A stretch of DNA of 64,000 bases. It comes from an uncultured virus (IMG/VR IMGVR_UViG_3300029787_000017). Its lineage: Duplodnaviria; Heunggongvirae; Uroviricota; Caudoviricetes. Positions 1-64,000 of this stretch are shown in pieces. The stretch lies in IMG/VR virus record IMGVR_UViG_3300029787_000017, positions 1 through 64,000 of that record. The stretch is one strand, 5' to 3'. Both the position numbers and the translations under genes were made by a program. The number at the start of each line of letters is the position of its first letter. Position 1 is the first letter of the stretch. Below the pieces are notes generated by a model. That model was not told the origin of the DNA, did not search any database, and saw only the letters and a list, made by a program, of their open reading frames with translations.

Positions 1-100
1 TTGAAAGGGGTCGCATGGATGGGAAAAAACTCAAAAACTCTGAACTGGTTTGGAATTAATTTGTTTTTTGTGGGAAAAGGGTCAAGCAATAACCTATTTC

Positions 101-218
101 TAATTTGACTTTTTGGGTGTTACATGGTATAATGAGGTCCAATAATGCATAAATTTGACTTTTTAGGTGTTTTTGCACAAGCTCACAATATAATGACCTT
201 TAATTTGACTTTTTGGTA
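101..218 (+). repeat. Three direct repeats of AATTTGACTTTTT(G/A)G with an exact 50-bp period; further copies at 422-436 and 721-735
   Basis: taatttgactttttgggtgt (101), aaatttgactttttaggtgt (151), taatttgactttttggtatt (201); tttgactttttgggt at 422; tttgacttatttggt at 721. Confidence 0.9.
105..133 (+). promoter_or_regulatory. Near-consensus sigma70 promoter with extended -10
   Basis: TTGACT (105-110), 17-bp spacer, TGG-TATAAT (125-133). Confidence 0.7.
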
Positions 219-229
219 TTACCCTTTCT

Positions 230-721
230 TTATTCTTTTTCTCTTCTTTTTTCCCTATGTTTTAGTACCATTTCTTTGTGATTCATGACAGCTATCGTCT
301 CATCTACACTTGCAGTAGTAACTATCATCTCTTCTTGGTGACCACCTAGTTTCCTGTATAGATTGATAGCTTCTCTATTCTTTTTATTGGTCATGCCTGT
401 GATGTATGTGTATCCATCTAGTTTGACTTTTTGGGTTAATGTGTTTAGTAGTTTAAGACCTACAGCTTTAGCTCTGTACTGTTTGTGTACTGTGATATCA
501 CATATCTGTACTTTGTCTGGGAGATACTTGTTGGCTGTTATTATACCTACCACTATCTCTTGGTCTTCTCCCAAAATTTTAGCTATGAAGAAGTAATCGT
601 AGAACTTCAGGTTTGTATGCTCATGGTCAGGGAACTCCTCTGCTAGAAGTCTCTGCGCTCCTTCATACTCTTGTAATGTAGTATGACCCTTACCATAAAT
701 CTTAATGTCCCCGTACTTCAT
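230..721 (-). CDS. GNAT-family N-acetyltransferase
   Basis: Motif A-like ITVHKQYRAKAVGLKLL and motif B NREAINLYRKLG. Confidence 0.85.
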   Translation of the reverse strand: MKYGDIKIYGKGHTTLQEYEGAQRLLAEEFPDHEHTNLKFYDYFFIAKILGEDQEIVVGIITANKYLPDKVQICDITVHKQYRAKAVGLKLLNTLTQKVKLDGYTYITGMTNKKNREAINLYRKLGGHQEEMIVTTASVDETIAVMNHKEMVLKHREKRREKE

Positions 722-734
722 TTGACTTATTTGG

Positions 735-860
735 TTACTTCTTTTTCTTTAGCATCTTCTTCAGTAAGGCGTTCTGTTTCTTGAGTTCGTCTACCTTTGC
801 TGCCTCTCGAATTTCTTTTGATACGAGAGTAGCGTACACCATTCTTCTAATGAATCCCAT
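735..860 (-). CDS. Small basic hypothetical protein, 41 aa (not in ORF track)
   Basis: MGFIRRMVYATLVSKEIREAAKVDELKKQNALLKKMLKKKK*; fills the gap between co-oriented genes. Confidence 0.6.
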   Translation of the reverse strand: MGFIRRMVYATLVSKEIREAAKVDELKKQNALLKKMLKKKK

Positions 861-863
861 AGT

Positions 864-965
864 CTATCTTAAAAAATTAATAAGTCCGATCATAGCTGCT
901 GAACCAAAAATGATCCATGCAACAGCTTCGATAATTACCATACTAGTTACATCGTTGTTTCTCAT
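864..965 (-). CDS. Single-TM micropeptide, 33 aa, paralog of 1662..1766 (not in ORF track)
   Basis: MRNNDVTSMVIIEAVAWIIFGSAAMIGLINFLR*; ATGA overlap with ferredoxin stop; GGAGG-rich upstream. Confidence 0.7.
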   Translation of the reverse strand: MRNNDVTSMVIIEAVAWIIFGSAAMIGLINFLR

Positions 966-1234
966 CCTCCCCCTCCATTAATATCATGCTCCTCTGAGAG
1001 CGATAAATTAATTTGGGTCCACTTCTCTTCTGCTTCATCATCTACGCGAATTGCATCCACAGGACACTCAGGCTCACACGCTCCACAGTCAATACACTCT
1101 TCATTGTGGATAAACATAGGGAGCATACTTGTAGCTTCTTTAGGGACTGTCTCGTAGATGCAGTCTACTGGGCATACCTCTACGCAAGCTGTATCTTTCA
1201 CTCCTACACAGGGCTCTTGAATTACATATGTCAT
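962..1234 (-). CDS. fdxA: 7Fe ([3Fe-4S]+[4Fe-4S]) FdxA-type ferredoxin; start re-assigned to MTYVIQEPC
   Basis: CVGVKDTACVEVCPVDC and CIDCGACEPECP motifs; ATGA overlap with upstream stop. Confidence 0.9.
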   Translation of the reverse strand: MTYVIQEPCVGVKDTACVEVCPVDCIYETVPKEATSMLPMFIHNEECIDCGACEPECPVDAIRVDDEAEEKWTQINLSLSEEHDINGGGG

Positions 1235-1674
1235 ACTCTTTCCTTCCATCGGACCAAGATCTCTTTCTTGTTTCCGTTCTTCATTAAGGCTATTACAGCA
1301 TGAGTCTGATCCCATGGAGCTTTACTCACATGAGATATATTCTTCCACATACTGTCTACCTTGGCTACGCGCATTTGTTTTACACACGCTCTCTTGCACC
1401 TGCTCTGTGCTTCAGAGATTAGTTGGGCTCCTTTAGGGCTGTCTCTCTTGATTCCCTCTTTCTTCATCTTCTTCATCTCTGGAGTGCTATCCATCAACTG
1501 CTGCCAGTTCACTACTCCAGGCTGTGTTACCATCCTAGGCTCTTTCACTCCGCAGATATTGTCCTCTGGGGTTGCAATCCAGCCTGAATCTAATTCACTA
1601 ACCATGCAGGTGTTGGCGATCAAAGGAGGGAAACACCCCAAGCTCAAAGCTAATACTAGTGCTAACCTAACCAT
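1231..1674 (-). CDS. Secreted protein with a reduced Skp/OmpH-like region; start re-assigned to MVRLALV
   Basis: Signal peptide MVRLALVLALSLG; PGVVNWQQLMDSTPEMK resembles the Skp N-terminal motif; DQTHAVIALM resembles the Skp C-terminal DIT..VI..L. Confidence 0.5.
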   Translation of the reverse strand: MVRLALVLALSLGCFPPLIANTCMVSELDSGWIATPEDNICGVKEPRMVTQPGVVNWQQLMDSTPEMKKMKKEGIKRDSPKGAQLISEAQSRCKRACVKQMRVAKVDSMWKNISHVSKAPWDQTHAVIALMKNGNKKEILVRWKERV

Positions 1675-1766
1675 CCAACTATCCCTATAAGTAGTGCAGT
1701 ACCTAAAACAGTCCAAGCAATAGCTTCGATAATTACCATAGAGGTTACATGATTATTTCTACCCAT
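1662..1766 (-). CDS. Single-TM micropeptide, 34 aa, paralog of 864..965 (not in ORF track)
   Basis: MGRNNHVTSMVIIEAIAWTVLGTALLIGIVGWLG*; TAATG coupling to RNR stop. Confidence 0.7.
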   Translation of the reverse strand: MGRNNHVTSMVIIEAIAWTVLGTALLIGIVGWLG

Positions 1767-3658
1767 TAGCAATCACCCCCCGCAAGCGAACAAACGTCAC
1801 CCGCTTGCACAGACTCAACTTTATTCTCCTCTCTCTTCATCTTCTCCTCAATGTTCTCAGGAGTGAGAGCGATTGCCTCTAGAGGTTCATTCCCCTTAGA
1901 GCCAGCACGATACACTGTAAGACCTTTGAGGTACGGAGCGTAATCCAAAGCAGCTTGAGAGAATTCTTCAGGTGATGAAGTAGTGGGAAGGTTGATTGTT
2001 TTTGAGATGCATGAATCCATGTACTTTTGGACCGTAGCTTGTACTTTAATATGATCCTCGGGGGCCACATCATAGGCTCCGACAAAGTTTTTGAGAGTGA
2101 GTCCTTTGTCGTAATACTCTTGGAATAACGGATCGACAACTAACTGCTCCTTCCAAATATTGTTTTGGCGATACCTACGGTTGTACATAGCAGAAAAAAT
2201 TGGCTCAATACCGCTACTAACACCGTGCAGCATTGAGATAGTTCCGCAGGGAGGGATCGTAAGCATGACAGCATTCCTAATGCCATGACGCTTAACGAGC
2301 ATTCTAATCCTTGCTGGAAGAGTTTTGGCGTAATCTTCATTCAGATATTTTTTGTAGTCGAATTCTGGGAAAGGCTTCTTGTCCCTTGCGAGATAGATCG
2401 ACATCTTGTACGACTCATCTCGTATGGTAGCGAAGAGTCGGTCTAAAAACTCAAGGCACTTCTCACTACCGTACTTAATTCCCAGTTTAATAAGCATATA
2501 ATGTAGACCAGTTACGCCTAATCCAATCCTACGAGATCTCTCACCCACTCTTTTGCAGGTGTCCGTAGGAAATTTATTCACAGTTAACACGTTATCTAGG
2601 AATCGGATGCCAGTTCTTACAGTCTTAGCTAACCTCTTCCAATCAACATTAGTCCCGTCATCGAGTACCATGTTAGAGAGATTAATATTACCAAGGCAAC
2701 AATTTCCATAAGAAGGTAAAGAGATCTCCCCACAGGGATTTGTAGAATCAAGGCTTTCAAAGTACGAAACATTAGTGTATCTGTTTGCTAAATCAATGTT
2801 GTAGATTCCAGGGTCTCCAGACTCTACAGAGTTTTTCCAAATGAGATCCCACAAGTCTCGCGCCTTAATATCTTTAGGCCCTTGACATACAAAAGTATCT
2901 TTCCAATCTTTTTTGTGGAAGTTATTAGCTCTTGCGAGCGCATCTTCTTCATCCAATCCAATAACGTAAACAAACTCTTCGTCATTACGAAGCATCTCAT
3001 ACGAGTGGTACTCTTTATTGTTAAAAGAAAAGTACCAATCTTCATCTAATTCAATGGCTTCAAGAAACCTGTCCGTGATGGCTACAGAAATATTGAAGTT
3101 ATTTAATTGACCCTGATCTAGCTTTACAGATAAGAACTCAAGTAAATCAGGATGAGATACGTTAAGGATACCCATAAGAGCGGTTCTACGATTTTTTCCT
3201 GCTCTGACATGCTCTCCTACCTCATTAATCATTTGAAGAACCGACACCGATCCTGGTGCTGAGTTCTTTACACTGCCAATATGGTCTCCCCGTGGACGGA
3301 TCTTGGATACATTAAATCCTACCCCTCCCCCTGCACAAGAAATCTTATACATGTCCTGTACAGTTTTTCCAATGGAATCAACACTGTCTTCAGGAATAAT
3401 AACATAACAATTGAGTAGGTTATGATTCCCACGGTTACGCCCAGCACCATAAATAATTCTACCCCCTGGAATAAAGTCTCCTGAACCCACCGCATCGTAA
3501 AACATTTTTTCAACACGTTCTTTATCCTCATCCCTTTCTGCGGAAGCTACAGTCTTAGCTACTACTTTAGCTCTGTCTGCATACTTTGTCTCCCCTGGGT
3601 ATGCGTAGCGTGATTCAAAAATTTCTTGTCCGAGTTCATTTAGTTGTGTGTTTGCCAT
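1766..3658 (-). CDS. nrdJ: Ribonucleotide reductase, class II (adenosylcobalamin-dependent)
   Basis: FIPGGRI, NCYV, GGGVG, TNPCGE, RRIGLG, KGLTVYR (no class I YY pair), C-terminal Cys pair; no ATP cone; no beta subunit in window. Confidence 0.85.
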   Translation of the reverse strand: MANTQLNELGQEIFESRYAYPGETKYADRAKVVAKTVASAERDEDKERVEKMFYDAVGSGDFIPGGRIIYGAGRNRGNHNLLNCYVIIPEDSVDSIGKTVQDMYKISCAGGGVGFNVSKIRPRGDHIGSVKNSAPGSVSVLQMINEVGEHVRAGKNRRTALMGILNVSHPDLLEFLSVKLDQGQLNNFNISVAITDRFLEAIELDEDWYFSFNNKEYHSYEMLRNDEEFVYVIGLDEEDALARANNFHKKDWKDTFVCQGPKDIKARDLWDLIWKNSVESGDPGIYNIDLANRYTNVSYFESLDSTNPCGEISLPSYGNCCLGNINLSNMVLDDGTNVDWKRLAKTVRTGIRFLDNVLTVNKFPTDTCKRVGERSRRIGLGVTGLHYMLIKLGIKYGSEKCLEFLDRLFATIRDESYKMSIYLARDKKPFPEFDYKKYLNEDYAKTLPARIRMLVKRHGIRNAVMLTIPPCGTISMLHGVSSGIEPIFSAMYNRRYRQNNIWKEQLVVDPLFQEYYDKGLTLKNFVGAYDVAPEDHIKVQATVQKYMDSCISKTINLPTTSSPEEFSQAALDYAPYLKGLTVYRAGSKGNEPLEAIALTPENIEEKMKREENKVESVQAGDVCSLAGGDC

Positions 3659-3660
3659 TT

Positions 3661-5244
3661 TTATTTCTTTAGGGTAGAGACTCCTTTGCTCTTTGTTATA
3701 GTCAGAGTCCGCACGTTATCCAATAAAGACTTTAGATAATTATTATGTGTAATTACAAACAAAGTCTTGTCTTTCTTTAATTCGGACAATAATATGTAGA
3801 GACCATCGAGACCATCTTGATCTAAATTTTCCGCAATCTCATCAAAGAACATTAAGTTACTCTCCTCAGTGGATGAGATGGCTAATAACTGCTGTAATCC
3901 TAGAAGCACAGCCAGATCAATCTTCCTCTTCTCACCCCCTGAGAGTGAGATATAATGCACCTCTCTGTTTTGATGCGTGATGGTTTCTTTTAGCTCTTCA
4001 TCAAACTCCAGAAAAAACTTACCCTTTGATAGGTGTGATAGATAAAAATTTACCTTGCCGTTTAAATACTTTAGAATGTTTCTTATGATATACTTAACGA
4101 GACCTGATTCAGAGAAAGCCTTCTCCCAAAAACGCATAGTCTCGTACCTGGTATTGTAGTCCTGCTTTAAATCATGAGCTTCCTGAATTTCTTGAGTAGC
4201 TTCTGCTTTTAATTCCGTGAAGGTCTCGGTTTCTTTTTTGAGTTGATTATACTCTATGATTTTGTGATACTTTGATGATGAGATGGGAATCTCTACGATC
4301 CTTGCGAACTCCTTAGAGTGATCCTCATCCAGTAGAATCATTTTCTCTAAGTAACCATCTATATCGTTTTGTAACTTCTCTGGTAAGTGGTCTTCCTCTA
4401 CTTCTTGTCCGCAGGTTGAGCATGTTTTTATTACAGGTCCTAGCTTTATCTGCTGCTTGGCATTAATAATTCTAACATCTAAATCATTCATCTGCCTTGC
4501 TAAGAGTTTCATCTCCCAGGCCGCTGAAGCATTGGCTTTCTCAGCCTCCAATACTTCTTCTAAAGAAAGAGATAAAGTTGCTTCGTCATACTTCCCCTCC
4601 ACATCCTCCCTCAATTTAGATAGGGACTTCAGCTTTTTATCAAATGACGCTAAGTTCTTTTGACGGGTTTCTATGATTGCATCTTGCTTCTTTACTGTCT
4701 GAGAATAGCTAGACTTTAGTTTCTTAACTGAATCTCTCAAGGAGAACAGATCATCCAGCTTTAAAAAATTCTTTATGATTGTTCGCTTATCGTCTGGGGT
4801 CGCGTTAATAAACCCCATGGTATTCTGTTGTCCGAATACCGTAGATGCTAGAAACACTTTGTAATTTGTATTTAAGGTCTCTTCTATAACCTTTTGAGTT
4901 TCTAAGGCATTCGCTTGGGTGCGCTCTGTGTCCCCCACTGTGAACTTTAAGTGAGTAGGCTTCCTACCTCTCTCAATTACAGTATTATCATTAACAGTAA
5001 TCTTTACAACACATCCCTTCTTGCTTTGTGAATTTACTAAAGCCTCTTCTGTAGACTTGCGGATAGTTTTACCGAACAGTCCCCACACAACAGCTTCAAT
5101 CATAGCACTCTTTCCTGAGCCGTTGGAGCCTCCTGTGTCTTTGTTCTTGCCTTCTACAAGTACAACGCCTTTAAATTTATCGAAGTTTAGGACTGCATTC
5201 TTTACCGAATAAAAATTACTTATCTCTACTTTGTTTATTTTCAT
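3661..5244 (-). CDS. Rad50/SbcC-like recombination ATPase (T4 gp46-like)
   Basis: Walker A NGSGKS, zinc hook CSTCG, signature LSGGE, Walker B FFDE, ITH switch; likely start MKINKVEI. Confidence 0.95.
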   Translation of the reverse strand: MKINKVEISNFYSVKNAVLNFDKFKGVVLVEGKNKDTGGSNGSGKSAMIEAVVWGLFGKTIRKSTEEALVNSQSKKGCVVKITVNDNTVIERGRKPTHLKFTVGDTERTQANALETQKVIEETLNTNYKVFLASTVFGQQNTMGFINATPDDKRTIIKNFLKLDDLFSLRDSVKKLKSSYSQTVKKQDAIIETRQKNLASFDKKLKSLSKLREDVEGKYDEATLSLSLEEVLEAEKANASAAWEMKLLARQMNDLDVRIINAKQQIKLGPVIKTCSTCGQEVEEDHLPEKLQNDIDGYLEKMILLDEDHSKEFARIVEIPISSSKYHKIIEYNQLKKETETFTELKAEATQEIQEAHDLKQDYNTRYETMRFWEKAFSESGLVKYIIRNILKYLNGKVNFYLSHLSKGKFFLEFDEELKETITHQNREVHYISLSGGEKRKIDLAVLLGLQQLLAISSTEESNLMFFDEIAENLDQDGLDGLYILLSELKKDKTLFVITHNNYLKSLLDNVRTLTITKSKGVSTLKK

Positions 5245-6262
5245 GAATTGTTTGAAGCCCATTTAACAGGACTTCTTTTGATATTTTAGTTGAGGTTGCG
5301 TTTATGTAATCCTCAATCAGTGCATCGCTAACGTGAGTAATAGGACTATCGGGATCTAAGCTGCTCTGCGGAAGCTTCTCGTCTGTCACAGGTTTATACT
5401 TTACCTCAACGTAACCAACATCAAGTTTATCCATGAGCGAAGCAACACTATCCTGCTCCGCATCTACTGTATTGATTATAATTCTAAGAAGTGTAAAGTA
5501 TTTACCATCATTAATCCAATCTAGATTCTCTTCTAGAGATTCATAATCAACTACTAAATGTCTAGGACCAAACTCAATGGGCATGTACACCGCACCTCCA
5601 CTGCGGATAACTGCATAGAAGTTTTCTTTTAGATGCTCAGTAAAGTTTGTGGTGTATGGAGTACCTAATAGCGTGATATTTTTGCTAACATTGTGTCCGT
5701 GAATATGCCCAAGATAAGTAGTGTGCTTAAAATCAGAAGGAAGGAGAGAAAAATCGTTATCCCCAGCAGAATTAAGGGAACCGCAGTAACCAAAGTGACC
5801 GAATACAGTATAATCTCTAGGAACATTAGCCAACTTTGCTTTAATCTTTTCTTCATCTTCATAGTGAGGTATAAAAGCCATCTTAGTACGATGGTCAAAG
5901 AATGTTTGAGTAACAACACGAACTGCGTTGTGTCTGTTCTTTGCGTAAGGAAGGAGATCTTGACAGGGGTTCTTTTCAAACAAACTGAGTGCGGTCACAC
6001 CGTCATCAGACTTATTCTCGCTGTCGTGATTCCCCCTTATTATAGTAACCATTGCTCTAGAGGAAGCGTAATCAATCACTTCTTTAAGTGCGAGCAAGAC
6101 GCTAGGGTATGGCTTCCTATGCATCATTAGATCTCCCAAGAAGATTATGTGATCCGCTTTCGGATTGAGGTCAATGATATCTTTTATGCACTTCTTCTGT
6201 GCATCCAGCAAGCCATAAGGCTTATTGTCGAAGTGCAAGTCTCCGATTACTAATACTTCCAT
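5216..6262 (-). CDS. Mre11/SbcD-like nuclease (T4 gp47-like)
   Basis: Metallophosphoesterase motifs GDLH, LGD, GNHD, GHIH; adjacent to gp46-like gene. Confidence 0.95.
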   Translation of the reverse strand: MEVLVIGDLHFDNKPYGLLDAQKKCIKDIIDLNPKADHIIFLGDLMMHRKPYPSVLLALKEVIDYASSRAMVTIIRGNHDSENKSDDGVTALSLFEKNPCQDLLPYAKNRHNAVRVVTQTFFDHRTKMAFIPHYEDEEKIKAKLANVPRDYTVFGHFGYCGSLNSAGDNDFSLLPSDFKHTTYLGHIHGHNVSKNITLLGTPYTTNFTEHLKENFYAVIRSGGAVYMPIEFGPRHLVVDYESLEENLDWINDGKYFTLLRIIINTVDAEQDSVASLMDKLDVGYVEVKYKPVTDEKLPQSSLDPDSPITHVSDALIEDYINATSTKISKEVLLNGLQTIHENKQSRDK

Positions 6263-6263
6263 A

Positions 6264-6512
6264 TTACCACTTTTCTATGGGACATTCTTCTGTAAACCAC
6301 TTAGTTTTAAGAGGTGTATAGCACCCACACAGCTTACATTGGTCGGCCTCAAAGTGAGGACACCTGTTACATATATCGAGACGGGCTTTAGCTAGGTCGG
6401 ACACCCTAAATCCTGACCTGGCCCAGTGGTATAGTGATTTGAAGAACTGCTTCACTTGGCTTGGTCTTAAATACCTTAAGACGTAGTACAAATTAATTAT
6501 TTTTTGTTTCAT
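6264..6512 (-). CDS. Small Cys-rich putative zinc-binding protein
   Basis: RLDICNRC...CKLCGC...CPIEKW pattern, common in phage small proteins. Confidence 0.7.
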   Translation of the reverse strand: MKQKIINLYYVLRYLRPSQVKQFFKSLYHWARSGFRVSDLAKARLDICNRCPHFEADQCKLCGCYTPLKTKWFTEECPIEKW

Positions 6513-7621
6513 TGGAAGTACTTATTTATTTCAGTAATGTTATCTACCTTTCCATCCTTAAATCTAACAGGAATTGCATCTCCGAAAGACTTACCTACCT
6601 CAGCGTCAATAACCAAAGGCACATCAAAGTGTATATTAAAAAGAGATTTAATGGATGGGTAGTTTACCATCTCATTATAGACAATCTCTAGTGCCTCAGA
6701 TACACAATCTAAATCACAAACTATCTCCACACTATCGTGAACGGTAGCGACGGGACGAGCTTGAATACTATTATCCTTAAAAGACTTAGCAATACCAAGA
6801 AGAGAAGAGAGCAGGATATCAGACGCAGTGCTTTGGATAGTAAAGTTGAGGCCCTGTCTGAGAGCGCGATTAACCACTGTTCTATCACGAGAGGTAACAT
6901 CAGGCAGATTCCTGCGCCTACCAAATATTGTATAAGCATAACCATTGCGTTTAATATATTCATTTACGAACTCCATGTACTCAAAAATGCCAGGGTACAC
7001 TTTCTTGTAGTTATCAATAATCTTCTCAGCCCTCTTCATGGGGATAGCCATGGTCTCTGCTAGATTAAAAGCCCCTCCACCATACACGATCAGGAACGAA
7101 ACTGTTTTGGCAATCTGTCTCTCTTCCTTTGTGATGTCTTTCTTATTAAAGAGAAGCTCTGCCGTGTAAGTATGTAGATCCGCTCCTTGATTGAAGGCTA
7201 GTTGCATATTGCCTTCCTTGGCTATATGAGACAGCACTCTAAGCTCCATGGCTGCGTAATCAACAGTAATGAAGGCTTGACCCTTCTCCGCTGTAAAGAT
7301 GCTCCTGATGTTAGTTTCTGTGTCTCTGGGTAGAGTGTGGAAAGACACTCCCATAGCTTTCTTTGCATTGTAAGCCGCGCAAGACAATCGACCCGTTGTA
7401 GTGCCATCAAACCTGAAGTCTACATACACCTTGTCTCTTTCATTATATGCAATCGCTTTCTTAGTCCCTTGGATATAAGTCTTCGCTAACTTCTCAGATT
7501 TACGAAGATCTAATAGACCTTTTAAGAACTTTTTAGATTCTTGAAGCTGTTCCGTAGTCTTAGAGGAGATAACAGACTTGCTAACCTTCTTCCCCTCATC
7601 CCTGTGCTGCCACTTACTCAC
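6509..7621 (-). CDS. polA: Family A DNA polymerase, part 3 (palm/fingers)
   Basis: TTTGRLS, motif A DYAAMELR, motif B RQIAKTVSFLIVYG, GRRR, NFTIQSTASD, motif C VHDS; GTG start with GAAGGGGAG SD. Confidence 0.95.
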   Translation of the reverse strand: MSKWQHRDEGKKVSKSVISSKTTEQLQESKKFLKGLLDLRKSEKLAKTYIQGTKKAIAYNERDKVYVDFRFDGTTTGRLSCAAYNAKKAMGVSFHTLPRDTETNIRSIFTAEKGQAFITVDYAAMELRVLSHIAKEGNMQLAFNQGADLHTYTAELLFNKKDITKEERQIAKTVSFLIVYGGGAFNLAETMAIPMKRAEKIIDNYKKVYPGIFEYMEFVNEYIKRNGYAYTIFGRRRNLPDVTSRDRTVVNRALRQGLNFTIQSTASDILLSSLLGIAKSFKDNSIQARPVATVHDSVEIVCDLDCVSEALEIVYNEMVNYPSIKSLFNIHFDVPLVIDAEVGKSFGDAIPVRFKDGKVDNITEINKYFQ

Positions 7622-8093
7622 GCTTCTTCAACTCCCCTTCAATATGCTCAAGCAATAGCTTAAGTGTAGGTGCAGATACTGAAGGCTTTCCGCTTGCTGT
7701 CTTATCGGGAGGATACAACTCCATCCCCCCCTCACGAGTGTACAATATCTCGATCAAGTGGTTGTTAGATGAGAGGTTATCTGTCTTGTGTACAGAATTG
7801 CAACTATAGAGACCGTCCTCCTCGTCCATGTTCTTAGAACTTAACGTCTTGCCTACCTTCTCTAGAGTGTTAGTGTCTACATTTAAGCCCTCGTACTCCA
7901 TCTCTGCGAACACCTCAAGTGAGGGCATGATAACCTTTTCAATCAACCTCATCATCGGACTCCCTTCAAGTTTTTCGCAAATCAAATCAAACAACTTGAG
8001 GGTGAAATAAGTATCCATAGCATTCCCTTCCACGCAATCGGAAAGAGATATACTGGACCAATCAAAAGTGTTAGGATTGTTTATAGTAAGCAT
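7614..8093 (-). CDS. polA: Family A DNA polymerase, part 2 (Exo III helix + most of thumb)
   Basis: GNAMDTYFTLKLF (Exo III-like), MPSLEVFAEMEYEGLNVD, NLSSNNHLIEILY, KTASGKPSVSAPTL. Confidence 0.9.
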   Translation of the reverse strand: MLTINNPNTFDWSSISLSDCVEGNAMDTYFTLKLFDLICEKLEGSPMMRLIEKVIMPSLEVFAEMEYEGLNVDTNTLEKVGKTLSSKNMDEEDGLYSCNSVHKTDNLSSNNHLIEILYTREGGMELYPPDKTASGKPSVSAPTLKLLLEHIEGELKKRE

Positions 8094-8116
8094 TACTATA
8101 TATTATAGAGGTCATC

Positions 8117-8617
8117 ATGCGAAATTTAATAATCATACTTATGTTAGTTACTCTGTCTAGTTGCAGCACCATCAAACACGCTGTAGGAGGAGCCTTAGGT
8201 GGAGGCTTAACAGCAGCCTTCCTCCCTGAGCCAGCAGCGGTCGCAGCAGGAGCAGCAGGTGGAGTCATGGTCACAGAGCTTATCCTGCCTTCAGCAAGCC
8301 CAGCAGCCCTTGTAGGGCAAGTGGCAGGAGCAGGTCCAGTACAAGGAACTACTGCTTCTACCTTACATGAAACAGGTGGGCTAATTAAGACTTTAGGTTA
8401 TTGGTGGTTAATCCTCTTTGTGTTCCTTCCACTCTTCAGAAAGAATGGACGTAACTGGTTTAAAAAGTTCGGACAGATTCATAACACCGTATCCCAAGCA
8501 GACATTGATGCAAGGGATGATGAACAGGATGTAATTATGAAGCATAATGAGAGTAGGATTGCTGCTTTAGAGCAAATGATTACAGACTCTCAAGCTCTGT
8601 CGGAAAATAAAGCTTAA
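8117..8617 (+). CDS. Lipoprotein with glycine-zipper region and downstream TM helix (candidate unimolecular spanin)
   Basis: Lipobox LSSC after a hydrophobic signal; GGALGGG/AAGAAGG; TM LGYWWLILFVFLPLF followed by RKNGR; GAGG SD. Confidence 0.55.
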   Translation: MRNLIIILMLVTLSSCSTIKHAVGGALGGGLTAAFLPEPAAVAAGAAGGVMVTELILPSASPAALVGQVAGAGPVQGTTASTLHETGGLIKTLGYWWLILFVFLPLFRKNGRNWFKKFGQIHNTVSQADIDARDDEQDVIMKHNESRIAALEQMITDSQALSENKA

Positions 8618-9602
8618 CCAAATCCATCAAACTCTTAGGGCTGTTCTCATCTAGAAGGTGATGCATAATCTTAGTATCCCACACATTCTTAGTGTAGATA
8701 CCATGATTAATTAAGAACTTCAGATCGAACTTAGCGTTATGGAATACTTTCTTGTTAAGTGGATTCTCTAAAACTCTACGAAGATTAGCCCACATACTTG
8801 CGTACTCAGGCTCACCCTTCCTAAAGGGAGAATCTTTGTGGTCACAGGGTATGACCCAATTGGTGTCCTTAGATGATAAGGCTATCGTTTGAATCTTATC
8901 TTGCAGAAAATTAAGCCCCGTAGTTTCAATGTCTACTGCTAGAGTCTCCTCGCTGTCCCTCAACTTCTCTGCAAGATCTTTTACTTCCTCTATTGTTGTA
9001 AGGAGTTCGTATTCCAGCTTGCCTTCGTGGGTCTTCTCTAACACATACTTCTCATACGCATTTCTAATGTCAGTCTGGAATAAGAACTTGTGTCGAGGTT
9101 CCTTGGCTACGAAGAACGGGTGAAAAATAGGGACTACTACACAGCTATGCCCATTATCGGTGGTGTATGTGAAGGACTTCCCTCTTTTATCACTAATACC
9201 ACTCTTCTTAATTAACATCTTCATTGCCAGGTTTCCACAAGGTAAAATAAGCTTCGGCTTTATCTTATCCACTGTAGCCTGTAAATGCACCCTGCATAAA
9301 TTCATGTTGTCAGGAGACATGTCTGCCTCTTTGACGGAGGGACACTTAACTGAAGCTGCACACGCGAAGGACTCCTTATACGCTTCTCTAATAACTGCGT
9401 ACTCTGGCTTGGTGAATGGGAAAGTCTTCCCGTATGAGGACTTGAGTGAGTCTGACAAGAATAGAACATCAGACTGTCCAAGCTTCTCATAATCCATAAC
9501 AGAATAGCAAGGCTTATTCTTCTCTAGAATGGTACAGCCATCACACAGAGGATTCTCTGCGGTTATTTTATGGTCAGAGTAGATACTACCTAAATCAAAC
9601 AT
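8580..9602 (-). CDS. polA: Family A DNA polymerase, part 1 (family-4 UDG-like Fe-S domain + 3'-5' exonuclease Exo I/II)
   Basis: CDGC...VKC...C, IKPKLILPCG, PIFHP (UDG fold); VDIETTG, FHNAKFD, WDT (DnaQ-like exonuclease). Confidence 0.9.
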   Translation of the reverse strand: MFDLGSIYSDHKITAENPLCDGCTILEKNKPCYSVMDYEKLGQSDVLFLSDSLKSSYGKTFPFTKPEYAVIREAYKESFACAASVKCPSVKEADMSPDNMNLCRVHLQATVDKIKPKLILPCGNLAMKMLIKKSGISDKRGKSFTYTTDNGHSCVVVPIFHPFFVAKEPRHKFLFQTDIRNAYEKYVLEKTHEGKLEYELLTTIEEVKDLAEKLRDSEETLAVDIETTGLNFLQDKIQTIALSSKDTNWVIPCDHKDSPFRKGEPEYASMWANLRRVLENPLNKKVFHNAKFDLKFLINHGIYTKNVWDTKIMHHLLDENSPKSLMDLVKLYFPTELESL

Positions 9603-9611
9603 CTATAATAG
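9603..9611. promoter_or_regulatory. Palindromic CTATWATAG putative bidirectional -10 element; copies at 8100-8108, 10717-10725, 13775-13783, 57834-57842, 62459-62467
   Basis: Same TATWATA core in five short divergent gaps and before the 835-aa gene. Confidence 0.65.
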
Positions 9612-9615
9612 TTAT

Positions 9616-9960
9616 ATGAAGAAGAAAAATTATATTGACAACAAAGAGTTCGAAGCACTCATCTTAGCTTATAAGGACAACCCTGAAGAGAATGAGGAAG
9701 AGTTAGTGAAGATGTTCGACCTTTTGATTACAAATATAATCGGATCATTCAACTTCAAAATAGATCCTGATGATGCTAAACAAGATTGCTTTGCGCTCAT
9801 ACTAAAGATCATAAAAAACTTCGCTCCTAGGAAAGGCACAGCCTTTAATTACTTCACTACAATCATAGTGAACAACCTCAAGTTGTTATACACTAAAGAG
9901 AAGAAGTACAAGCTAAAGATTGAAAATTTTATAGAAATACAATCTAAGAAGCTTGAGTAA
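9616..9960 (+). CDS. Late-transcription sigma factor (T4 gp55-like, region 2 only)
   Basis: NYIDNKEF, DAKQDC, KNF.P.KG.AFNYFTTIIVN pattern typical of gp55-like sigmas. Confidence 0.8.
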   Translation: MKKKNYIDNKEFEALILAYKDNPEENEEELVKMFDLLITNIIGSFNFKIDPDDAKQDCFALILKIIKNFAPRKGTAFNYFTTIIVNNLKLLYTKEKKYKLKIENFIEIQSKKLE

Positions 9961-10276
9961 CCTTAAGGCATTTGTAAACATTAGGAAGATAATCCTCAGA
10001 TATAACTTGATCTCTTCGTAGCTGGATCAAGTGTGGGGTTTTGTTAGTACCGTAAATGACAAAGCTGTGAGGCATCTTCAAGCTGTCTACTATGTACAAC
10101 GGTTCAGTCCTATCACGAGGTGATGCGTAAACTTCCTTTAGGTCTTTAACTAGCTTATCACACCACTTGTCCCAAAGAGATACAAAAAGGATGCTGCATC
10201 TACGAGGCTCTCTCTTAAATTTCTTGAGAACTTTATTAAGATCGTTCTCTTTCTTTAAGAATACTAAGTTATACAT
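9944..10276 (-). CDS. Thioredoxin-fold protein with a degenerate active site; start re-assigned to MYNLVFL
   Basis: ILFVSLWDKWC (cf. F.A.WCGPC), LYIVDS, YGTNKTPHL (cis-Pro motif). Confidence 0.5.
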   Translation of the reverse strand: MYNLVFLKKENDLNKVLKKFKREPRRCSILFVSLWDKWCDKLVKDLKEVYASPRDRTEPLYIVDSLKMPHSFVIYGTNKTPHLIQLRRDQVISEDYLPNVYKCLKVTQAS

Positions 10277-10277
10277 A

Positions 10278-10709
10278 CTAGTTTTCTTCTTCCGAGTCCA
10301 TAATTCTCTGAATCTCATCATCGTGAAGCACACCTTCTTTAATTGAAGGGCCTCCTGATAGGTCAGCCTCATAACTGGCTGTCTCAGCGAGCTTCACGTT
10401 CCCATCTTCTCCTTCAAGCACAGTAATGCCTGAAGCAGCAAGCTCATCCTTGTTCTCTTCAGCATACTTTCTAACAAGATCGGCAAGCTGCTGGTTCATA
10501 GCTTCTATGCCTGTTAAAAAGATCGTCTTCATGAAGTCGCCTTGCGCTACGTCTTCGGGCTTGCAGATGTCAGAAAAGTTCTTAAAGGCTACTGCCTCGT
10601 CCTTATTTAAATTGATATGTAGTTTCATTCTATTGTTACTCCTGTCACGGACTCTAATTTTCCATGTTTCTAAGTTAAATTTGATACCTTCAGCGGTCTT
10701 GGGTTTCAT
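10278..10709 (-). CDS. Hypothetical protein
   Basis: 143-aa ORF in operon context; no family recognised. Confidence 0.75.
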   Translation of the reverse strand: MKPKTAEGIKFNLETWKIRVRDRSNNRMKLHINLNKDEAVAFKNFSDICKPEDVAQGDFMKTIFLTGIEAMNQQLADLVRKYAEENKDELAASGITVLEGEDGNVKLAETASYEADLSGGPSIKEGVLHDDEIQRIMDSEEEN

Positions 10710-10740
10710 GGTACACCTATTATAGTATAGAGGTTAAATT

Positions 10741-11271
10741 ATGGAAGACAATTACGATATTTCTAAACTGAAGAAAAAAAAGCGTGTGAACAGCCGAGCT
10801 AAGGGCAGCACATTCGAACGCAAGATTAGCCAGACACTCAATGATAGGCTGAACACCACAGAATTTTCGAGAAGTCCTGGATCAGGTGCGTTCGCCACAA
10901 CCCATACTCTTCCTGAACACCTTAAAATTTATGGGGATTTAATCACACCAGAGAACTTTAAATACTGTATAGAATGCAAGAAAGGATATAATAAAGAAAA
11001 CTTATATAGCTTATATAATTATAGCAGTGATTTCTGGGGTTTTCTGGAACAATGTGAAAAAGATTCAAGCAAATGTGATAGAATTCCAATGGTTATCTTT
11101 AAACAAGATAGACAACCTACACTAGCCATCATCCCTAGCTATGTACAAACAAATAAGTTACAACAGTACATAGAAATCTACAAAGAAAACCCTCCATTTA
11201 CTAAAATAGTATACAGAATATATAAGTTTGAAGATTTACTAGATGATATTGATTCTTTCTGGGTTAACTAA
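10741..11271 (+). CDS. Holliday junction resolvase-like PD-(D/E)XK nuclease
   Basis: NSRAKGSTFER, GSGA, GDL, IECK, P.VIFKQDR motifs. Confidence 0.85.
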   Translation: MEDNYDISKLKKKKRVNSRAKGSTFERKISQTLNDRLNTTEFSRSPGSGAFATTHTLPEHLKIYGDLITPENFKYCIECKKGYNKENLYSLYNYSSDFWGFLEQCEKDSSKCDRIPMVIFKQDRQPTLAIIPSYVQTNKLQQYIEIYKENPPFTKIVYRIYKFEDLLDDIDSFWVN

Positions 11272-13771
11272 GAAGAGTTTCTAGTAATCTATTCTGTACT
11301 GAGAACAAAGTCTCTAAAGAGTGAGCGACATCAAGCTCAGAGGCTTGCTTACCTGCTAGTTTTTCGATTGTGTTTTTCGAAACATCGAAAAGAGTTCGGA
11401 CATCATACTCTGCTTTGTTTTTAGACGAGGTATACTCTGTCTTTAAACTACCTACGAATCCCTTACCATCGTCAAAGGTTACAGTGTACCCATCCACTTT
11501 CACTTGTAAATCATCACCAGCACTCATAAACTTATTAAATATTTCATTGTGTGCTATGTTATAGTTTTTCTTCCCGTCTTGTGTGAAAATACTTTGGACC
11601 ATATCCCTAGCGTTTCCTCCACAAACGAAAGCCATTCTTAGCAATGCTTGCTTTCCTGAGTTGCTTTTACTTAGTTCTTTAAAGGTAGAAGACATTTTTA
11701 ATCTTTGCAGTGCTACAGTTAGCTGTTGCTTGTCCATGTCAGTTCCTTTATAGTTTTTAAGTAAGTTCCCGAACTCAGATTCGGTCAGTTCTTCGTATCG
11801 TAGAGCCCCTATAATATGCTTTACTGTAGCGTCAGCTTGAGAACTGATGGTATGCTCTACTCCCATCTCGTCAGTCCACTTCTGGTCCCCATTAGTGTAA
11901 CTATCAATCGTCTGCAAATCGTTCTCTAACCCAGCTAAAGTCTTTTCAGTAGAAGCCTCCAATGGGAATCTATTATCTAAGGCTTCCATGAAATCATCAT
12001 CCAGGTGCTTATCTTTCTTCTGTGCAGCCTTGTCTAGTTTGGATAGCACTAAATCAAATAACCTTCTAACTTTATTAATCTCACCAATTTTACCACCTTT
12101 CAATTTAGCGTAGAGCTTCTGCCCCATCTCCATAACATGCACAGTGTCGCCCTCAACACCAGAAGACTTTAACTTAGCCTCGGTAGCTTCAGGGTTCTCT
12201 GAATTTTTTACAAAGTCTTTCCTGTCTACCTCGTAGGTGTTTACCTTCATGTTATCAGTTGCTTTCTTAGCTGCTCCTGCGTTTTTAAATACCATAAACT
12301 GATCTGCTCTACCACCTGTAGTACTAGCAAGTCCGTTGTGGATCAGCGCAGAAGGTTTGACTTTTTCGAGGAAGGGTTTCATGGCTTTATAATAATCTAA
12401 CAGGAAATTTTTAAGCAGTGGATCTCCTTTGGCTTGAGCTTGGAACAACTCATCCTCCTCGATACCTAATTCATTGGCTAAAGACTCGTCAATTGTTGCG
12501 ACACGCTCTATACCATCTTGAACAACAGACTCCTTCAAATACTTAGCGACCTCTCCTGCCTTCTGAAGCTCCGCTAGGAAGCCCTGAAGCACTGCTGATT
12601 TCTGTTCCTTTGTTCCGTCCCCCGCAAGGTTATGAAGGTCTACAAGGAAGCCAGAGAGCCTCTCATGTAGAGTTCCTTTCTTCGCATTTAATGCTGCGGT
12701 GTTTAGATCTCTTAGATCTACCTTAGGAAATACTCCATCCTTAAAACCTTCCTCTCCTTCACATCGTTTAGATGCTTTAGTCATTGCGAGCTTGTAGTCC
12801 TGAGACTGGGCAGGAATAACAATACCCTCATTGCTTCCGAACCCGTAAACTATGACCCTGTTTGCGCCTCCCTTACCAATCTTTTTACCATTCTCTCCTT
12901 TAGATTCTGTAGTGAGAGCCATACTTTTTGAGAACTTATCACAAATCTCTGGGTCATTTTTAAATTTAGATGGGTCGTTTGCAAAATCAAATAATAATTG
13001 AATGTTCGCCAATGCTGCAATCACGAGCGCGGGGCTCGCCTCCTCTGTTAATGTAATTTCTAATTCTGGGTCACCTGATCCTTGAGGATCAACAAGTTGC
13101 TGTTGAATTTTAGTAGCACTTAGAAGATTAGCTAAACCTCCTGGCTTTTTTCCGTATACTTTAGAGAACGCAGAGCGATAACACTTCCTTTCAATGTCCT
13201 GCTTCTCTCCATCAGGAACATCAACTGTCTTTCTTTTCTTTTGATACCTCTCTGTCTGATCCGTTTCACAGAACTTCACATAGTTTAAGTAAATTTTATG
13301 GAGACGTTGTTTTATATCCCCTAAATCAAACTTGGTTCCTGCTAGTTCTGCTTGTGCGAATGACTCAGGACTATCTCCTTCAACACCTTCGGCACTTGCT
13401 GCTTGCCCGTCTGCAAAGTAGCCTATTAATTGGCCTTTCTGGGGCTCAGGCATCATATCAAAGTTGCCGTTAGGAACCATTACACGGGTGTTTCTACCGA
13501 ACCCAGTCCACTGAACGATAACTTCATTCTTATCATTGCGATAGGCATAAGGCACTTCACTAGCAGCCGTAGCTTTAGATTGAGATTTAAAAGCAGTCTG
13601 GTCGCTTGTCGCTCCTGTTCCTATACCTTCAGGATTGCTCACTAATGATCGAGCCGCTGATAAAGCTTGCGCGTTTACTTGCTCCTCCTCTTGCTCTGTA
13701 AGGAATCTTAATTTAAAAGTCCTCCTCTTCAATTGAGAGTAGCTTTCTAATAGTTCATTAAAATAGTCCAT
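11264..13771 (-). CDS. Large hypothetical protein, possible internal virion protein
   Basis: 835-aa ORF directly after the tail tube gene; N-terminal LLE/LTE motifs. Confidence 0.7.
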   Translation of the reverse strand: MDYFNELLESYSQLKRRTFKLRFLTEQEEEQVNAQALSAARSLVSNPEGIGTGATSDQTAFKSQSKATAASEVPYAYRNDKNEVIVQWTGFGRNTRVMVPNGNFDMMPEPQKGQLIGYFADGQAASAEGVEGDSPESFAQAELAGTKFDLGDIKQRLHKIYLNYVKFCETDQTERYQKKRKTVDVPDGEKQDIERKCYRSAFSKVYGKKPGGLANLLSATKIQQQLVDPQGSGDPELEITLTEEASPALVIAALANIQLLFDFANDPSKFKNDPEICDKFSKSMALTTESKGENGKKIGKGGANRVIVYGFGSNEGIVIPAQSQDYKLAMTKASKRCEGEEGFKDGVFPKVDLRDLNTAALNAKKGTLHERLSGFLVDLHNLAGDGTKEQKSAVLQGFLAELQKAGEVAKYLKESVVQDGIERVATIDESLANELGIEEDELFQAQAKGDPLLKNFLLDYYKAMKPFLEKVKPSALIHNGLASTTGGRADQFMVFKNAGAAKKATDNMKVNTYEVDRKDFVKNSENPEATEAKLKSSGVEGDTVHVMEMGQKLYAKLKGGKIGEINKVRRLFDLVLSKLDKAAQKKDKHLDDDFMEALDNRFPLEASTEKTLAGLENDLQTIDSYTNGDQKWTDEMGVEHTISSQADATVKHIIGALRYEELTESEFGNLLKNYKGTDMDKQQLTVALQRLKMSSTFKELSKSNSGKQALLRMAFVCGGNARDMVQSIFTQDGKKNYNIAHNEIFNKFMSAGDDLQVKVDGYTVTFDDGKGFVGSLKTEYTSSKNKAEYDVRTLFDVSKNTIEKLAGKQASELDVAHSLETLFSVQNRLLETLLS

Positions 13772-13788
13772 ACAGTATTATAGGCGAG

Positions 13789-13834
13789 AAAAAAATAGGC
13801 CCAGTCTAATATGTTGAGGCATAAGACTGGGCCT
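13789..13834 (-). terminator. Rho-independent terminator after the sheath-tube operon
   Basis: Inverted repeat AGGCCCAGTCT (13797-13807) / AGACTGGGCCT (13824-13834) followed by a T7 run on the minus strand. Confidence 0.85.
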
Positions 13835-13859
13835 TTACTAGTGGCTTAATCACTAAAAG

Positions 13860-14453
13860 TTAAGCTGGAGGATTGGCGTAGTCGTACTGGTGGATGAAGT
13901 CGTACTTAAAGTCTACCTCTAAAGTATGAAACTCATTTGTTTGATAGTTAAATTCAGCGGCTTTCCATTGGATGGGCCATACACCCATCAACTCTACGGT
14001 AGAGTGGGGGGTCATTGTATTGTCAAGCTGAACAATCTCTAGTCTATCTGCTTTAAATGTAGGTGCTCCCCCTCCTGGAAGTGCGTCCTGTGTCATCTCT
14101 CCTGTAATAGGATCGTAAATACTCTTAAAGTATCTCCACAAATCACTTGCAGTTTCTTTAAGATATAGGTTGTCAAACGTAATCTTAAGATCTTCTGTTT
14201 GAACCTTTCCAGGATAGTAAAGTTTGTCGTTAACCCTGTCAACAGTAATGAAATTATTTTTAATCCCAACACCGTTAATTTTTTTAGCGGCTAAAGTAAG
14301 ATCTTTACTATTAGTAACACCATCAGGAAGTCCGTGAAAGTGGACTTCGAATTGGTATGATCTTACTGAATCAAGTTCAGTTGAGACTACAGGCAGACCT
14401 GCTCCTGGTGTAAACTGTCTGCCGTATTCATCTTTGTAATAAGACTGTGCCAT
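13860..14453 (-). CDS. Tail tube protein (T4 gp19-like)
   Basis: YQFEV, YYPGKV, ITFD, GVWP, LEVDFKYD; directly downstream of sheath. Confidence 0.9.
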   Translation of the reverse strand: MAQSYYKDEYGRQFTPGAGLPVVSTELDSVRSYQFEVHFHGLPDGVTNSKDLTLAAKKINGVGIKNNFITVDRVNDKLYYPGKVQTEDLKITFDNLYLKETASDLWRYFKSIYDPITGEMTQDALPGGGAPTFKADRLEIVQLDNTMTPHSTVELMGVWPIQWKAAEFNYQTNEFHTLEVDFKYDFIHQYDYANPPA

Positions 14454-14464
14454 ATATTATCTCC

Positions 14465-16735
14465 TTATAAATTTCCTAAGTTGGCTGATTGGTTAGTTAG
14501 ATTAACTTCAAAAACAAGGATCTCAGCAGTCTTAGTTGGTTTAACAAGAACTTTGGTCCACATTTCATTTCTATCAATCCTTAATGGTGTGTTAACTGTA
14601 TCGTCACAGACAACACGGAATTCGGTGATTCCTCTTCTTCTACGGATGTCATCTAAGAAGGGGTTAAGTACTCCTTCAATTTGTGACCAAGTAAAAGCAT
14701 CGTTAGGCTCGAATACAAACCTTTGCGTTGCCGCAAGAATAACCTTTCTTATATAGATCATCAAGCGTCGAACGTTAATTCTATCTAATGCGGTAGCAGA
14801 CCTTTGAGAGGTTCTTTGCCCGAAGATAGTGATGCCTCTTTGAGGGAAGGAGACGATTGGGTTAACAACATTTCCTCCACTGTAAAGACTATCTCTATCT
14901 CCTTGGTTTAGCTTGACCTCAACCTCAGTAGGCTTAGTTAGCCTACCTCTACGGAAACCTGCTGGAGCAAACCAACTGTCGGCAACCGTATCGGTGAAAG
15001 CCATTTGCCTTGCAGCATAGATTGTAGGATCAAACCACCTGTCTTTCGCATCAAACGTGCTGAACACTTTAACGTGTGGGTAGTATACAGCAGCGTAAGA
15101 ACTATTAATGGCTGCGGTTCGTGAACCAGCAGTGCTTGATGATCTTCCATTTGTCCAATCAATTGCATCTTGAGGAGTTCCAATTCCATAAGGAGGAGAA
15201 ACAAGTGCTAAGAAGTTTTGAGTCTTTTCAGCAAGAGTAATTAGATTGTTTTGAACACTCTGGTTATAAATACCAGGGATTAAAGCAATTCCAATGTTCA
15301 GAGTGTCATCATCCAGAGCTTGCATACCTGTCTTAGGAGTTACTGTAGCGTCTCCAATCAGTGCTGTATTGTTGACAGCAGTAGAACCTGTTCCGTTGTC
15401 TCCACCTGTCATGTTGACAGTGTTTCCTACGAACTTATTGAAGCGTCCAACCACTGGGTAGTCAATTCCTGCACCCCAAACCTGATCGACTGGAGCACCT
15501 GTAGCGCCTAAGTCTGCCTGCGCTGGTTCTAGCCAACGAGTTGTAGCTTTGAAACCTCCTCCGTACATCTGATCAATTCGATCAGTGAACTGATTAAGTT
15601 TAGTGGGCGTTGTATCAGTATCACCCCTTCTAAGATTAGCCTTAATGTAATCAGATGTAGTATTGTCTTCGCCTGTATTAATTACGTCTTCAGCGAAGGT
15701 ACCAGAGGCAAGAAGGTTAATCTTAAACTGTTCCGAAACAGAGCCATCTTCTAGAGTATTAAAAGTAACATTAGGACCACCTAAAGCAGCAACTCTAATT
15801 TGGTTTCCACTAACTTCACCATTCGTCTTGTTGCCGAAGTTGTAACCCTCTCCTTCATAGAGAGACTCAACGAGGTAGTTAACAGAACTAGCTTCTGCGT
15901 AATCACTAAAGTAAGTTGAACCGTAAACAGAGGCAGCAGGAACGAAAGGATTAATAACAAGATTCGCTGCTGATCTTTGGTTTTCTGCTTGTCCCCACAT
16001 GCCGAACATGCCTGAAGCATTAGAAATTCCAGAAGCTCCAGTCGCACTACAAGGACGTAGAGCACTTAATTGTGTGCTGAACGCATCAGAGTAGGCTGAG
16101 ACTGACATAGATGCTCCTGAGCCCGCATAGGCCCCGACGATTGCACCAGAGAGGTCTAGACCTGCTTGTTCTTGTCCGTCACTATAGATACCAAAATGAT
16201 CAGCATCTAAATTTCCACCTAAAATTTGTTTTAATGCTTTCGCTTGAGAAGCTCCTGTTGCGCCTGCGGTTACAGTACCAGCGGGAATCGTAAACTGTTT
16301 TCCAGGAGCATCATACTGTGCTGTGCCACTATTGTCATAAACTTGAACCTGTAGATACAAAGCACGACCAATACCAAAGGAAGACCCTACATCAGTTACG
16401 GATGCAGGACCCGAAACAATAAGAGAAGGGCTGCTACCTAATGAAACGACTGCGGAAGCGTCAGCGGCTGTTGAGGTTGCAGCGCGAACAAAGTAAAGAG
16501 CGTTCGTCTGCTCCAAGACCTCTAAAGCACCTTCAAGCGCCTGACCATAAATGTTCTCGCTGGGTTGCCCAAAAGTTCTAATTAGATTATTCTGGCTCGT
16601 GATTAGAGTAGCTTTGTTGACAGGACCTTTTCCTGCAAAGCCTACCATACCCACGACAGAGGTATTGATTGAAGGTGCGTAATCAGAAATATCTTTTTCA
16701 ATTACATATACGCCTGGACTAACAAAATTTGCCAT
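14465..16735 (-). CDS. Contractile tail sheath protein (T4 gp18-like)
   Basis: SPGVYVIEKD, WFAPAGFRRG, ALDRINVRRL, FEPND, KPTKTAE. Confidence 0.97.
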   Translation of the reverse strand: MANFVSPGVYVIEKDISDYAPSINTSVVGMVGFAGKGPVNKATLITSQNNLIRTFGQPSENIYGQALEGALEVLEQTNALYFVRAATSTAADASAVVSLGSSPSLIVSGPASVTDVGSSFGIGRALYLQVQVYDNSGTAQYDAPGKQFTIPAGTVTAGATGASQAKALKQILGGNLDADHFGIYSDGQEQAGLDLSGAIVGAYAGSGASMSVSAYSDAFSTQLSALRPCSATGASGISNASGMFGMWGQAENQRSAANLVINPFVPAASVYGSTYFSDYAEASSVNYLVESLYEGEGYNFGNKTNGEVSGNQIRVAALGGPNVTFNTLEDGSVSEQFKINLLASGTFAEDVINTGEDNTTSDYIKANLRRGDTDTTPTKLNQFTDRIDQMYGGGFKATTRWLEPAQADLGATGAPVDQVWGAGIDYPVVGRFNKFVGNTVNMTGGDNGTGSTAVNNTALIGDATVTPKTGMQALDDDTLNIGIALIPGIYNQSVQNNLITLAEKTQNFLALVSPPYGIGTPQDAIDWTNGRSSSTAGSRTAAINSSYAAVYYPHVKVFSTFDAKDRWFDPTIYAARQMAFTDTVADSWFAPAGFRRGRLTKPTEVEVKLNQGDRDSLYSGGNVVNPIVSFPQRGITIFGQRTSQRSATALDRINVRRLMIYIRKVILAATQRFVFEPNDAFTWSQIEGVLNPFLDDIRRRRGITEFRVVCDDTVNTPLRIDRNEMWTKVLVKPTKTAEILVFEVNLTNQSANLGNL

Positions 16736-16746
16736 AGTTTATTCTC

Positions 16747-16923
16747 CTAAGTGTTGGAAATCTTGAACATCTTCTTTCTCTGAAGTGTTCTAATCTGCTC
16801 TGAAATATAAGAATCAGGTACTGCCACTGTCTCTCCTGGCCTTAGCCAGTGCTCTTGGCAACCCTTTTCTGTGTTAAAATAAATAGTCATTGACTGAAGA
16901 CTATCGTTCTTTACTGTTTTCAT
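16747..16923 (-). CDS. Small hypothetical protein, 58 aa (not in ORF track)
   Basis: MKTVKNDSLQSMTIYFNTEKGCQEHWLRPGETVAVPDSYISEQIRTLQRKKMFKISNT*; AAGGAG SD; its stop abuts the sheath SD. Confidence 0.75.
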   Translation of the reverse strand: MKTVKNDSLQSMTIYFNTEKGCQEHWLRPGETVAVPDSYISEQIRTLQRKKMFKISNT

Positions 16924-16983
16924 TTTTTATCTCCTTATTATCTACTATATCTGAATAGTTTTATTGAAACTTTTTTTTGTATA

Positions 16984-17271
16984 TTATGCCCCTACCATTA
17001 CGGTGGGTTGACCCATCTTATTAACGATAGCTGCACAATGAATAGGTATGATAGGGCATGGAGCATGGGGCGTAATTATATCCCCCTGTAAAGAAGCGGG
17101 TGCTCCCTCTATGAATACTGTACTAGAGCCTGGGCCTTTAATTATACCACCGTCCACCGTTCCATCTACCATAACACGGGAAACTCCTAGCTTGTTTACG
17201 AATACCTTAGAACTTCCTGTTTGGGGAGCCAAGCAGCTTGCTAAGAGGGAGGCTGTCTCTATAGGTTTCAA
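16984..17271 (-). CDS. PAAR-like spike tip protein (T4 gp5.4-like)
   Basis: GSSKVFVN / GSSTVFIEG repeats, PH.PC...HC metal ligands, TVMVG. Confidence 0.85.
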   Translation of the reverse strand: MKPIETASLLASCLAPQTGSSKVFVNKLGVSRVMVDGTVDGGIIKGPGSSTVFIEGAPASLQGDIITPHAPCPIIPIHCAAIVNKMGQPTVMVGA

Positions 17272-18029
17272 GGTAGCTCCACCTGAAGCTTCGCTTTCTC
17301 TAACCTGCCTGTGGAGGTGATGAGGAATTTAGGATTGGGAATATAAGTCTCAACGGTAATGTTGATTAGTTTTTGAATAACTCTGTCTTCTTTATCTCCT
17401 GCTGTTAAAGATCCATCATTATCTTCACTCTCTATATAAGCTTTCGTTATGGTTCCCTGAGATGTAGGAACTTCCATTGCAGGATTAAACTTCAACCTAA
17501 CTTGTTCTAGTATCTGGTCCATGTCTGCGTTGTACTTCGCCCAGATATTTAACCCGTACTTAATAGTAACAGGGCGAGGAGCTAAACTAACTATACGGAA
17601 TGCTCTGTTTTTGTCATTGTCCCACCCCTTTTCACTAACTATTAACGACTCGTATCTCCTTCTCTTCGTATCATTTTCACTAATAGTCTGCGAAATAGAT
17701 AGAATAGGTAATATGATATTGTTATCTTGCTTTAGTTTAGCGATGGCTCTTTCTGCATTCGCATGAATGCATAGTATATTTTTAAATTTATCTTCAGAAT
17801 CAATGTACCCTACATCGTTGAACGAAGCAATCATAGTTCTAAGTGTTTCCCTGTAGGTGTGAGATATATTGGACTCTGCGTTTGTTAACCTGAAAAGTTC
17901 TTTACGAACCCAAGCTTCTCTATCTCCCCACCTATAACTATGGCTTTGTAAAGAATCAAAAGTGCTTTCTGCAAAGGTACCTTCTGTTACATTTACCACC
18001 ATCGAAGAAGTATAATCAGGACTAGCCAT
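17268..18029 (-). CDS. Tail terminator / sheath stabiliser (T4 gp15-like)
   Basis: LPILSI, P.PV.I.Y.L.IW, DMDQILEQV..KFNP; follows gp14-like gene. Confidence 0.75.
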   Translation of the reverse strand: MASPDYTSSMVVNVTEGTFAESTFDSLQSHSYRWGDREAWVRKELFRLTNAESNISHTYRETLRTMIASFNDVGYIDSEDKFKNILCIHANAERAIAKLKQDNNIILPILSISQTISENDTKRRRYESLIVSEKGWDNDKNRAFRIVSLAPRPVTIKYGLNIWAKYNADMDQILEQVRLKFNPAMEVPTSQGTITKAYIESEDNDGSLTAGDKEDRVIQKLINITVETYIPNPKFLITSTGRLEKAKLQVELP

Positions 18030-18597
18030 TTAAAGGACCTCCTGCGTACCCACCTAAAGGATCACTTGTATCAAGCAGAGGCTCATCTTGAATCTCAGGA
18101 GCATCTCTGAGGAGTCTAGCAGAACAGACTAGGTGGTACACACCATAGACTTCAAAGCTGTCTTCGACAACCTCAAATATTTCATAACGCTGATCTTGGA
18201 ATGCAGGTTTAATGACATCTCCTGAAATAACGCTTCGCCCGATCTTGTTCTCTATATAACTTTTATTAAAAGTGAACACTTGATCGTTTACTAATTCAAT
18301 TCCGAACTGAGTTAAGTTCTCGCTCATGGCAATAGGCTCATAATAACCATGAACAACTAGAGCATTTTTAGCAATGGGTTTGTTTCTAGATTCCATGTAC
18401 ACAGGATCAAAATCTTCGCTCTGATTATACTTGTAGAAAAAAAACTTAGACCCAGCAAGACGAATCATTTCATCGTCAACTAAATTGAAAAGATTTAAAT
18501 CAGCATTATCCTGATCAAATAGACTAAGAAGACTATCCTCACCGTCAAGGTCAGGAAGGTCTGGGAGATTAGTCGTTACTTTCCAATTCTTTGCCAC
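18022..18597 (-). CDS. Neck/head-closure protein (T4 gp14-like)
   Basis: DEMIRLAG, DPVYMES, LTQFGIE, GDVI, YEIFEV. Confidence 0.8.
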   Translation of the reverse strand: MAKNWKVTTNLPDLPDLDGEDSLLSLFDQDNADLNLFNLVDDEMIRLAGSKFFFYKYNQSEDFDPVYMESRNKPIAKNALVVHGYYEPIAMSENLTQFGIELVNDQVFTFNKSYIENKIGRSVISGDVIKPAFQDQRYEIFEVVEDSFEVYGVYHLVCSARLLRDAPEIQDEPLLDTSDPLGGYAGGPLNG

Positions 18598-20060
18598 TAC
18601 TTAGACTGTTCTCTCTCTGCTCTATTCTTTTCATTGGCAGCCGCAACATGTGCTTTAAACTTGGCTCGCCTCTTGTTGTGCGCTGCTTCGCCTTTCTTCG
18701 CTGCTGCTGCCGCTTCTTCGGGAGTTCTCTTTGTTGGTGTTGATCTTGATAGCTTCATACCAGCAACATCTCTATGTCCTCTATGCGCCCTTCTTCCCTC
18801 TGCAAGTCCAAGACCTTCAGCCATTAAGCTACCCATTCTCTGGTACTCAGTCCAGTCCTTCATCGCTTTAGCTTTAGCTTTTGCTTTCGCAGCCTGAGTC
18901 TTCTTGGAAGCTCGGGTTCCTGCAATCTTTTTAGCTTTTTCTGAGTGAGGAGGGGCTCCTGCTCCATAACCTTTTTCAACATTCTCCATTAACTTATTAA
19001 CATATGCACTATTCATTTGTGTTTCATCCTCCATGGATTTTTTTCTTAAATGAGACGCAGCAGCTTTTGTACCTTTTTCTACTGCTGTGTCTCCATGTTT
19101 TCTGATAGCTGCTCCTGCTCTACCACGAGCCTTTGCAATCTTACCTGTTCTTTTAGTACCCCTTACTGCTTTGCCAGCCTTTGCTGCAAGTTGTGCAGAT
19201 CTAGTTGCTTGACCCGCTACAGGAACTAAAGCAGCCGCATCTCCTGCAAGCTCTTTATTAAGTTCCTTCTTTCTCTTTGGGTCCTTAGCTTTTGCTCTTT
19301 GAGCTAATGTAATCGTACCAGCAGCAGCGTCAGCAGCGGCACCTACACCAGGAGCCATACCAGCAACCCGCAAAGCATCTTTAGTCTTTTCAATACGCTT
19401 GCCTTCGGCTTGGATTTCTTGTTTTGCTTTAAGCTCTGCTCTACGCTTCTCTTCTGCTTTCTCTTTTGCGGACTTACCTACAACTTTTTTTGCTCCCATA
19501 CTACCTACTGCGGTAGCTGCACCAGCTACCATAGAACCTAAGAGTTCATCCATTCGGTAAGCTAAATTCTTATAGGCTAACAACTTATGATCTCTTATCC
19601 CTTTTCGTGTTCTACTACCAACTTTAGGAGGAACCATACCTTGTCTAGCCAATTTTTGTTTTTCTGATGCAGCAGTAGGTCTAAACTCCTCTGCTCCAGG
19701 ATTGAACTTCTTGATTTTTCCAAAGATTCTTTGACCATCCTCGAACTTCTTCTTTTGTTCAGGGGTCATTGCCTCATCCTTTCTTTTTTTATTCGCTGCC
19801 ATAAGAGCGGCAATTCTGGCCCTCTCTTTAGCGGCTGCTCCAATAGCACTAACCTTTTTCATAGCGTCACTCTCAGCCCCTCTAACACCTCCGCCCTTAG
19901 GCTTAATGTTTTCGTGCTGCTGGAAATCGTTATCCTCTAACTCTACACCTTTGATTGTACCTTTGTTTTTAGAGGCATAAAATACATTCTTTCCTTTCTT
20001 AGAGCCGTATTCTTTTTTCATATTCTTCAAAATCTCTTCTCCTTTTTTGCTTAGTGGCAT
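18597..20060 (-). CDS. Lys/Ala-rich basic protein with a PT-TG-like segment, probable internal head protein
   Basis: Very basic, low complexity; lies between neck genes; AGMAPGVGAAADAAAG...AAALVPVAG segment. Confidence 0.65.
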   Translation of the reverse strand: MPLSKKGEEILKNMKKEYGSKKGKNVFYASKNKGTIKGVELEDNDFQQHENIKPKGGGVRGAESDAMKKVSAIGAAAKERARIAALMAANKKRKDEAMTPEQKKKFEDGQRIFGKIKKFNPGAEEFRPTAASEKQKLARQGMVPPKVGSRTRKGIRDHKLLAYKNLAYRMDELLGSMVAGAATAVGSMGAKKVVGKSAKEKAEEKRRAELKAKQEIQAEGKRIEKTKDALRVAGMAPGVGAAADAAAGTITLAQRAKAKDPKRKKELNKELAGDAAALVPVAGQATRSAQLAAKAGKAVRGTKRTGKIAKARGRAGAAIRKHGDTAVEKGTKAAASHLRKKSMEDETQMNSAYVNKLMENVEKGYGAGAPPHSEKAKKIAGTRASKKTQAAKAKAKAKAMKDWTEYQRMGSLMAEGLGLAEGRRAHRGHRDVAGMKLSRSTPTKRTPEEAAAAAKKGEAAHNKRRAKFKAHVAAANEKNRAEREQSK

Positions 20061-20069
20061 AATTAATTC

Positions 20070-20954
20070 CTAGTATGTGCTGAATGCAGGTGGTTCCTCA
20101 ATCTCAGATAAAAGTTGTTCTTTTAATAATTTCTTTTCTTCGGTTGCAGCCTTCATCAGGTCTCCTCCATTCAGGACTGCTCCTCCTCCTGGCGAAGGAA
20201 GTGTTTTATATTTGCCTCGTATCTCACCTAGTATCTCTTTAGCACAAGCTAAAGCAAATCTTTGTATCCAATTTTTGTAGTAAGGATGCATGGTAGCGGA
20301 GTCTAATCCTCTATAAGAAAGGATTACTGTTTGTGTATTAAGCACGGGAGTGGGATAGAGAACCAATAGATTACCATTAATTATATCCCAAGATCCATCC
20401 TGGCTTAATACTTTCCTCATTGTTTCTAAGCTCTGCTGTAACAGATAAAAATCTGAGACAGAGAAATTACTGAATAAGAAGTTGTCTTGGAAGTACTTGA
20501 TGAAGAAATCAAACTCTAACGTACCTGCCATGTTTTGAATACTAAGCAAGCTCTTCTTGTACACACAGTAGTTTAAGTTGTTAGCGATATGTGTAGGTAA
20601 AATATAAGCATTCACTCCACCTGAGCACTGGAAAGTAGCCAGTTGATTGCACCAGAAAGGAGCATGATAATCTAAGTTGCTTACTGCTTCGTCTATAGCA
20701 GTCTTGATCTGAAAGTCTGTTAGCTCTACTCTAACTACTGGATGCCCTAGTCTACCTAGAATAAAACTTTTAATAGTTTCTTCGTAGGGATTAAATTCAA
20801 TGGGGTCACCTAGCTTTGCTACGTTCAGCTTACTGCCATCAATAGCGTCAGCCCATATATCTGTATCCCCAAGAAGCCTACCTCCGTAGGATCCAAAAGT
20901 ATCTCCAAATCCTAATAACTTAGGATCGACTCTAGGTGCGGCTGCTGCTGCCAT
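20070..20954 (-). CDS. Neck/head-tail adaptor protein (T4 gp13-like)
   Basis: RLGHPVVRVEL, WIQRFALACAKEILGEIRGKY, PGGGAVLNG. Confidence 0.9.
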   Translation of the reverse strand: MAAAAAPRVDPKLLGFGDTFGSYGGRLLGDTDIWADAIDGSKLNVAKLGDPIEFNPYEETIKSFILGRLGHPVVRVELTDFQIKTAIDEAVSNLDYHAPFWCNQLATFQCSGGVNAYILPTHIANNLNYCVYKKSLLSIQNMAGTLEFDFFIKYFQDNFLFSNFSVSDFYLLQQSLETMRKVLSQDGSWDIINGNLLVLYPTPVLNTQTVILSYRGLDSATMHPYYKNWIQRFALACAKEILGEIRGKYKTLPSPGGGAVLNGGDLMKAATEEKKLLKEQLLSEIEEPPAFSTY

Positions 20955-21159
20955 TTAATTCCTCAAATGTTGTGGTAGTAGTAAGCTTTGTTTTGGGCTT
21001 TTTCTTTTTTGTAATTTTAGAAGGGGGTGTGATTTCTTGTAAGAATCTTGAACTTACAAGAGAAACAGAAGTAAACTCTTCTCCTGGTCGGATTTCCACA
21101 ATCGCATCATCAATATGCAAAAGCATATTCCAGCGACATTTACTTCTGTATTTGTGCAT
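20932..21159 (-). CDS. Small hypothetical protein
   Basis: 75-aa ORF with GAGG SD between capsid and neck genes. Confidence 0.7.
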   Translation of the reverse strand: MHKYRSKCRWNMLLHIDDAIVEIRPGEEFTSVSLVSSRFLQEITPPSKITKKKKPKTKLTTTTTFEELNGSSSRT

Positions 21160-21185
21160 GAATAACCTCTAAAGTATATAGAGAA

Positions 21186-21223
21186 GGAAGGAGGGCCAGA
21201 GGTTAGATTCCTCTGACCCTCCT
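21186..21223 (-). terminator. Stem-loop after the major capsid gene (terminator/attenuator with weak U-tract)
   Basis: AGGAGGGTCAGAGG-7nt-CCTCTGGCCCTCCT on the minus strand, followed by TCCTTCTCT. Confidence 0.65.
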
Positions 21224-21245
21224 GTTAATTTTTACCTAAGCAGCC

Positions 21246-22937
21246 TTAGATGTAGCTAGGGACACTAGTGCCGTTGAAGGCAGTGTTCTTAGCGAAGGGG
21301 CTGTAGAGGAAGTTAGAGGTAGGTCCAACAATCCTGATAATTCGATAGTACCTGTTATAAGGCTCAATCGTGACCTTACCGTAACGAGTAAGGATTCCCT
21401 TCCTGGGCTGGAAGGTATCGGGATCAACAATTGTTGGCAACTGCTGGAGTGGGATGTATGGTGCATAAATTAGACCAGCATCCATGGCAGTGTCACCTTT
21501 GTAACCCATAAGAATTTCATCAGTGGGGTACATTGGGTCAACATAGAGATCATAACGACCCATAAACTTACCTTTGAAGGTGATGGCACTCTTGCTAATG
21601 TTGGTAGGACCATCATTAGGCATGATACCTCCTTCAAGCTTAGAAGCACTTTCAAGAAGTGAAGCAACTAGGGGTGAAGTAAGGATCCAATTACCTGGAC
21701 CACGCATCGTTGTCTTGTAGATGTCTTGCGAAGCAAGGTTGATCACAGCAAGAAGGTTTGCGTAGACCTCACCAACATGACGGGGGCTCATGGAGAGAGT
21801 CTCTTGAGCAAAATCAATAGTAAAGATATTGGAATCTTGCTTGAATGAGCCAAGCTCAGTAGAAGCACCAGTACCTTGTGCGCCATTGAAGTCGTAGGTA
21901 AACTGACGGGGAACAAACATTCCTGCTTCGTTCTCGTTTTGAATACCAGCGAAGGTCTCGTTATCAGTACCCATGTTAATGTAATCATTATCCATGCTCT
22001 GACCAACGGAAGCACCACCCTGAAGGGTGTTGTGGTAACCGTAAGCAATCATACGAAGATCTTCGATAAGTTCACGGTCAACTTCAAGAGCAAGCTCTTT
22101 AGAAAGAAGACCAGTAAGCTCGCGCTCAAGATCAAGGTTATGATATGCCTTAAGATCTTGAGAAGCCTCAAGAGTCCAAAGGGCTCTCATCTTACGAGTG
22201 TTAGCAACGACTGCTTCCTGCTCAATGTGGAAGGTCATCTCTGGAATACCAGTTCCAGTGAGACGCTCGCCAGCAGAAAGCTGATAACCATAAGTAGAAC
22301 TTAGGTTAGGGAATGCAGCAATTTGACCACCCATAGTACCTGAAGCGGCACCAACACCAGCAACCTGTCCACCAGTACCAGTTAATCCGTTAGGTTTGTT
22401 GAGACCACTAACGGTATCAAGGACGTTAGAAACGTCGAAGCCGTCATCAGCGTTATCACCGTCAAGACCACCTGTTGTACCTCGGAGTCCGTTGAGGCCG
22501 AAAGTACCATTACCAACGGTAGTGGTGTCTGGTGTGTTGTGTGAACCAATAGCTGAAGCTGTGAGACCTCTGTAAGTAAGGTTGAACTTACTGTACACAG
22601 TCTGGATTGTAGAGCCGTGTGCTCTGTCGTTACCAAGGTAGAATACCTGGCTTACTGGTCCTTGCATAGGCTGAACACCAACGAGGTTGTTGGCGATCAG
22701 ATTAGGGTAGACTCTCCGTACTAGAGGGAAAGCGAACTTCTGGAAAGTACCGAGTTGACCAGTAGTGGTCGTACCTGCGGTAACTGCTTCGTTCATCTTA
22801 TCCTCTACAATAGACTTAGCTTGGTTTTCAAGAAGCTGTGCTGTAACTCTACGGGTGTATTCTTCAGAAATACCCTCAAGTACAGGACTCCACTTGTCAA
22901 CTAGCTTTTCATCTGTTTGATGCATAACATCTAGCAT
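21246..22937 (-). CDS. Major capsid protein (T4 gp23-like)
   Basis: KWSPVLEG, LLENQ, PLVRRVYP.L, GVQPMQGP, EASQDLKAYH.LD.E.EL, YAPYIPL, FQPRKGILTRY. Confidence 0.97.
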   Translation of the reverse strand: MLDVMHQTDEKLVDKWSPVLEGISEEYTRRVTAQLLENQAKSIVEDKMNEAVTAGTTTTGQLGTFQKFAFPLVRRVYPNLIANNLVGVQPMQGPVSQVFYLGNDRAHGSTIQTVYSKFNLTYRGLTASAIGSHNTPDTTTVGNGTFGLNGLRGTTGGLDGDNADDGFDVSNVLDTVSGLNKPNGLTGTGGQVAGVGAASGTMGGQIAAFPNLSSTYGYQLSAGERLTGTGIPEMTFHIEQEAVVANTRKMRALWTLEASQDLKAYHNLDLERELTGLLSKELALEVDRELIEDLRMIAYGYHNTLQGGASVGQSMDNDYINMGTDNETFAGIQNENEAGMFVPRQFTYDFNGAQGTGASTELGSFKQDSNIFTIDFAQETLSMSPRHVGEVYANLLAVINLASQDIYKTTMRGPGNWILTSPLVASLLESASKLEGGIMPNDGPTNISKSAITFKGKFMGRYDLYVDPMYPTDEILMGYKGDTAMDAGLIYAPYIPLQQLPTIVDPDTFQPRKGILTRYGKVTIEPYNRYYRIIRIVGPTSNFLYSPFAKNTAFNGTSVPSYI

Positions 22938-22953
22938 AGTTTTAAATCCTTAT

Positions 22954-23595
22954 TTATTGTAGATTTGAGAAAGGCATGAATTTCATGACCTCATCTGTTA
23001 AGAACTCATTATCATGAGTTCTTTCTTCGTTAATTTCTTTCTCTGCGTTAGAAATAACAATAGCTTTTTCAGATGAGACGAATGCCTCTTCCTTGGAAGC
23101 CTCAAGATTAGCAACCTCTTCTTGAAGGTGCTTATTGCTCTCTTCGGTCTCATACAGTTGAGACTCCGTAAGAGATACTTTGTTACTGAGGACCTTTACG
23201 GTGCCCTCAAGTTTTTCATTCTCAACAACAACAGAGTTAATTTGATCAGAAAGAACATCAAATTCTTCCTGAAGCTCTGTGTATTGAGAAGTGATATCAT
23301 TAACGGCATTCTCCTCGTCAGCTTCAGATAGCTCCAAAGCCATTAGGGATCTAACTGACTCAAAGAGTCTAGCATTTCTAAAGACCTCGCTCTCCTCAGA
23401 TAACTCTGTGAGTGCTTGAGTCTTAAGATCCTCTACCTTAGTTCTGAGATATGCAGTCACCTTGGATTCCAAAATACGGACCTGGGACTGAACCTGCTCG
23501 TTAATAGTAGAGTCCACGAGTTGAAAAATTGATTCGACTGTGGACTCATCAAGACCTTCAGGGAGAAGGTCTGCGATCTGTTTTACGTTATTCAT
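22954..23595 (-). CDS. Prohead core scaffold protein (T4 gp22-like)
   Basis: Acidic coiled-coil protein between protease and capsid genes. Confidence 0.8.
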   Translation of the reverse strand: MNNVKQIADLLPEGLDESTVESIFQLVDSTINEQVQSQVRILESKVTAYLRTKVEDLKTQALTELSEESEVFRNARLFESVRSLMALELSEADEENAVNDITSQYTELQEEFDVLSDQINSVVVENEKLEGTVKVLSNKVSLTESQLYETEESNKHLQEEVANLEASKEEAFVSSEKAIVISNAEKEINEERTHDNEFLTDEVMKFMPFSNLQ

Positions 23596-23677
23596 GAATA
23601 AAATCTCCTATAGATTCATAACTATCTACGATACGGGCAGATACTTTATGATTTTTTTTTAAAAATGTAGTCGTTTC

Positions 23678-25120
23678 TTACTTATTAAAGGTTCTTCTTT
23701 TTGGCATCCTCTTCTTCTTTGGATTACCCTGGGTTTCAGAAGAAGAAGAAGAAGCGGCGTCATCTTGCTTAGATACGGACTTACCTTTTTGTTTGATAAC
23801 ACCCTTACCCCCACTACGAAGAGGTTTTCCTTTAGTTGTATTGGTATCTCTCACCCATTTACCTACCGCTTGACCTGCTTTACGCGAAAGTGAAGTTTTA
23901 TCAAATTCTCGCTGCTCTCCTTCTCGCCTTGAAACTCGTTTAGTCTTAGTGGCCTGCCTAATGCCTTCTCGGCTCTCCTTTCCTTTAGCCTGGACATCAG
24001 CCAACCTTTCGCTGCGCCTAGCTTTGCCTGCAATCTTAGCTCCTTCGGCTTCACCTTTAGCTTTAGCTACAGCCATCTTCTCTGTGTTTATACGCTCTGA
24101 ACGCTGTCTTAATGCGCGAGAAACAAAACCTTCTCTGTCTTTCTTTTCTTTATGAACAACAGTCTTATCACCGCCACCTTCAAGTTCAGCTAGGCCCTCA
24201 TTTGTACGAAGCATCTTAAAGTCTTGTGCATCAATTTTATTATTTTTGTTCTTATCTATATGTTTCTTTTGCTTAGGAGTTAGCTTCTTACCTAATCCTT
24301 CTGCAAGAGCATAGGCAATCCTATGCCAATGACCGTCAGCCTTAACAAGCTCCATAGCCTCGTTCTTAAGCATAGCTTTTAGCTGCTCGGGAGGTACTGC
24401 GACACCTAAAGCTTTATCAACTAGGTTATAATCAACGCCATTAGCCATCTCTTCACTAGATTGATCTAAACCTTTTACTACTTTCTTTTTCTTCTTAGTT
24501 TTAGCTTCATCAATCCAAGGGTTATAAGCTTCTCTCATCTTAGACTCAAGCATGGTAACAAAGTTGCTTTCTTTTTTAAGCTTACCTTGTGTTGTTTTTA
24601 CGAACTGAGACTCTCTAGACTCAGACAATCCAGGGAAAGCTCCTCTAGTGGATGGGTCGGCAACCAAATCAAATGTAACAAGATTAAAGTCTTCATTAAC
24701 AATCTTAGCTCCATCAGAGTTCTCAGAAAGAGTTCCCATTCCACGGGAAGAGATACCGATCTTAACGCCACCGTTTACTAAGGCTTGAGCAGTTAAGCCA
24801 GCAGGTGTCTTTAGGATTTCAGCCTCGCCAATCACTTCCTTGCCTTGCATGTGAAGCTTAGTAACTAAGTGAGAAGCATTAGATAGTTTAACAGTATCAT
24901 TCTGAGGGTGATCTAGCTCACCACAAAGCCTACGCTCCTCGATGAGAGGCTGCAACTTACTAATCTGTCCTTCTAGAACTTTACTAGGGTAGATTCTTCC
25001 GTTATTGTTAGCCTCTTCAGCCCTTTGAAAGGTTCCTCGAATCTTCATCTTACCGTTACTGGAACCCTCTTCAATTACTTGAAGGTTGTCCATAATAAAA
25101 ACGTCTTGTATTAATTGCAT
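23678..25120 (-). CDS. Prohead protease (T4 gp21-like) with a long basic C-terminal extension; start re-assigned to MQLIQD
   Basis: NNNGRIYP, GELDHP, ASH, TPAG, GISSRGMG, DLVADPS; AAGGAAAG upstream of ATG. Confidence 0.93.
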   Translation of the reverse strand: MQLIQDVFIMDNLQVIEEGSSNGKMKIRGTFQRAEEANNNGRIYPSKVLEGQISKLQPLIEERRLCGELDHPQNDTVKLSNASHLVTKLHMQGKEVIGEAEILKTPAGLTAQALVNGGVKIGISSRGMGTLSENSDGAKIVNEDFNLVTFDLVADPSTRGAFPGLSESRESQFVKTTQGKLKKESNFVTMLESKMREAYNPWIDEAKTKKKKKVVKGLDQSSEEMANGVDYNLVDKALGVAVPPEQLKAMLKNEAMELVKADGHWHRIAYALAEGLGKKLTPKQKKHIDKNKNNKIDAQDFKMLRTNEGLAELEGGGDKTVVHKEKKDREGFVSRALRQRSERINTEKMAVAKAKGEAEGAKIAGKARRSERLADVQAKGKESREGIRQATKTKRVSRREGEQREFDKTSLSRKAGQAVGKWVRDTNTTKGKPLRSGGKGVIKQKGKSVSKQDDAASSSSSETQGNPKKKRMPKRRTFNK

Positions 25121-25121
25121 A

Positions 25122-25556
25122 TTATTTCTTTCCTTTGTCGAGGACACCATCACTCCCACCGACACCTTTTGCTTTTCTGATGGATCTGCTTCCATAGCGT
25201 CTTGCTAATTCTTTTGAGCCCTTACCGTGCCTAAGCTCAGTTCGCGCTGCGTGTTTTTTAATACTATTCCAAGCTGAACTAGGCGTAGAGCTTCCAGGAG
25301 TAAACCCTTTTGCTATCTTACCTCTTCCGCTCTTCTTCCCCCACTTCCCTTTTGAGATGACGTATGTTCTACCAGCCCCTTTAGTTGAAAAAATCTCTCC
25401 CACCCTTCCTCCGCTCAAAGCATCCTTTATGGTGTTGTAAGTCTTAACACGACTCTTCTGAGATTTAGTTTTCTCTTTTGGCTCTTCAGCACCTTCATGC
25501 ACAAATTCCCCCTGCTTAAGCTGAGAGAGTTCGTGCAGTAAGCTACTAATCAACAT
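25122..25556 (-). CDS. Basic hypothetical head-region protein
   Basis: 144-aa Lys/Gly/Ser-rich ORF in the head operon. Confidence 0.7.
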   Translation of the reverse strand: MLISSLLHELSQLKQGEFVHEGAEEPKEKTKSQKSRVKTYNTIKDALSGGRVGEIFSTKGAGRTYVISKGKWGKKSGRGKIAKGFTPGSSTPSSAWNSIKKHAARTELRHGKGSKELARRYGSRSIRKAKGVGGSDGVLDKGKK

Positions 25557-25558
25557 TC

Positions 25559-26038
25559 TTACTTACTCATCCTAGCTCGTAAGGAGTCCTTAAGAACATC
25601 CTTGCGAGATTTCTTTTTAGGCTTTGGGTTTGAAGCGGCAGGTCCAGCAAAGTTTACACCAATAGAACCCGTTGTAGTCATTTCCGAAATCATAGACTTA
25701 ACTTCTTTTAAAAGAGATATGATAGACTCACCTTGGCTTTCTGTGAGAAGATTTGAAGACTCTACAGGCTCACCAGTTACAATGTTAGCTTCTGGCTCTG
25801 CGGCAGGAGGATCTAAATCAATTTGAGAAAGCTCATTAGAAACCCAAGGGTCTTCGGTTGACTCACCCAGGATAGATTTCATAAAACTATCAGGCACTTC
25901 TACCTGACGAATATCTTTCTGGTTTGCTTCAACTTTAGGTGTAGCTCTATCCATACGAGGAGAAACTTCTTTCCCCTCACGAATATTATCCATCTCTCCT
26001 GCGATTAAATTCGCAGCAAAATCACCGATACTCTCCAT
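25559..26038 (-). CDS. Hypothetical head-region protein (possible prohead core protein)
   Basis: Coupled ORF upstream of the protease; ILGE/LTE/ISE motifs. Confidence 0.7.
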   Translation of the reverse strand: MESIGDFAANLIAGEMDNIREGKEVSPRMDRATPKVEANQKDIRQVEVPDSFMKSILGESTEDPWVSNELSQIDLDPPAAEPEANIVTGEPVESSNLLTESQGESIISLLKEVKSMISEMTTTGSIGVNFAGPAASNPKPKKKSRKDVLKDSLRARMSK

Positions 26039-26397
26039 TACTCTTCTTCTTCAGTGGTTCCTACTAAGAGATCTTCAAGAGCCGAATCAATAACTGCGTC
26101 AACGTCTTCGTCACCTTCATTCATTTGAGAGAGGCGATCAACAAGACCTAAGACTACATCAAGGTGCTCAAGAAGAGATTCTTCTGAGATCTCCTCGCTA
26201 AGTTCAGAAGCGCAAAGGGGGCAAGCGTGTACTGCCTCTTCAAGCTCTTCGACCTCTTCTGTTTCTTCTACTTCAACAGCCTCTTCTTCGGTTTCAACAG
26301 CCTTCTCTTCGTTCATAACGGGTGTAATACCTGCTTTTCCCCATGCGGCTGATTCTAAGAGTTGGTTGCGAAGCTCGTCTGATAAATTTGTGTTCAT
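26038..26397 (-). CDS. Highly acidic protein with CxxC (possible prohead core protein)
   Basis: Glu-rich, CPLC; first gene of the head operon; AAGGA SD. Confidence 0.75.
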   Translation of the reverse strand: MNTNLSDELRNQLLESAAWGKAGITPVMNEEKAVETEEEAVEVEETEEVEELEEAVHACPLCASELSEEISEESLLEHLDVVLGLVDRLSQMNEGDEDVDAVIDSALEDLLVGTTEEEE

Positions 26398-26487
26398 AAC
26401 ATTATTCCTTATATATTGAGATTATTATTAATCTCTACCTTTATCTAGGGATCATGCAGAAACAAGACTCTTTTATTTTATTTTTTG

Positions 26488-29400
26488 TTAGTTGTTTCTA
26501 TTAGTCTTTGCCACTGCTACTCCCTCAGTTGCAACAGCATCAGCGGCTTGTACGTTACCAAATTTGCTAGACCAATCCTCAGTAGTTTGCGGAGGCAGCA
26601 CATACTGCCCTGTCTCTGAGGCTTTTACAGGGAAATATGTTACAGAAGGGGTAACTCCTGGTTTAATTCGTCTAATCCTAGTCTTCTTTGTGAATGTAAC
26701 ACCATCATTCTTGGTGGGAGGAATAACTTTAACATTACTTAAGACCCCATCTCGCACCCTAGGGAACAGGTAGTTTGAATTCTCTATGTATATGAGCCTA
26801 TTAAATTCAGTTATCGTCATTCGAGATAGGAGATCGAATGAATTTATCTCTGGAACTCTTACCCTGTTTTCGAACAAATCGTAATTGGATACTAGCTCTG
26901 ATATAATGTTATTGGCTAATCTAAACGAGGTAGCCACTCTAGCAGGTTGCGTTGCCCCTAAACCCTCTTTGCCAGAAGTAGCATAGCCTTCTTTGAATGC
27001 CTCATTAGTTACTACATTTATCTCTACCTTTCTCGCTTGCGTATCTTGTTCACCATAAATGTTTTTATTATTAGAAACCATACCATAGGAAACAAAGCGG
27101 TGTGAATTTGGGTCATCTTTAGTAATGTTTAAGCTGTCATAGAATGTAAGGTCTCTGCTAATCCCATCGTTATCATTAAAGTTAGAAATAGTTGACCTTG
27201 TAGGAGAGAACATGAAGTCTTGCCTGTTGGTTGGGAACAATATTATTGTAAAGGGAAGCTGTCTAGTTAGTATAGGAATTTGTTTATCGTCTTTTGCGCT
27301 GTCTAGTAGTATATCATTTTGCTTTAAAGTTAGTTCTTGATTAGCTGCTATATAATCGAACATTGGATCATCATAATACATGTAGAATGGTTTATGATTG
27401 ATTTTGTTTTTAATCCAAGCATCTAACTCTCTCCTGCCATTTTCACCCGAAGTTGCAAACAGACTATACTTAGCAGTGCTCTCAAAAACATTATCATGAA
27501 CAGTCCTAGTCGTATCTACCGAGCTAGTAACTAACTTTAGAACGTATGCGTCTTGTCTTGGAGCTTCTCCACTTAAGTTAAGAGAGGACTTAAATTCAAT
27601 TGAACTCTGCCCTGACGTTGATAAAGTAGTTACGCTCTGTGATCCTAATAGGTTCAAAGCTTGTTCTCTAGTTCTTCCACTTAAAATGAATGCATGATCT
27701 TTTTCTGACTCAAGAAGTAAGTTTTTATATCCTCCTCGAATTAATATCTTAATGTACTCTCCGTCTTGCATAGTGAAAGACCTTCCTCCAACTTGGAATT
27801 TCCCATCATCCGAGACAAAGAACTTCTTAGTTTTTCCTTTTACTAGACAAGGTAGGCCTACTTCAATATCTGTAGGAAGAGTCCTCCATAGATATGCTAA
27901 CTCTTTACGCCTACCTTGAGGCAATTTGTTAGGATCTATAGGTTTCATACTCTCTTGCATTAATCCAAAAGCGATAGTTTTGTTTACCGCAGGGTTTGAT
28001 CCTGGCATAATGTGGATAGCGTTATTCCTTCCATTATTTTTAACAAGTTCTTTTAGTTTTGATAAACTAAATTTACCTATAGTTCCTTCTAGAATCCTAA
28101 GCCTAATCATAGATAAGCTAGATGCTAAGGGGAAGGGGGCTCCTCCTAATGTTCTGAGAGAGTTAAACAGCCTAATAACTTTTGGTTGTACGATCTTCAG
28201 AAGAACCTCGTCGGTTAAACTTGCCGCAAGATTTGAATCCCAACTTTCATAAGTGTTGTTTAACCTAAACAACTGAGAGACAGCCTTAGGCACCCTTGAT
28301 CTGAACAATTTCGTATCCATGAAGGGGTCTTTGTAAGATCTAGACACATCAGGTTCAATTCTAGTTATGGCTATGGAACCATCAACAATAGCGGTAGGTC
28401 TTTTTTGCATTGCGACCCACTGTAGCATAGGGTCATTAGCGTCTAGAGTTTCTACTCCTGTTTCTTTTGATCTCTTAATATAAGTATTTGGATTTGTTAA
28501 ATCTAAAGTATCTAAATTGTTTGTAGGGTTTCGCTTACTGACACCAGCCCTAGATAAAGGTCTAGGCCCTTGAGGTCTTACATCCTTGGTTCTTACATTG
28601 TCTGCCCCAGCTACGCCTGATTTTATACCCCCAAACTCGTCAGCGTCTACAGAAGCATAGGGATTGTTGGGGTCATTATCACCTGTCTCGGTAGCAAACC
28701 CCCTGCTCATAAGCTCTCCTGCTTGTTGATTAGGTCCATTAGGAATCTCCATAGGTCCCCCTTTAAAAGAATTTGGATTAGGAGTTCCCACCTTAGGGCA
28801 ATTTGCTCTACACTCTTCTTCTGTTTTGTGGAGAGCCACTGGGCCATCCCCAACGTCAAACGACCCCTCTCTCACTTCGCTTCTACTAAATCCCTCCCGA
28901 AGACACTCATTACCGTATATGGAGCGTTTACAATACCAGCGCATATACTCACGTTCTCTAGGCTCGTCAGGTCGATCTTCAATTTCAGTTTGGTCATCAT
29001 AAGGCTCTTGTATTGGGTCATCACAATCCCCACCAACGCACTCAGCGCCATCATCTGTATCAGGTACGACAATTGTTCCTCCTGTAGGAGAACCGAATGT
29101 GCAATAAATAGTTTCTACTGTAGCATTGGGACAACAGCTTTTATTAACATTACTTTCAGTCCAATAGGTATCTTTGCAACACTCATGACGGTAATCCCCC
29201 CAACGCTCATCTTTACAACCTCCTCCTGAGTTATCCTCTTTAACTGTGCATCTAGGGTTTTCTTCACAATCATTCTTGGTATCATTGTAATCATTTTCGG
29301 GTCCCTCTGGTGCATCAGGATCCAATCCAGGGTCGTTAGTCCAAGTATACCCATACCCTGGAGAATCAACTTGTGTCCATCCTTTATCCTCGTAGTGTTG

Positions 29401-32400
29401 ATTCTGCTCTGCGTGATTACCTCCAAATGGAACATGTACTGTAAACACCGTTACACATTTTTGCCTCCAAGTTTTTAGGCTGCGGGTGCAACGAGCACCT
29501 GCTTCATTTATAAATGAACCTATACCCTCAGTGCTATGGTTACCATAAGGGTAGCACTTACATTGTTTAGTTGTCCCTCCAGCTTCTTCTGGAGGTGATG
29601 GAACGGCAGGAGGTCCTTCTGGTGTTACCACTTTAGGTTTTCCGCAAACAGCTTGACAAAGCGCAAGAGCGACAGCTAGGTTATCAGATGTATACTGGCC
29701 TCCAATAGCTGATCGACATGCGTACTCTTCTCCACCTCCTTCAACGCTCACTATGTCGCAGTTAAAAGAGAAAGTTTGTTGAACAGGAGGAGGTGTAACC
29801 GAAATAATTGTCGATCCTCCACTCCCAGTCTGTGGTCCTCGTGGTTTTTTGACGTACCTCCAGCTAACACACACATCAGAACAGCAATCATCTCCTGTAC
29901 AACACCCACCTCCAATTCTAGTTCCTGAAGATCCACATTGAGAGCCTGGTCTGCCTTGGCTGGTGGTGTCGCTCTTCAGATCATAGTTATCAGAGCCAAA
30001 CTCATTAGACCAACCATTAGGTCCCTCTTCATAGCTATTCATGTCATCAGCAAAACTTGGATCATGAAAATTATTATCAGGATTTCCTGTCTGTCCTACA
30101 TTAATACATGTTTGATTCCAACATCTAGTGACAGTTATTTCTCTAGGACCACCTACTTCATTCACGAACTCAGGAGATAAGAAGCCTCCCATGACCCCCT
30201 CACTACCAAAATCAGTTTCAGTTGTAGGATTGCCTCTAATCCTACAACTGCATTCTACTCCGCCTGTACCTGGAGGGGTAGTAGGTAATGTAAATCGACC
30301 TCCTCCTGGAGTTGTAGGCCCTATAGGTGGTCCTTGACATTGCGAATTACACATTCCAAGAGTGGGATAAGAGTTAGGCGTAGGAGGATCTAAAATATCC
30401 CTTTCTCTAGATACGCAATTCCAACTAGGTGCCCCCATGCATTGGTAATCTATAACCGTTGAGTCTGCTCCCGTTGTTGGTGGACCAGCATCCTCTGGAC
30501 CTCTTTTACAATTTACGACACAAGCTGTTAAAGTCCTATATCCTCCAGCAGGAATATCTTGCGTTATGGGGATAGTAACTTTACTACATTCCTCATTTAC
30601 AGGTAGCCCACATGTCCAGTAACTCTTAGTTCTTGTATTTATAGTGGTTGGAATACCTGGTGTAGTAGGCCCAGGAGGGGTAGGTACTGTGGGGTCAGGT
30701 CTTATTGCACCGTTAATACAATCCAAAACGCAAGCACCGTAGGTTGCATAACTATCAGGAGCACTTCTAATGGCTGTACGATCATAAACACATCGCTTAG
30801 GCTGTCCCCCTGTTGCAGTAAGACATTTATAAGCACCTAAAAGCTCTGTAGTTCCTGGAGTCGTAGGGCCAGAAGGTCTTGTTCCTGGCGTTGTGGGTCT
30901 CGTAACGCTCCCTCCTGGAGTGGTTACAGGAGGTCTCCTATCACAGTATCGGTCACACTCTTCTTTTGTTGCCCATCCTGGGAAGTTACCAGCGGGATAC
31001 AGTTCATCAGGAAAGTTCCTTTCTACACACACGCCAACATAGCCATCAAGGGGAACTAATGAAGGCGTAGATGCTTCACTTTCGCAAACCCATCTCCGAG
31101 TGTATAGTCTGGGTTCATCAGGTTTTGACGGCACTCCTGGCCTTGTATCCTTACAAGTTTCCTCACATATTTCCTCACTAGGTGATCCTCCGTCTCCTGG
31201 AGTTCCTAATCTTTCAACGCATCTAACAGATGTGCCTAAGCCTACTTGGCCTGTGACATTTCCAGTCGAAGGTCCAGTTTGAGTTTTTTCGCAATACCAC
31301 TGGTAAGCGTAATTTACTCCTCCTGGATCTTCGTTAGGTTTGGTAGGTGTTGTGGGACCTGTAGGTCTGGTGGGGTAAGTGGGGTAAGTAGGAGGCCCCA
31401 CATCAGGTCCACAGTTTGCAACACAAGCTGTTAAAGTTCTATAAGCTCCAGGCTGATTTAAAGTACCTGTTGAATCAAAGTAGCAATTCCAATATGGCGC
31501 TGGTCTACACTTATAGACTCCAACTTTTTCATAAGTTGTAGGCCTTGTGGGTGTTGTAGGACCTGTGGGGGTTGTAGGATCTATTGGTTTTGTAGGATCT
31601 TCGCAATCTCTGTCGCAAGCAGCTTTAGTTGCGTAACCTGTGCCTACTGGAGCAATTCTCTGATTACAACTTCTTCCTAGCGGGTTTGCTCCAATACTTC
31701 CTCCAGTTGAAGGTCCTCCACCATCGGGTTCACAAAACCATCTTCGTGTATATCGAGGAGGGTCTGGAATTGAAGGGTCAGGGTCACCACAGTTTTTATC
31801 ACACTGTTCTTTACTTACATAGCGTGTCTCTCCTGGAGACACTGTGTTTGTGAAAACGCACTCTTTAGATACGGCTGCCAACCCTCCTCCTCCAGTAGTA
31901 GGGCCTGTGCTTGAATCCCTACAAACATAACCTCCGCTTCCTGGAGTTGTAGGCTTTTTAGGTTCATCAAAACACTCTCTTTCGCAAGCCTCTTTTGAGG
32001 TATATCTTCGATTGTTTGGGCCGAACTCTCCTGCACCCGCTTGAACACATCTTTTTCTAGTAGAGGGGCCTCCACCAGCTACACCACCTCCACCTGCTCC
32101 AGTAAAAGGCCCTCCTCCACCTCCCCCAGTGGTAGGTAGAGAAATCTCTTCACATTTCCAAAGGGAATAAGTGGGAGGAGTGGGGACTGTAGGAGGTTCT
32201 GTGGGAACAGTAGGGTCTCCGCAGTCTTGAGGTATCACTACTACAACGTCAGGACAGCAAGGCTCCCCTCCAGTATTCGTAGCATCGTCACAACAATTTC
32301 CACCTGCACCCGTGCAGCCTTGACCTCCTTGTCCAACAGTTCCCCCAGCCTCCAGAGCTTGCGCGGCAGCAGTCTGGAAAGCTGCGGAGTTCTCAGGTGC

Positions 32401-32901
32401 GGTTAACTCTGAAAAACATTTTTGCTTAAAAGTTAATACAATAGGAGGGCATAAGTCTACCACTCCCCCGCCATTACCGCCACCATTACCTCCACCTCCT
32501 GCAACTCCAGGAGGCCCTTGGGGTCTTCCTGCTGAGGTTGTGGTCTGCCCTCCTCGGCCAAATGAGGGACTCCCTCCTGTTGTAGGACCACCTCCTCCAC
32601 CTCCGCCACCTGCGCCACCTCCACCACCTGCGCCACCTCCGCCACCTCCACCTGTTGTAGGTCCTCCACCATCTCCACCTCCAACTATGACACATACGCA
32701 GTTCGCAGTGGGTCTAGTGGGTTCAGTGGGAGGAGAAGGTCTGGTGGGCCGAGTTCCGCAACTATCTATACAAGTAGGATCAATTACCGTAGGAGGAGAG
32801 GGATGTACTGGTCCGCAATCAATGCAATCTTCACTTATAGTTCCTGGACCTCTTCCTCCAGCGAACTCTCCGCAATTAAAACTGATTGCCTCCTTTGCCA
32901 T
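26488..32901 (-). CDS. Giant Cys/Pro/Thr/Gly-rich repeat protein, probably virion-associated
   Basis: 2137-aa ORF at the end of the fibre operon; about 11 four-Cys modules, three larger Cys modules and a non-repetitive C-terminal region. Confidence 0.8.
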   Translation of the reverse strand: MAKEAISFNCGEFAGGRGPGTISEDCIDCGPVHPSPPTVIDPTCIDSCGTRPTRPSPPTEPTRPTANCVCVIVGGGDGGGPTTGGGGGGGAGGGGGAGGGGGGGGPTTGGSPSFGRGGQTTTSAGRPQGPPGVAGGGGNGGGNGGGVVDLCPPIVLTFKQKCFSELTAPENSAAFQTAAAQALEAGGTVGQGGQGCTGAGGNCCDDATNTGGEPCCPDVVVVIPQDCGDPTVPTEPPTVPTPPTYSLWKCEEISLPTTGGGGGGPFTGAGGGGVAGGGPSTRKRCVQAGAGEFGPNNRRYTSKEACERECFDEPKKPTTPGSGGYVCRDSSTGPTTGGGGLAAVSKECVFTNTVSPGETRYVSKEQCDKNCGDPDPSIPDPPRYTRRWFCEPDGGGPSTGGSIGANPLGRSCNQRIAPVGTGYATKAACDRDCEDPTKPIDPTTPTGPTTPTRPTTYEKVGVYKCRPAPYWNCYFDSTGTLNQPGAYRTLTACVANCGPDVGPPTYPTYPTRPTGPTTPTKPNEDPGGVNYAYQWYCEKTQTGPSTGNVTGQVGLGTSVRCVERLGTPGDGGSPSEEICEETCKDTRPGVPSKPDEPRLYTRRWVCESEASTPSLVPLDGYVGVCVERNFPDELYPAGNFPGWATKEECDRYCDRRPPVTTPGGSVTRPTTPGTRPSGPTTPGTTELLGAYKCLTATGGQPKRCVYDRTAIRSAPDSYATYGACVLDCINGAIRPDPTVPTPPGPTTPGIPTTINTRTKSYWTCGLPVNEECSKVTIPITQDIPAGGYRTLTACVVNCKRGPEDAGPPTTGADSTVIDYQCMGAPSWNCVSRERDILDPPTPNSYPTLGMCNSQCQGPPIGPTTPGGGRFTLPTTPPGTGGVECSCRIRGNPTTETDFGSEGVMGGFLSPEFVNEVGGPREITVTRCWNQTCINVGQTGNPDNNFHDPSFADDMNSYEEGPNGWSNEFGSDNYDLKSDTTSQGRPGSQCGSSGTRIGGGCCTGDDCCSDVCVSWRYVKKPRGPQTGSGGSTIISVTPPPVQQTFSFNCDIVSVEGGGEEYACRSAIGGQYTSDNLAVALALCQAVCGKPKVVTPEGPPAVPSPPEEAGGTTKQCKCYPYGNHSTEGIGSFINEAGARCTRSLKTWRQKCVTVFTVHVPFGGNHAEQNQHYEDKGWTQVDSPGYGYTWTNDPGLDPDAPEGPENDYNDTKNDCEENPRCTVKEDNSGGGCKDERWGDYRHECCKDTYWTESNVNKSCCPNATVETIYCTFGSPTGGTIVVPDTDDGAECVGGDCDDPIQEPYDDQTEIEDRPDEPREREYMRWYCKRSIYGNECLREGFSRSEVREGSFDVGDGPVALHKTEEECRANCPKVGTPNPNSFKGGPMEIPNGPNQQAGELMSRGFATETGDNDPNNPYASVDADEFGGIKSGVAGADNVRTKDVRPQGPRPLSRAGVSKRNPTNNLDTLDLTNPNTYIKRSKETGVETLDANDPMLQWVAMQKRPTAIVDGSIAITRIEPDVSRSYKDPFMDTKLFRSRVPKAVSQLFRLNNTYESWDSNLAASLTDEVLLKIVQPKVIRLFNSLRTLGGAPFPLASSLSMIRLRILEGTIGKFSLSKLKELVKNNGRNNAIHIMPGSNPAVNKTIAFGLMQESMKPIDPNKLPQGRRKELAYLWRTLPTDIEVGLPCLVKGKTKKFFVSDDGKFQVGGRSFTMQDGEYIKILIRGGYKNLLLESEKDHAFILSGRTREQALNLLGSQSVTTLSTSGQSSIEFKSSLNLSGEAPRQDAYVLKLVTSSVDTTRTVHDNVFESTAKYSLFATSGENGRRELDAWIKNKINHKPFYMYYDDPMFDYIAANQELTLKQNDILLDSAKDDKQIPILTRQLPFTIILFPTNRQDFMFSPTRSTISNFNDNDGISRDLTFYDSLNITKDDPNSHRFVSYGMVSNNKNIYGEQDTQARKVEINVVTNEAFKEGYATSGKEGLGATQPARVATSFRLANNIISELVSNYDLFENRVRVPEINSFDLLSRMTITEFNRLIYIENSNYLFPRVRDGVLSNVKVIPPTKNDGVTFTKKTRIRRIKPGVTPSVTYFPVKASETGQYVLPPQTTEDWSSKFGNVQAADAVATEGVAVAKTNRNN

Positions 32902-32906
32902 TTAAC

Positions 32907-35414
32907 TCAAGATTGAGGTTTGAGAGTGATGGTTGGATTAGTGCTATTGAGATTTCCGTATAGGTACTGAGAATCAGATGTGGGAACACCAATCATCTTC
33001 CAAGTAACAGTGGGGTAAGTACATTTTCCTACCCTTGGGTTTCCTGTGTATCCAAGACCATTTAGTTCACTAATAGGTGTTGTATTAGATGTTAAAATAT
33101 CGTCCACGGGGACTATAAAGCTACTAAACCTTCCTCCACCTCTCTCAGATACTGACAGAGTTTGAGTTGTTTTCTTTTTCTTTCCTGTAGTTGTAAAAGA
33201 TAATGAGTGAGGTGAGGGGAATCTGGGAACATTAGGCTCTTGATAGATATCATTAGCAGCAAATGCTACATAGATAACAAAATCATCATACCCCTTCTCA
33301 ACCCACACTCCTGCATACTGTGATGGCATGGGGTTGTTGTCATCTCTCTCATAACCTCTATGAATTTGTGGCAAACAATTAGCAAATTCGACATCCACCA
33401 TGTAGTCTGCTAACCAAGGACAAGCATCTCTATTAAACTTAATTCTCTTAGAGATGTAATGGAAGTTCACTTTACTATAAGCGTCTCCTGTTTCGGTGTT
33501 TGTAAACCCTGCTAACCTTGATGGTGCTGCTGCTCCGTCTGGTCCTGTGCCGTCTGCGTTAGTAATTTGCTTATTACTTCCTGCAACAATTGCAGCATCA
33601 GTAACACCGCCATCCTCTGTAACACCTAGGAATGTGTTAATGTAATCATTAGGGAATAGCCCTTTATCACTGATGTCCTGGAGTTGACACCATTGAGACA
33701 TATCCCAATCAGGGTATGAAGGTATGGCGATTTGAGCACCATTACTTCCTACCCCATACTTACCAATGATATATTGTCGAATATACTGTAAGCTATCGTT
33801 TGTCGTAACTGTATCCCCAGCAAACTGAGACTGGTAGAAATCGTATAAAGCACCCTCTGGCCCAAAGTTCCACCCTCCAAAGACATAGCCAGCAGCCACA
33901 ACGCTTACATTATCAGTATCGTTAGTCTCAGCAGCAAGAGCGCCGTTAAAGTGATTAACTACTTTTCGTAACTCTGTGTCAAGTTGTGCTTTTCCTACCG
34001 CTGGATTAGCTAAGGATAATTGTGGCATAGCTGCTGCAATACCTGCTCTCTCATTGTAAGCTAGTTCTGCTGTTCTAAAGAAGGGTCGGATATCTACTAC
34101 ATCAGAGTTTTCAATTACTTGAGCACCTTCAGTATCTGTTCCTCCTGCTCTTTGTACAAAGACATACGCGAGGGGAAGAATTGATTGACCTACTAGCTCT
34201 ACAGCGTTAGTCTCTAAACCCTCTGCAATTAGTGGGGCTAAGTTTAAAAGATCGTCTGGGGATGGGAATGATCCTCGAACATCTTGTGTAAGCCCATTCC
34301 CTGAAGTCGCTAGAAACCCTAAGTTTGCAGAGTTTTGGTCCGCAGCGTGAGCCAGAATCATGGGGTTGCCATACTCATCTAGTGCTGGTTCAGGCCTATA
34401 TGAGCTATCAATGTCTGTCATGCCTTGGAAATTAGCACCAATACCTGCGCCTCGAACCACCCCTAGCACTGGGGTTGTTATGTCAGAGACAACTCCATTC
34501 CTAATTACTTTAGAAGAACGAGCATCAACAGGCTTAGTATACATGAATACTAAATCAACCCTACTTTCAACACCTGTTATATTGATTCTTTCTCCGTTCT
34601 CGTTTACATAATAAAAATCGTCATCACTGAATGCTGGAATCTCTACCGATAACTCATTAGGAACATCTACTACTGCTAACCTACTCACGCCTCTCCACTT
34701 TTTAACAAAGTGGGTCTCAGCTAATGGAAGTTTTCCAAACCCTACGATAGCATTAGTGGTAGAGTAACTAGGCAAGAGATATGAGTCTAAGGTGCTGTTA
34801 AAACTCTTTGCCCAAAGTAAGGCTTGACTGATGACGAAAGGACCGTATCCTCCTGGGCCTGTACCTCCTGCATAACTTAATGGGTCTGTTGTTAAGCCTC
34901 CTGCATCTCCTGCGTAAGAGGTTTCTCGTACAGACCAAGTAAACGCTCTTTCAGATAAACCGTTCATAGCTAGTGCATCTGCTGATAACGAAGACTTAAA
35001 TCTATCTAACGCTGTAACTAGTAAACTACTATTAGTGCTTCCAGCGTTGTTTGTTACAGCAGTCCAAGCGTCAACGTCACCAAGTGCGGTACCCATAACC
35101 TCAGTGAGGTATTGTAAAGGCTGTTTTGTTGTAGCATCATTTACCCTGGCTGTGAACCTTCCAGGGTTAACTCTAACTAGTCGATCCCCTCCTGTAGAGA
35201 AAGGCTTCAACTCCGCAATGTCCTGCCTCTTAATGTCCTGCACTGAGTTTTCTGTAATAGACTGTTGAAGTTGATCTCTTAACCATAAACAGTTTTCTTG
35301 TAACTGCTTAATTGGAATGTTATCTACTTCAAAGTAGTAGGGATCATTTTGTTTAAATAATCTTACAGGTTCAGTAAACCTAAAGGAGCTTTCATTGTAT
35401 CTAAATTGTGCCAT
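32907..35414 (-). CDS. Tail fibre / baseplate-attached protein
   Basis: N-terminal F....YY.E.DN.P...L.E motif shared with 35414..39064; position in the baseplate-fibre cluster. Confidence 0.6.
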   Translation of the reverse strand: MAQFRYNESSFRFTEPVRLFKQNDPYYFEVDNIPIKQLQENCLWLRDQLQQSITENSVQDIKRQDIAELKPFSTGGDRLVRVNPGRFTARVNDATTKQPLQYLTEVMGTALGDVDAWTAVTNNAGSTNSSLLVTALDRFKSSLSADALAMNGLSERAFTWSVRETSYAGDAGGLTTDPLSYAGGTGPGGYGPFVISQALLWAKSFNSTLDSYLLPSYSTTNAIVGFGKLPLAETHFVKKWRGVSRLAVVDVPNELSVEIPAFSDDDFYYVNENGERINITGVESRVDLVFMYTKPVDARSSKVIRNGVVSDITTPVLGVVRGAGIGANFQGMTDIDSSYRPEPALDEYGNPMILAHAADQNSANLGFLATSGNGLTQDVRGSFPSPDDLLNLAPLIAEGLETNAVELVGQSILPLAYVFVQRAGGTDTEGAQVIENSDVVDIRPFFRTAELAYNERAGIAAAMPQLSLANPAVGKAQLDTELRKVVNHFNGALAAETNDTDNVSVVAAGYVFGGWNFGPEGALYDFYQSQFAGDTVTTNDSLQYIRQYIIGKYGVGSNGAQIAIPSYPDWDMSQWCQLQDISDKGLFPNDYINTFLGVTEDGGVTDAAIVAGSNKQITNADGTGPDGAAAPSRLAGFTNTETGDAYSKVNFHYISKRIKFNRDACPWLADYMVDVEFANCLPQIHRGYERDDNNPMPSQYAGVWVEKGYDDFVIYVAFAANDIYQEPNVPRFPSPHSLSFTTTGKKKKTTQTLSVSERGGGRFSSFIVPVDDILTSNTTPISELNGLGYTGNPRVGKCTYPTVTWKMIGVPTSDSQYLYGNLNSTNPTITLKPQS

Positions 35415-38400
35415 TAGTTATACCTCTTGAGGTCAAAGATGTTAGAGGACCTAAATCCTTTAATCGCAGAACCATCATACGCTTCTGCGCCTGTAGTGGT
35501 TTGGTCTGCCGAACGATAAATCGTCGCTCGCTTAGGTCGCCCAGACCCTCCAAACGCTGCGTTTTTGGAGTTGGCAAAGGTGTTACCTCCAGACTCATCT
35601 AAGAAGCATTGAGTAGGGTTATCGTCTAGGAACTCTTTGCAGTAATAAAAACCAGACATAGCTATTGCAGCAGGAACGTATGGATCCCCTGTATTTTTAT
35701 CACTTATCTTTAAAAGATTTGGGTATAGCGAACTTAAAGAGTTATCACCGACAGGGACAACCGCTGAGACATTGGCTGACATATTATACCCTTGAGAATA
35801 TACTTGATATGCTGCACCCGTCTCCCAATGAACGGGTTGTCCGTTATGGGGGAACGCACCTTTTGCGAAGCCCCAAGTAGCATCGTGAGCTAGGAATTTA
35901 GTGCAAGAGTTAGGTGAGAAGTAGATTCTGAATAGACCTTGATTGTTATAACTGCCTCCTGTAGACCCATATATTGTTTGAGGATTGCGAGTATAGGCAC
36001 CCGAAACAGCAAGCCCTGCCCCATGAAGCCTCTTTGCGGTATCTTCATTTACTATACCGCTGACAGGATAAAATCTTCCGAAAGGGTCATTAAGTCCGAC
36101 ACCGCTTGGGACTTGCCATAAACCCGAGACAGAACCGTTACCGAAAGTATCTAACACGCTTAGGATGCCCGTGTCAGGAGTTCCTGAAGGAGCCCCCGAG
36201 GCTGGAATATGAACTGCTGTTGCAGCCGTATTGCCAGCTTCTAAAGCCGAAGTCCATATAGCACTTGGACCATGATACCCAACATCTGAAGGGTAACACC
36301 CACTTACAGACGTAAACGCACTCTTTAATTCAGAGTTATCAGCCATGTTCCAAATCATAAGACGATCACAAACACTTCCACTTGCGTTGTACACTACTCC
36401 ATCCATTGGACTGTTAGCAGTTCCCACAGGGAAATGAACATTAGTTACATTTACCTTGCTTCCGTTTACTGCTCTAAGGCAAACTCCTCCAAGGGTTACA
36501 TTTTCTAAGGTCTGTGTTGTCATCTTAGCTGAGTTTAAGAAATCAGTAGTAATAAGATATTGGTTGTTACGAGTTTTAGCAGTAAATGTAGGGAAGGGAC
36601 TGAAGGTGAAGTTGAGCCCTGCTGCATTTCCTAAATCATCTAGGTATGCTGCGGCTACTCCTGCTGCAATCTGTGGGTTGGGGTAGAACTGGATTGATCC
36701 ATTTTTAATTAAACCACTTAAGTTAAGATTATCATTAGTTTTATAGTCCTGCGTCAATGCAAGCATTGTCCTGCCTTGATCGAACTCACCCCAGAAGTTG
36801 TGATAGTCTCCACAATCATTCATATTAATTTCTGAATTATTGTTGGCAACTAAACATGCCCTAGTGGAATGAAGCTCTACAGAGGTATGGTTTCCTCCAG
36901 AGCTAAGATCAAACCCACTTCCGTCTACAGCGAAAGAATCTCTTACCCTAGGAGGACCGATATTTAATGTAGAGTTGTCTTCTACAAGAGCGTCAATTCC
37001 AAACTGAGCTATGCATGTGGGTCCATGTAAGCCTAACTTAGATTGCCGTTGTCCTGCAATACCTGCTACGAATTGTTGCTTAGTGTAAGCATTAGGTCCT
37101 AGTAAAAGAGTGGCTCCCGTTTGCGTTCCAAAGAACTCTGCTTCTGAGGAATCTTTAGCAGCAACAAGCATTCCAGGGGAGACAGTCTTCTGGCTAACAT
37201 GTGCCGCATCTCTTTGCATTGTAGAGTGGACGAAGTTAGCGTATGAATTATTCTCTACTGCAATAGCGGGAAGAACTCCAAACCCTATGCTATCCGCATT
37301 ATTCACTACTCCGTGAGCACCACTAAAGATCATGTGTCCATAGTACTGTGGTATGTGATTTTTTCTCTTAAGATTAAAGCTAGATTGATTTCTTAAAACA
37401 ATGTGCTGTGCGTTTGCTCTGAAGTCGTACTGCTTTCTAACGGCTTGTCCAGTTGTTACACCTGGTGAGGCTGGGTCTCCATCTATTGTAAAGGTGTCGT
37501 ATTCAATATCTGTATTCTTTGCTAGAATTCCTTCGTCAGTATGATCCTCAACGCATAACTGTTCTACGCGCATATTACTATTAACAAGCTCTGAGCCTTT
37601 CTTATTTCCATAAATATCTAGAAGACCTCGTAGATACAACTTAGAATTAGATGCATGTAAGCCCTTCTTAGTATTCATCTCTAGATTTATGAACCCTCCT
37701 GTGGCTGGAAGCTCGACGGATTCTCGTGGAAGCCCTCCATCAAAAGTACTATTATTTAACTCCAAGCCCACAGTGTTTCTAGACATCGAGAATATGGTAT
37801 CATAGCCAGAGGCAGGTAAGTCTAAGCCTGGATTCCAAGCGTAAGGAGGTCTCTTCTCTGTATCAGTGCTATAAGTTCCTGACACTACAGCACTTAAGGT
37901 AATGTGGCTATTAAAAGCTAAAATACCAGTGCCTTTATCTGGGACTCTAGTTGTCGCTGTATCTCTGCTGTAATTTCTATACGCAAAGGCTGATCTAGAT
38001 AAAGTAACCTCTGAGTTATCGAAATAGAACCCTGCGTTATTGCATCTAACGGCAGCACAATTCTCTAAAACCACATTAGAGTTGTGAACTTGGACGCCAT
38101 TTTGGCGACCGCCTCCTCCGACAGCCGCTTCTCCATCAACAAAGAAATTCCTAATATAGATGGGTCCAACACAATTCCTAACACTTAAATGCGCTAAAGA
38201 ATTTCCATAAATACCTCCTCCTACTTTCTTATCAACAGTGAGAGAGTCTCTAAGTAAACGTGAGCCTGTGTACTGATCAACTGCACTAACGTCAGTAATG
38301 GGAAGCTGGTTATCTGTTCCTGCTTTTTCATAGGTTTCTATTCCAAACCTGTACGGAGTTCCTGGGAGGAACGTAGCTGAAGGATTCTTAATTCCTACAT

Positions 38401-39064
38401 TCAAACAACCAATTCTTTCATTAAACTGAGGGTACAGCACACTATTTACTGCGCTTAGTCTTGCTAACTCAGGTTTGGTCCCCCCTCCATTAACAGTGCT
38501 GCTTGTGCTTATGGCTGAAATAGAGCAGTCTTGGTTTGTGCCTGAGAAAATAGTTCCACTTACATCACCTGAGTCGTAGTAATCTACATATTGATTTCCT
38601 AGAGCAGCCTCTCTACCTTTAATGGTTGATGAAGTTGTATAGCTTTTTACATAGTTTCTATTTATAATCTCAATAGAACCTTCTTCCTCTATCCTAAAAT
38701 CATGTAATTCTAACGTACCTAAATCTCCAAAGTTAGCAACCTCAATGAATACTGGGAACCTAATAACTTTTGGTAGAGATGCAATACAAGAACTCACAGA
38801 AGTGAAGATTCTAGAGTTTGCCTGTAGATCGGCAGTAGGCGCGTCGGCAGAAACCGAAAGTGCGAACCCTGGGACTGAAGACGTAGGGAAGCCTTGCTGT
38901 TCCCACAGTTCGTATGTTCTTTCTTCTAAATCATACAGGGGAACATTATCTTCTTCCCAGTTGTAGAACGTGCTGGTATCAAACTTAGACACATAAGGAG
39001 TCCAAGAATTAAATAGGGGAGTGCTCCCACTTGCTGTATAAATGTCGCCTCGAATAAATACCAT
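35414..39064 (-). CDS. Tailspike/fibre with a probable parallel beta-helix (pectin-lyase-like) region
   Basis: Repeated G..(V/L).NS.(V/I).L turns (GVQVHNSNVVL, GFYFDNSEVTL, GILAFNSHITL, GLELNNSTF, GLHASNSKLYL). Confidence 0.65.
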   Translation of the reverse strand: MVFIRGDIYTASGSTPLFNSWTPYVSKFDTSTFYNWEEDNVPLYDLEERTYELWEQQGFPTSSVPGFALSVSADAPTADLQANSRIFTSVSSCIASLPKVIRFPVFIEVANFGDLGTLELHDFRIEEEGSIEIINRNYVKSYTTSSTIKGREAALGNQYVDYYDSGDVSGTIFSGTNQDCSISAISTSSTVNGGGTKPELARLSAVNSVLYPQFNERIGCLNVGIKNPSATFLPGTPYRFGIETYEKAGTDNQLPITDVSAVDQYTGSRLLRDSLTVDKKVGGGIYGNSLAHLSVRNCVGPIYIRNFFVDGEAAVGGGGRQNGVQVHNSNVVLENCAAVRCNNAGFYFDNSEVTLSRSAFAYRNYSRDTATTRVPDKGTGILAFNSHITLSAVVSGTYSTDTEKRPPYAWNPGLDLPASGYDTIFSMSRNTVGLELNNSTFDGGLPRESVELPATGGFINLEMNTKKGLHASNSKLYLRGLLDIYGNKKGSELVNSNMRVEQLCVEDHTDEGILAKNTDIEYDTFTIDGDPASPGVTTGQAVRKQYDFRANAQHIVLRNQSSFNLKRKNHIPQYYGHMIFSGAHGVVNNADSIGFGVLPAIAVENNSYANFVHSTMQRDAAHVSQKTVSPGMLVAAKDSSEAEFFGTQTGATLLLGPNAYTKQQFVAGIAGQRQSKLGLHGPTCIAQFGIDALVEDNSTLNIGPPRVRDSFAVDGSGFDLSSGGNHTSVELHSTRACLVANNNSEINMNDCGDYHNFWGEFDQGRTMLALTQDYKTNDNLNLSGLIKNGSIQFYPNPQIAAGVAAAYLDDLGNAAGLNFTFSPFPTFTAKTRNNQYLITTDFLNSAKMTTQTLENVTLGGVCLRAVNGSKVNVTNVHFPVGTANSPMDGVVYNASGSVCDRLMIWNMADNSELKSAFTSVSGCYPSDVGYHGPSAIWTSALEAGNTAATAVHIPASGAPSGTPDTGILSVLDTFGNGSVSGLWQVPSGVGLNDPFGRFYPVSGIVNEDTAKRLHGAGLAVSGAYTRNPQTIYGSTGGSYNNQGLFRIYFSPNSCTKFLAHDATWGFAKGAFPHNGQPVHWETGAAYQVYSQGYNMSANVSAVVPVGDNSLSSLYPNLLKISDKNTGDPYVPAAIAMSGFYYCKEFLDDNPTQCFLDESGGNTFANSKNAAFGGSGRPKRATIYRSADQTTTGAEAYDGSAIKGFRSSNIFDLKRYN

Positions 39065-39065
39065 A

Positions 39066-39692
39066 TCAGAAATTAATTGTCCATCTAAATATTAAACTAA
39101 AATCACTAGTTTTTTCTATTGCTGTAAATGTTCTATACGCCGCAAGCATAGAACTATGAGGATCTATAGTGCCTAGAGGGTCTCTCAAAAACAATCCAAC
39201 TTCTGATAGGGATGCTGTCTCTCCTGCTGAATCAACGAGTCCATTCGCAGCCTCCTCATCTACGACTAGAGTGTATCTAACCGAAGTGTCATTAATCCTA
39301 GTAATTTTTCCTGCTGGTATCAAAGCGAAAGCATTATTAGATCCCCACGACCCTGTAGGGCGCACTAAGTTAGCTTCTTCAATAAACAGGTTGCTGCCTC
39401 CTCCGTACTGAGCGTATGTCAACTCTCCTGAGAGTTGATAAGTACTGCTCACCTCTAAAATGTCTGTAGGGACCCCTGTGGCGCGGCCCGAAGTTCCTAA
39501 CTGGAATCTATCAATTTGATAATCCAGGATATTATTTGACCCAGAACCTGTGAATAAGGCTGCTAATCCTGTACCCATACCTGACACAATAACATTGTGA
39601 TCGTCAAATACGACCTCTTCTTTACCGTCAGTATATTGTTTAACGATAGTTAAGTGTCCATTAATTCCTAGCTCTTCAGTAAAAGTTTTCAT
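39066..39692 (-). CDS. Baseplate/tail-collar fibre attachment protein
   Basis: HNVIVSG, LSEVGLF, AYRTF..IEKTSDFSLIFRWTI pattern. Confidence 0.65.
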   Translation of the reverse strand: MKTFTEELGINGHLTIVKQYTDGKEEVVFDDHNVIVSGMGTGLAALFTGSGSNNILDYQIDRFQLGTSGRATGVPTDILEVSSTYQLSGELTYAQYGGGSNLFIEEANLVRPTGSWGSNNAFALIPAGKITRINDTSVRYTLVVDEEAANGLVDSAGETASLSEVGLFLRDPLGTIDPHSSMLAAYRTFTAIEKTSDFSLIFRWTINF

Positions 39693-40870
39693 TTAAAATA
39701 TAATTTCCATTTTAGTTTTAAATCTCTATAGTGCGCTACTCCCGCATAGGTCTTTGCTGAAGCACTCTCTACAGTTCTAGCATAGCCTAGATTCTCAGTT
39801 AATGATTTTGTTGAAAACAGTCTATACTTCCTAGGATTATTTAGGGGATCAAACAAATAAGGAGGAGTATTTCCTTCTTGAAGAGTTTTTTTCATGTCAA
39901 TAGTCCAGAGACCCATGTTATATATACCTCCATAGAAATTAGAGAGACCTACATCTCCAGAGCCAATCATTACCTCATACACAATTTCCCCAGTGCTCGA
40001 CCAGCTTTCGCCTGAGTTTCTATTGTCTAAACTAGCAGATACAGTTAATCCACTGTATGAGCTACTTAGTTCGTAGCCTTGTGCGGCAGCATTCCCGCCA
40101 TGAGGAACACTAGACATTACCATATTTACAAAACCTGAAGTGTCCATGGATTCTGCTTCATTAAATATTCCTTTGTACACTCCAGAATACGCGACATCTC
40201 CAGGCAGGTAATTGCTCCCAGAGAATCCAGAAAACTGTGTTCCACCTGCACCGCTGCCTTCAGGCCAGCACCCTAGAAAAGATGCAGCTACAGACGAATA
40301 AGATGCTAGATCAGTATTATTAAAATGATTATAATGGTACTCACGAGGAACAAGATTTAAGTTCTGGCCGTTTCCTGCAACATAAGAACTCAAAATATAA
40401 GTGCTTAACACAGCAGAAACATCACTTCCCATCTCTAGGGAACTCATTGCAGGATTGGGAGGAGAGGTAAGTGCTGGCACTGGATCGTAAGAACTCACCA
40501 TCGCATAATTAAGTGCCGCACCGCTTTGCTTAATACCGTCTCCACCGTGCCTCATAAAAGCGCAAACCGCTGATGCTCCTCTAAACTTTGCTCCTGATGT
40601 TCCTGATAAAAGGGCAGCCTTATCTTCCGTGTACTCATGTGCATTCTGTTGATAGGATTGTTCTGCTGTCCCAAACGAAATAGCAGCAATGCGGTAGTTT
40701 GAAGCATCTAAGATGGCTTTGGTTGCCAAAGTAGTGTCTTCTCCTAAAGCTGAAACGGAAGGAGAGATTGTCATAATGTCAGCCATTAACTGGCTGGCTC
40801 CATCCATTATTAAGTTACTTTCTTTATGAATTAACTCGTCGCCTTCATAGATCTCTACTTCACCTCTCAT
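39689..40870 (-). CDS. Baseplate protein, likely paralog of 39066..39692
   Basis: Similar N-terminus (GEVEI...SNLIMDG) and C-terminus (LKLKWKLYF vs LIFRWTINF). Confidence 0.55.
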   Translation of the reverse strand: MRGEVEIYEGDELIHKESNLIMDGASQLMADIMTISPSVSALGEDTTLATKAILDASNYRIAAISFGTAEQSYQQNAHEYTEDKAALLSGTSGAKFRGASAVCAFMRHGGDGIKQSGAALNYAMVSSYDPVPALTSPPNPAMSSLEMGSDVSAVLSTYILSSYVAGNGQNLNLVPREYHYNHFNNTDLASYSSVAASFLGCWPEGSGAGGTQFSGFSGSNYLPGDVAYSGVYKGIFNEAESMDTSGFVNMVMSSVPHGGNAAAQGYELSSSYSGLTVSASLDNRNSGESWSSTGEIVYEVMIGSGDVGLSNFYGGIYNMGLWTIDMKKTLQEGNTPPYLFDPLNNPRKYRLFSTKSLTENLGYARTVESASAKTYAGVAHYRDLKLKWKLYFK

Positions 40871-43800
40871 CTAATTTACCACCTCTAAATCTTTAGCCTG
40901 GTTACTTAATGGAGTAGAACCAGCTATTGCGGCCTGGTAAGCAAACAATGGGTTCCAAGAGGGATGTAAACGATAGTTTAATCTACTTCCTCCTTCACGA
41001 CCCATAACTTTGAAAGTCGCCTCCTTATCTCTCGACGCAAGGACAGTCTGGTATGTTCCCACACCAGAGCCCATTAAGCCTGTAAAGAATTTTAATACTC
41101 CTTGCAATTCTTGTTTATCCAGTTCAATCTTATCTTCTTTAACGAAAGGTCTAAATGGAGTTCCTAAAGTTCTTACTCCCGTATTAGTTCCAATCGCTGC
41201 ATTCTCTCTTTGAGTTACATCTTGTAGTTTAATATCGTCAACCAAAAGATACTTACTCTCATCAGCGGTTGGGAGAAGGAAAACCTCTACATAGTAGTTT
41301 GTTTCATCCGTATGAACCCCATCATCTGCTTTGTAAACCTGCTCAGGGACAGGTATTACTTGTAAGTACTCCATGTTATTATAGATAGATCTATTTCTAG
41401 TGTCAAATTTAATATTAAGATTAGTAAATTCTTCAGACTGTATATCTTTTAAAGAAGTATTATTAATTCTAAGGGAACCGTATGCATCAATATTGCCTAA
41501 GCAAGCTTTATTTTCTCCGAACCTCTGATCTCTAGTGTAGTTGGGGAAGGTGTGAATAAAGGCCAGTTCATTTTTAACCTTAGAGATGCTCAACTCGCCC
41601 TCCTTATGCCACACCCAGCGACCATCCGCTAACCTATTCCCTTCTGAAACTAATGGAGAGTAGTTAGGAACGAAGCTCCACATATATCCTTCTGTTGGGT
41701 TAGTATGAATCCATACACCCATACTCTCTCCTCCTAGATTATTAGTGTTTTCTTCTGCAACCAAAGCACTAATGTCTAAAGAGAATACATGCTCTGGAAC
41801 AAGATGATTAGCTCTAGGGCCATAAGATGACAAATCAAATCTCATCCTGGGAAGGCCGCTTCGGGATTTTTGTTTGATTACAGTGTTATTAATTAAGAAA
41901 TTCTCTTGTCCAGCTTCTGCAAAAGCTTCATTTAATTTAAATATTCTAAACTCATTTGATGAAGGAGCACCTGAGGTTTGCACAAACTCCACACCACTTA
42001 ATATTTCAGCATTTCTAAACTCAGCGTTTAGACTCTTGCCTGGAGTAAACTCCCCAGAGAGAGGAAGCACCATATCATTCACCGCACTAGCAATATAGGT
42101 TCCTGATGCATAACCATTAGCAACCGTAGATGCGTACACCGCTGAAACCGAGAAAACACCTGAGGGTCCCCCCGCAATAGCAATGGAGTTTTCTGTGCTT
42201 GATGCAATAAAGTTTCCTAGTAACCCATTATGGCTTGTGGTGTTGGCAAATCTTCCTGCAATCTTAAAGTTTGAATTATACAGAGCCCTGCCAAAAACTT
42301 GAGCAAAGATGTTTGGGCCTGTCTCCTCTAAAGAATTTGCGCCTATGGGATGTCTTTCGTAGAAAGTGCAATAATCTTTAAAGGTTTTGTGTAGTCCTCT
42401 TCCAAACTTAAAGTCTCTGTAGGTTGCAAAAGTGTCTCCTGTATATCCACTAGCTATGGCAGAGTTAGCTATGGATTGTTCAGCATTCCACCAATCAGAA
42501 CTAGCGGAGTAAGCAGAAGGGTCACTAGCTATTAGTTCTCTAGCCGTAGCTAATGCAAGTTTCTCATTTACACTGTGCATGGCGGCATATATAGCAGGTA
42601 GCTGACCCCTATCTTGGTGGTGAGCTTGGCCTCCCACTGTGGTTACAGTATATATTTGGAAATAGTCTGTGGCAGCAGCACCTAAGGTAGCACCATCTCC
42701 ATAAACATAAACTACGTCAACCTCATAATACCAAGCATTAGCTGCTGTCGCGTTAGTAGTCTTTTTTAATTCTGGGGCATCTGTCACTCTATATACAAGC
42801 CTCTCAGACTCATCGCCTCCTGCTGTAGCTACTGCGGCAATCTTATCACCCACCACAAGGTTGCCTACGGATAACCCAGGTAAGTTGACCGCAGATGCTC
42901 CGTGATGAATACCGTCTTGATCTTTAACTCCTATTTTTATGGTGGTTGTAGATGTTCCTGCTAAATTAACCCTACCATTAGTATTAGTACTACCCCAACC
43001 AGACATCCATCTATAGTTTCCTATATTATTCCATCGCTCTTCGCCCACTCCTACAAGAGGAGAGGAGCTTAATCCACGGTAGGGGTATGTCCTGCTCGTA
43101 GCAGCCCCTGAGAAGCTCCGTGGTGAGTCCAAATCTTCACATTGATCCCAAACACCTGATAAACTCGCAGCGTCCTGAACGGGGTAGAAGGCGTTAGCGG
43201 AGTAGAGGTAACCTAAGGTTAATTCTCCAAGCCCAGAACCTGCTATGCTGTCATAGCCACCAAACTCCATCGTAGAGGCATCCCAGTTAGTAGGAGCATT
43301 AAAACCTCCCCGATCATAATAACCTTCTTCAGGTAATGTGAATCGGAAATTTCTTCTTCTTAAAGATCTTCTAGGGGCAGCAGTAGTTACGACTGAAGAG
43401 GATATTAATCTATCATCGAATGTATCTACGTTATCTCTTTTAAAGGTATTAAAGGCGTCCCTTCCGTGATGAGATCCTGGAGGACCTGTCATTAGAACCC
43501 CGCTTGCTTCAAACCCCTGCATTACGCCTGATGGATTTCCGCTTGATCCAGCATCAGTGTGGTCTAGTCCAGCGTAGTCCCAGTCTGTAGAAGACACGGA
43601 GTACTCTTCTGAAGCAGAAGCGTTAAGATTAATGCGAGGAATTGCGTGAGCAGGTACAAACTTTTTTATAACTCTAGATGCTTCAAAAAAGGAGGTCTTA
43701 GAGTCTCCTTCTAATGTAGTTTTAGCAAAATCAAAATCATCACTCTCATAATCAACAAACAAATGAGAGGATTTACCATTCCACAAACCTAAAACATCAT

Positions 43801-45757
43801 AAGGATATTTATTTATGTCTCGCAGAATAGAGTTATAGTTAGGAGGATTCTGAGAGGATAGATCAAAGAACAACCACTCATTTAAATTGCCAAGATTTGA
43901 TTCTGCTGTAACGACACTGCTTAAGACATAATCATGAAGACTGTCCGCAAAAGAGGGTTTTACGCCGAAGCACTCTAAGCGATCCTTTAAGTACGACAGC
44001 ATATTTTCAGTTATACTACTGTCTTTATAATATTTAATTTCTTCAAAGGGTGGAATAGGATAGTTTTCTCTATCTCTAAATGAGTAAACGAAGTAAGGAT
44101 CTCCTGTTGCAGATAAGTAGAGTGGCCGCTCTCCTTGAGGATGGCCTTCTCCAGCCATATATACTCCTAAACCAAAAGGTCCATAGGAGATAGAGCCTTG
44201 CCACTTCTTTAACTCACCATTCTCTTTTGCTTCTTGTCTTAGTGCTCTATAATTGCGATCAGCCCTAGAGTGGAAATGATAAGGTTTAGCTTCAGGCTCA
44301 TAAATTAAAGTATATAAATCACCAGGAGTACCGTCGCTATTAACTTCTACAAATTTGTATACAGGAAACTTGTCTCCAAAGAATATGAAGTTGTCTGGGT
44401 AAGCTTTATAAAGGTCTAGTAATATAGAGTCTACAGCTAACTTAATATTCTCAGTTAGGCTCGTAGGGTTATAAGCATAAACCCCTGAACGGTTCGATTT
44501 CTCTAGTGTCCAATCAGAAAACTTAGCGAAGTGTGAGGATTCAGTAGCCAACGCAAACCAGCACAAGAAAGGAAGGTAGGACTCCCATAGCTCCTGTACA
44601 TTGCCAGATACATCCATAACTGAATTCGAAATTAGCGAATTCATTACATACTGAATACTGTCTAGTGTTCCCTTTCGCTTGTATACTTCTACAGCATTGC
44701 GTAGCTGGTGTCTCCATTTGTCGGTTGAGTTTCCGAAAAGCTTCCAGCCAACTAACTGAGCCACATACTGTAAGTATTCATCAGGAACATTTTCAATGTC
44801 GTAAATAAGATCAAGCTCATCGACTTGATCCATTACGTCAGCCATACCAAAACCAATAGCCTCAAAGAACTTTCTTTGTGGCCCTAACGAAGCCTTAGTG
44901 TTTAACTTTGTTCCAGCAGAGATAAAATTATCCAGAGCATCTTTTACAGTAAAATCTTGATTATCTATGTAAAGAGGTGAATAGATAACCTCTAACATAG
45001 TCTCTAGCTTTTCTAAGTTTTGAAGACCGCTAGTGTAAGTTGCGGTTCCAGATAAGTAATCAGTAGGTATAAATGCAGAAAAAGAAGAACTTAAATCATA
45101 ATTTCTAAAGACTAAATTCGTTAAACCCTTTACTCCATCAACAGTAGTTAAGTCCTTACCTAGGTACAATCCATTGTATGCTGACAAGACGAACGAAGAT
45201 GGATCCCAGTCTCTGTTAAGATCGGCTCCTGCTGAAGTGTTAAGAAAGTAGAACCAGCCTAGTGCGTCTGTCAAATAGTTATGAATAGAACTAGGTTCTA
45301 GACTAGAGTTGAGAGCGGAGATAGTTGATATATTATCTCGCAAACTACTAGGATCGTTCTGAATACTTGGAAGAAGAGTTCCTGATAGATAAGTATTGAA
45401 AGATGCGCTGGTTGAGAAATCCGTTAGACTTTTTCCTAGCGGGTTAAGAATTTTGGTTTCAAAAGTATAGGGAGTAATGTTTGTCAGGTTATTCTGTTTA
45501 ACAAAAAACGGAGCGATGCCTGAGATGTTCCCCATGCTTGAGGTTTCTGAGTATGGGACTGCCGAGATAGGTAATACGGTAGCGATTGAGTCTGCTAGGA
45601 AAAGATTAGAATTAATAATGTTAGACGTATTACCTAACCCCTGGCCGCTCAAAGAGATATCTTCATTCTGATATACTTTAGGAGTGATGTTATCTAAGAG
45701 ATCAACGAAATTTCTCTTTCCGTAAACTCTTTTTTTGGGGTTAAACGAATCAGCCAT
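40871..45757 (-). CDS. Large baseplate wedge protein (gp7 / P2 gpI-like region)
   Basis: YDIENVPDEYLQYVAQLVGW...QLRNAVEVYKRKGT motif; follows gp6-like gene. Confidence 0.7.
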   Translation of the reverse strand: MADSFNPKKRVYGKRNFVDLLDNITPKVYQNEDISLSGQGLGNTSNIINSNLFLADSIATVLPISAVPYSETSSMGNISGIAPFFVKQNNLTNITPYTFETKILNPLGKSLTDFSTSASFNTYLSGTLLPSIQNDPSSLRDNISTISALNSSLEPSSIHNYLTDALGWFYFLNTSAGADLNRDWDPSSFVLSAYNGLYLGKDLTTVDGVKGLTNLVFRNYDLSSSFSAFIPTDYLSGTATYTSGLQNLEKLETMLEVIYSPLYIDNQDFTVKDALDNFISAGTKLNTKASLGPQRKFFEAIGFGMADVMDQVDELDLIYDIENVPDEYLQYVAQLVGWKLFGNSTDKWRHQLRNAVEVYKRKGTLDSIQYVMNSLISNSVMDVSGNVQELWESYLPFLCWFALATESSHFAKFSDWTLEKSNRSGVYAYNPTSLTENIKLAVDSILLDLYKAYPDNFIFFGDKFPVYKFVEVNSDGTPGDLYTLIYEPEAKPYHFHSRADRNYRALRQEAKENGELKKWQGSISYGPFGLGVYMAGEGHPQGERPLYLSATGDPYFVYSFRDRENYPIPPFEEIKYYKDSSITENMLSYLKDRLECFGVKPSFADSLHDYVLSSVVTAESNLGNLNEWLFFDLSSQNPPNYNSILRDINKYPYDVLGLWNGKSSHLFVDYESDDFDFAKTTLEGDSKTSFFEASRVIKKFVPAHAIPRINLNASASEEYSVSSTDWDYAGLDHTDAGSSGNPSGVMQGFEASGVLMTGPPGSHHGRDAFNTFKRDNVDTFDDRLISSSVVTTAAPRRSLRRRNFRFTLPEEGYYDRGGFNAPTNWDASTMEFGGYDSIAGSGLGELTLGYLYSANAFYPVQDAASLSGVWDQCEDLDSPRSFSGAATSRTYPYRGLSSSPLVGVGEERWNNIGNYRWMSGWGSTNTNGRVNLAGTSTTTIKIGVKDQDGIHHGASAVNLPGLSVGNLVVGDKIAAVATAGGDESERLVYRVTDAPELKKTTNATAANAWYYEVDVVYVYGDGATLGAAATDYFQIYTVTTVGGQAHHQDRGQLPAIYAAMHSVNEKLALATARELIASDPSAYSASSDWWNAEQSIANSAIASGYTGDTFATYRDFKFGRGLHKTFKDYCTFYERHPIGANSLEETGPNIFAQVFGRALYNSNFKIAGRFANTTSHNGLLGNFIASSTENSIAIAGGPSGVFSVSAVYASTVANGYASGTYIASAVNDMVLPLSGEFTPGKSLNAEFRNAEILSGVEFVQTSGAPSSNEFRIFKLNEAFAEAGQENFLINNTVIKQKSRSGLPRMRFDLSSYGPRANHLVPEHVFSLDISALVAEENTNNLGGESMGVWIHTNPTEGYMWSFVPNYSPLVSEGNRLADGRWVWHKEGELSISKVKNELAFIHTFPNYTRDQRFGENKACLGNIDAYGSLRINNTSLKDIQSEEFTNLNIKFDTRNRSIYNNMEYLQVIPVPEQVYKADDGVHTDETNYYVEVFLLPTADESKYLLVDDIKLQDVTQRENAAIGTNTGVRTLGTPFRPFVKEDKIELDKQELQGVLKFFTGLMGSGVGTYQTVLASRDKEATFKVMGREGGSRLNYRLHPSWNPLFAYQAAIAGSTPLSNQAKDLEVVN

Positions 45758-47367
45758 CAGTCTAAGTACTCAAAATTTATAGTTAAGTTGTTTAGCTGAA
45801 TAATCTCATTAAAATCAACTTGTATATTATTCGTCAAGTTATCAATTGAGGACATCCTGACAACATCTACCTCAAAAATAGTTCTGTTAAGATCACTTAA
45901 TACAAGTGCTTGCCCAAAATCTCTATTATCAGAATTCATATAATTTAAAACTTTATTCCTGAGTTCTGAGATAATTATACTTTGATTTTGTTTTTCTTCT
46001 TTATCAACACTTACAGTAACCACAAGATCCAATGTTCTAATTAAACCGTCTACAATCACAACCTCATCTGTTGCCATTTTTTTCTTATTAATATCTGTTA
46101 ATAGATTTCGTTTAAACGCTGGGGTTGCTTTCTGTAGTTGAAGGTCAGATGCTTTCTCTAAAATGTAAATATCTATAACATTGGCAGAGGAAAAGGCTTT
46201 TCTTGTTACAGCATTAGCTTTCCCAACAGTTCCAATCTTGCTAATATAAGTGTTAGCGAAAACAGTATAATCCTCCAAGGTTACAATCCTATCTTGCCTA
46301 GCAAAGGTTAAAGGGGCATACTTCTTAGCATGTTCAATAGACTCAGCATTTGCGCCCCCTGCGGCTATGGAAGTATTAAGAACTTGAGCAGTGGTATTTG
46401 CACCATTCGTTGTACCGTCTACTGTAAGGCTTATGGATTCAGGAAGAAGGTTTCCTCTAGCTCCACCACCTACTCGATAGGTGACAAGATAATTCGAAGA
46501 ATCGTTAGGGGACACTCCTACGGTCCCGTCTCCGAAAACTACAGTAGCAGCAAAGTTATCGTCATACAGTATCTCAAATATCTTATCCGAGGTACCTGAA
46601 GCAAAGTAAACATTATCTACTTCAGAGTAAGCTCCTGAAGCTGCTGATTGGGTGTCAGTAACAAAAACACTAACGCTACCCTCTACGACAGGTGACTGAG
46701 TTAGGGGGATCGTTTTAATACCTTCCGTTGCAGCAAACTCCCCAGAGTCGGTAACAAAAGCTCCCTCTTGAAGAACTAGATTTGAGTATACGCTGCTGGG
46801 GTTTGTTCCTGCTCCAGGATTATCTGATTCATTCCAATATAAAGTTAAGTCTCCTGTGGCGTTTGCATCATCTAAATAACCATTAACAGTTTTGTAAAGC
46901 GTGTAGGTGACTGCCGCGCCATCAAGAGGCGAGTTAACTGTTACAATTCTTTGAGAGGGTGTCAGAACGAAAGAAGGCACTGTACCAGCAGGGCTTCTAT
47001 CGAAGGTCGCCCTAGCGTCTGCTGCTGCTGACAAAGGACCTCTCATTCTAACTCCAATTAGCTCAAGTAATTTTTTAACACTCTTCTTTTGTCTTGCAGT
47101 TGCAAAGAAGTTTTCGTTAGCAAGCATGTCTGCCTTCATAGACATTACGGAACCCATATATGCTACAGTCTCTAGTAGCATCATACCTAAGTCTGACTCT
47201 GCAAAGTAGTCGTAATCTAAAGGATAGACTGCCTTAACGTATTTAATTAAGGAATCTCTTAGTGTTAAAAAATCACTAGCCGCAAAATCTATATATTGAG
47301 GCTTTTTCCATGTTGGAATCTTCGCCAACTTCATATAGTCTGAAGCAACTGTGCCTGAAAAACTCAT
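45757..47367 (-). CDS. Baseplate wedge protein (T4 gp6 / P2 gpJ-like)
   Basis: DF..LR..L, NENFFATA, FGDGTVG..P, YRVGGG..GN, GGANAES, QDRIVTLEDY. Confidence 0.92.
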   Translation of the reverse strand: MSFSGTVASDYMKLAKIPTWKKPQYIDFAASDFLTLRDSLIKYVKAVYPLDYDYFAESDLGMMLLETVAYMGSVMSMKADMLANENFFATARQKKSVKKLLELIGVRMRGPLSAAADARATFDRSPAGTVPSFVLTPSQRIVTVNSPLDGAAVTYTLYKTVNGYLDDANATGDLTLYWNESDNPGAGTNPSSVYSNLVLQEGAFVTDSGEFAATEGIKTIPLTQSPVVEGSVSVFVTDTQSAASGAYSEVDNVYFASGTSDKIFEILYDDNFAATVVFGDGTVGVSPNDSSNYLVTYRVGGGARGNLLPESISLTVDGTTNGANTTAQVLNTSIAAGGANAESIEHAKKYAPLTFARQDRIVTLEDYTVFANTYISKIGTVGKANAVTRKAFSSANVIDIYILEKASDLQLQKATPAFKRNLLTDINKKKMATDEVVIVDGLIRTLDLVVTVSVDKEEKQNQSIIISELRNKVLNYMNSDNRDFGQALVLSDLNRTIFEVDVVRMSSIDNLTNNIQVDFNEIIQLNNLTINFEYLD

Positions 47368-47831
47368 TGTATTGTTATCTCCTCAGTAAAAACTGTCTGC
47401 TGTTCATCATTCATCTGCAACAAAAGAATAATACGCAACTCTGAAGTGCCTACACCTCCTACATCGCCTCCTGACAATATAGAAATCTTCCTAACTGTAG
47501 CCCCATCTAAATAGTTATGGCACGAGTGTAATATTTCCTCTTTTATAGCGGTGAAAGTGCGCTGATCCAAGGGCTGGAAAAGGAATTTTTTTAGGTTGCA
47601 TCCAAACTTAGGCAACATCACCCTCTCCCCGCGTTCTGTCAGTAGGATCTGATGGAGAGCCATGCGTATTTTACTTATTCCTGTTGAGTTGGAAAAGAAC
47701 CCGCCTGTATTTCTACGAATTCCAAGAGGAAAAGCTAGACCTAACCCTCCTTGTCGTTTATCAGAGATAAAGTCTTTTGTCGTAGGAGTGTAATCGGCTC
47801 CGTAATATGATGTTGTGCTATTGTTTCCCAT
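47364..47831 (-). CDS. Sheath initiator / baseplate wedge (T4 gp25 / gpW-like)
   Basis: ILLTERGERVMLPKFGCNL..FLFQP. Confidence 0.92.
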   Translation of the reverse strand: MGNNSTTSYYGADYTPTTKDFISDKRQGGLGLAFPLGIRRNTGGFFSNSTGISKIRMALHQILLTERGERVMLPKFGCNLKKFLFQPLDQRTFTAIKEEILHSCHNYLDGATVRKISILSGGDVGGVGTSELRIILLLQMNDEQQTVFTEEITIQ

Positions 47832-50596
47832 TATACTTTAATATTTTTGAAGTAACCTTGCTGTGCTTCATAGTTTTTTGTTACCTCTGAACTATTTAGT
47901 GCTTTCGAATAGAATTTTAAACTACCTAAGAACCCACGAAGACCGCTTGTTCTTCCTCCATAATCTCCACCCATGAAGTTTCCATGCTCATACATACCGT
48001 CTGTGTATCCTCCTCCAACAATCCAAGGAGTGTAGAAGGGGTTTAGTCTAGGACCGTCATGTAGTGTGGTAGGAGCATCCACTGTTGTAGAGGAATACTC
48101 GAAACTATTTCTCTTATAAAAACCTGGAAGGTTTGCAGGGTAGTTAGGTTCTCCACCAAACACTTCAGGGAGGGAAGAGGTAGCCATTAAGACCCCATCA
48201 GAGTACATACGAACCTCATTTAAAGGAGGATCAACAACCAAATCAACAAGAATGAATGAAGATGATACGTCTCCAAACTTTTTATCATTTACTACCGCAG
48301 AGGCATCCACTCTCATTCCATAAAACTTCTCGTCATTTTGGCATTTATCTTTATTAATAAATGATAAGGAAGAGGCTCCCAAGGATTGAGTAGGCGCAAC
48401 AAAGAAACTTAAAGAGGAAGTAGGCAAGTTTTGGTTTATTAAATTAGTCGCTCCAATATCAGGCTTGTTTATTCTTCGATCTCTTGTGAACCCCACAAGC
48501 ATTCCCTTGACGAACTGATCTCCGTTATCTAATTTAACATTATCTTGGGTTCGTAAATTACCTACGGTATCTATCGCGCTGGCTCCAGGTTTAACTCCGA
48601 CATTCTCGCAAGCTAATACAACTTTGGTAAGCGATGATGGTGATGGAACGCCTGTAGTTGCTCCACCATGAAGCCCCTGCTCTAACCAGCCTAATTTTTC
48701 ATCCAGTATATTGGGAATGTGTGTCCAAAATTCTACAGTGAAGCCATTCCTATTGTAAGTAAGATCTCTAAACTCAGGGTTGTTTGGTAATCTAACAAAA
48801 GATCCTAAGCCAGAAGCGGCGGCTGGATCGCTATTCTTATTTTTAACTATGCCCTCTAGGTACGGAATGGATAAACCAGAGAAGAACACGTTTCTATTGT
48901 TAGCAGCCACCAACTTAGCGTTATTATAAACATCCGTAGTGGCGCAGTTAGTTACCTGAAAGTCTGTAGATGATGGGGTCAATACGTCTGAGTTCAGGAA
49001 ATTGTAAATTGCAAACAACCCATCTGATTCAATTAGATCAACTAAGGATAACATAGTTCCTGAACCTTGACCAGACGGAGTGTATATAATACTCCCTTTT
49101 CCTACCTCAGGCACGTTTAAGTGTTTTGCGGAAAGAGAAGGAGGTTTTGGAGGTGCAACTACAAAGGAAGCTCGTAAAGGAAGAACAACCCCATTCACTT
49201 CCCCTTCTTTAAATATTAGCTTTCTTTGTTTTTCTAAATCAACAACAAGATTATACTGCTCTAGATAAGAAAAATCATTAATTGGGACTTGGCCTGAGGT
49301 GAATAAAGGTCTCCCCTGTCTTCTTCCTCCAAAAACAGAGGGAGCTTTAATAGCAACTTCAATCTGCTTCTTACGTCTGTTAATCTTATTGTTGTGTGAT
49401 GCAATCTCAGAGACAATCAAGCTCCTTTGATTACTAACTATTGACGAGTCTTCTGTGTAATCAGCAATATACTCTGTTAGTATTGAGGATAAATCATAAA
49501 CATGTTTATTTTTCTGCTGAATTAACGTCTGTAGGAAGTGATCGGCGTTATAATTATCCTGCATTACCTTGCTATCATCAATTAAAGCGGGATCAAAGAG
49601 GCTGTCAGTATACTCATTCAGTGACTCTAAGGAAATTTCAGTTCCTTTTCCACCAATGTTTGGATCGTAATTATACTTCCACAAATCTCCAGCCTCTACC
49701 GTAGCGGAAATTGCCAAGTAAACGGGATCTAACCCTCCTGTTTGAGAATCATAGTACAAACCATCCTTACTTAGTAGATAATGTCCTTGGTTTGTACGAG
49801 GAGGTCCATATACAAGTCTGAAAACCTCATCTGATTGTTCAAGCTCTAGCCCTGGGTCGATAGAATCGTATCTTTCGTATGAGGTATCAGAAAGGAACCT
49901 ATCAAGTTCTCTAGTGTTTAGGAATTTAGGTTCAAGTCCAGGGTTTACCGCTCTCTGTGCTAATATCCCTTCTACGGCAGCTTGCGCGGCGTCTACTCTT
50001 TCAATAAAATCCTTGGTTGAAGCTACTTTTGCAGCCATCGAGCTATACTTACCATCTAAGAAAGCTTCAATTTGCTCATCAGATAACGCAGCCCTCTGAT
50101 TTGCTGCATTTCCTGATTGGAAGTCCTGAGTAGTCTTAAACTTATCAATACAATCAGTAATGGCACCTACTTGATTTGCAATTCCTTGATAATTAGCGTA
50201 TAGTTGTCCTCCAAATGAAGCAGCCCATTGAAAAGCTGCAAGAACTCCACCTAAATCGTTGCCAAACTGGCTCTCGTCATTCTCTAGACCAAACCAGCTA
50301 AAATCTGAGGCGAATCTAAATCGACCAGTTTCGCTATCCCATTCCATAATGCCTGTGTTTAACATTACCCATTTGAATAACCACTGTGTAGAATCATTAG
50401 CCTTGTCTTTGGCATCCTGCATGACAGCATCCATATTAATGAGGACGTTTGTAGGCAAGAGAGCCGCAACATTTAAATCATCAAAGATATTTAACATGCA
50501 GCTAGGAAGGCCATAAGCCATCCCTACAGCATCAAAAAACCCCGTACCTGTTTCTCCTGTTACCTTAAAAAATGTTTCTGCGTCAAAAGATGCCAT
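47831..50596 (-). CDS. Baseplate-region protein with a C-terminal LamG/concanavalin-like domain
   Basis: FTVEFW, VRMYSDG, GFLGSLKFYSKALNSSEVTKNY. Confidence 0.65.
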   Translation of the reverse strand: MASFDAETFFKVTGETGTGFFDAVGMAYGLPSCMLNIFDDLNVAALLPTNVLINMDAVMQDAKDKANDSTQWLFKWVMLNTGIMEWDSETGRFRFASDFSWFGLENDESQFGNDLGGVLAAFQWAASFGGQLYANYQGIANQVGAITDCIDKFKTTQDFQSGNAANQRAALSDEQIEAFLDGKYSSMAAKVASTKDFIERVDAAQAAVEGILAQRAVNPGLEPKFLNTRELDRFLSDTSYERYDSIDPGLELEQSDEVFRLVYGPPRTNQGHYLLSKDGLYYDSQTGGLDPVYLAISATVEAGDLWKYNYDPNIGGKGTEISLESLNEYTDSLFDPALIDDSKVMQDNYNADHFLQTLIQQKNKHVYDLSSILTEYIADYTEDSSIVSNQRSLIVSEIASHNNKINRRKKQIEVAIKAPSVFGGRRQGRPLFTSGQVPINDFSYLEQYNLVVDLEKQRKLIFKEGEVNGVVLPLRASFVVAPPKPPSLSAKHLNVPEVGKGSIIYTPSGQGSGTMLSLVDLIESDGLFAIYNFLNSDVLTPSSTDFQVTNCATTDVYNNAKLVAANNRNVFFSGLSIPYLEGIVKNKNSDPAAASGLGSFVRLPNNPEFRDLTYNRNGFTVEFWTHIPNILDEKLGWLEQGLHGGATTGVPSPSSLTKVVLACENVGVKPGASAIDTVGNLRTQDNVKLDNGDQFVKGMLVGFTRDRRINKPDIGATNLINQNLPTSSLSFFVAPTQSLGASSLSFINKDKCQNDEKFYGMRVDASAVVNDKKFGDVSSSFILVDLVVDPPLNEVRMYSDGVLMATSSLPEVFGGEPNYPANLPGFYKRNSFEYSSTTVDAPTTLHDGPRLNPFYTPWIVGGGYTDGMYEHGNFMGGDYGGRTSGLRGFLGSLKFYSKALNSSEVTKNYEAQQGYFKNIKV

Positions 50597-51717
50597 TAGG
50601 GGTATACTCCTTCTGCTTCATAGATTCCTGTATAATTAGCTGTCACATTGGCTGTAGAAGCTTGCGCCAGCCCAGACTGGAGGTGTGTCATAAGGCCGTC
50701 TGCTGCGATAATACCTCCTGCTTTTAGGTTTAAATTACCCCCTGCGTCTATATTTATATCTGATTCTGATTTCAAATTTATAACTCCATCTGCAACCACA
50801 TCTATGTCTCCATCTGCGATCACTTCAACTTTTCCAGTGGATTTTATTCGTATTGTACTGTTCGCCCCACCTTTAGTTTCAATATCAATTACTTGATTGT
50901 CACCATTATTATCTATGGTCTCAATGAAAATTCTACCAGAATCTCGTCTCGACATTATATTTATGTCATGATTCTTACTTTCTAAGTTAATATTTCCATA
51001 TTTCAAAGGCTCATCAGGACTTCTGTTATTACCTGTAGAGTAATTTGTTATGTTCAACTCTGTGCCATTCACAACCGTCAAATCGGTCTGGCCCTGCTTA
51101 CATATGTAGTTTTGAGATCCGTGAGTCTCAACCGTAGCGGCTCTCTTCTGTGTTCCCATTCCTTCTGGGCTAGTTGATAGACGAATATAATCGTTATGCT
51201 CATTCTTTAAAATGATTGAGTCTACTCCTGGACTGTCATTAAGCGTAACCTTCTTGCCCGACTGTCCGACAAGTTCAGTTTTTATATTTGCTTTTCCTGT
51301 AGGCCCCTCATACTGTTGCGAAATAACTAAGCCGTTCCCTCTCTGTCCTTTGAATGACATCTTCATTGGCTCGTTTCTCATGGAGTATAGTTTTGGATCA
51401 GCTTTCTCTATACCAACCTCAGGCCCCGTGTCGATCTTTTCTCCACCCTCAACGCCTTCATCTGATGGAGGTAAAAAAGTAGATCCTATATAGAATAAAC
51501 GAGTTTCCCCTGCTGGTCGGCAGACCAATATTCTAGCGTCATAGCTAGGAATTGAAATAAATCCTCCTTCAGTATTAGTTGAATAAGGGCTTGTATAGTG
51601 AATAGGGAATGCTCCATCATTTAGTGCGTCTACCTTTGCCCAGAAGGTTCCTCCATCACCAAACTTACTGGTGTCTACGACTGTTGCTAATGAAAATAGT
51701 GTTACTTGTTCGCTCAT
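50596..51717 (-). CDS. Baseplate central spike (gp5/VgrG-like, OB-fold + beta-repeat)
   Basis: GGFISIP...ARILV...FYIG N-terminal pattern; 8-residue repeats ADGDIDVV ADGVINLK SESDINID AGGNLNLK. Confidence 0.8.
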   Translation of the reverse strand: MSEQVTLFSLATVVDTSKFGDGGTFWAKVDALNDGAFPIHYTSPYSTNTEGGFISIPSYDARILVCRPAGETRLFYIGSTFLPPSDEGVEGGEKIDTGPEVGIEKADPKLYSMRNEPMKMSFKGQRGNGLVISQQYEGPTGKANIKTELVGQSGKKVTLNDSPGVDSIILKNEHNDYIRLSTSPEGMGTQKRAATVETHGSQNYICKQGQTDLTVVNGTELNITNYSTGNNRSPDEPLKYGNINLESKNHDINIMSRRDSGRIFIETIDNNGDNQVIDIETKGGANSTIRIKSTGKVEVIADGDIDVVADGVINLKSESDINIDAGGNLNLKAGGIIAADGLMTHLQSGLAQASTANVTANYTGIYEAEGVYP

Positions 51718-51719
51718 GA

Positions 51720-54320
51720 TTATAGATTTTTTACTAATTTAAATTGAGAGTCTACCGTTTTTGCTGAGATAGTGTGCTTAAATCCCGAAATTCGGTATAC
51801 TCCAGAAAGAAAGCTGTCTAATGCTGAGTATGGAAGCTCCTCTGTCTGTCTGATGTTAGGGAACTGCGACAATAAAACACACTCTTTAAACAGATACGAT
51901 GAGTTTGAAAAGCTAGTGAATGGTAATGTGGTAATTGTTACCTGATTCACCATTCTATACGCTGAATTTATGAAAGAACCTAAGGCAACAGATGCATCTT
52001 CCGATGTAGGCAGGTCATCAACTTTAATCGTGATATTTAACGGATTGTTGGCATTCACCACTCGATTAGCTTCGGCAATCTTTAGGATATCAGCAACTAA
52101 ATCATCTTTAACAAACGCACTAGCTAATCCCTCATTTAAATTACTACTCTTTAAACCTTCACTTATTGCTGATCGAAGACTGTCAGGACCTAATCCCTCA
52201 GTGCTTAAGTAAGCTCTTGCTCTAGCGATTAACTGCCCTGGGCTTAATCTATTAAGATCTCTAGCGGCTCTACCTCCAACAACTCCAAGAGAGGCTTTTG
52301 TTGTTGAGTGCTGTAATGGACTTAAAGAATTAAGTGCTGCCCAAAATGCAGGGTTGTAGTTTGCTTTTACTTTTAAAATATTTGGGTTACTGGTGTTATA
52401 CTTAAAAATAGGTACTCCCTGTGTTTCAATTGATTCTTGCGCTTTCTTGCCTTCTTCAGTATCGCTAAAGGCAAAGAAGTCTGGTGACATGAGGGAACCT
52501 CCAAACATCTCTGAGGAGATAGCATCAGTGTGCTTCTTTAGTATTACTTTTCTTATCTGCTCATTTATACCCTGTGATGCTAATAAGCTATCCCCAGGAT
52601 GAAGTGGGTTATTCGCAAAACCTCGTATCAAATCATCTAAAACATTTGATTGAATCAGTTCTTTGCTTTCTAATACGTCTTCATCAAGAATATGTTTGGA
52701 TCCGTATAAGTAACCGATACACATATGCATTGCTCCAACTAGAACTACTGACTCACTTCCCGCTTCGTCCCAACTTAAAGATTCAAATGTAGGATTTTTT
52801 GACGCATGCCTAGAAAGATTTCCTGATCTTGTAGTTCTTCCTACAGAAAACTCATCGTCTCCTAACTCTCTCCACATAGAAATTATTTTATCGTCACTTT
52901 CAGATATAACATTGTAATCTGTTGAGAAGTACTGCCTTCCATACTTATTTATTTCATAAAATACTTTTGATAGTTTTACCTTTGGGTCAATCACACTCGT
53001 CTGGTTGCCTTCAAACTCTGAAGTAGAAATGGTAGCATAGAAATCTAAATAGTTTCGGGCGGCGTTAGGGTTTTCGTATGCTGTAAATCTGGTAAGGCCC
53101 CCTGGAGCAGAAACGGCTTCCTCTACTTCTCTAGCGTACTTTTGTAACTGAAGTCCTAAACTTGTAAGAACGTCATCTACAACAGCCATGGTTCTTTCAA
53201 GCTGATTAAGCTTTTTTGAGTACTGAGACATTCCAGCGGGTTGATCCCACTTATGCTCTAGCATCTTACTATAAATTAAAGGAGCTAATATAAAATTTAA
53301 GTTTGGAAACAAAGCAATAACATTTGGGTTGCCCGTGGTTTTTTGAACAAAGTTTTTAATGCAATCTACAATAACAGAATGCATATCTACTTTTTTAAGA
53401 AAAGCATTTATTTGTTCTTTAATAATTTCAGGCCGCGAGGCTGTAATAGACTCAATAATATTTTCATTAGACTCATCAAAACCATACACAACTTCTGGAT
53501 TATTCGTTAAGTCCTGTCCTGGTCTAATGTCTTTATAGCCAGTGGCTGATTGAATATATGTATTGGTTTGTCGGGGTGGCTTGAATGAGGCTACATTTGT
53601 AAATCTTTTAGAAAACCCTGTGATAGATAATTTCCCACGCGAAGGTAGCTTGACTGGTTCACCGAACGAGGTTAAATTATGTTGCTCATCAACTGTTTTA
53701 GGGGTCGCTGCTAGTTTTAAAGTTATAATTCTAGAAGCTTTAGCGTCAATGATGGCATTCATAATATACATTCTATGAGGCCCACTCCATGATGCAGGGT
53801 TGCTACCAACTCCGTAGGTAACATATATTCTTTTACCAGAGTCTAATCGCTCCTTTTTTATATTTTCTATTTCAGGACCTATAGCATCCATTATACCTTG
53901 TGGAATTTTTTCAATATATACAATCTTCTGCTGTTGATGAGGGTCGGGAAAATCCTGGTCTGGATTGTAATCTATATTATATGCAGCTAATTCAGAGACA
54001 AGAGTTCCTTTAAAAACTCTATCTTCAAACTCTCTACGAGGATCTAAAAAACTTAACGTCATTAAGTTGCCGCCTTTAAATCCTAATTCATGATTAAATT
54101 CTAAGATTTGAAGTGCGCCTCCTGCATCTACATTTGAATTTGAGTTTGAAAAACTGAAAACATCAGGCTGTATCGCTGGTGTAAAACTTTCGGCAAACGT
54201 CATCGAAGGATTTCCCGTATCCTCATTTACTTTTCTAGAAGCTATGTCCTGACCCTGTAAAAACTGGGTCATCGCTTCTCTGGTAAAGCTAATAAATACA
54301 TTTGCTGTGGGAATGCTCAT
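51720..54320 (-). CDS. Probable baseplate hub (gp27-like)
   Basis: Between gp53-like and spike genes; ITTLP and SGVYRISGFKHTIS...SQFKLVK C-terminus. Confidence 0.6.
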   Translation of the reverse strand: MSIPTANVFISFTREAMTQFLQGQDIASRKVNEDTGNPSMTFAESFTPAIQPDVFSFSNSNSNVDAGGALQILEFNHELGFKGGNLMTLSFLDPRREFEDRVFKGTLVSELAAYNIDYNPDQDFPDPHQQQKIVYIEKIPQGIMDAIGPEIENIKKERLDSGKRIYVTYGVGSNPASWSGPHRMYIMNAIIDAKASRIITLKLAATPKTVDEQHNLTSFGEPVKLPSRGKLSITGFSKRFTNVASFKPPRQTNTYIQSATGYKDIRPGQDLTNNPEVVYGFDESNENIIESITASRPEIIKEQINAFLKKVDMHSVIVDCIKNFVQKTTGNPNVIALFPNLNFILAPLIYSKMLEHKWDQPAGMSQYSKKLNQLERTMAVVDDVLTSLGLQLQKYAREVEEAVSAPGGLTRFTAYENPNAARNYLDFYATISTSEFEGNQTSVIDPKVKLSKVFYEINKYGRQYFSTDYNVISESDDKIISMWRELGDDEFSVGRTTRSGNLSRHASKNPTFESLSWDEAGSESVVLVGAMHMCIGYLYGSKHILDEDVLESKELIQSNVLDDLIRGFANNPLHPGDSLLASQGINEQIRKVILKKHTDAISSEMFGGSLMSPDFFAFSDTEEGKKAQESIETQGVPIFKYNTSNPNILKVKANYNPAFWAALNSLSPLQHSTTKASLGVVGGRAARDLNRLSPGQLIARARAYLSTEGLGPDSLRSAISEGLKSSNLNEGLASAFVKDDLVADILKIAEANRVVNANNPLNITIKVDDLPTSEDASVALGSFINSAYRMVNQVTITTLPFTSFSNSSYLFKECVLLSQFPNIRQTEELPYSALDSFLSGVYRISGFKHTISAKTVDSQFKLVKNL

Positions 54321-54628
54321 TACAAGTTTTTAGGAATTAATAGTCTCTCGTTAGTTTTAAAACTTTCATTAGGATCTGGTTTGTTGTTTATTAACATGAG
54401 TAGCCAGAACTTATCGGGAGTTCCGTTAAAAATATTAGCTATGAGATCAGGTCTGTGTTCAAACCCGTTTGGAATATAACCTACCTCATAATTATAGGCA
54501 GTATCTATATTCTTAATCAGATTATCAAACTTTGGAGTATTTAAAGTAGTTGTAACCTTACAGTTTCTATGTGTTACGACTTGGTGATCCAACGTATATG
54601 GACCTCTGTTTTCTCCTAATGTTGCCAT
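54320..54628 (-). CDS. Baseplate wedge protein (T4 gp53 / LysM-like)
   Basis: HRPDLIA...GTPDKFWLLMLINN..DP...LLIP. Confidence 0.85.
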   Translation of the reverse strand: MATLGENRGPYTLDHQVVTHRNCKVTTTLNTPKFDNLIKNIDTAYNYEVGYIPNGFEHRPDLIANIFNGTPDKFWLLMLINNKPDPNESFKTNERLLIPKNL

Positions 54629-54629
54629 A

Positions 54630-55664
54630 CTAAATTACTCCTGGGTCCATTGTCCCGTGAACAATAACCGATTCCCAACCAGCTAAGTTGTCTCTGCTTA
54701 TGGCTTGAGGTTCATCCTCACCTGCTCCAGCACGGAACTGACCAAAATCACCAGTTCGCATTTCCTCAAGCGTCATAGTCACTTTGATCCTATGAGGTAA
54801 TAACGTGTCAATATCCATGGAGGCATTGTTATCCATGGCGATATCGTATCCTGTGCATATGCATGGGATGTTTTGATAAAGAATACCATGGTTTACACGA
54901 ACTATAGGAGGTCCTAGAGTTGGATCTATGGCATTATTAGTAACACTACTTCTTATTATGTTTACCCAATACACGATCATATCTATGAGATTTGCTTTTA
55001 CTGCTATAGCATCATTCTGGTTAGAAGTTAGTACTTGATCAGTGGTAGTTTGTGTTACGTTCGCTTGACCTACAATATCCTCAATATTTCCTCCAGTCTC
55101 AAGACCGTATCTCGTAGCAAAATACTGCTCCTCTGTGACACTTAAAAAATTACCCCACTCACCTAATACTTGCTGCGCTGAATCTCTCACCTGAGTTCTA
55201 TATTCGCTAGTAAGAGCTTGAGTTTGTGACGCAGAAGGTTGTTCGGATTTCTTTTTAAATAATCTTTTTATTTCTTCTACACTATCACCTGATCGAGCAT
55301 TAATATAATCCTGAACTCCTCCTGGAGCGGCTTGAATGTTGTGGTAGGTTAAGAAAAAAGTTAGGTTAAGCTTTCTTGAGTCTGCTCCTAGGTAAGTGTA
55401 TAGGCTGCTCGATCTAGATATCGGCTTGTACGTCTGATAACGAGCCTTTTTAGCTTCAGTTATCTGAATATTCTCAAAAAATGGAAGCTTAACACTTAAT
55501 GCAGGACCTCCTTCTGCTTTCTTTGGGAATTTGAAGTCTAAAAAAGACCTCTGATCCAAGTTCCTGTCTACAACGATAGCATTTGTTACTCCTTTAGGAT
55601 CAGGAGGGTTAGCGTTGTCTACTGTAAATTGATCAAAATAATCTAATAATTTTCCTAATACCAT
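54630..55664 (-). CDS. Tail tube initiator (gp48/gp54-like)
   Basis: RSS.LYTY.GADSR.L.LTF and PPIVRV.HG.LY.NIPCIC motifs; follows tape measure. Confidence 0.7.
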   Translation of the reverse strand: MVLGKLLDYFDQFTVDNANPPDPKGVTNAIVVDRNLDQRSFLDFKFPKKAEGGPALSVKLPFFENIQITEAKKARYQTYKPISRSSSLYTYLGADSRKLNLTFFLTYHNIQAAPGGVQDYINARSGDSVEEIKRLFKKKSEQPSASQTQALTSEYRTQVRDSAQQVLGEWGNFLSVTEEQYFATRYGLETGGNIEDIVGQANVTQTTTDQVLTSNQNDAIAVKANLIDMIVYWVNIIRSSVTNNAIDPTLGPPIVRVNHGILYQNIPCICTGYDIAMDNNASMDIDTLLPHRIKVTMTLEEMRTGDFGQFRAGAGEDEPQAISRDNLAGWESVIVHGTMDPGVI

Positions 55665-55675
55665 ATGTTCTCCAT

Positions 55676-57394
55676 TTAATCAAATGCTGGTGTGATCATA
55701 CCTGCTCCTGGTACTACTATTGGTCCTGGATCCTTCTCAACCAATTGAAGTAGTAAGTCTGCTGTCATTTCTTGGGCTCTCAAGCCTCTCTCATCTCCAG
55801 TAATTCCTACTAAACTTCCCACAGCTTGTGAGAGTGTGCTTTGGAAGAAGTTTAAGGAAGTAGGACCAGTTTCTCCTTCTCTTTCAGGCAACTTAGATGC
55901 TGTAGCTGCCGTGTTCTCCTCGATACCCGTTAAAATAGGAACAAAAGGATCAAGACCTGTTCTTAAGAAAGTTCCAAGAGTTCCTGCTGCTGCGTCGAAC
56001 TCAAATGATTCACCTGCTTTCCCTAGACCCTCTAATGCTATAGCTGCCTCTTTAGCTTTAGACGTTGCAATATCTTCCGCTATTACGCGACGATGAGAAG
56101 CGAAAGCAATCTTTGATTCTAATTCTATCCTTTCATTAAAAGCCTCTGTGAAAGGTATGTCCTCAGTAAGACTGGTTATCTCATGAACAAAAAGTTTTAA
56201 TGACAGATAGTCTTCTTTGATTCCCGCAAAAATAGCATTTAAAGTAGCTACTCCTGAATCAAAAACTGTTTTAGTGTTACTCCACACGGTAGCCCAGTCC
56301 ATATTTTTAATTGCTATGAAGAAACCGTGAGTGGCATTTCCTATATCTTCAACATAACCAGGAAGTAGTGTTCCAAATTCAATAAGTTTGGTAATACCCT
56401 GATCTAAGAAGTGAGCAAATTTGGGACCAACATCATCGGAAATTTTCTTGAACTCTCCTGCGAATCTAGTTATGATAGGAGTAAGCTTATCCATGAATAC
56501 TATCTGTAAAGGAACAAACACATCTTTTATAATTACTTTAACCGAAGCAGCAAAATCCTGAATAGATTCATTCTGGACTCTGCCGCCTTCCTCTAAAGCA
56601 GCCGCTAGGGGTACGAACGCTTTGGCTGCTGGAGTGAACAATCCCTCAGCGGTAGCAATACCTATATCATTAATACTTCCTGCGACACCCTCAAACCTAG
56701 AACCTGCAATTTTAAGAGAATCTTCAAGAAAATTCATTGCATTTGCTGTAGTTCCTGTACCTTCCATTAAGGTTTGGAAATTACCTAGTCCAAGAGTGAT
56801 CCTAGCTTGGAAAGAATCTATGCTTGTGCCAAAGAGGAGATCCATGGCTTTATTGAATTGACCACTAAGAGCAGGGTCAATCTTAGCTTGAGTCGCAACT
56901 ATGGCTTCTACGATGTGATCAGGCATACCCATCAGATCAATATCAATCATGTTGTCGCTCAAGCCCTTGACAGCGTTCACAAGGACATCTGTAGTAACTT
57001 CGAACTGTCCCCCTAGTTCTATCATGTTGGTGGCTAGAGCGTTTGTAGAGGTCCTCTGTAGTCCTCCAAGAGCTTCCAACTGAGCAAAAGACTTAGCTGT
57101 TGCTGCATACTGCGTACCAGTCAGCTTTTGCTGATTAATTAGTTGTCGGATCCCTTGGCTATTGCCCTGCAAACCCGCATTCATAGTAAGAACAGCAGGT
57201 ACTAACCTATCTGCAAGTGAGCCATTAAGACTCTTCATAGACTCAGTTAGAGGTACAGACTGCTGTTCAAAAGATGTGCCTAAAGCTCTTAAAGCCTCAT
57301 CTACGCTGTTACCTGCGGATATACCTGCTGTAAGAGTATCCTTTAACGTAGTTAATCCTTTTGCAACTGCTGTTAGTGCTAATCCTATTGCCAT
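55676..57394 (-). CDS. Probable tape measure protein
   Basis: 572-aa Ala/Gly/Leu-rich helical protein upstream of tube initiator and hub. Confidence 0.65.
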   Translation of the reverse strand: MAIGLALTAVAKGLTTLKDTLTAGISAGNSVDEALRALGTSFEQQSVPLTESMKSLNGSLADRLVPAVLTMNAGLQGNSQGIRQLINQQKLTGTQYAATAKSFAQLEALGGLQRTSTNALATNMIELGGQFEVTTDVLVNAVKGLSDNMIDIDLMGMPDHIVEAIVATQAKIDPALSGQFNKAMDLLFGTSIDSFQARITLGLGNFQTLMEGTGTTANAMNFLEDSLKIAGSRFEGVAGSINDIGIATAEGLFTPAAKAFVPLAAALEEGGRVQNESIQDFAASVKVIIKDVFVPLQIVFMDKLTPIITRFAGEFKKISDDVGPKFAHFLDQGITKLIEFGTLLPGYVEDIGNATHGFFIAIKNMDWATVWSNTKTVFDSGVATLNAIFAGIKEDYLSLKLFVHEITSLTEDIPFTEAFNERIELESKIAFASHRRVIAEDIATSKAKEAAIALEGLGKAGESFEFDAAAGTLGTFLRTGLDPFVPILTGIEENTAATASKLPEREGETGPTSLNFFQSTLSQAVGSLVGITGDERGLRAQEMTADLLLQLVEKDPGPIVVPGAGMITPAFD

Positions 57395-57396
57395 AA

Positions 57397-57825
57397 TTAT
57401 TCTCTAGGTGTTCTCCTCACTCTGTAGATGTTTCCCCAAACATTATTACCTGGTCCTTTAGTTAAGATGTAGGTTCTATATCCATGAGCGGGTTGAGCTA
57501 ACAAACTGGTCAAATTAGAAATTTTCTTCTTCTTCCAGTCATCAGCCCTCTGTTTATATAGATTATCTAGAGCTTCTTGGTCAAAATCCATCTCTGGGAG
57601 TTTGAAGCAAGTTAATAATAAGTTACCTGTGCGAACATCTTTCACCACAGGTGTTACAGCCATCACAACCCTGAAGTCTCTATTCCCTGGCATTTCATAG
57701 CGAAAAAATAGAATATCTCCAGGTCTGGCTGCTGATATAGACCTAGTGACTATGGAAACGTCTGTATCCTCGTCTTTTGAGGCTGCTTCCAAAAAATTTT
57801 GAATCTTTCTGCTGAATAATCCCAT
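57397..57825 (-). CDS. Hypothetical protein, weakly T4 gp2 (DNA end protector)-like
   Basis: PGDILFFRY ... YRTY pattern; function call tentative. Confidence 0.4.
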   Translation of the reverse strand: MGLFSRKIQNFLEAASKDEDTDVSIVTRSISAARPGDILFFRYEMPGNRDFRVVMAVTPVVKDVRTGNLLLTCFKLPEMDFDQEALDNLYKQRADDWKKKKISNLTSLLAQPAHGYRTYILTKGPGNNVWGNIYRVRRTPRE

Positions 57826-57861
57826 ACCTTTATATATTATATATTTAGATAAGGCATTAAC

Positions 57862-58161
57862 ATGTACAATGAAAATACAGATATAGATATTATTGATTTC
57901 CTAGACTTGATAAACGATACACTTAGTTCATCTTTTGTAGAAAGATGGAGATATAAGTACTCAGAAAAGTTTATAAAGCACTTCCAACTGAAGCTTCTTG
58001 CTTCACTTAACAAGCAAAAGCCTATTAAGATAGAAATGCTTTATAACTATCTAACTAAGAAATGTAAGTACTCACCAGAGCAAGTACTTCAGTTCTTTGA
58101 GTCAGTAGAAATAGATATCTATTACCCATTCATCTATGGGAAACTTAAGACTTCTTCTTAG
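57862..58161 (+). CDS. Hypothetical protein
   Basis: 99-aa ORF filling the gap between minus-strand genes. Confidence 0.7.
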   Translation: MYNENTDIDIIDFLDLINDTLSSSFVERWRYKYSEKFIKHFQLKLLASLNKQKPIKIEMLYNYLTKKCKYSPEQVLQFFESVEIDIYYPFIYGKLKTSS

Positions 58162-58915
58162 CCTTAAGCTCTTCTACCTTCTTGTTTACCTCTTCTACAG
58201 TGCAGTATTCAGGACAAGCACCTTTATAAGCACACCAGTTACAGAACTCATTCCTGCTGGGTTTAAGGTCTTCCTTCTTAGCTTTACGGATCTTCCAGAC
58301 ATGATCTACAATGTTCCGTAAATGCTGATTGATCTGAGGAACCGAGTACTGGACAGTTACCAGGTTATTGGTCAAAGGATAGTAATGAGCAGCAACGATC
58401 TTATCGTAGGTAACATTGTATAGTTTAGCGATAGCATAAACATAGCCCTTTAACTGGCTATCTTGGTAAAGCTCTACTTTTGATTTTTCTCTCTTAGAGG
58501 TCTTATAATCAATAACAAGGTACCCACCGTCAGTTCCCTTCACTACACGGTCAATAATACCATTTAGCGTAATATCGTCTTTTATAGGAACTTCGAAGAC
58601 TTGCTCTGTCGAGACGGTTTCCGACAGGTTAGCATTAAATTTCAGGAAATTCTCTACACAGGTAATATCCTTGCCTGTGTACTTTTTACTGATTTTGTAT
58701 GTGCCTTTGGTCTCTTCGGCAATTTTAAGGAGTTCGTCCTTTGTCGTAGCGTTTACCCCATCTTCAAGGACTTTGTGGATATAGGACCCAAAGTGAAGGG
58801 CTTCAGTGTTAGCCTCAGAGGGCTCAGGGAGTCTTTCAACGTACCGATAACGATATTTCAGGCCACATTGGCGAAAAGTCTGGTACTTCGACTCTGATAT
58901 AGTAGATATGAACAT
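58145..58915 (-). CDS. Cas4/AddB-like PD-(D/E)XK exonuclease with putative 4Fe-4S ligands
   Basis: QC.LKY, GSYIHKVLE, GIIDRV, IDYKT, QLKGY, CNWC.....C. Confidence 0.85.
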   Translation of the reverse strand: MFISTISESKYQTFRQCGLKYRYRYVERLPEPSEANTEALHFGSYIHKVLEDGVNATTKDELLKIAEETKGTYKISKKYTGKDITCVENFLKFNANLSETVSTEQVFEVPIKDDITLNGIIDRVVKGTDGGYLVIDYKTSKREKSKVELYQDSQLKGYVYAIAKLYNVTYDKIVAAHYYPLTNNLVTVQYSVPQINQHLRNIVDHVWKIRKAKKEDLKPSRNEFCNWCAYKGACPEYCTVEEVNKKVEELKAKKKS

Positions 58916-59900
58916 TTTGTCACCTCAATACATTAAAGACTATCTTCTTGAGAATTTTGGAGATAGTGGGAAACTGTCGGCTAGTCAGGCAGAATTCATC
59001 ATGCCCTCCTTATTTACTAAGGATGACTGGAAAAGACACATGAGTGTTAATGTAGACACAGGGCTGTGGCAATGCTTCAAAACAGGCAAAAAGGGTAATT
59101 TCATATCTCTATACGCAGAAGCGGAGGATATCACCTACCATAAAGCTCAGACCGATCTTATTATAAAAAACTTTGGATTTTTAGGAACTGAGCCTCTCAA
59201 GCCTGTAAAAGAAGTAAAACGCAAAAGCGCAGAGATTGACGCTTCTTCTTTGATACCCGTCAGTATTGAATCAGCATACAGTGAAAACCCCGCAGTTGCT
59301 TCTGCTTGGTCTTTTGTCTTTGGCAGGAAGCTTTTCAACGAGGTTGATTTAGAAGAAGAGCCTTACTATCTTTGCACAGAGGGAAGGTTCGCAGGTAGGT
59401 TGATCATCCCGTTCCGAAAGGATAATAATGTTTATTACTTCCAAGCCAGAGCTTTGAATGGCGAGGAGCCTAAGTATCTCAACCCTGCCTCTGAAGGCGC
59501 TGTACGCTCCTCTGACGTTGTTTATCCTTTCAACGAGTCAGAAGACTATGTAGTGGTCTGTGAAGGCCCCCTGGACGCTGTGGCACTTCAGAGGCAAGGC
59601 GTGAATGCTACCTGTACTATCGGAAGCACTTGCTCTCGCGCACAAGCCGAAATCCTCTGCGAGTTCGGTGGGAAAGTTATCCTAGGGTATGATAATGATG
59701 CCGCTGGAGAGAAAGGAATTAAGCGTTTCGATCAACTCAGAAAAGAATTGAGGATGGCAAGCTTTGAGGTTTGCCCACCACCCTCAGGATACAAAGATTG
59801 GAACGATGCTCATATTGATGGGTTTGATCTGTTTAGTTGGATTACAGAAAAAACCCAGACATATGATTTTGAGTACTTGGTTAGATCGTTACTAGAGTAG
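58908..59900 (+). CDS. DNA primase (DnaG-type TOPRIM)
   Basis: WQCF..GKKGN, RLIIP, FQAR, PKYLNP, VCEGPLDA, YDNDAAG, KDWND. Confidence 0.92.
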   Translation: MNILSPQYIKDYLLENFGDSGKLSASQAEFIMPSLFTKDDWKRHMSVNVDTGLWQCFKTGKKGNFISLYAEAEDITYHKAQTDLIIKNFGFLGTEPLKPVKEVKRKSAEIDASSLIPVSIESAYSENPAVASAWSFVFGRKLFNEVDLEEEPYYLCTEGRFAGRLIIPFRKDNNVYYFQARALNGEEPKYLNPASEGAVRSSDVVYPFNESEDYVVVCEGPLDAVALQRQGVNATCTIGSTCSRAQAEILCEFGGKVILGYDNDAAGEKGIKRFDQLRKELRMASFEVCPPPSGYKDWNDAHIDGFDLFSWITEKTQTYDFEYLVRSLLE

Positions 59901-60480
59901 GATCGAAGAACTCTAAGCTCGCAGCGCAGTCTTGAATTACTCTTTGGAAATCAGTTGCAAACGTAGCCGAACTGTCAAACGCAGAACTGTATAGATATGC
60001 ACCAGGTATTCTAGATGTTTCTGTATTACCTTCCGACTGGTCAACACTCTGTTTGGGATCAGATGCTAAAGCCTTTCTTCGATAATAACCCGCAGTCGCT
60101 GTCCAGAAGGTTCCCGAAACACCGAAGCCTCCAAAAGATTCATCTGATGCATAGTCTATATCCATTGCAGATGCTGCTCCACTACAGAAAGAAGCCCTAA
60201 CAACTCTGTCATCCGTAGCTCCCCACCAATTGACATCGCAATAAGAGTATTCAATAGAAGGGCAGCCTGACGCGATATTACTAGCACCTATGGTGGGTGT
60301 TGGATTATAAACCCAATATCTTTGCCACATGCCTCCCATGACCTGCAAGTGAAGAGACCAATCTGCAAACTCGCAAGATGAGCTATCACCTGAAGATTGT
60401 AAAGATTGTGTTCCTGGCAGGAAAACGGAACCTCCTGTGGCGTTACTAATTAATGATCGTTGTGCTGGTACCTGTGGCAT
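59881..60480 (-). CDS. Hypothetical protein (possibly structural)
   Basis: 199-aa Ser/Gly/Ala-rich ORF with GAGG SD. Confidence 0.65.
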   Translation of the reverse strand: MPQVPAQRSLISNATGGSVFLPGTQSLQSSGDSSSCEFADWSLHLQVMGGMWQRYWVYNPTPTIGASNIASGCPSIEYSYCDVNWWGATDDRVVRASFCSGAASAMDIDYASDESFGGFGVSGTFWTATAGYYRRKALASDPKQSVDQSEGNTETSRIPGAYLYSSAFDSSATFATDFQRVIQDCAASLEFFDPTLVTI

Positions 60481-60542
60481 AAAAAAAGTCCTCTAAACTA
60501 TGTACTAATTAGAGAACTTTTTTTGTGTATTCTTTTCTTTAA

Positions 60543-61548
60543 TTATTTTAATTCAAAAAAGAACGGACCTTGTACATAGTTCTGATCAAGGATGGTGTAA
60601 GCGCAGGTAAGAGCGTAAGTTCCTGTAACACCTCCTAAGGTAGCTGCATTTGCCGCAGTAGAAATAACCTGAGTGTTGAGAGCATACAGCATGGTGTTAT
60701 CGGAAGTAATAGTAATCAAGCCTGATGTGTCAGAGTAGTCTAGAATCGTAACCCTAGAAGGGAGGTTTACGGTTCCTTCATTAATTTTCTGAAGCTTAAA
60801 CTGTGCGTTCCTAATAGCAGACTGTTCAAGTATTGCTTTAGTGGCAGGTTCTAGGCTCCTANNNNNNNNNNTCTGTGGTGACCTTTAAATCAGTTTGAGA
60901 TCCAAGATTTACATGTTTGTTTACAAGACGATTAGTAGATGTAAAGATAACAGGCTCTGTGATTGTTTGGAATACATCGTTGTAAAGTGAGAACCCATTT
61001 ATCATATCCTGATAATTAGAATTTTGAGCAAACTTTACAGTCCATACATCAATATATGCCTGTACAGCAGAAGCTCCGTTTTGAACCTCAACAGAACTGC
61101 TATTTAAATAATAAGCACCTGAAAGGTCTACAGTCCCATCAAGCACACATAAATAATCACCAATACCAAGTCTTAAAACTCCACTTGCCTCAGGTGAGGG
61201 AACGTATGCAGGGAACCAAGTTGTATCGCTTAAGTAATTCGAAGTTACGCGAGGAGCCCCCGTGCCTTCTGTGGCCCCATCGTGAGGTATACCTGCCTCA
61301 GGATTACCAGAGACTCCGTAAGACATCTTAATCTTACTAGCCTCAATATCAGACTTTAGAAGCCCAGTAGTGCCGTCAATCAAACTTGCAGGAGTTAGAT
61401 TATCTTCTTTAGAGAAAATAGTTACCGCACTAACGTCATAAGGGTCAACATACTCACCTCCATTTAAAAAGAAAGTTCGCAGAGCCACCTTCTGCGTAAC
61501 ACTTGGTCTGTTGTACCTCTCAGCTAAATCATTACCGTTTAATTGCAT
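60543..61548 (-). CDS. Hypothetical probable virion protein spanning the assembly gap
   Basis: Track ORF runs into the N gap; beyond it an open frame SLEPATKAILEQ...GPFFFELK* ends at 60543 with no start of its own. Confidence 0.65.
60862..60871. other. Assembly gap (10 N)
   Basis: nnnnnnnnnn in the sequence. Confidence 1.
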
Positions 61549-61717
61549 CGTTTTGTCTCTCTATATCTTCTTTCATTAGGTTAAGGAACACACTTCTTTC
61601 AGATCGAGTCATCCCCTTAACATCGGAATATGAGAAATATCCCTTGTTTACTAATATATAGGCTTCTTGAAGAAGAGAATCAATATCAATAATCGCTTCT
61701 AGTTCACATCGAAAAAA
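61532..61717 (-). CDS. C-terminal extension of the tail/baseplate assembly chaperone, probably reached by -1 frameshift
   Basis: SLLQEAYILV..YFSYSDVKGMTRSER..FL chaperone-extension pattern; no ATG/GTG/TTG between the slippery site and the conserved part. Confidence 0.7.
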   Translation of the reverse strand, partial: FFRCELEAIIDIDSLLQEAYILVNKGYFSYSDVKGMTRSERSVFLNLMKEDIERQNDAIKR

Positions 61718-62442
61718 TTTGAGTCGATAGGCAACTCCACCACGGACTGTACTCCACAGCCAGCACAATCAAATTTAACCTTAGTATCTACACCGTAGTC
61801 TGCCTTCATAGCCTTTAAGATCACTCTCATGTCCTTAATTGGCAATTTTTTAAGAACAGACGATATAATTTGTTTATCTCTATGTCCATCAAGCTCAACC
61901 ACAAATCTCCAAATATTAGCAAGAGATTCTTCTGTAGTTTTCATAAACTTTTCATCAACTAATCTAGGCAATCGAACTTTTGCTTCTTTTCCAAGAGATG
62001 GTAGTAACACATCAACAGGATCTGTAAAATCATCAGGAACAGGGTTTACGTTAAGTTTAGATAATTTAACTACTGTAGGGTTCTCATGCTTACAGTGAGG
62101 ACAAATTAACATTGTATGATAATCATCTCCATATGAAATCTCCCGTAGCTTCATAATTAGATAAAGTTTATCCATAGGCAAAAGCTCACCTACGTTAATA
62201 TTAGTGCAGCATCGAGTTAAGATAATGTTAATTGGATCTTGGCCCTGAGGAGAAGTAATAAGAGATTTCTCATCTTCAAAGGTCATGGGTCTCATAGTTA
62301 TCAAGCCCAAGGGATCTGGTAAACTGTACACCCTGTTCTCTGAAGGAAGACTAACCTCAACGGCGGTCTCAGGGGGTAGATTCTTTAATAGTTCATCAAT
62401 AATATTCTGCTTACTAGCGTGATCAGGTGCGATAGGTTCCAT
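61699..62442 (-). CDS. Baseplate hub / tail assembly chaperone (T4 gp26-like)
   Basis: LPSE..Y, RPMTFEDEK, DKLYLIMKLREISYG, CPHC and CAGC, LPIDSNFF; AGGAG SD. Confidence 0.85.
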   Translation of the reverse strand: MEPIAPDHASKQNIIDELLKNLPPETAVEVSLPSENRVYSLPDPLGLITMRPMTFEDEKSLITSPQGQDPINIILTRCCTNINVGELLPMDKLYLIMKLREISYGDDYHTMLICPHCKHENPTVVKLSKLNVNPVPDDFTDPVDVLLPSLGKEAKVRLPRLVDEKFMKTTEESLANIWRFVVELDGHRDKQIISSVLKKLPIKDMRVILKAMKADYGVDTKVKFDCAGCGVQSVVELPIDSNFFDVN

Positions 62443-62472
62443 AGTTATTTCTCCTATACTATAATAGTGTAG

Positions 62473-63843
62473 ATGAAAATATATGTAAAAAATTTAAAAT
62501 CTAGACTAGAGACTGATAATCCTGATCTGATGAAGGCACTGTACGAACTTTATTCTTTTAAGATCCCAGGCGCAGAATACTCTGGAGCTTACAAACGACG
62601 GCAGTGGGATGGAAAATCTCATTTCCTTACTCGTGACGGTAAATTTTCATCAGGGTTATTACCTAGGATTCTAGCTGATTTAAAAAAGATTGATTGTGAG
62701 CCAGAGGTGATAACAGAATCATCTAAAGAAATCAAACTAAATTTAGACTACGATATTGAAGGATTCAATTACTATGTGTATCAAGAAAACTTGATTATTG
62801 ACGCTTTAAAACATAAACGAGGCATAGTTAAGTCCCCTACAGGCTCAGGCAAAACTCTAATCATGGCTGGGTTGATCAAGGCTTTAGAGGGTAGGAAGAT
62901 GGTAATCCTCTTCAATGCAAAACAGCTACTAACACAGACGTATGATTTTCTAACTAAAACTTGTGGAATGGATAACATCGGTCTTTGTTTTGGTGAAGGT
63001 TATATTTATGGAGACATTATGCTTTGCACTGTTCAAAGTATTGAAAAAGTACTAGACACTCATTTAGAAGAAGCAGAAGTTTTAATGGTAGATGAGTGTC
63101 ATGAGTTCGGTAATGGAAAGACCACCTTAGCCGCTCTCAATAGCTTCCCTAAGGCAGTGTACAGGCTTGGCTTCACCGCTACGCCTCCCAGGGACAACAT
63201 TCCACGTTATAACCTAGAGGGAGCCTTAGGAAGCGTTATAGAGGCTGTGAACACTGCCGAGTTAGTGGAAGAAGGTAAACTTACTAAACCATACATTCAG
63301 CTAATTAATCGGGCATATTCTGCCAGTGGAGCCGACGAAGATATGGGATACCTAGACGTATATGATGAATACATAGTCTATAATGAAGAAAGAAATAATC
63401 AAATAAAGGAGATTGTAAATGACATCAAAAGTAAAAACAAAACAGCCCGTATACTTGTACTTACCAAATCACTTGATCATGGAAGAGCCTTGGAAGACCT
63501 ACTTGGGGGCAATTGTGAATTCCTCCAAGGGTGCGATTCAGTCGGAGAAAGGTATGAGGCTATATCTAGATTCCGAGGATGTAGAGAACCTAGCATCCTC
63601 ATTGGCACTAAAATCCTCCAAACAGGGGTTAACATTGAAGAAATAACTCATTTCATCAATGCTAGAGGTATGAAATCTGAAATTGCTACATTACAAGCAT
63701 TAGGTCGCGCACTGCGAACCCACGAATCTAAAGATAAAGTATATGTATATGATTTTCTAGATAAAGAAAAGTATCTCCGAGAACACTCCCTTTCTAGAAA
63801 GAGACACTACGAAAGAGAAGGTCACGAGGTTATAGTATGTTAA
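62473..63843 (+). CDS. uvsW: SF2 DNA helicase (T4 UvsW-like)
   Basis: WDGK, SPTGSGKT, VDECH, GFTATP, TGVNI, QALGRALR. Confidence 0.92.
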   Translation: MKIYVKNLKSRLETDNPDLMKALYELYSFKIPGAEYSGAYKRRQWDGKSHFLTRDGKFSSGLLPRILADLKKIDCEPEVITESSKEIKLNLDYDIEGFNYYVYQENLIIDALKHKRGIVKSPTGSGKTLIMAGLIKALEGRKMVILFNAKQLLTQTYDFLTKTCGMDNIGLCFGEGYIYGDIMLCTVQSIEKVLDTHLEEAEVLMVDECHEFGNGKTTLAALNSFPKAVYRLGFTATPPRDNIPRYNLEGALGSVIEAVNTAELVEEGKLTKPYIQLINRAYSASGADEDMGYLDVYDEYIVYNEERNNQIKEIVNDIKSKNKTARILVLTKSLDHGRALEDLLGGNCEFLQGCDSVGERYEAISRFRGCREPSILIGTKILQTGVNIEEITHFINARGMKSEIATLQALGRALRTHESKDKVYVYDFLDKEKYLREHSLSRKRHYEREGHEVIVC

Positions 63844-64000
63844 AAATTATTGATAACTTTTATCAAAATACAGATCTCCTAGATGATCTTTATAGATTTT
63901 TTTACTACGCAGGAACGTGGCAGTTCGATTACTTCTCACATAAATACGTTTGGAAAGAAAAACAATCTACAAAAACGGAAGAACAAGTCTGCACACTGAT
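63837..64000 (+). CDS. Partial ORF running off the window, possibly a 2OG-Fe(II) oxygenase
   Basis: MLKIIDNFYQNTDLLDDLY... overlaps the helicase stop; IIDNF start is typical of phage 2OG-Fe(II) oxygenases; catalytic motifs not visible. Confidence 0.45.
   Translation, partial: MLKIIDNFYQNTDLLDDLYRFFYYAGTWQFDYFSHKYVWKEKQSTKTEEQVCTL

Follow-up and report, generated by a model that had tools for sequence, protein, structure and literature searches.

Three separate, conserved genes together encode one recognisable family A DNA polymerase in an uncultured marine T4-like phage

Family A DNA polymerases are textbook single-chain enzymes. In an uncultured marine T4-like phage (a T4-like myovirus; IMG/VR record IMGVR_UViG_3300029787_000017), one recognisable polymerase of this kind is distributed over three separate conserved genes, and the same holds in many relatives. 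The window, i.e. the whole stretch of DNA analysed, comprises positions 1 to 64,000 of that record. Within it, three open reading frames (ORFs) of the minus strand, here named p1, p2 and p3 (8580-9602, 7614-8093 and 6509-7621), cover a UDG-type family A polymerase (UDG-PolA). The features of the locus are as follows.

9603-9615, no strand assigned: A/T-rich spacer of 13 nt, separating the ATG of p1 from the divergent ATG of a gp55-like sigma gene; minus-strand sequence ATAACTATTATAG
8580-9602, minus: p1, 340 aa, ATG start; family-4-UDG-like domain and N-terminal two thirds of a DnaQ-type 3'-5' exonuclease domain
9087-9377, minus: core of the UDG-like domain, p1 residues 76-172
8925-8933, minus: Exo I motif D224-I-E226 of p1, aligned with the Klenow exonuclease domain
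8724-8738, minus: Exo II motif N289-A-K-F-D293 of p1
8117-8617, plus: mid, the cargo gene, 166 aa, between p1 and p2; its 3' end overlaps the 3' end of p1 by 38 nt
8096-8107, minus: TATAATATATAG element, a putative promoter, in the interval that separates the p2 start (8093) from the divergent mid start (8117)
7614-8093, minus: p2, 159 aa, ATG start; C-terminal helices of the exonuclease domain, interdomain segment and first part of the thumb
8013-8027, minus: Exo III region G23-N24-A25-M26-D27 of p2, with D27 aligned to the Klenow Exo III Asp
7614-7639, minus: candidate p2/p3 coupling junction, AAGGGGAG, with a Shine-Dalgarno-like sequence (7632-7639), a TGA in the p3 frame (7628-7630), the p3 GTG (7619-7621) and the p2 TAA (7614-7616)
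6509-7621, minus: p3, 370 aa, GTG start; conserved Lys-rich N-terminal tail, rest of the thumb (Klenow chain 301 on), palm and fingers
7244-7261, minus: motif A of p3, D121 YAAM E126, aligned to 'DYSQIELR' of Bst Pol I
7079-7120, minus: motif B of p3, R168 QIA K172 TVS F176 LIV Y180 G181, from alignments
6731-6742, minus: motif C of p3, V294 H295 D296 S297, from alignments

The original prediction that these three ORFs make up one PolA was borne out, both in the coordinates and in the collinearity of the pieces on two references. On PHROG phrog_17, p1 covers 543-785, p2 797-929 and p3 927-1243; in profile comparisons with Klenow chain 1d9d the respective ranges are 7-136, 161-292 (E 6.8e-6) and 301-596. 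The Klenow placement is contiguous, with no segment missing or duplicated, and puts the first cut after Exo II and before Exo III, within the exonuclease domain, and the second inside the thumb. In Pfam, p1 matched the UDG family PF03167 (E 9.4e-6; 26.2 bits, with a cut-off of 24.3) and the exonuclease family PF01612 (E 4.4e-22, only profile positions 1-131 of 173), while p3 matched positions 53-380 of the 381 of PF00476 (E 3.8e-77); positions 1-52 of this last profile fall on p2, for which there was no Pfam match, even at E<=5. The three products total 869 aa, versus 809-812 aa in two intact metagenomic relatives with UDG-exonuclease-polymerase architecture (P0120 and P0141). The p1 profile found the UDG 4zbx in the PDB (E 8.8e-13), and a Foldseek search with the p1 model (mean pLDDT 70) returned the solved structure 9qhs, a phiLo family A polymerase, as top match, followed by the family 4 UDGs 4zby, 4zbx, 1ui0 and 1l9g. 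The p3 product aligned with the Bst and Klenow polymerases, and tblastn with p2 gave matches inside intact mycobacteriophage PolA genes (~31% identity). The nearest cultured tblastn matches are Herelleviridae-type PolAs (~30% identity), which are UDG-PolAs and not T7-like. In the 77-kb record, a single PolA polymerase domain and a single PF01612 exonuclease were detected, and PolB was not found; as the record is only ~69% complete, a further polymerase may lie elsewhere in the genome.

Alignments to the Klenow and Bst enzymes also placed the catalytic residues as predicted, with Exo I and Exo II on p1, an Exo III lacking its tyrosine on p2, and motifs A to C on p3. In p1, D224-I-E226 of Exo I and H288, A290, K291, F292 and D293 of Exo II are invariant, and N289 nearly so (n=23 sequences). 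Residues C20, E22, G23, N24, A25 and D27 of p2 are likewise invariant (n=26 sequences), and D27 aligns with the D of Klenow 'YAAED', so that the Exo III aspartate and the Exo I and Exo II motifs belong to separate polypeptides. As the enzyme is cut twice inside domains, the four proofreading carboxylates are divided three to one between two chains. The position of the Exo III tyrosine (Yx3D) is occupied by G23, invariant in the same 26 sequences; the intact relative P0120 reads YNAWD, and some two-part relatives YGNALD, with the Y one residue earlier. Jointly, p1 and p2 present the carboxylate pattern of DnaQ-like DEDDy exonucleases (DxE, Nx2-3(F/Y)D and the Exo III Asp), from which exonuclease activity is predicted, and with an invariant Gly in place of the Tyr proofreading may be less effective or proceed in another way. 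In p3, D121, Y122, A124, M125 and E126 of motif A, R168, K172, F176, Y180 and G181 of motif B, and H295 and D296 of motif C are invariant (n=25 sequences). As for the UDG-like portion, p1 has four invariant cysteines (C20, C23, C87 and C103) within and ahead of the core, which may be 4Fe-4S ligands as in family 4 UDGs, and keeps the HP(F/Y) motif (H161 P162); the candidate GE(A/G)PG region, presumably the site of that family 4 UDG motif, reads LF(L/V)(S/A)DS.

The breakpoints recur in related genomes. Among 62 IMG/VR viral loci with 65-86% identity to p3, the three pieces appeared as separate tblastn hits in different frames in all 62, wherever the DNA reaches. All three are complete in 35 loci, which yielded 32 distinct sequences, and their lengths vary little (p1 336-345, p2 157-165 and p3 354-373 aa). 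More distant relatives have the first cut with p2 joined to p3 in one ORF, and in others the polymerase is uncut. A search with a p2 profile over 1.84 billion representatives gave 504 hits at E<=1e-3, of which the best 150 (clusters at 50% identity) were classified: 84 are stand-alone proteins of 140-200 aa starting at the p2 N-terminus, 37 are fragments of <140 aa, 5 are other short proteins, 14 carry the region internal to an intact chain and 10 are longer proteins with the same N-terminus, 8 of these being complete p2+p3 fusions (480-563 aa) that contain PF00476. A locus with the same gene neighbourhood (L064) has a p1-like ORF of 332 aa, a 92-aa insert and a 563-aa p2p3 fusion starting MLTIRNPETFDW.

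The start signals described in the original prediction were all found in place. TATWATA-type A/T-rich elements, putative promoters, stand directly 5' of the ATGs of p1 (9603-9615) and p2 (8096-8107), and p3 has a GTG start with GGGGAG 10 nt 5' of it and an in-frame TGA (7630-7628) three codons ahead. The p3 GTG (7621-7619) overlaps with the p2 TAA (7616-7614), the two ORFs sharing 8 nt in the +1 frame. At the p1/p2 junction, 20 of 43 relatives show TAATG, a 1-nt overlap, and the remaining 23 of 43 an insert; in those 20, all three ORFs are chained by overlapping stop and start codons (TAATG, GTGNNTAR). These overlaps point to coupled, equimolar synthesis, which disfavours the earlier suggestion of separately regulated subunits. 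In this stretch, the antisense gene between p1 and p2 precludes equimolar coupling of p1; p1 is physically uncoupled only where a cargo gene sits there.

That the gene between p1 and p2 is intact and on the opposite strand was also correct (ORF 8117-8617, plus strand). Its product, mid, combines a lipoprotein-like signal (LSSC) with a stretch rich in Gly and Ala and a hydrophobic segment; it matched no family in Pfam or PHROG, and in Atlas it fell in viral hypothetical clusters only. The gene is present in 12 of the 62 related loci, with 75-88% identity, and the gap between p1 and p2 is a hotspot for insertions. Most relatives that carry an insert have a CTMTAWTATATAG-type element ahead of the p2 ATG, but those with same-strand inserts of 91 or 51 aa do not.

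The conservation of the pieces, along with the location of the cuts inside the proofreading domain and the thumb, makes a three-protein complex, rather than a broken gene, the most likely form of this enzyme. We consider it probable that p1, p2 and p3 are separately translated and reassemble as a replicative family A polymerase of UDG-exonuclease-polymerase type. In such an assembly, the UDG-like domain and the proofreading segment that bears the carboxylates of Exo I and Exo II would come from p1; the final helices of the exonuclease, including the Exo III Asp, the connector and the initial half of the thumb from p2; and the remaining thumb, palm and fingers, with motifs A, B and C, from p3. 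The p2 product could act as a strap, its N-terminus completing the exonuclease fold and active site of p1 and its C-terminus the thumb of p3, and its synthesis would be coupled to that of p3 through the p2 stop codon, which overlaps the p3 start behind a Shine-Dalgarno sequence. The intact, two-part and three-part forms give the order of the fissions: a first step separated p1 from p2p3, a form still present in more distant relatives, and a second p2 from p3. The ancestral layout was probably one in which the p1 stop overlapped the p2 start (TAATG), and after both fissions the p1-p2 junction may have become a landing site for accessory genes, the cargo in this stretch being the lipoprotein-like gene of 166 aa on the opposite strand.

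An alternative that we regard as unlikely is that the pieces function independently: p3, alone or together with p2, would be an exonuclease-less polymerase and p1 a free-standing UDG-like DNA-binding or processivity factor with a truncated and catalytically dead exonuclease domain, and no composite proofreading site would form. The loss of the Exo III tyrosine to an invariant glycine and the opposite-strand gene that uncouples p1 from p2 in this stretch would fit such a division of labour, as would the proposal, in available parts of two reports, that the UDG domain of UDG-PolAs is a processivity module (PMC3201878, PMC10201439). However, all four carboxylates are invariant family-wide, D27 of p2 included, p1 ends and p2 starts at adjoining Klenow positions within a single domain, and p1 and p2 overlap in the 20 relatives with TAATG. 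One of the same reports also states that the exonuclease domain is necessary for PolA stability (PMC10201439).

Frameshifted phage genes are known, and the 8-nt ORF overlap in the +1 frame could suggest that translation continues from p2 into p3 (and, in the abutting relatives, from p1 into p2) by programmed ribosomal frameshifting or read-through, a single chain being the product or part of it. We find this very improbable and reject it, since the offset differs among relatives, GTGNNTAR (+1 frame) being present in 42 of 50 and ATGA (-1 frame) in 8 of 50, and each of the two has a conserved start codon of its own; the shift window spans only 4-11 nt in 34 of 50 loci, and a GAGGAG-type Shine-Dalgarno sequence is kept at a fixed spacing of 10 nt before the p3 start. 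Inspection by eye of the p2/p3 shift window of this stretch revealed no slippery heptamer. Frameshifting was dismissed by the same argument for the split polymerase of S-SBP1, according to the accessible text of that report (PMC10201439).

Hardly any room is left for a sequencing or assembly error, or for a polymerase gene in the process of being lost. A single metagenomic contig could carry indels, and one relative, the only one with a broken p2, has this ORF frameshifted (L010); against this, contigs of four independent runs from four studies span the p2/p3 junction, two of them (X6 and X8) also spanning the p2 start, with no indel listed, and the 32 distinct p1 to p3 sequences share the same structure, and 84 stand-alone p2 clusters are among the best 150 of 504 hits. 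Median dN/dS was 0.10 for p1, 0.09 for p2 and 0.05 for p3, with a maximum of 0.29 over all pieces, for pairs with dS of 0.05-2.5 (57, 130 and 47 pairs, respectively, dS being saturated elsewhere). Judging from these ratios, all three pieces are under purifying selection. The split is conserved and selection on the fragments is not relaxed, so that a sequencing error can be set aside, as originally argued for a single error at the p1/p2 break, and artefact or decay is refuted as far as comparative data allow. Equally negligible is the idea of introns or inteins in one gene, with RNA or protein splicing rejoining the parts into one chain, the situation in polymerase genes of the SPO1-like or phage K type: distant UDG-PolA relatives (P0129 and P0130) do carry Intein_splicing plus LAGLIDADG or HNH domains, and a gene does sit between p1 and p2 here, but the 1-nt p1-p2 overlap in 20 of 43 relatives and the constant p2/p3 overlap leave no room for an intron, the pieces sum to one polymerase with no intein-sized surplus, no Rfam intron matched at E<=1 within 6000-10500, and no homing endonuclease was found in the nine proteins scanned (p2, mid and seven insert ORFs of relatives).

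Returning to the three-protein polymerase, its closest published counterpart is the two-gene exo|pol split PolA of S-SBP1-like T7-like cyanophages, described in 2023 as the first such case (Czernecki et al. 2023, NAR, PMC10201439); clade B T7-like cyanophages have also been mentioned for a split PolA (PMC12695635). Both cases concern a family A polymerase of a marine phage, fission at the gene level and overlapping or adjoining stop and start codons, and from what is accessible of that report, frameshifting was dismissed and reassembly of the pieces predicted there too (PMC10201439). In S-SBP1, however, two genes of the T7-like subfamily separate whole domains and the exonuclease active site stays on one chain (PMC10201439), whereas here three genes of a UDG-PolA in a T4-like myovirus result from cuts inside the exonuclease domain and the thumb. 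These differences, and nearest cultured hits that are UDG-PolAs, led us to reject membership in the S-SBP1-like class. Single-chain UDG-PolAs (SPO1, N4 and others) have the same order of a family-4-UDG-like, a 3'-5' exonuclease and a polymerase domain within a single polypeptide, in some cases with introns or inteins, instead of three (PMC10201439, PMC3201878). The split DNA polymerase of the OM43 phages MEP401 and MEP402 can be likened to the cargo arrangement between p1 and p2; it consists of two parts and occurs in podovirus-like relatives of Zobellviridae, and its authors, in the part of the report available, left intron splicing open, which here is excluded by the abutting relatives (PMC10580990). 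In phiKZ-like phages, the exonuclease of a family B polymerase is a separate ORF (PMC3201878). Phage family B splits place proofreading and polymerase on separate chains, as here, but belong to another polymerase family, are two-part and are cut at or near a domain boundary. A split gp43 is also known in some T4-related phages. No three-gene, intradomain PolA split was found in the literature searched. The two-gene split of PolA being already published, the new aspect is the three-gene, intradomain form: a large and diverse environmental family cuts PolA twice, each time inside a domain.

It is tempting, if doubtful, to regard the fissions as adaptive and not neutral. The p2 product would then be an exchangeable strap, allowing the polymerase core to work with or without the proofreading/UDG module of p1 and tuning fidelity or modified-base handling in infection, and the p1-p2 junction would be a dedicated docking site with a promoter of its own, at which phages that occur together exchange accessory genes.

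If the pieces do reassemble, these phages would offer a PolA that is naturally complemented from three fragments, a way to test how far the DEDD site and the thumb depend on an unbroken chain, and a stepwise record of gene fission, from intact through two-part to three-part. The split form also calls for caution in virome surveys in which polA serves as marker, since it consists of a 159-aa piece without a Pfam hit and pieces of 340 and 370 aa that resemble truncated genes.

The window takes up the initial 64 kb of a 77-kb record (IMG/VR) that is about 69% complete. Its structural genes are T4-like (sheath, tube, baseplate wedge, gp23-type capsid protein and prohead protease), and its replication module comprises RNR, SbcCD, primase, helicase, a RusA-like resolvase and a late sigma gene of the gp55 type. 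Identity of the capsid protein to its cyanomyovirus counterparts is only ~27%. An assembly gap, a run of 10 N at 60862-60871, is distant from the polymerase genes, which are arranged as follows.

8580-9602, minus strand: p1, ORF of 340 aa
8117-8617, plus strand: 'mid', ORF of 166 aa between p1 and p2
7614-8093, minus strand: p2, ORF of 159 aa
6509-7621, minus strand: p3, ORF of 370 aa with a GTG start

The original prediction that the three minus-strand ORFs jointly make one family A DNA polymerase (PolA) is borne out by Pfam matches and by collinear phrog_17 and Klenow alignments. In Pfam, p1 is assigned a UDG domain and, over profile positions 1-131 of 173 only, the 3'-5' exonuclease family PF01612, and p3 matches PF00476 (positions 53-380 of 381); p2 and 'mid' gave no Pfam match, even at E<=5. 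Coverage of phrog_17 (PHROG) runs in order through p1 (543-785), p2 (797-929) and p3 (927-1243), and that of the Klenow fragment chain, obtained with profiles from relatives, through p1 (7-136), p2 (161-292, E 6.8e-6) and p3 (301-596). Since the pieces follow on from each other in both alignments, no segment of the polymerase is lost and none doubled. In addition, p2 aligns within intact PolA genes of mycobacteriophages, with ~31% identity. One polymerase domain and one exonuclease domain were found in the ~69% complete record, and no PolB.

The break between p1 and p2 (cut 1) falls inside the exonuclease domain, with Exo II on one side and Exo III on the other. As had been proposed, Exo I (D224 and E226) and Exo II (D293) are located on p1 and an Exo III-like site on p2, where D27 aligns with the aspartate of Klenow 'YAAED'; the four carboxylates are invariant in the alignments. 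The usual Exo III tyrosine is indeed absent, its position being occupied by G23, also invariant. Polymerase motifs A, B and C are all on p3 and invariant. The break between p2 and p3 (cut 2) lies in the thumb, from Klenow chain positions 292 to 301, and the p2 tail plus approximately the first 32 residues of p3 constitute an insertion with respect to Klenow. The AlphaFold2 model of p2 alone, a fragment of two domains modeled with 26 sequences, had a mean pLDDT of 41.5 and is uninformative; that of p1 reached 70, with a low-confidence C-terminus (30 residues), and is suggestive only. The UDG-like domain of p1 retains an HP(F/Y) motif together with four invariant Cys, and appears to lack the GE(A/G)PG motif of UDGs. 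A role of this domain in processivity or base sensing is possible, as discussed for UDG-PolAs.

Related loci were found in 62 viral contigs, with p3 relatives showing 65-86% identity. Wherever a locus is long enough to cover them, the three pieces are separate matches in different frames. All three ORFs are complete in 35 loci (32 distinct sequences), and their lengths vary little (336-345, 157-165 and 354-373 aa, respectively). A nucleotide search of a phage database found nothing, and no locus was found with P0111, a protein from the p2 profile search, as query. L010 is the sole relative with a frameshifted p2 (5590-6008), which tblastn recovers as two pieces whose frames differ; its p1-p2 insert (1565 nt) is among the larger ones.

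Programmed frameshifting, by which p2 and p3 would be read as one product, was deemed unlikely in the original prediction, and comparison among relatives agrees with this. The overlap of the two ORFs reads GTGNNTAR in 42/50 loci, which puts p3 in the +1 frame, and ATGA in the other 8/50, which puts it in the -1 frame. The stretch open to a shift is only 4-11 nt long in 34/50. A GAGGAG-type Shine-Dalgarno is located 10 nt upstream of the p3 start. Because the two different offsets each have a conserved start codon, the junction fits termination-reinitiation and not a conserved slippery site. In L055 and L062 the usual p2 stop is lost, giving a p2 of 165 aa that overlaps p3 by 26 nt, and the p3 GTG start is retained. 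With respect to an intron joining p1 and p2, these ORFs abut as TAATG in 20/43 loci, with no DNA in between and therefore no space for it, and the Rfam search of 6000-10500 (E<=1) revealed no intron. The summed length of the pieces has no intein-sized surplus, and the absence of intein termini and of a group I intron core noted earlier still stands.

Sequencing or assembly error and gene decay were ruled out by the conserved split, the low dN/dS and the contigs of independent studies. Median pairwise dN/dS was 0.10 for p1, 0.09 for p2 and 0.05 for p3 (57, 130 and 47 pairs, respectively, with dS between 0.05 and 2.5, most pairs being saturated). At least part of the stretch is contained in 20 public runs from ten studies. 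Contigs of four runs, one per study, were aligned to 6400-9700, and no insertions or deletions were listed in them; those from all four span the p2/p3 junction, and those of runs X6 and X8 also span the p2 start. A single sequencing error had already been discarded in the original prediction as the cause of the break between p1 and p2.

The p2 profile was searched against 1.84 billion representative proteins (E<=1e-3), recovering longer forms of p2 that were missed by the protein homologue search. The best 150 of 504 matches comprised 84 stand-alone proteins of 140-200 aa beginning at the p2 N-terminus (81 of them with ML), 37 fragments below 140 aa, a further 5 short proteins, 10 longer ones beginning at the p2 N-terminus and 14 with the p2 region internal to a longer chain. 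Among these 150, eight of the 10 longer proteins are full p2+p3 fusions (480-563 aa, complete PF00476), and the internal class includes UDG-exo-pol proteins that are intact (809-812 aa) as well as forms bearing inteins. P0129 and P0130 are distant intact UDG-PolA relatives whose polymerase domain contains inteins with LAGLIDADG or HNH endonuclease domains. A two-part form was found at L064, where a p1-like 332-aa ORF is followed by a 92-aa insert and a 563-aa p2p3 protein, in the same neighborhood as here (resolvase, sigma-like gene). Cut 1 is therefore the older and more widespread of the two, and cut 2 a later fission in the clade containing the window.

The p1-p2 gap holds cargo in 23/43 loci, from 151 to 2403 nt and with unrelated contents:

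lipoprotein-like 'mid' gene, in 12/62 loci, 75-88% identity
small, very basic opposite-strand proteins with a common N-terminal Y(E/D)xIGESIW(N/D)TY(K/R) motif, in L009, L010, L011, L012, L014, L019 and L035
91-aa membrane protein
51-aa ORF
GT2 glycosyltransferase
two large basic ORFs

The small basic proteins belong to no Pfam family, and no homing endonuclease match was obtained among the insert ORFs scanned. Cargoes are mostly on the opposite strand, placing a CTMTAWTATATAG element beside the p2 ATG; the copy in the window is TATAATATATAG (8096-8107). At 8400-8730 assemblies break and word depth rises ~30-fold, and contig cover is fragmented at about 8570-8750, with loose ends and, in one X3 contig, a 76-nt skip. 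The breaks and the depth rise would be expected if related phages that differ at this gap were mixed; the fragmented cover and the skip are read as strain mixtures too and carry no weight. The 'mid' product combines a lipobox-like N-terminal LSSC with a Gly/Ala-rich stretch, a hydrophobic segment (YWWLILFVFLPLF) and a tail of charged residues. Its gene and p1 are convergent and overlap by 38 nt; in some loci it is more conserved than the p1 or p2 beside it, and its Atlas matches are viral hypothetical clusters only. A spanin-like or superinfection exclusion function would be a guess.

Downstream of p3, an 82-aa Cys-rich DUF6171 protein (6264-6512, minus strand) starts 4 nt inside the p3 end (overlap 6509-6512), and its stop (6264-6266) precedes the SbcD-like ATG (6262) by one base; because of this overlap and near contact, p2, p3, DUF6171, SbcD and SbcC look like a single tightly packed unit. 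Divergent from p1 is the gp55-like late sigma factor (9616-9960, plus strand; phrog_234 E 8.6e-5, weak Sigma70_r2 match), a neighborhood conserved in relatives and in L064. Head-to-head gene pairs of the replication module are 13-36 nt apart, with TATAATA / TATTATAG-type elements in the spacers (9603-9615, 10710-10740, 57826-57861 and 62443-62472). These elements end 0-5 nt from the ATG of some flanking genes, hinting at leaders that are very short or missing there. In structural genes, by contrast, A/T-rich sequence is accompanied by an AAGGAG-type SD. The TATWATATATAG pattern is weak (4 matches vs 1.18 expected, 4 being reached in 3/100 shuffles), and sigma-70 and terminator scans did not exceed shuffle expectation.

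Gene structure, conservation and residue placement confirm the observation of a three-gene PolA and support the original prediction. The enzyme is probably a heterotrimer, for which we infer binding of the pieces, exonuclease activity and coupling. In such an enzyme p2 would strap p1 to p3, completing the exonuclease fold on the p1 side and the thumb on the p3 side, and the overlapping stops and starts would lead to near-equimolar synthesis. Since the Exo III tyrosine is missing, proofreading chemistry might be weakened or altered.

It has been reported that PolA is divided into two genes, exo and pol, in S-SBP1-like T7-like cyanophages, described there as a first for PolA and with frameshifting dismissed (Czernecki et al., 2023, PMC10201439). 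Clade B T7-like cyanophages have likewise been described with PolA split in two (PMC12695635), as have the OM43 phages MEP401/402 for their polymerase (PMC10580990). A literature search covering openly accessible main texts returned two-part splits only, with no three-gene or intradomain PolA split. Whereas the polymerases described in those reports are in two parts, that of the window is encoded by three genes with intradomain cuts. Split PolA is therefore already known, and the three-gene intradomain form is a variant beyond the two-part splits described.
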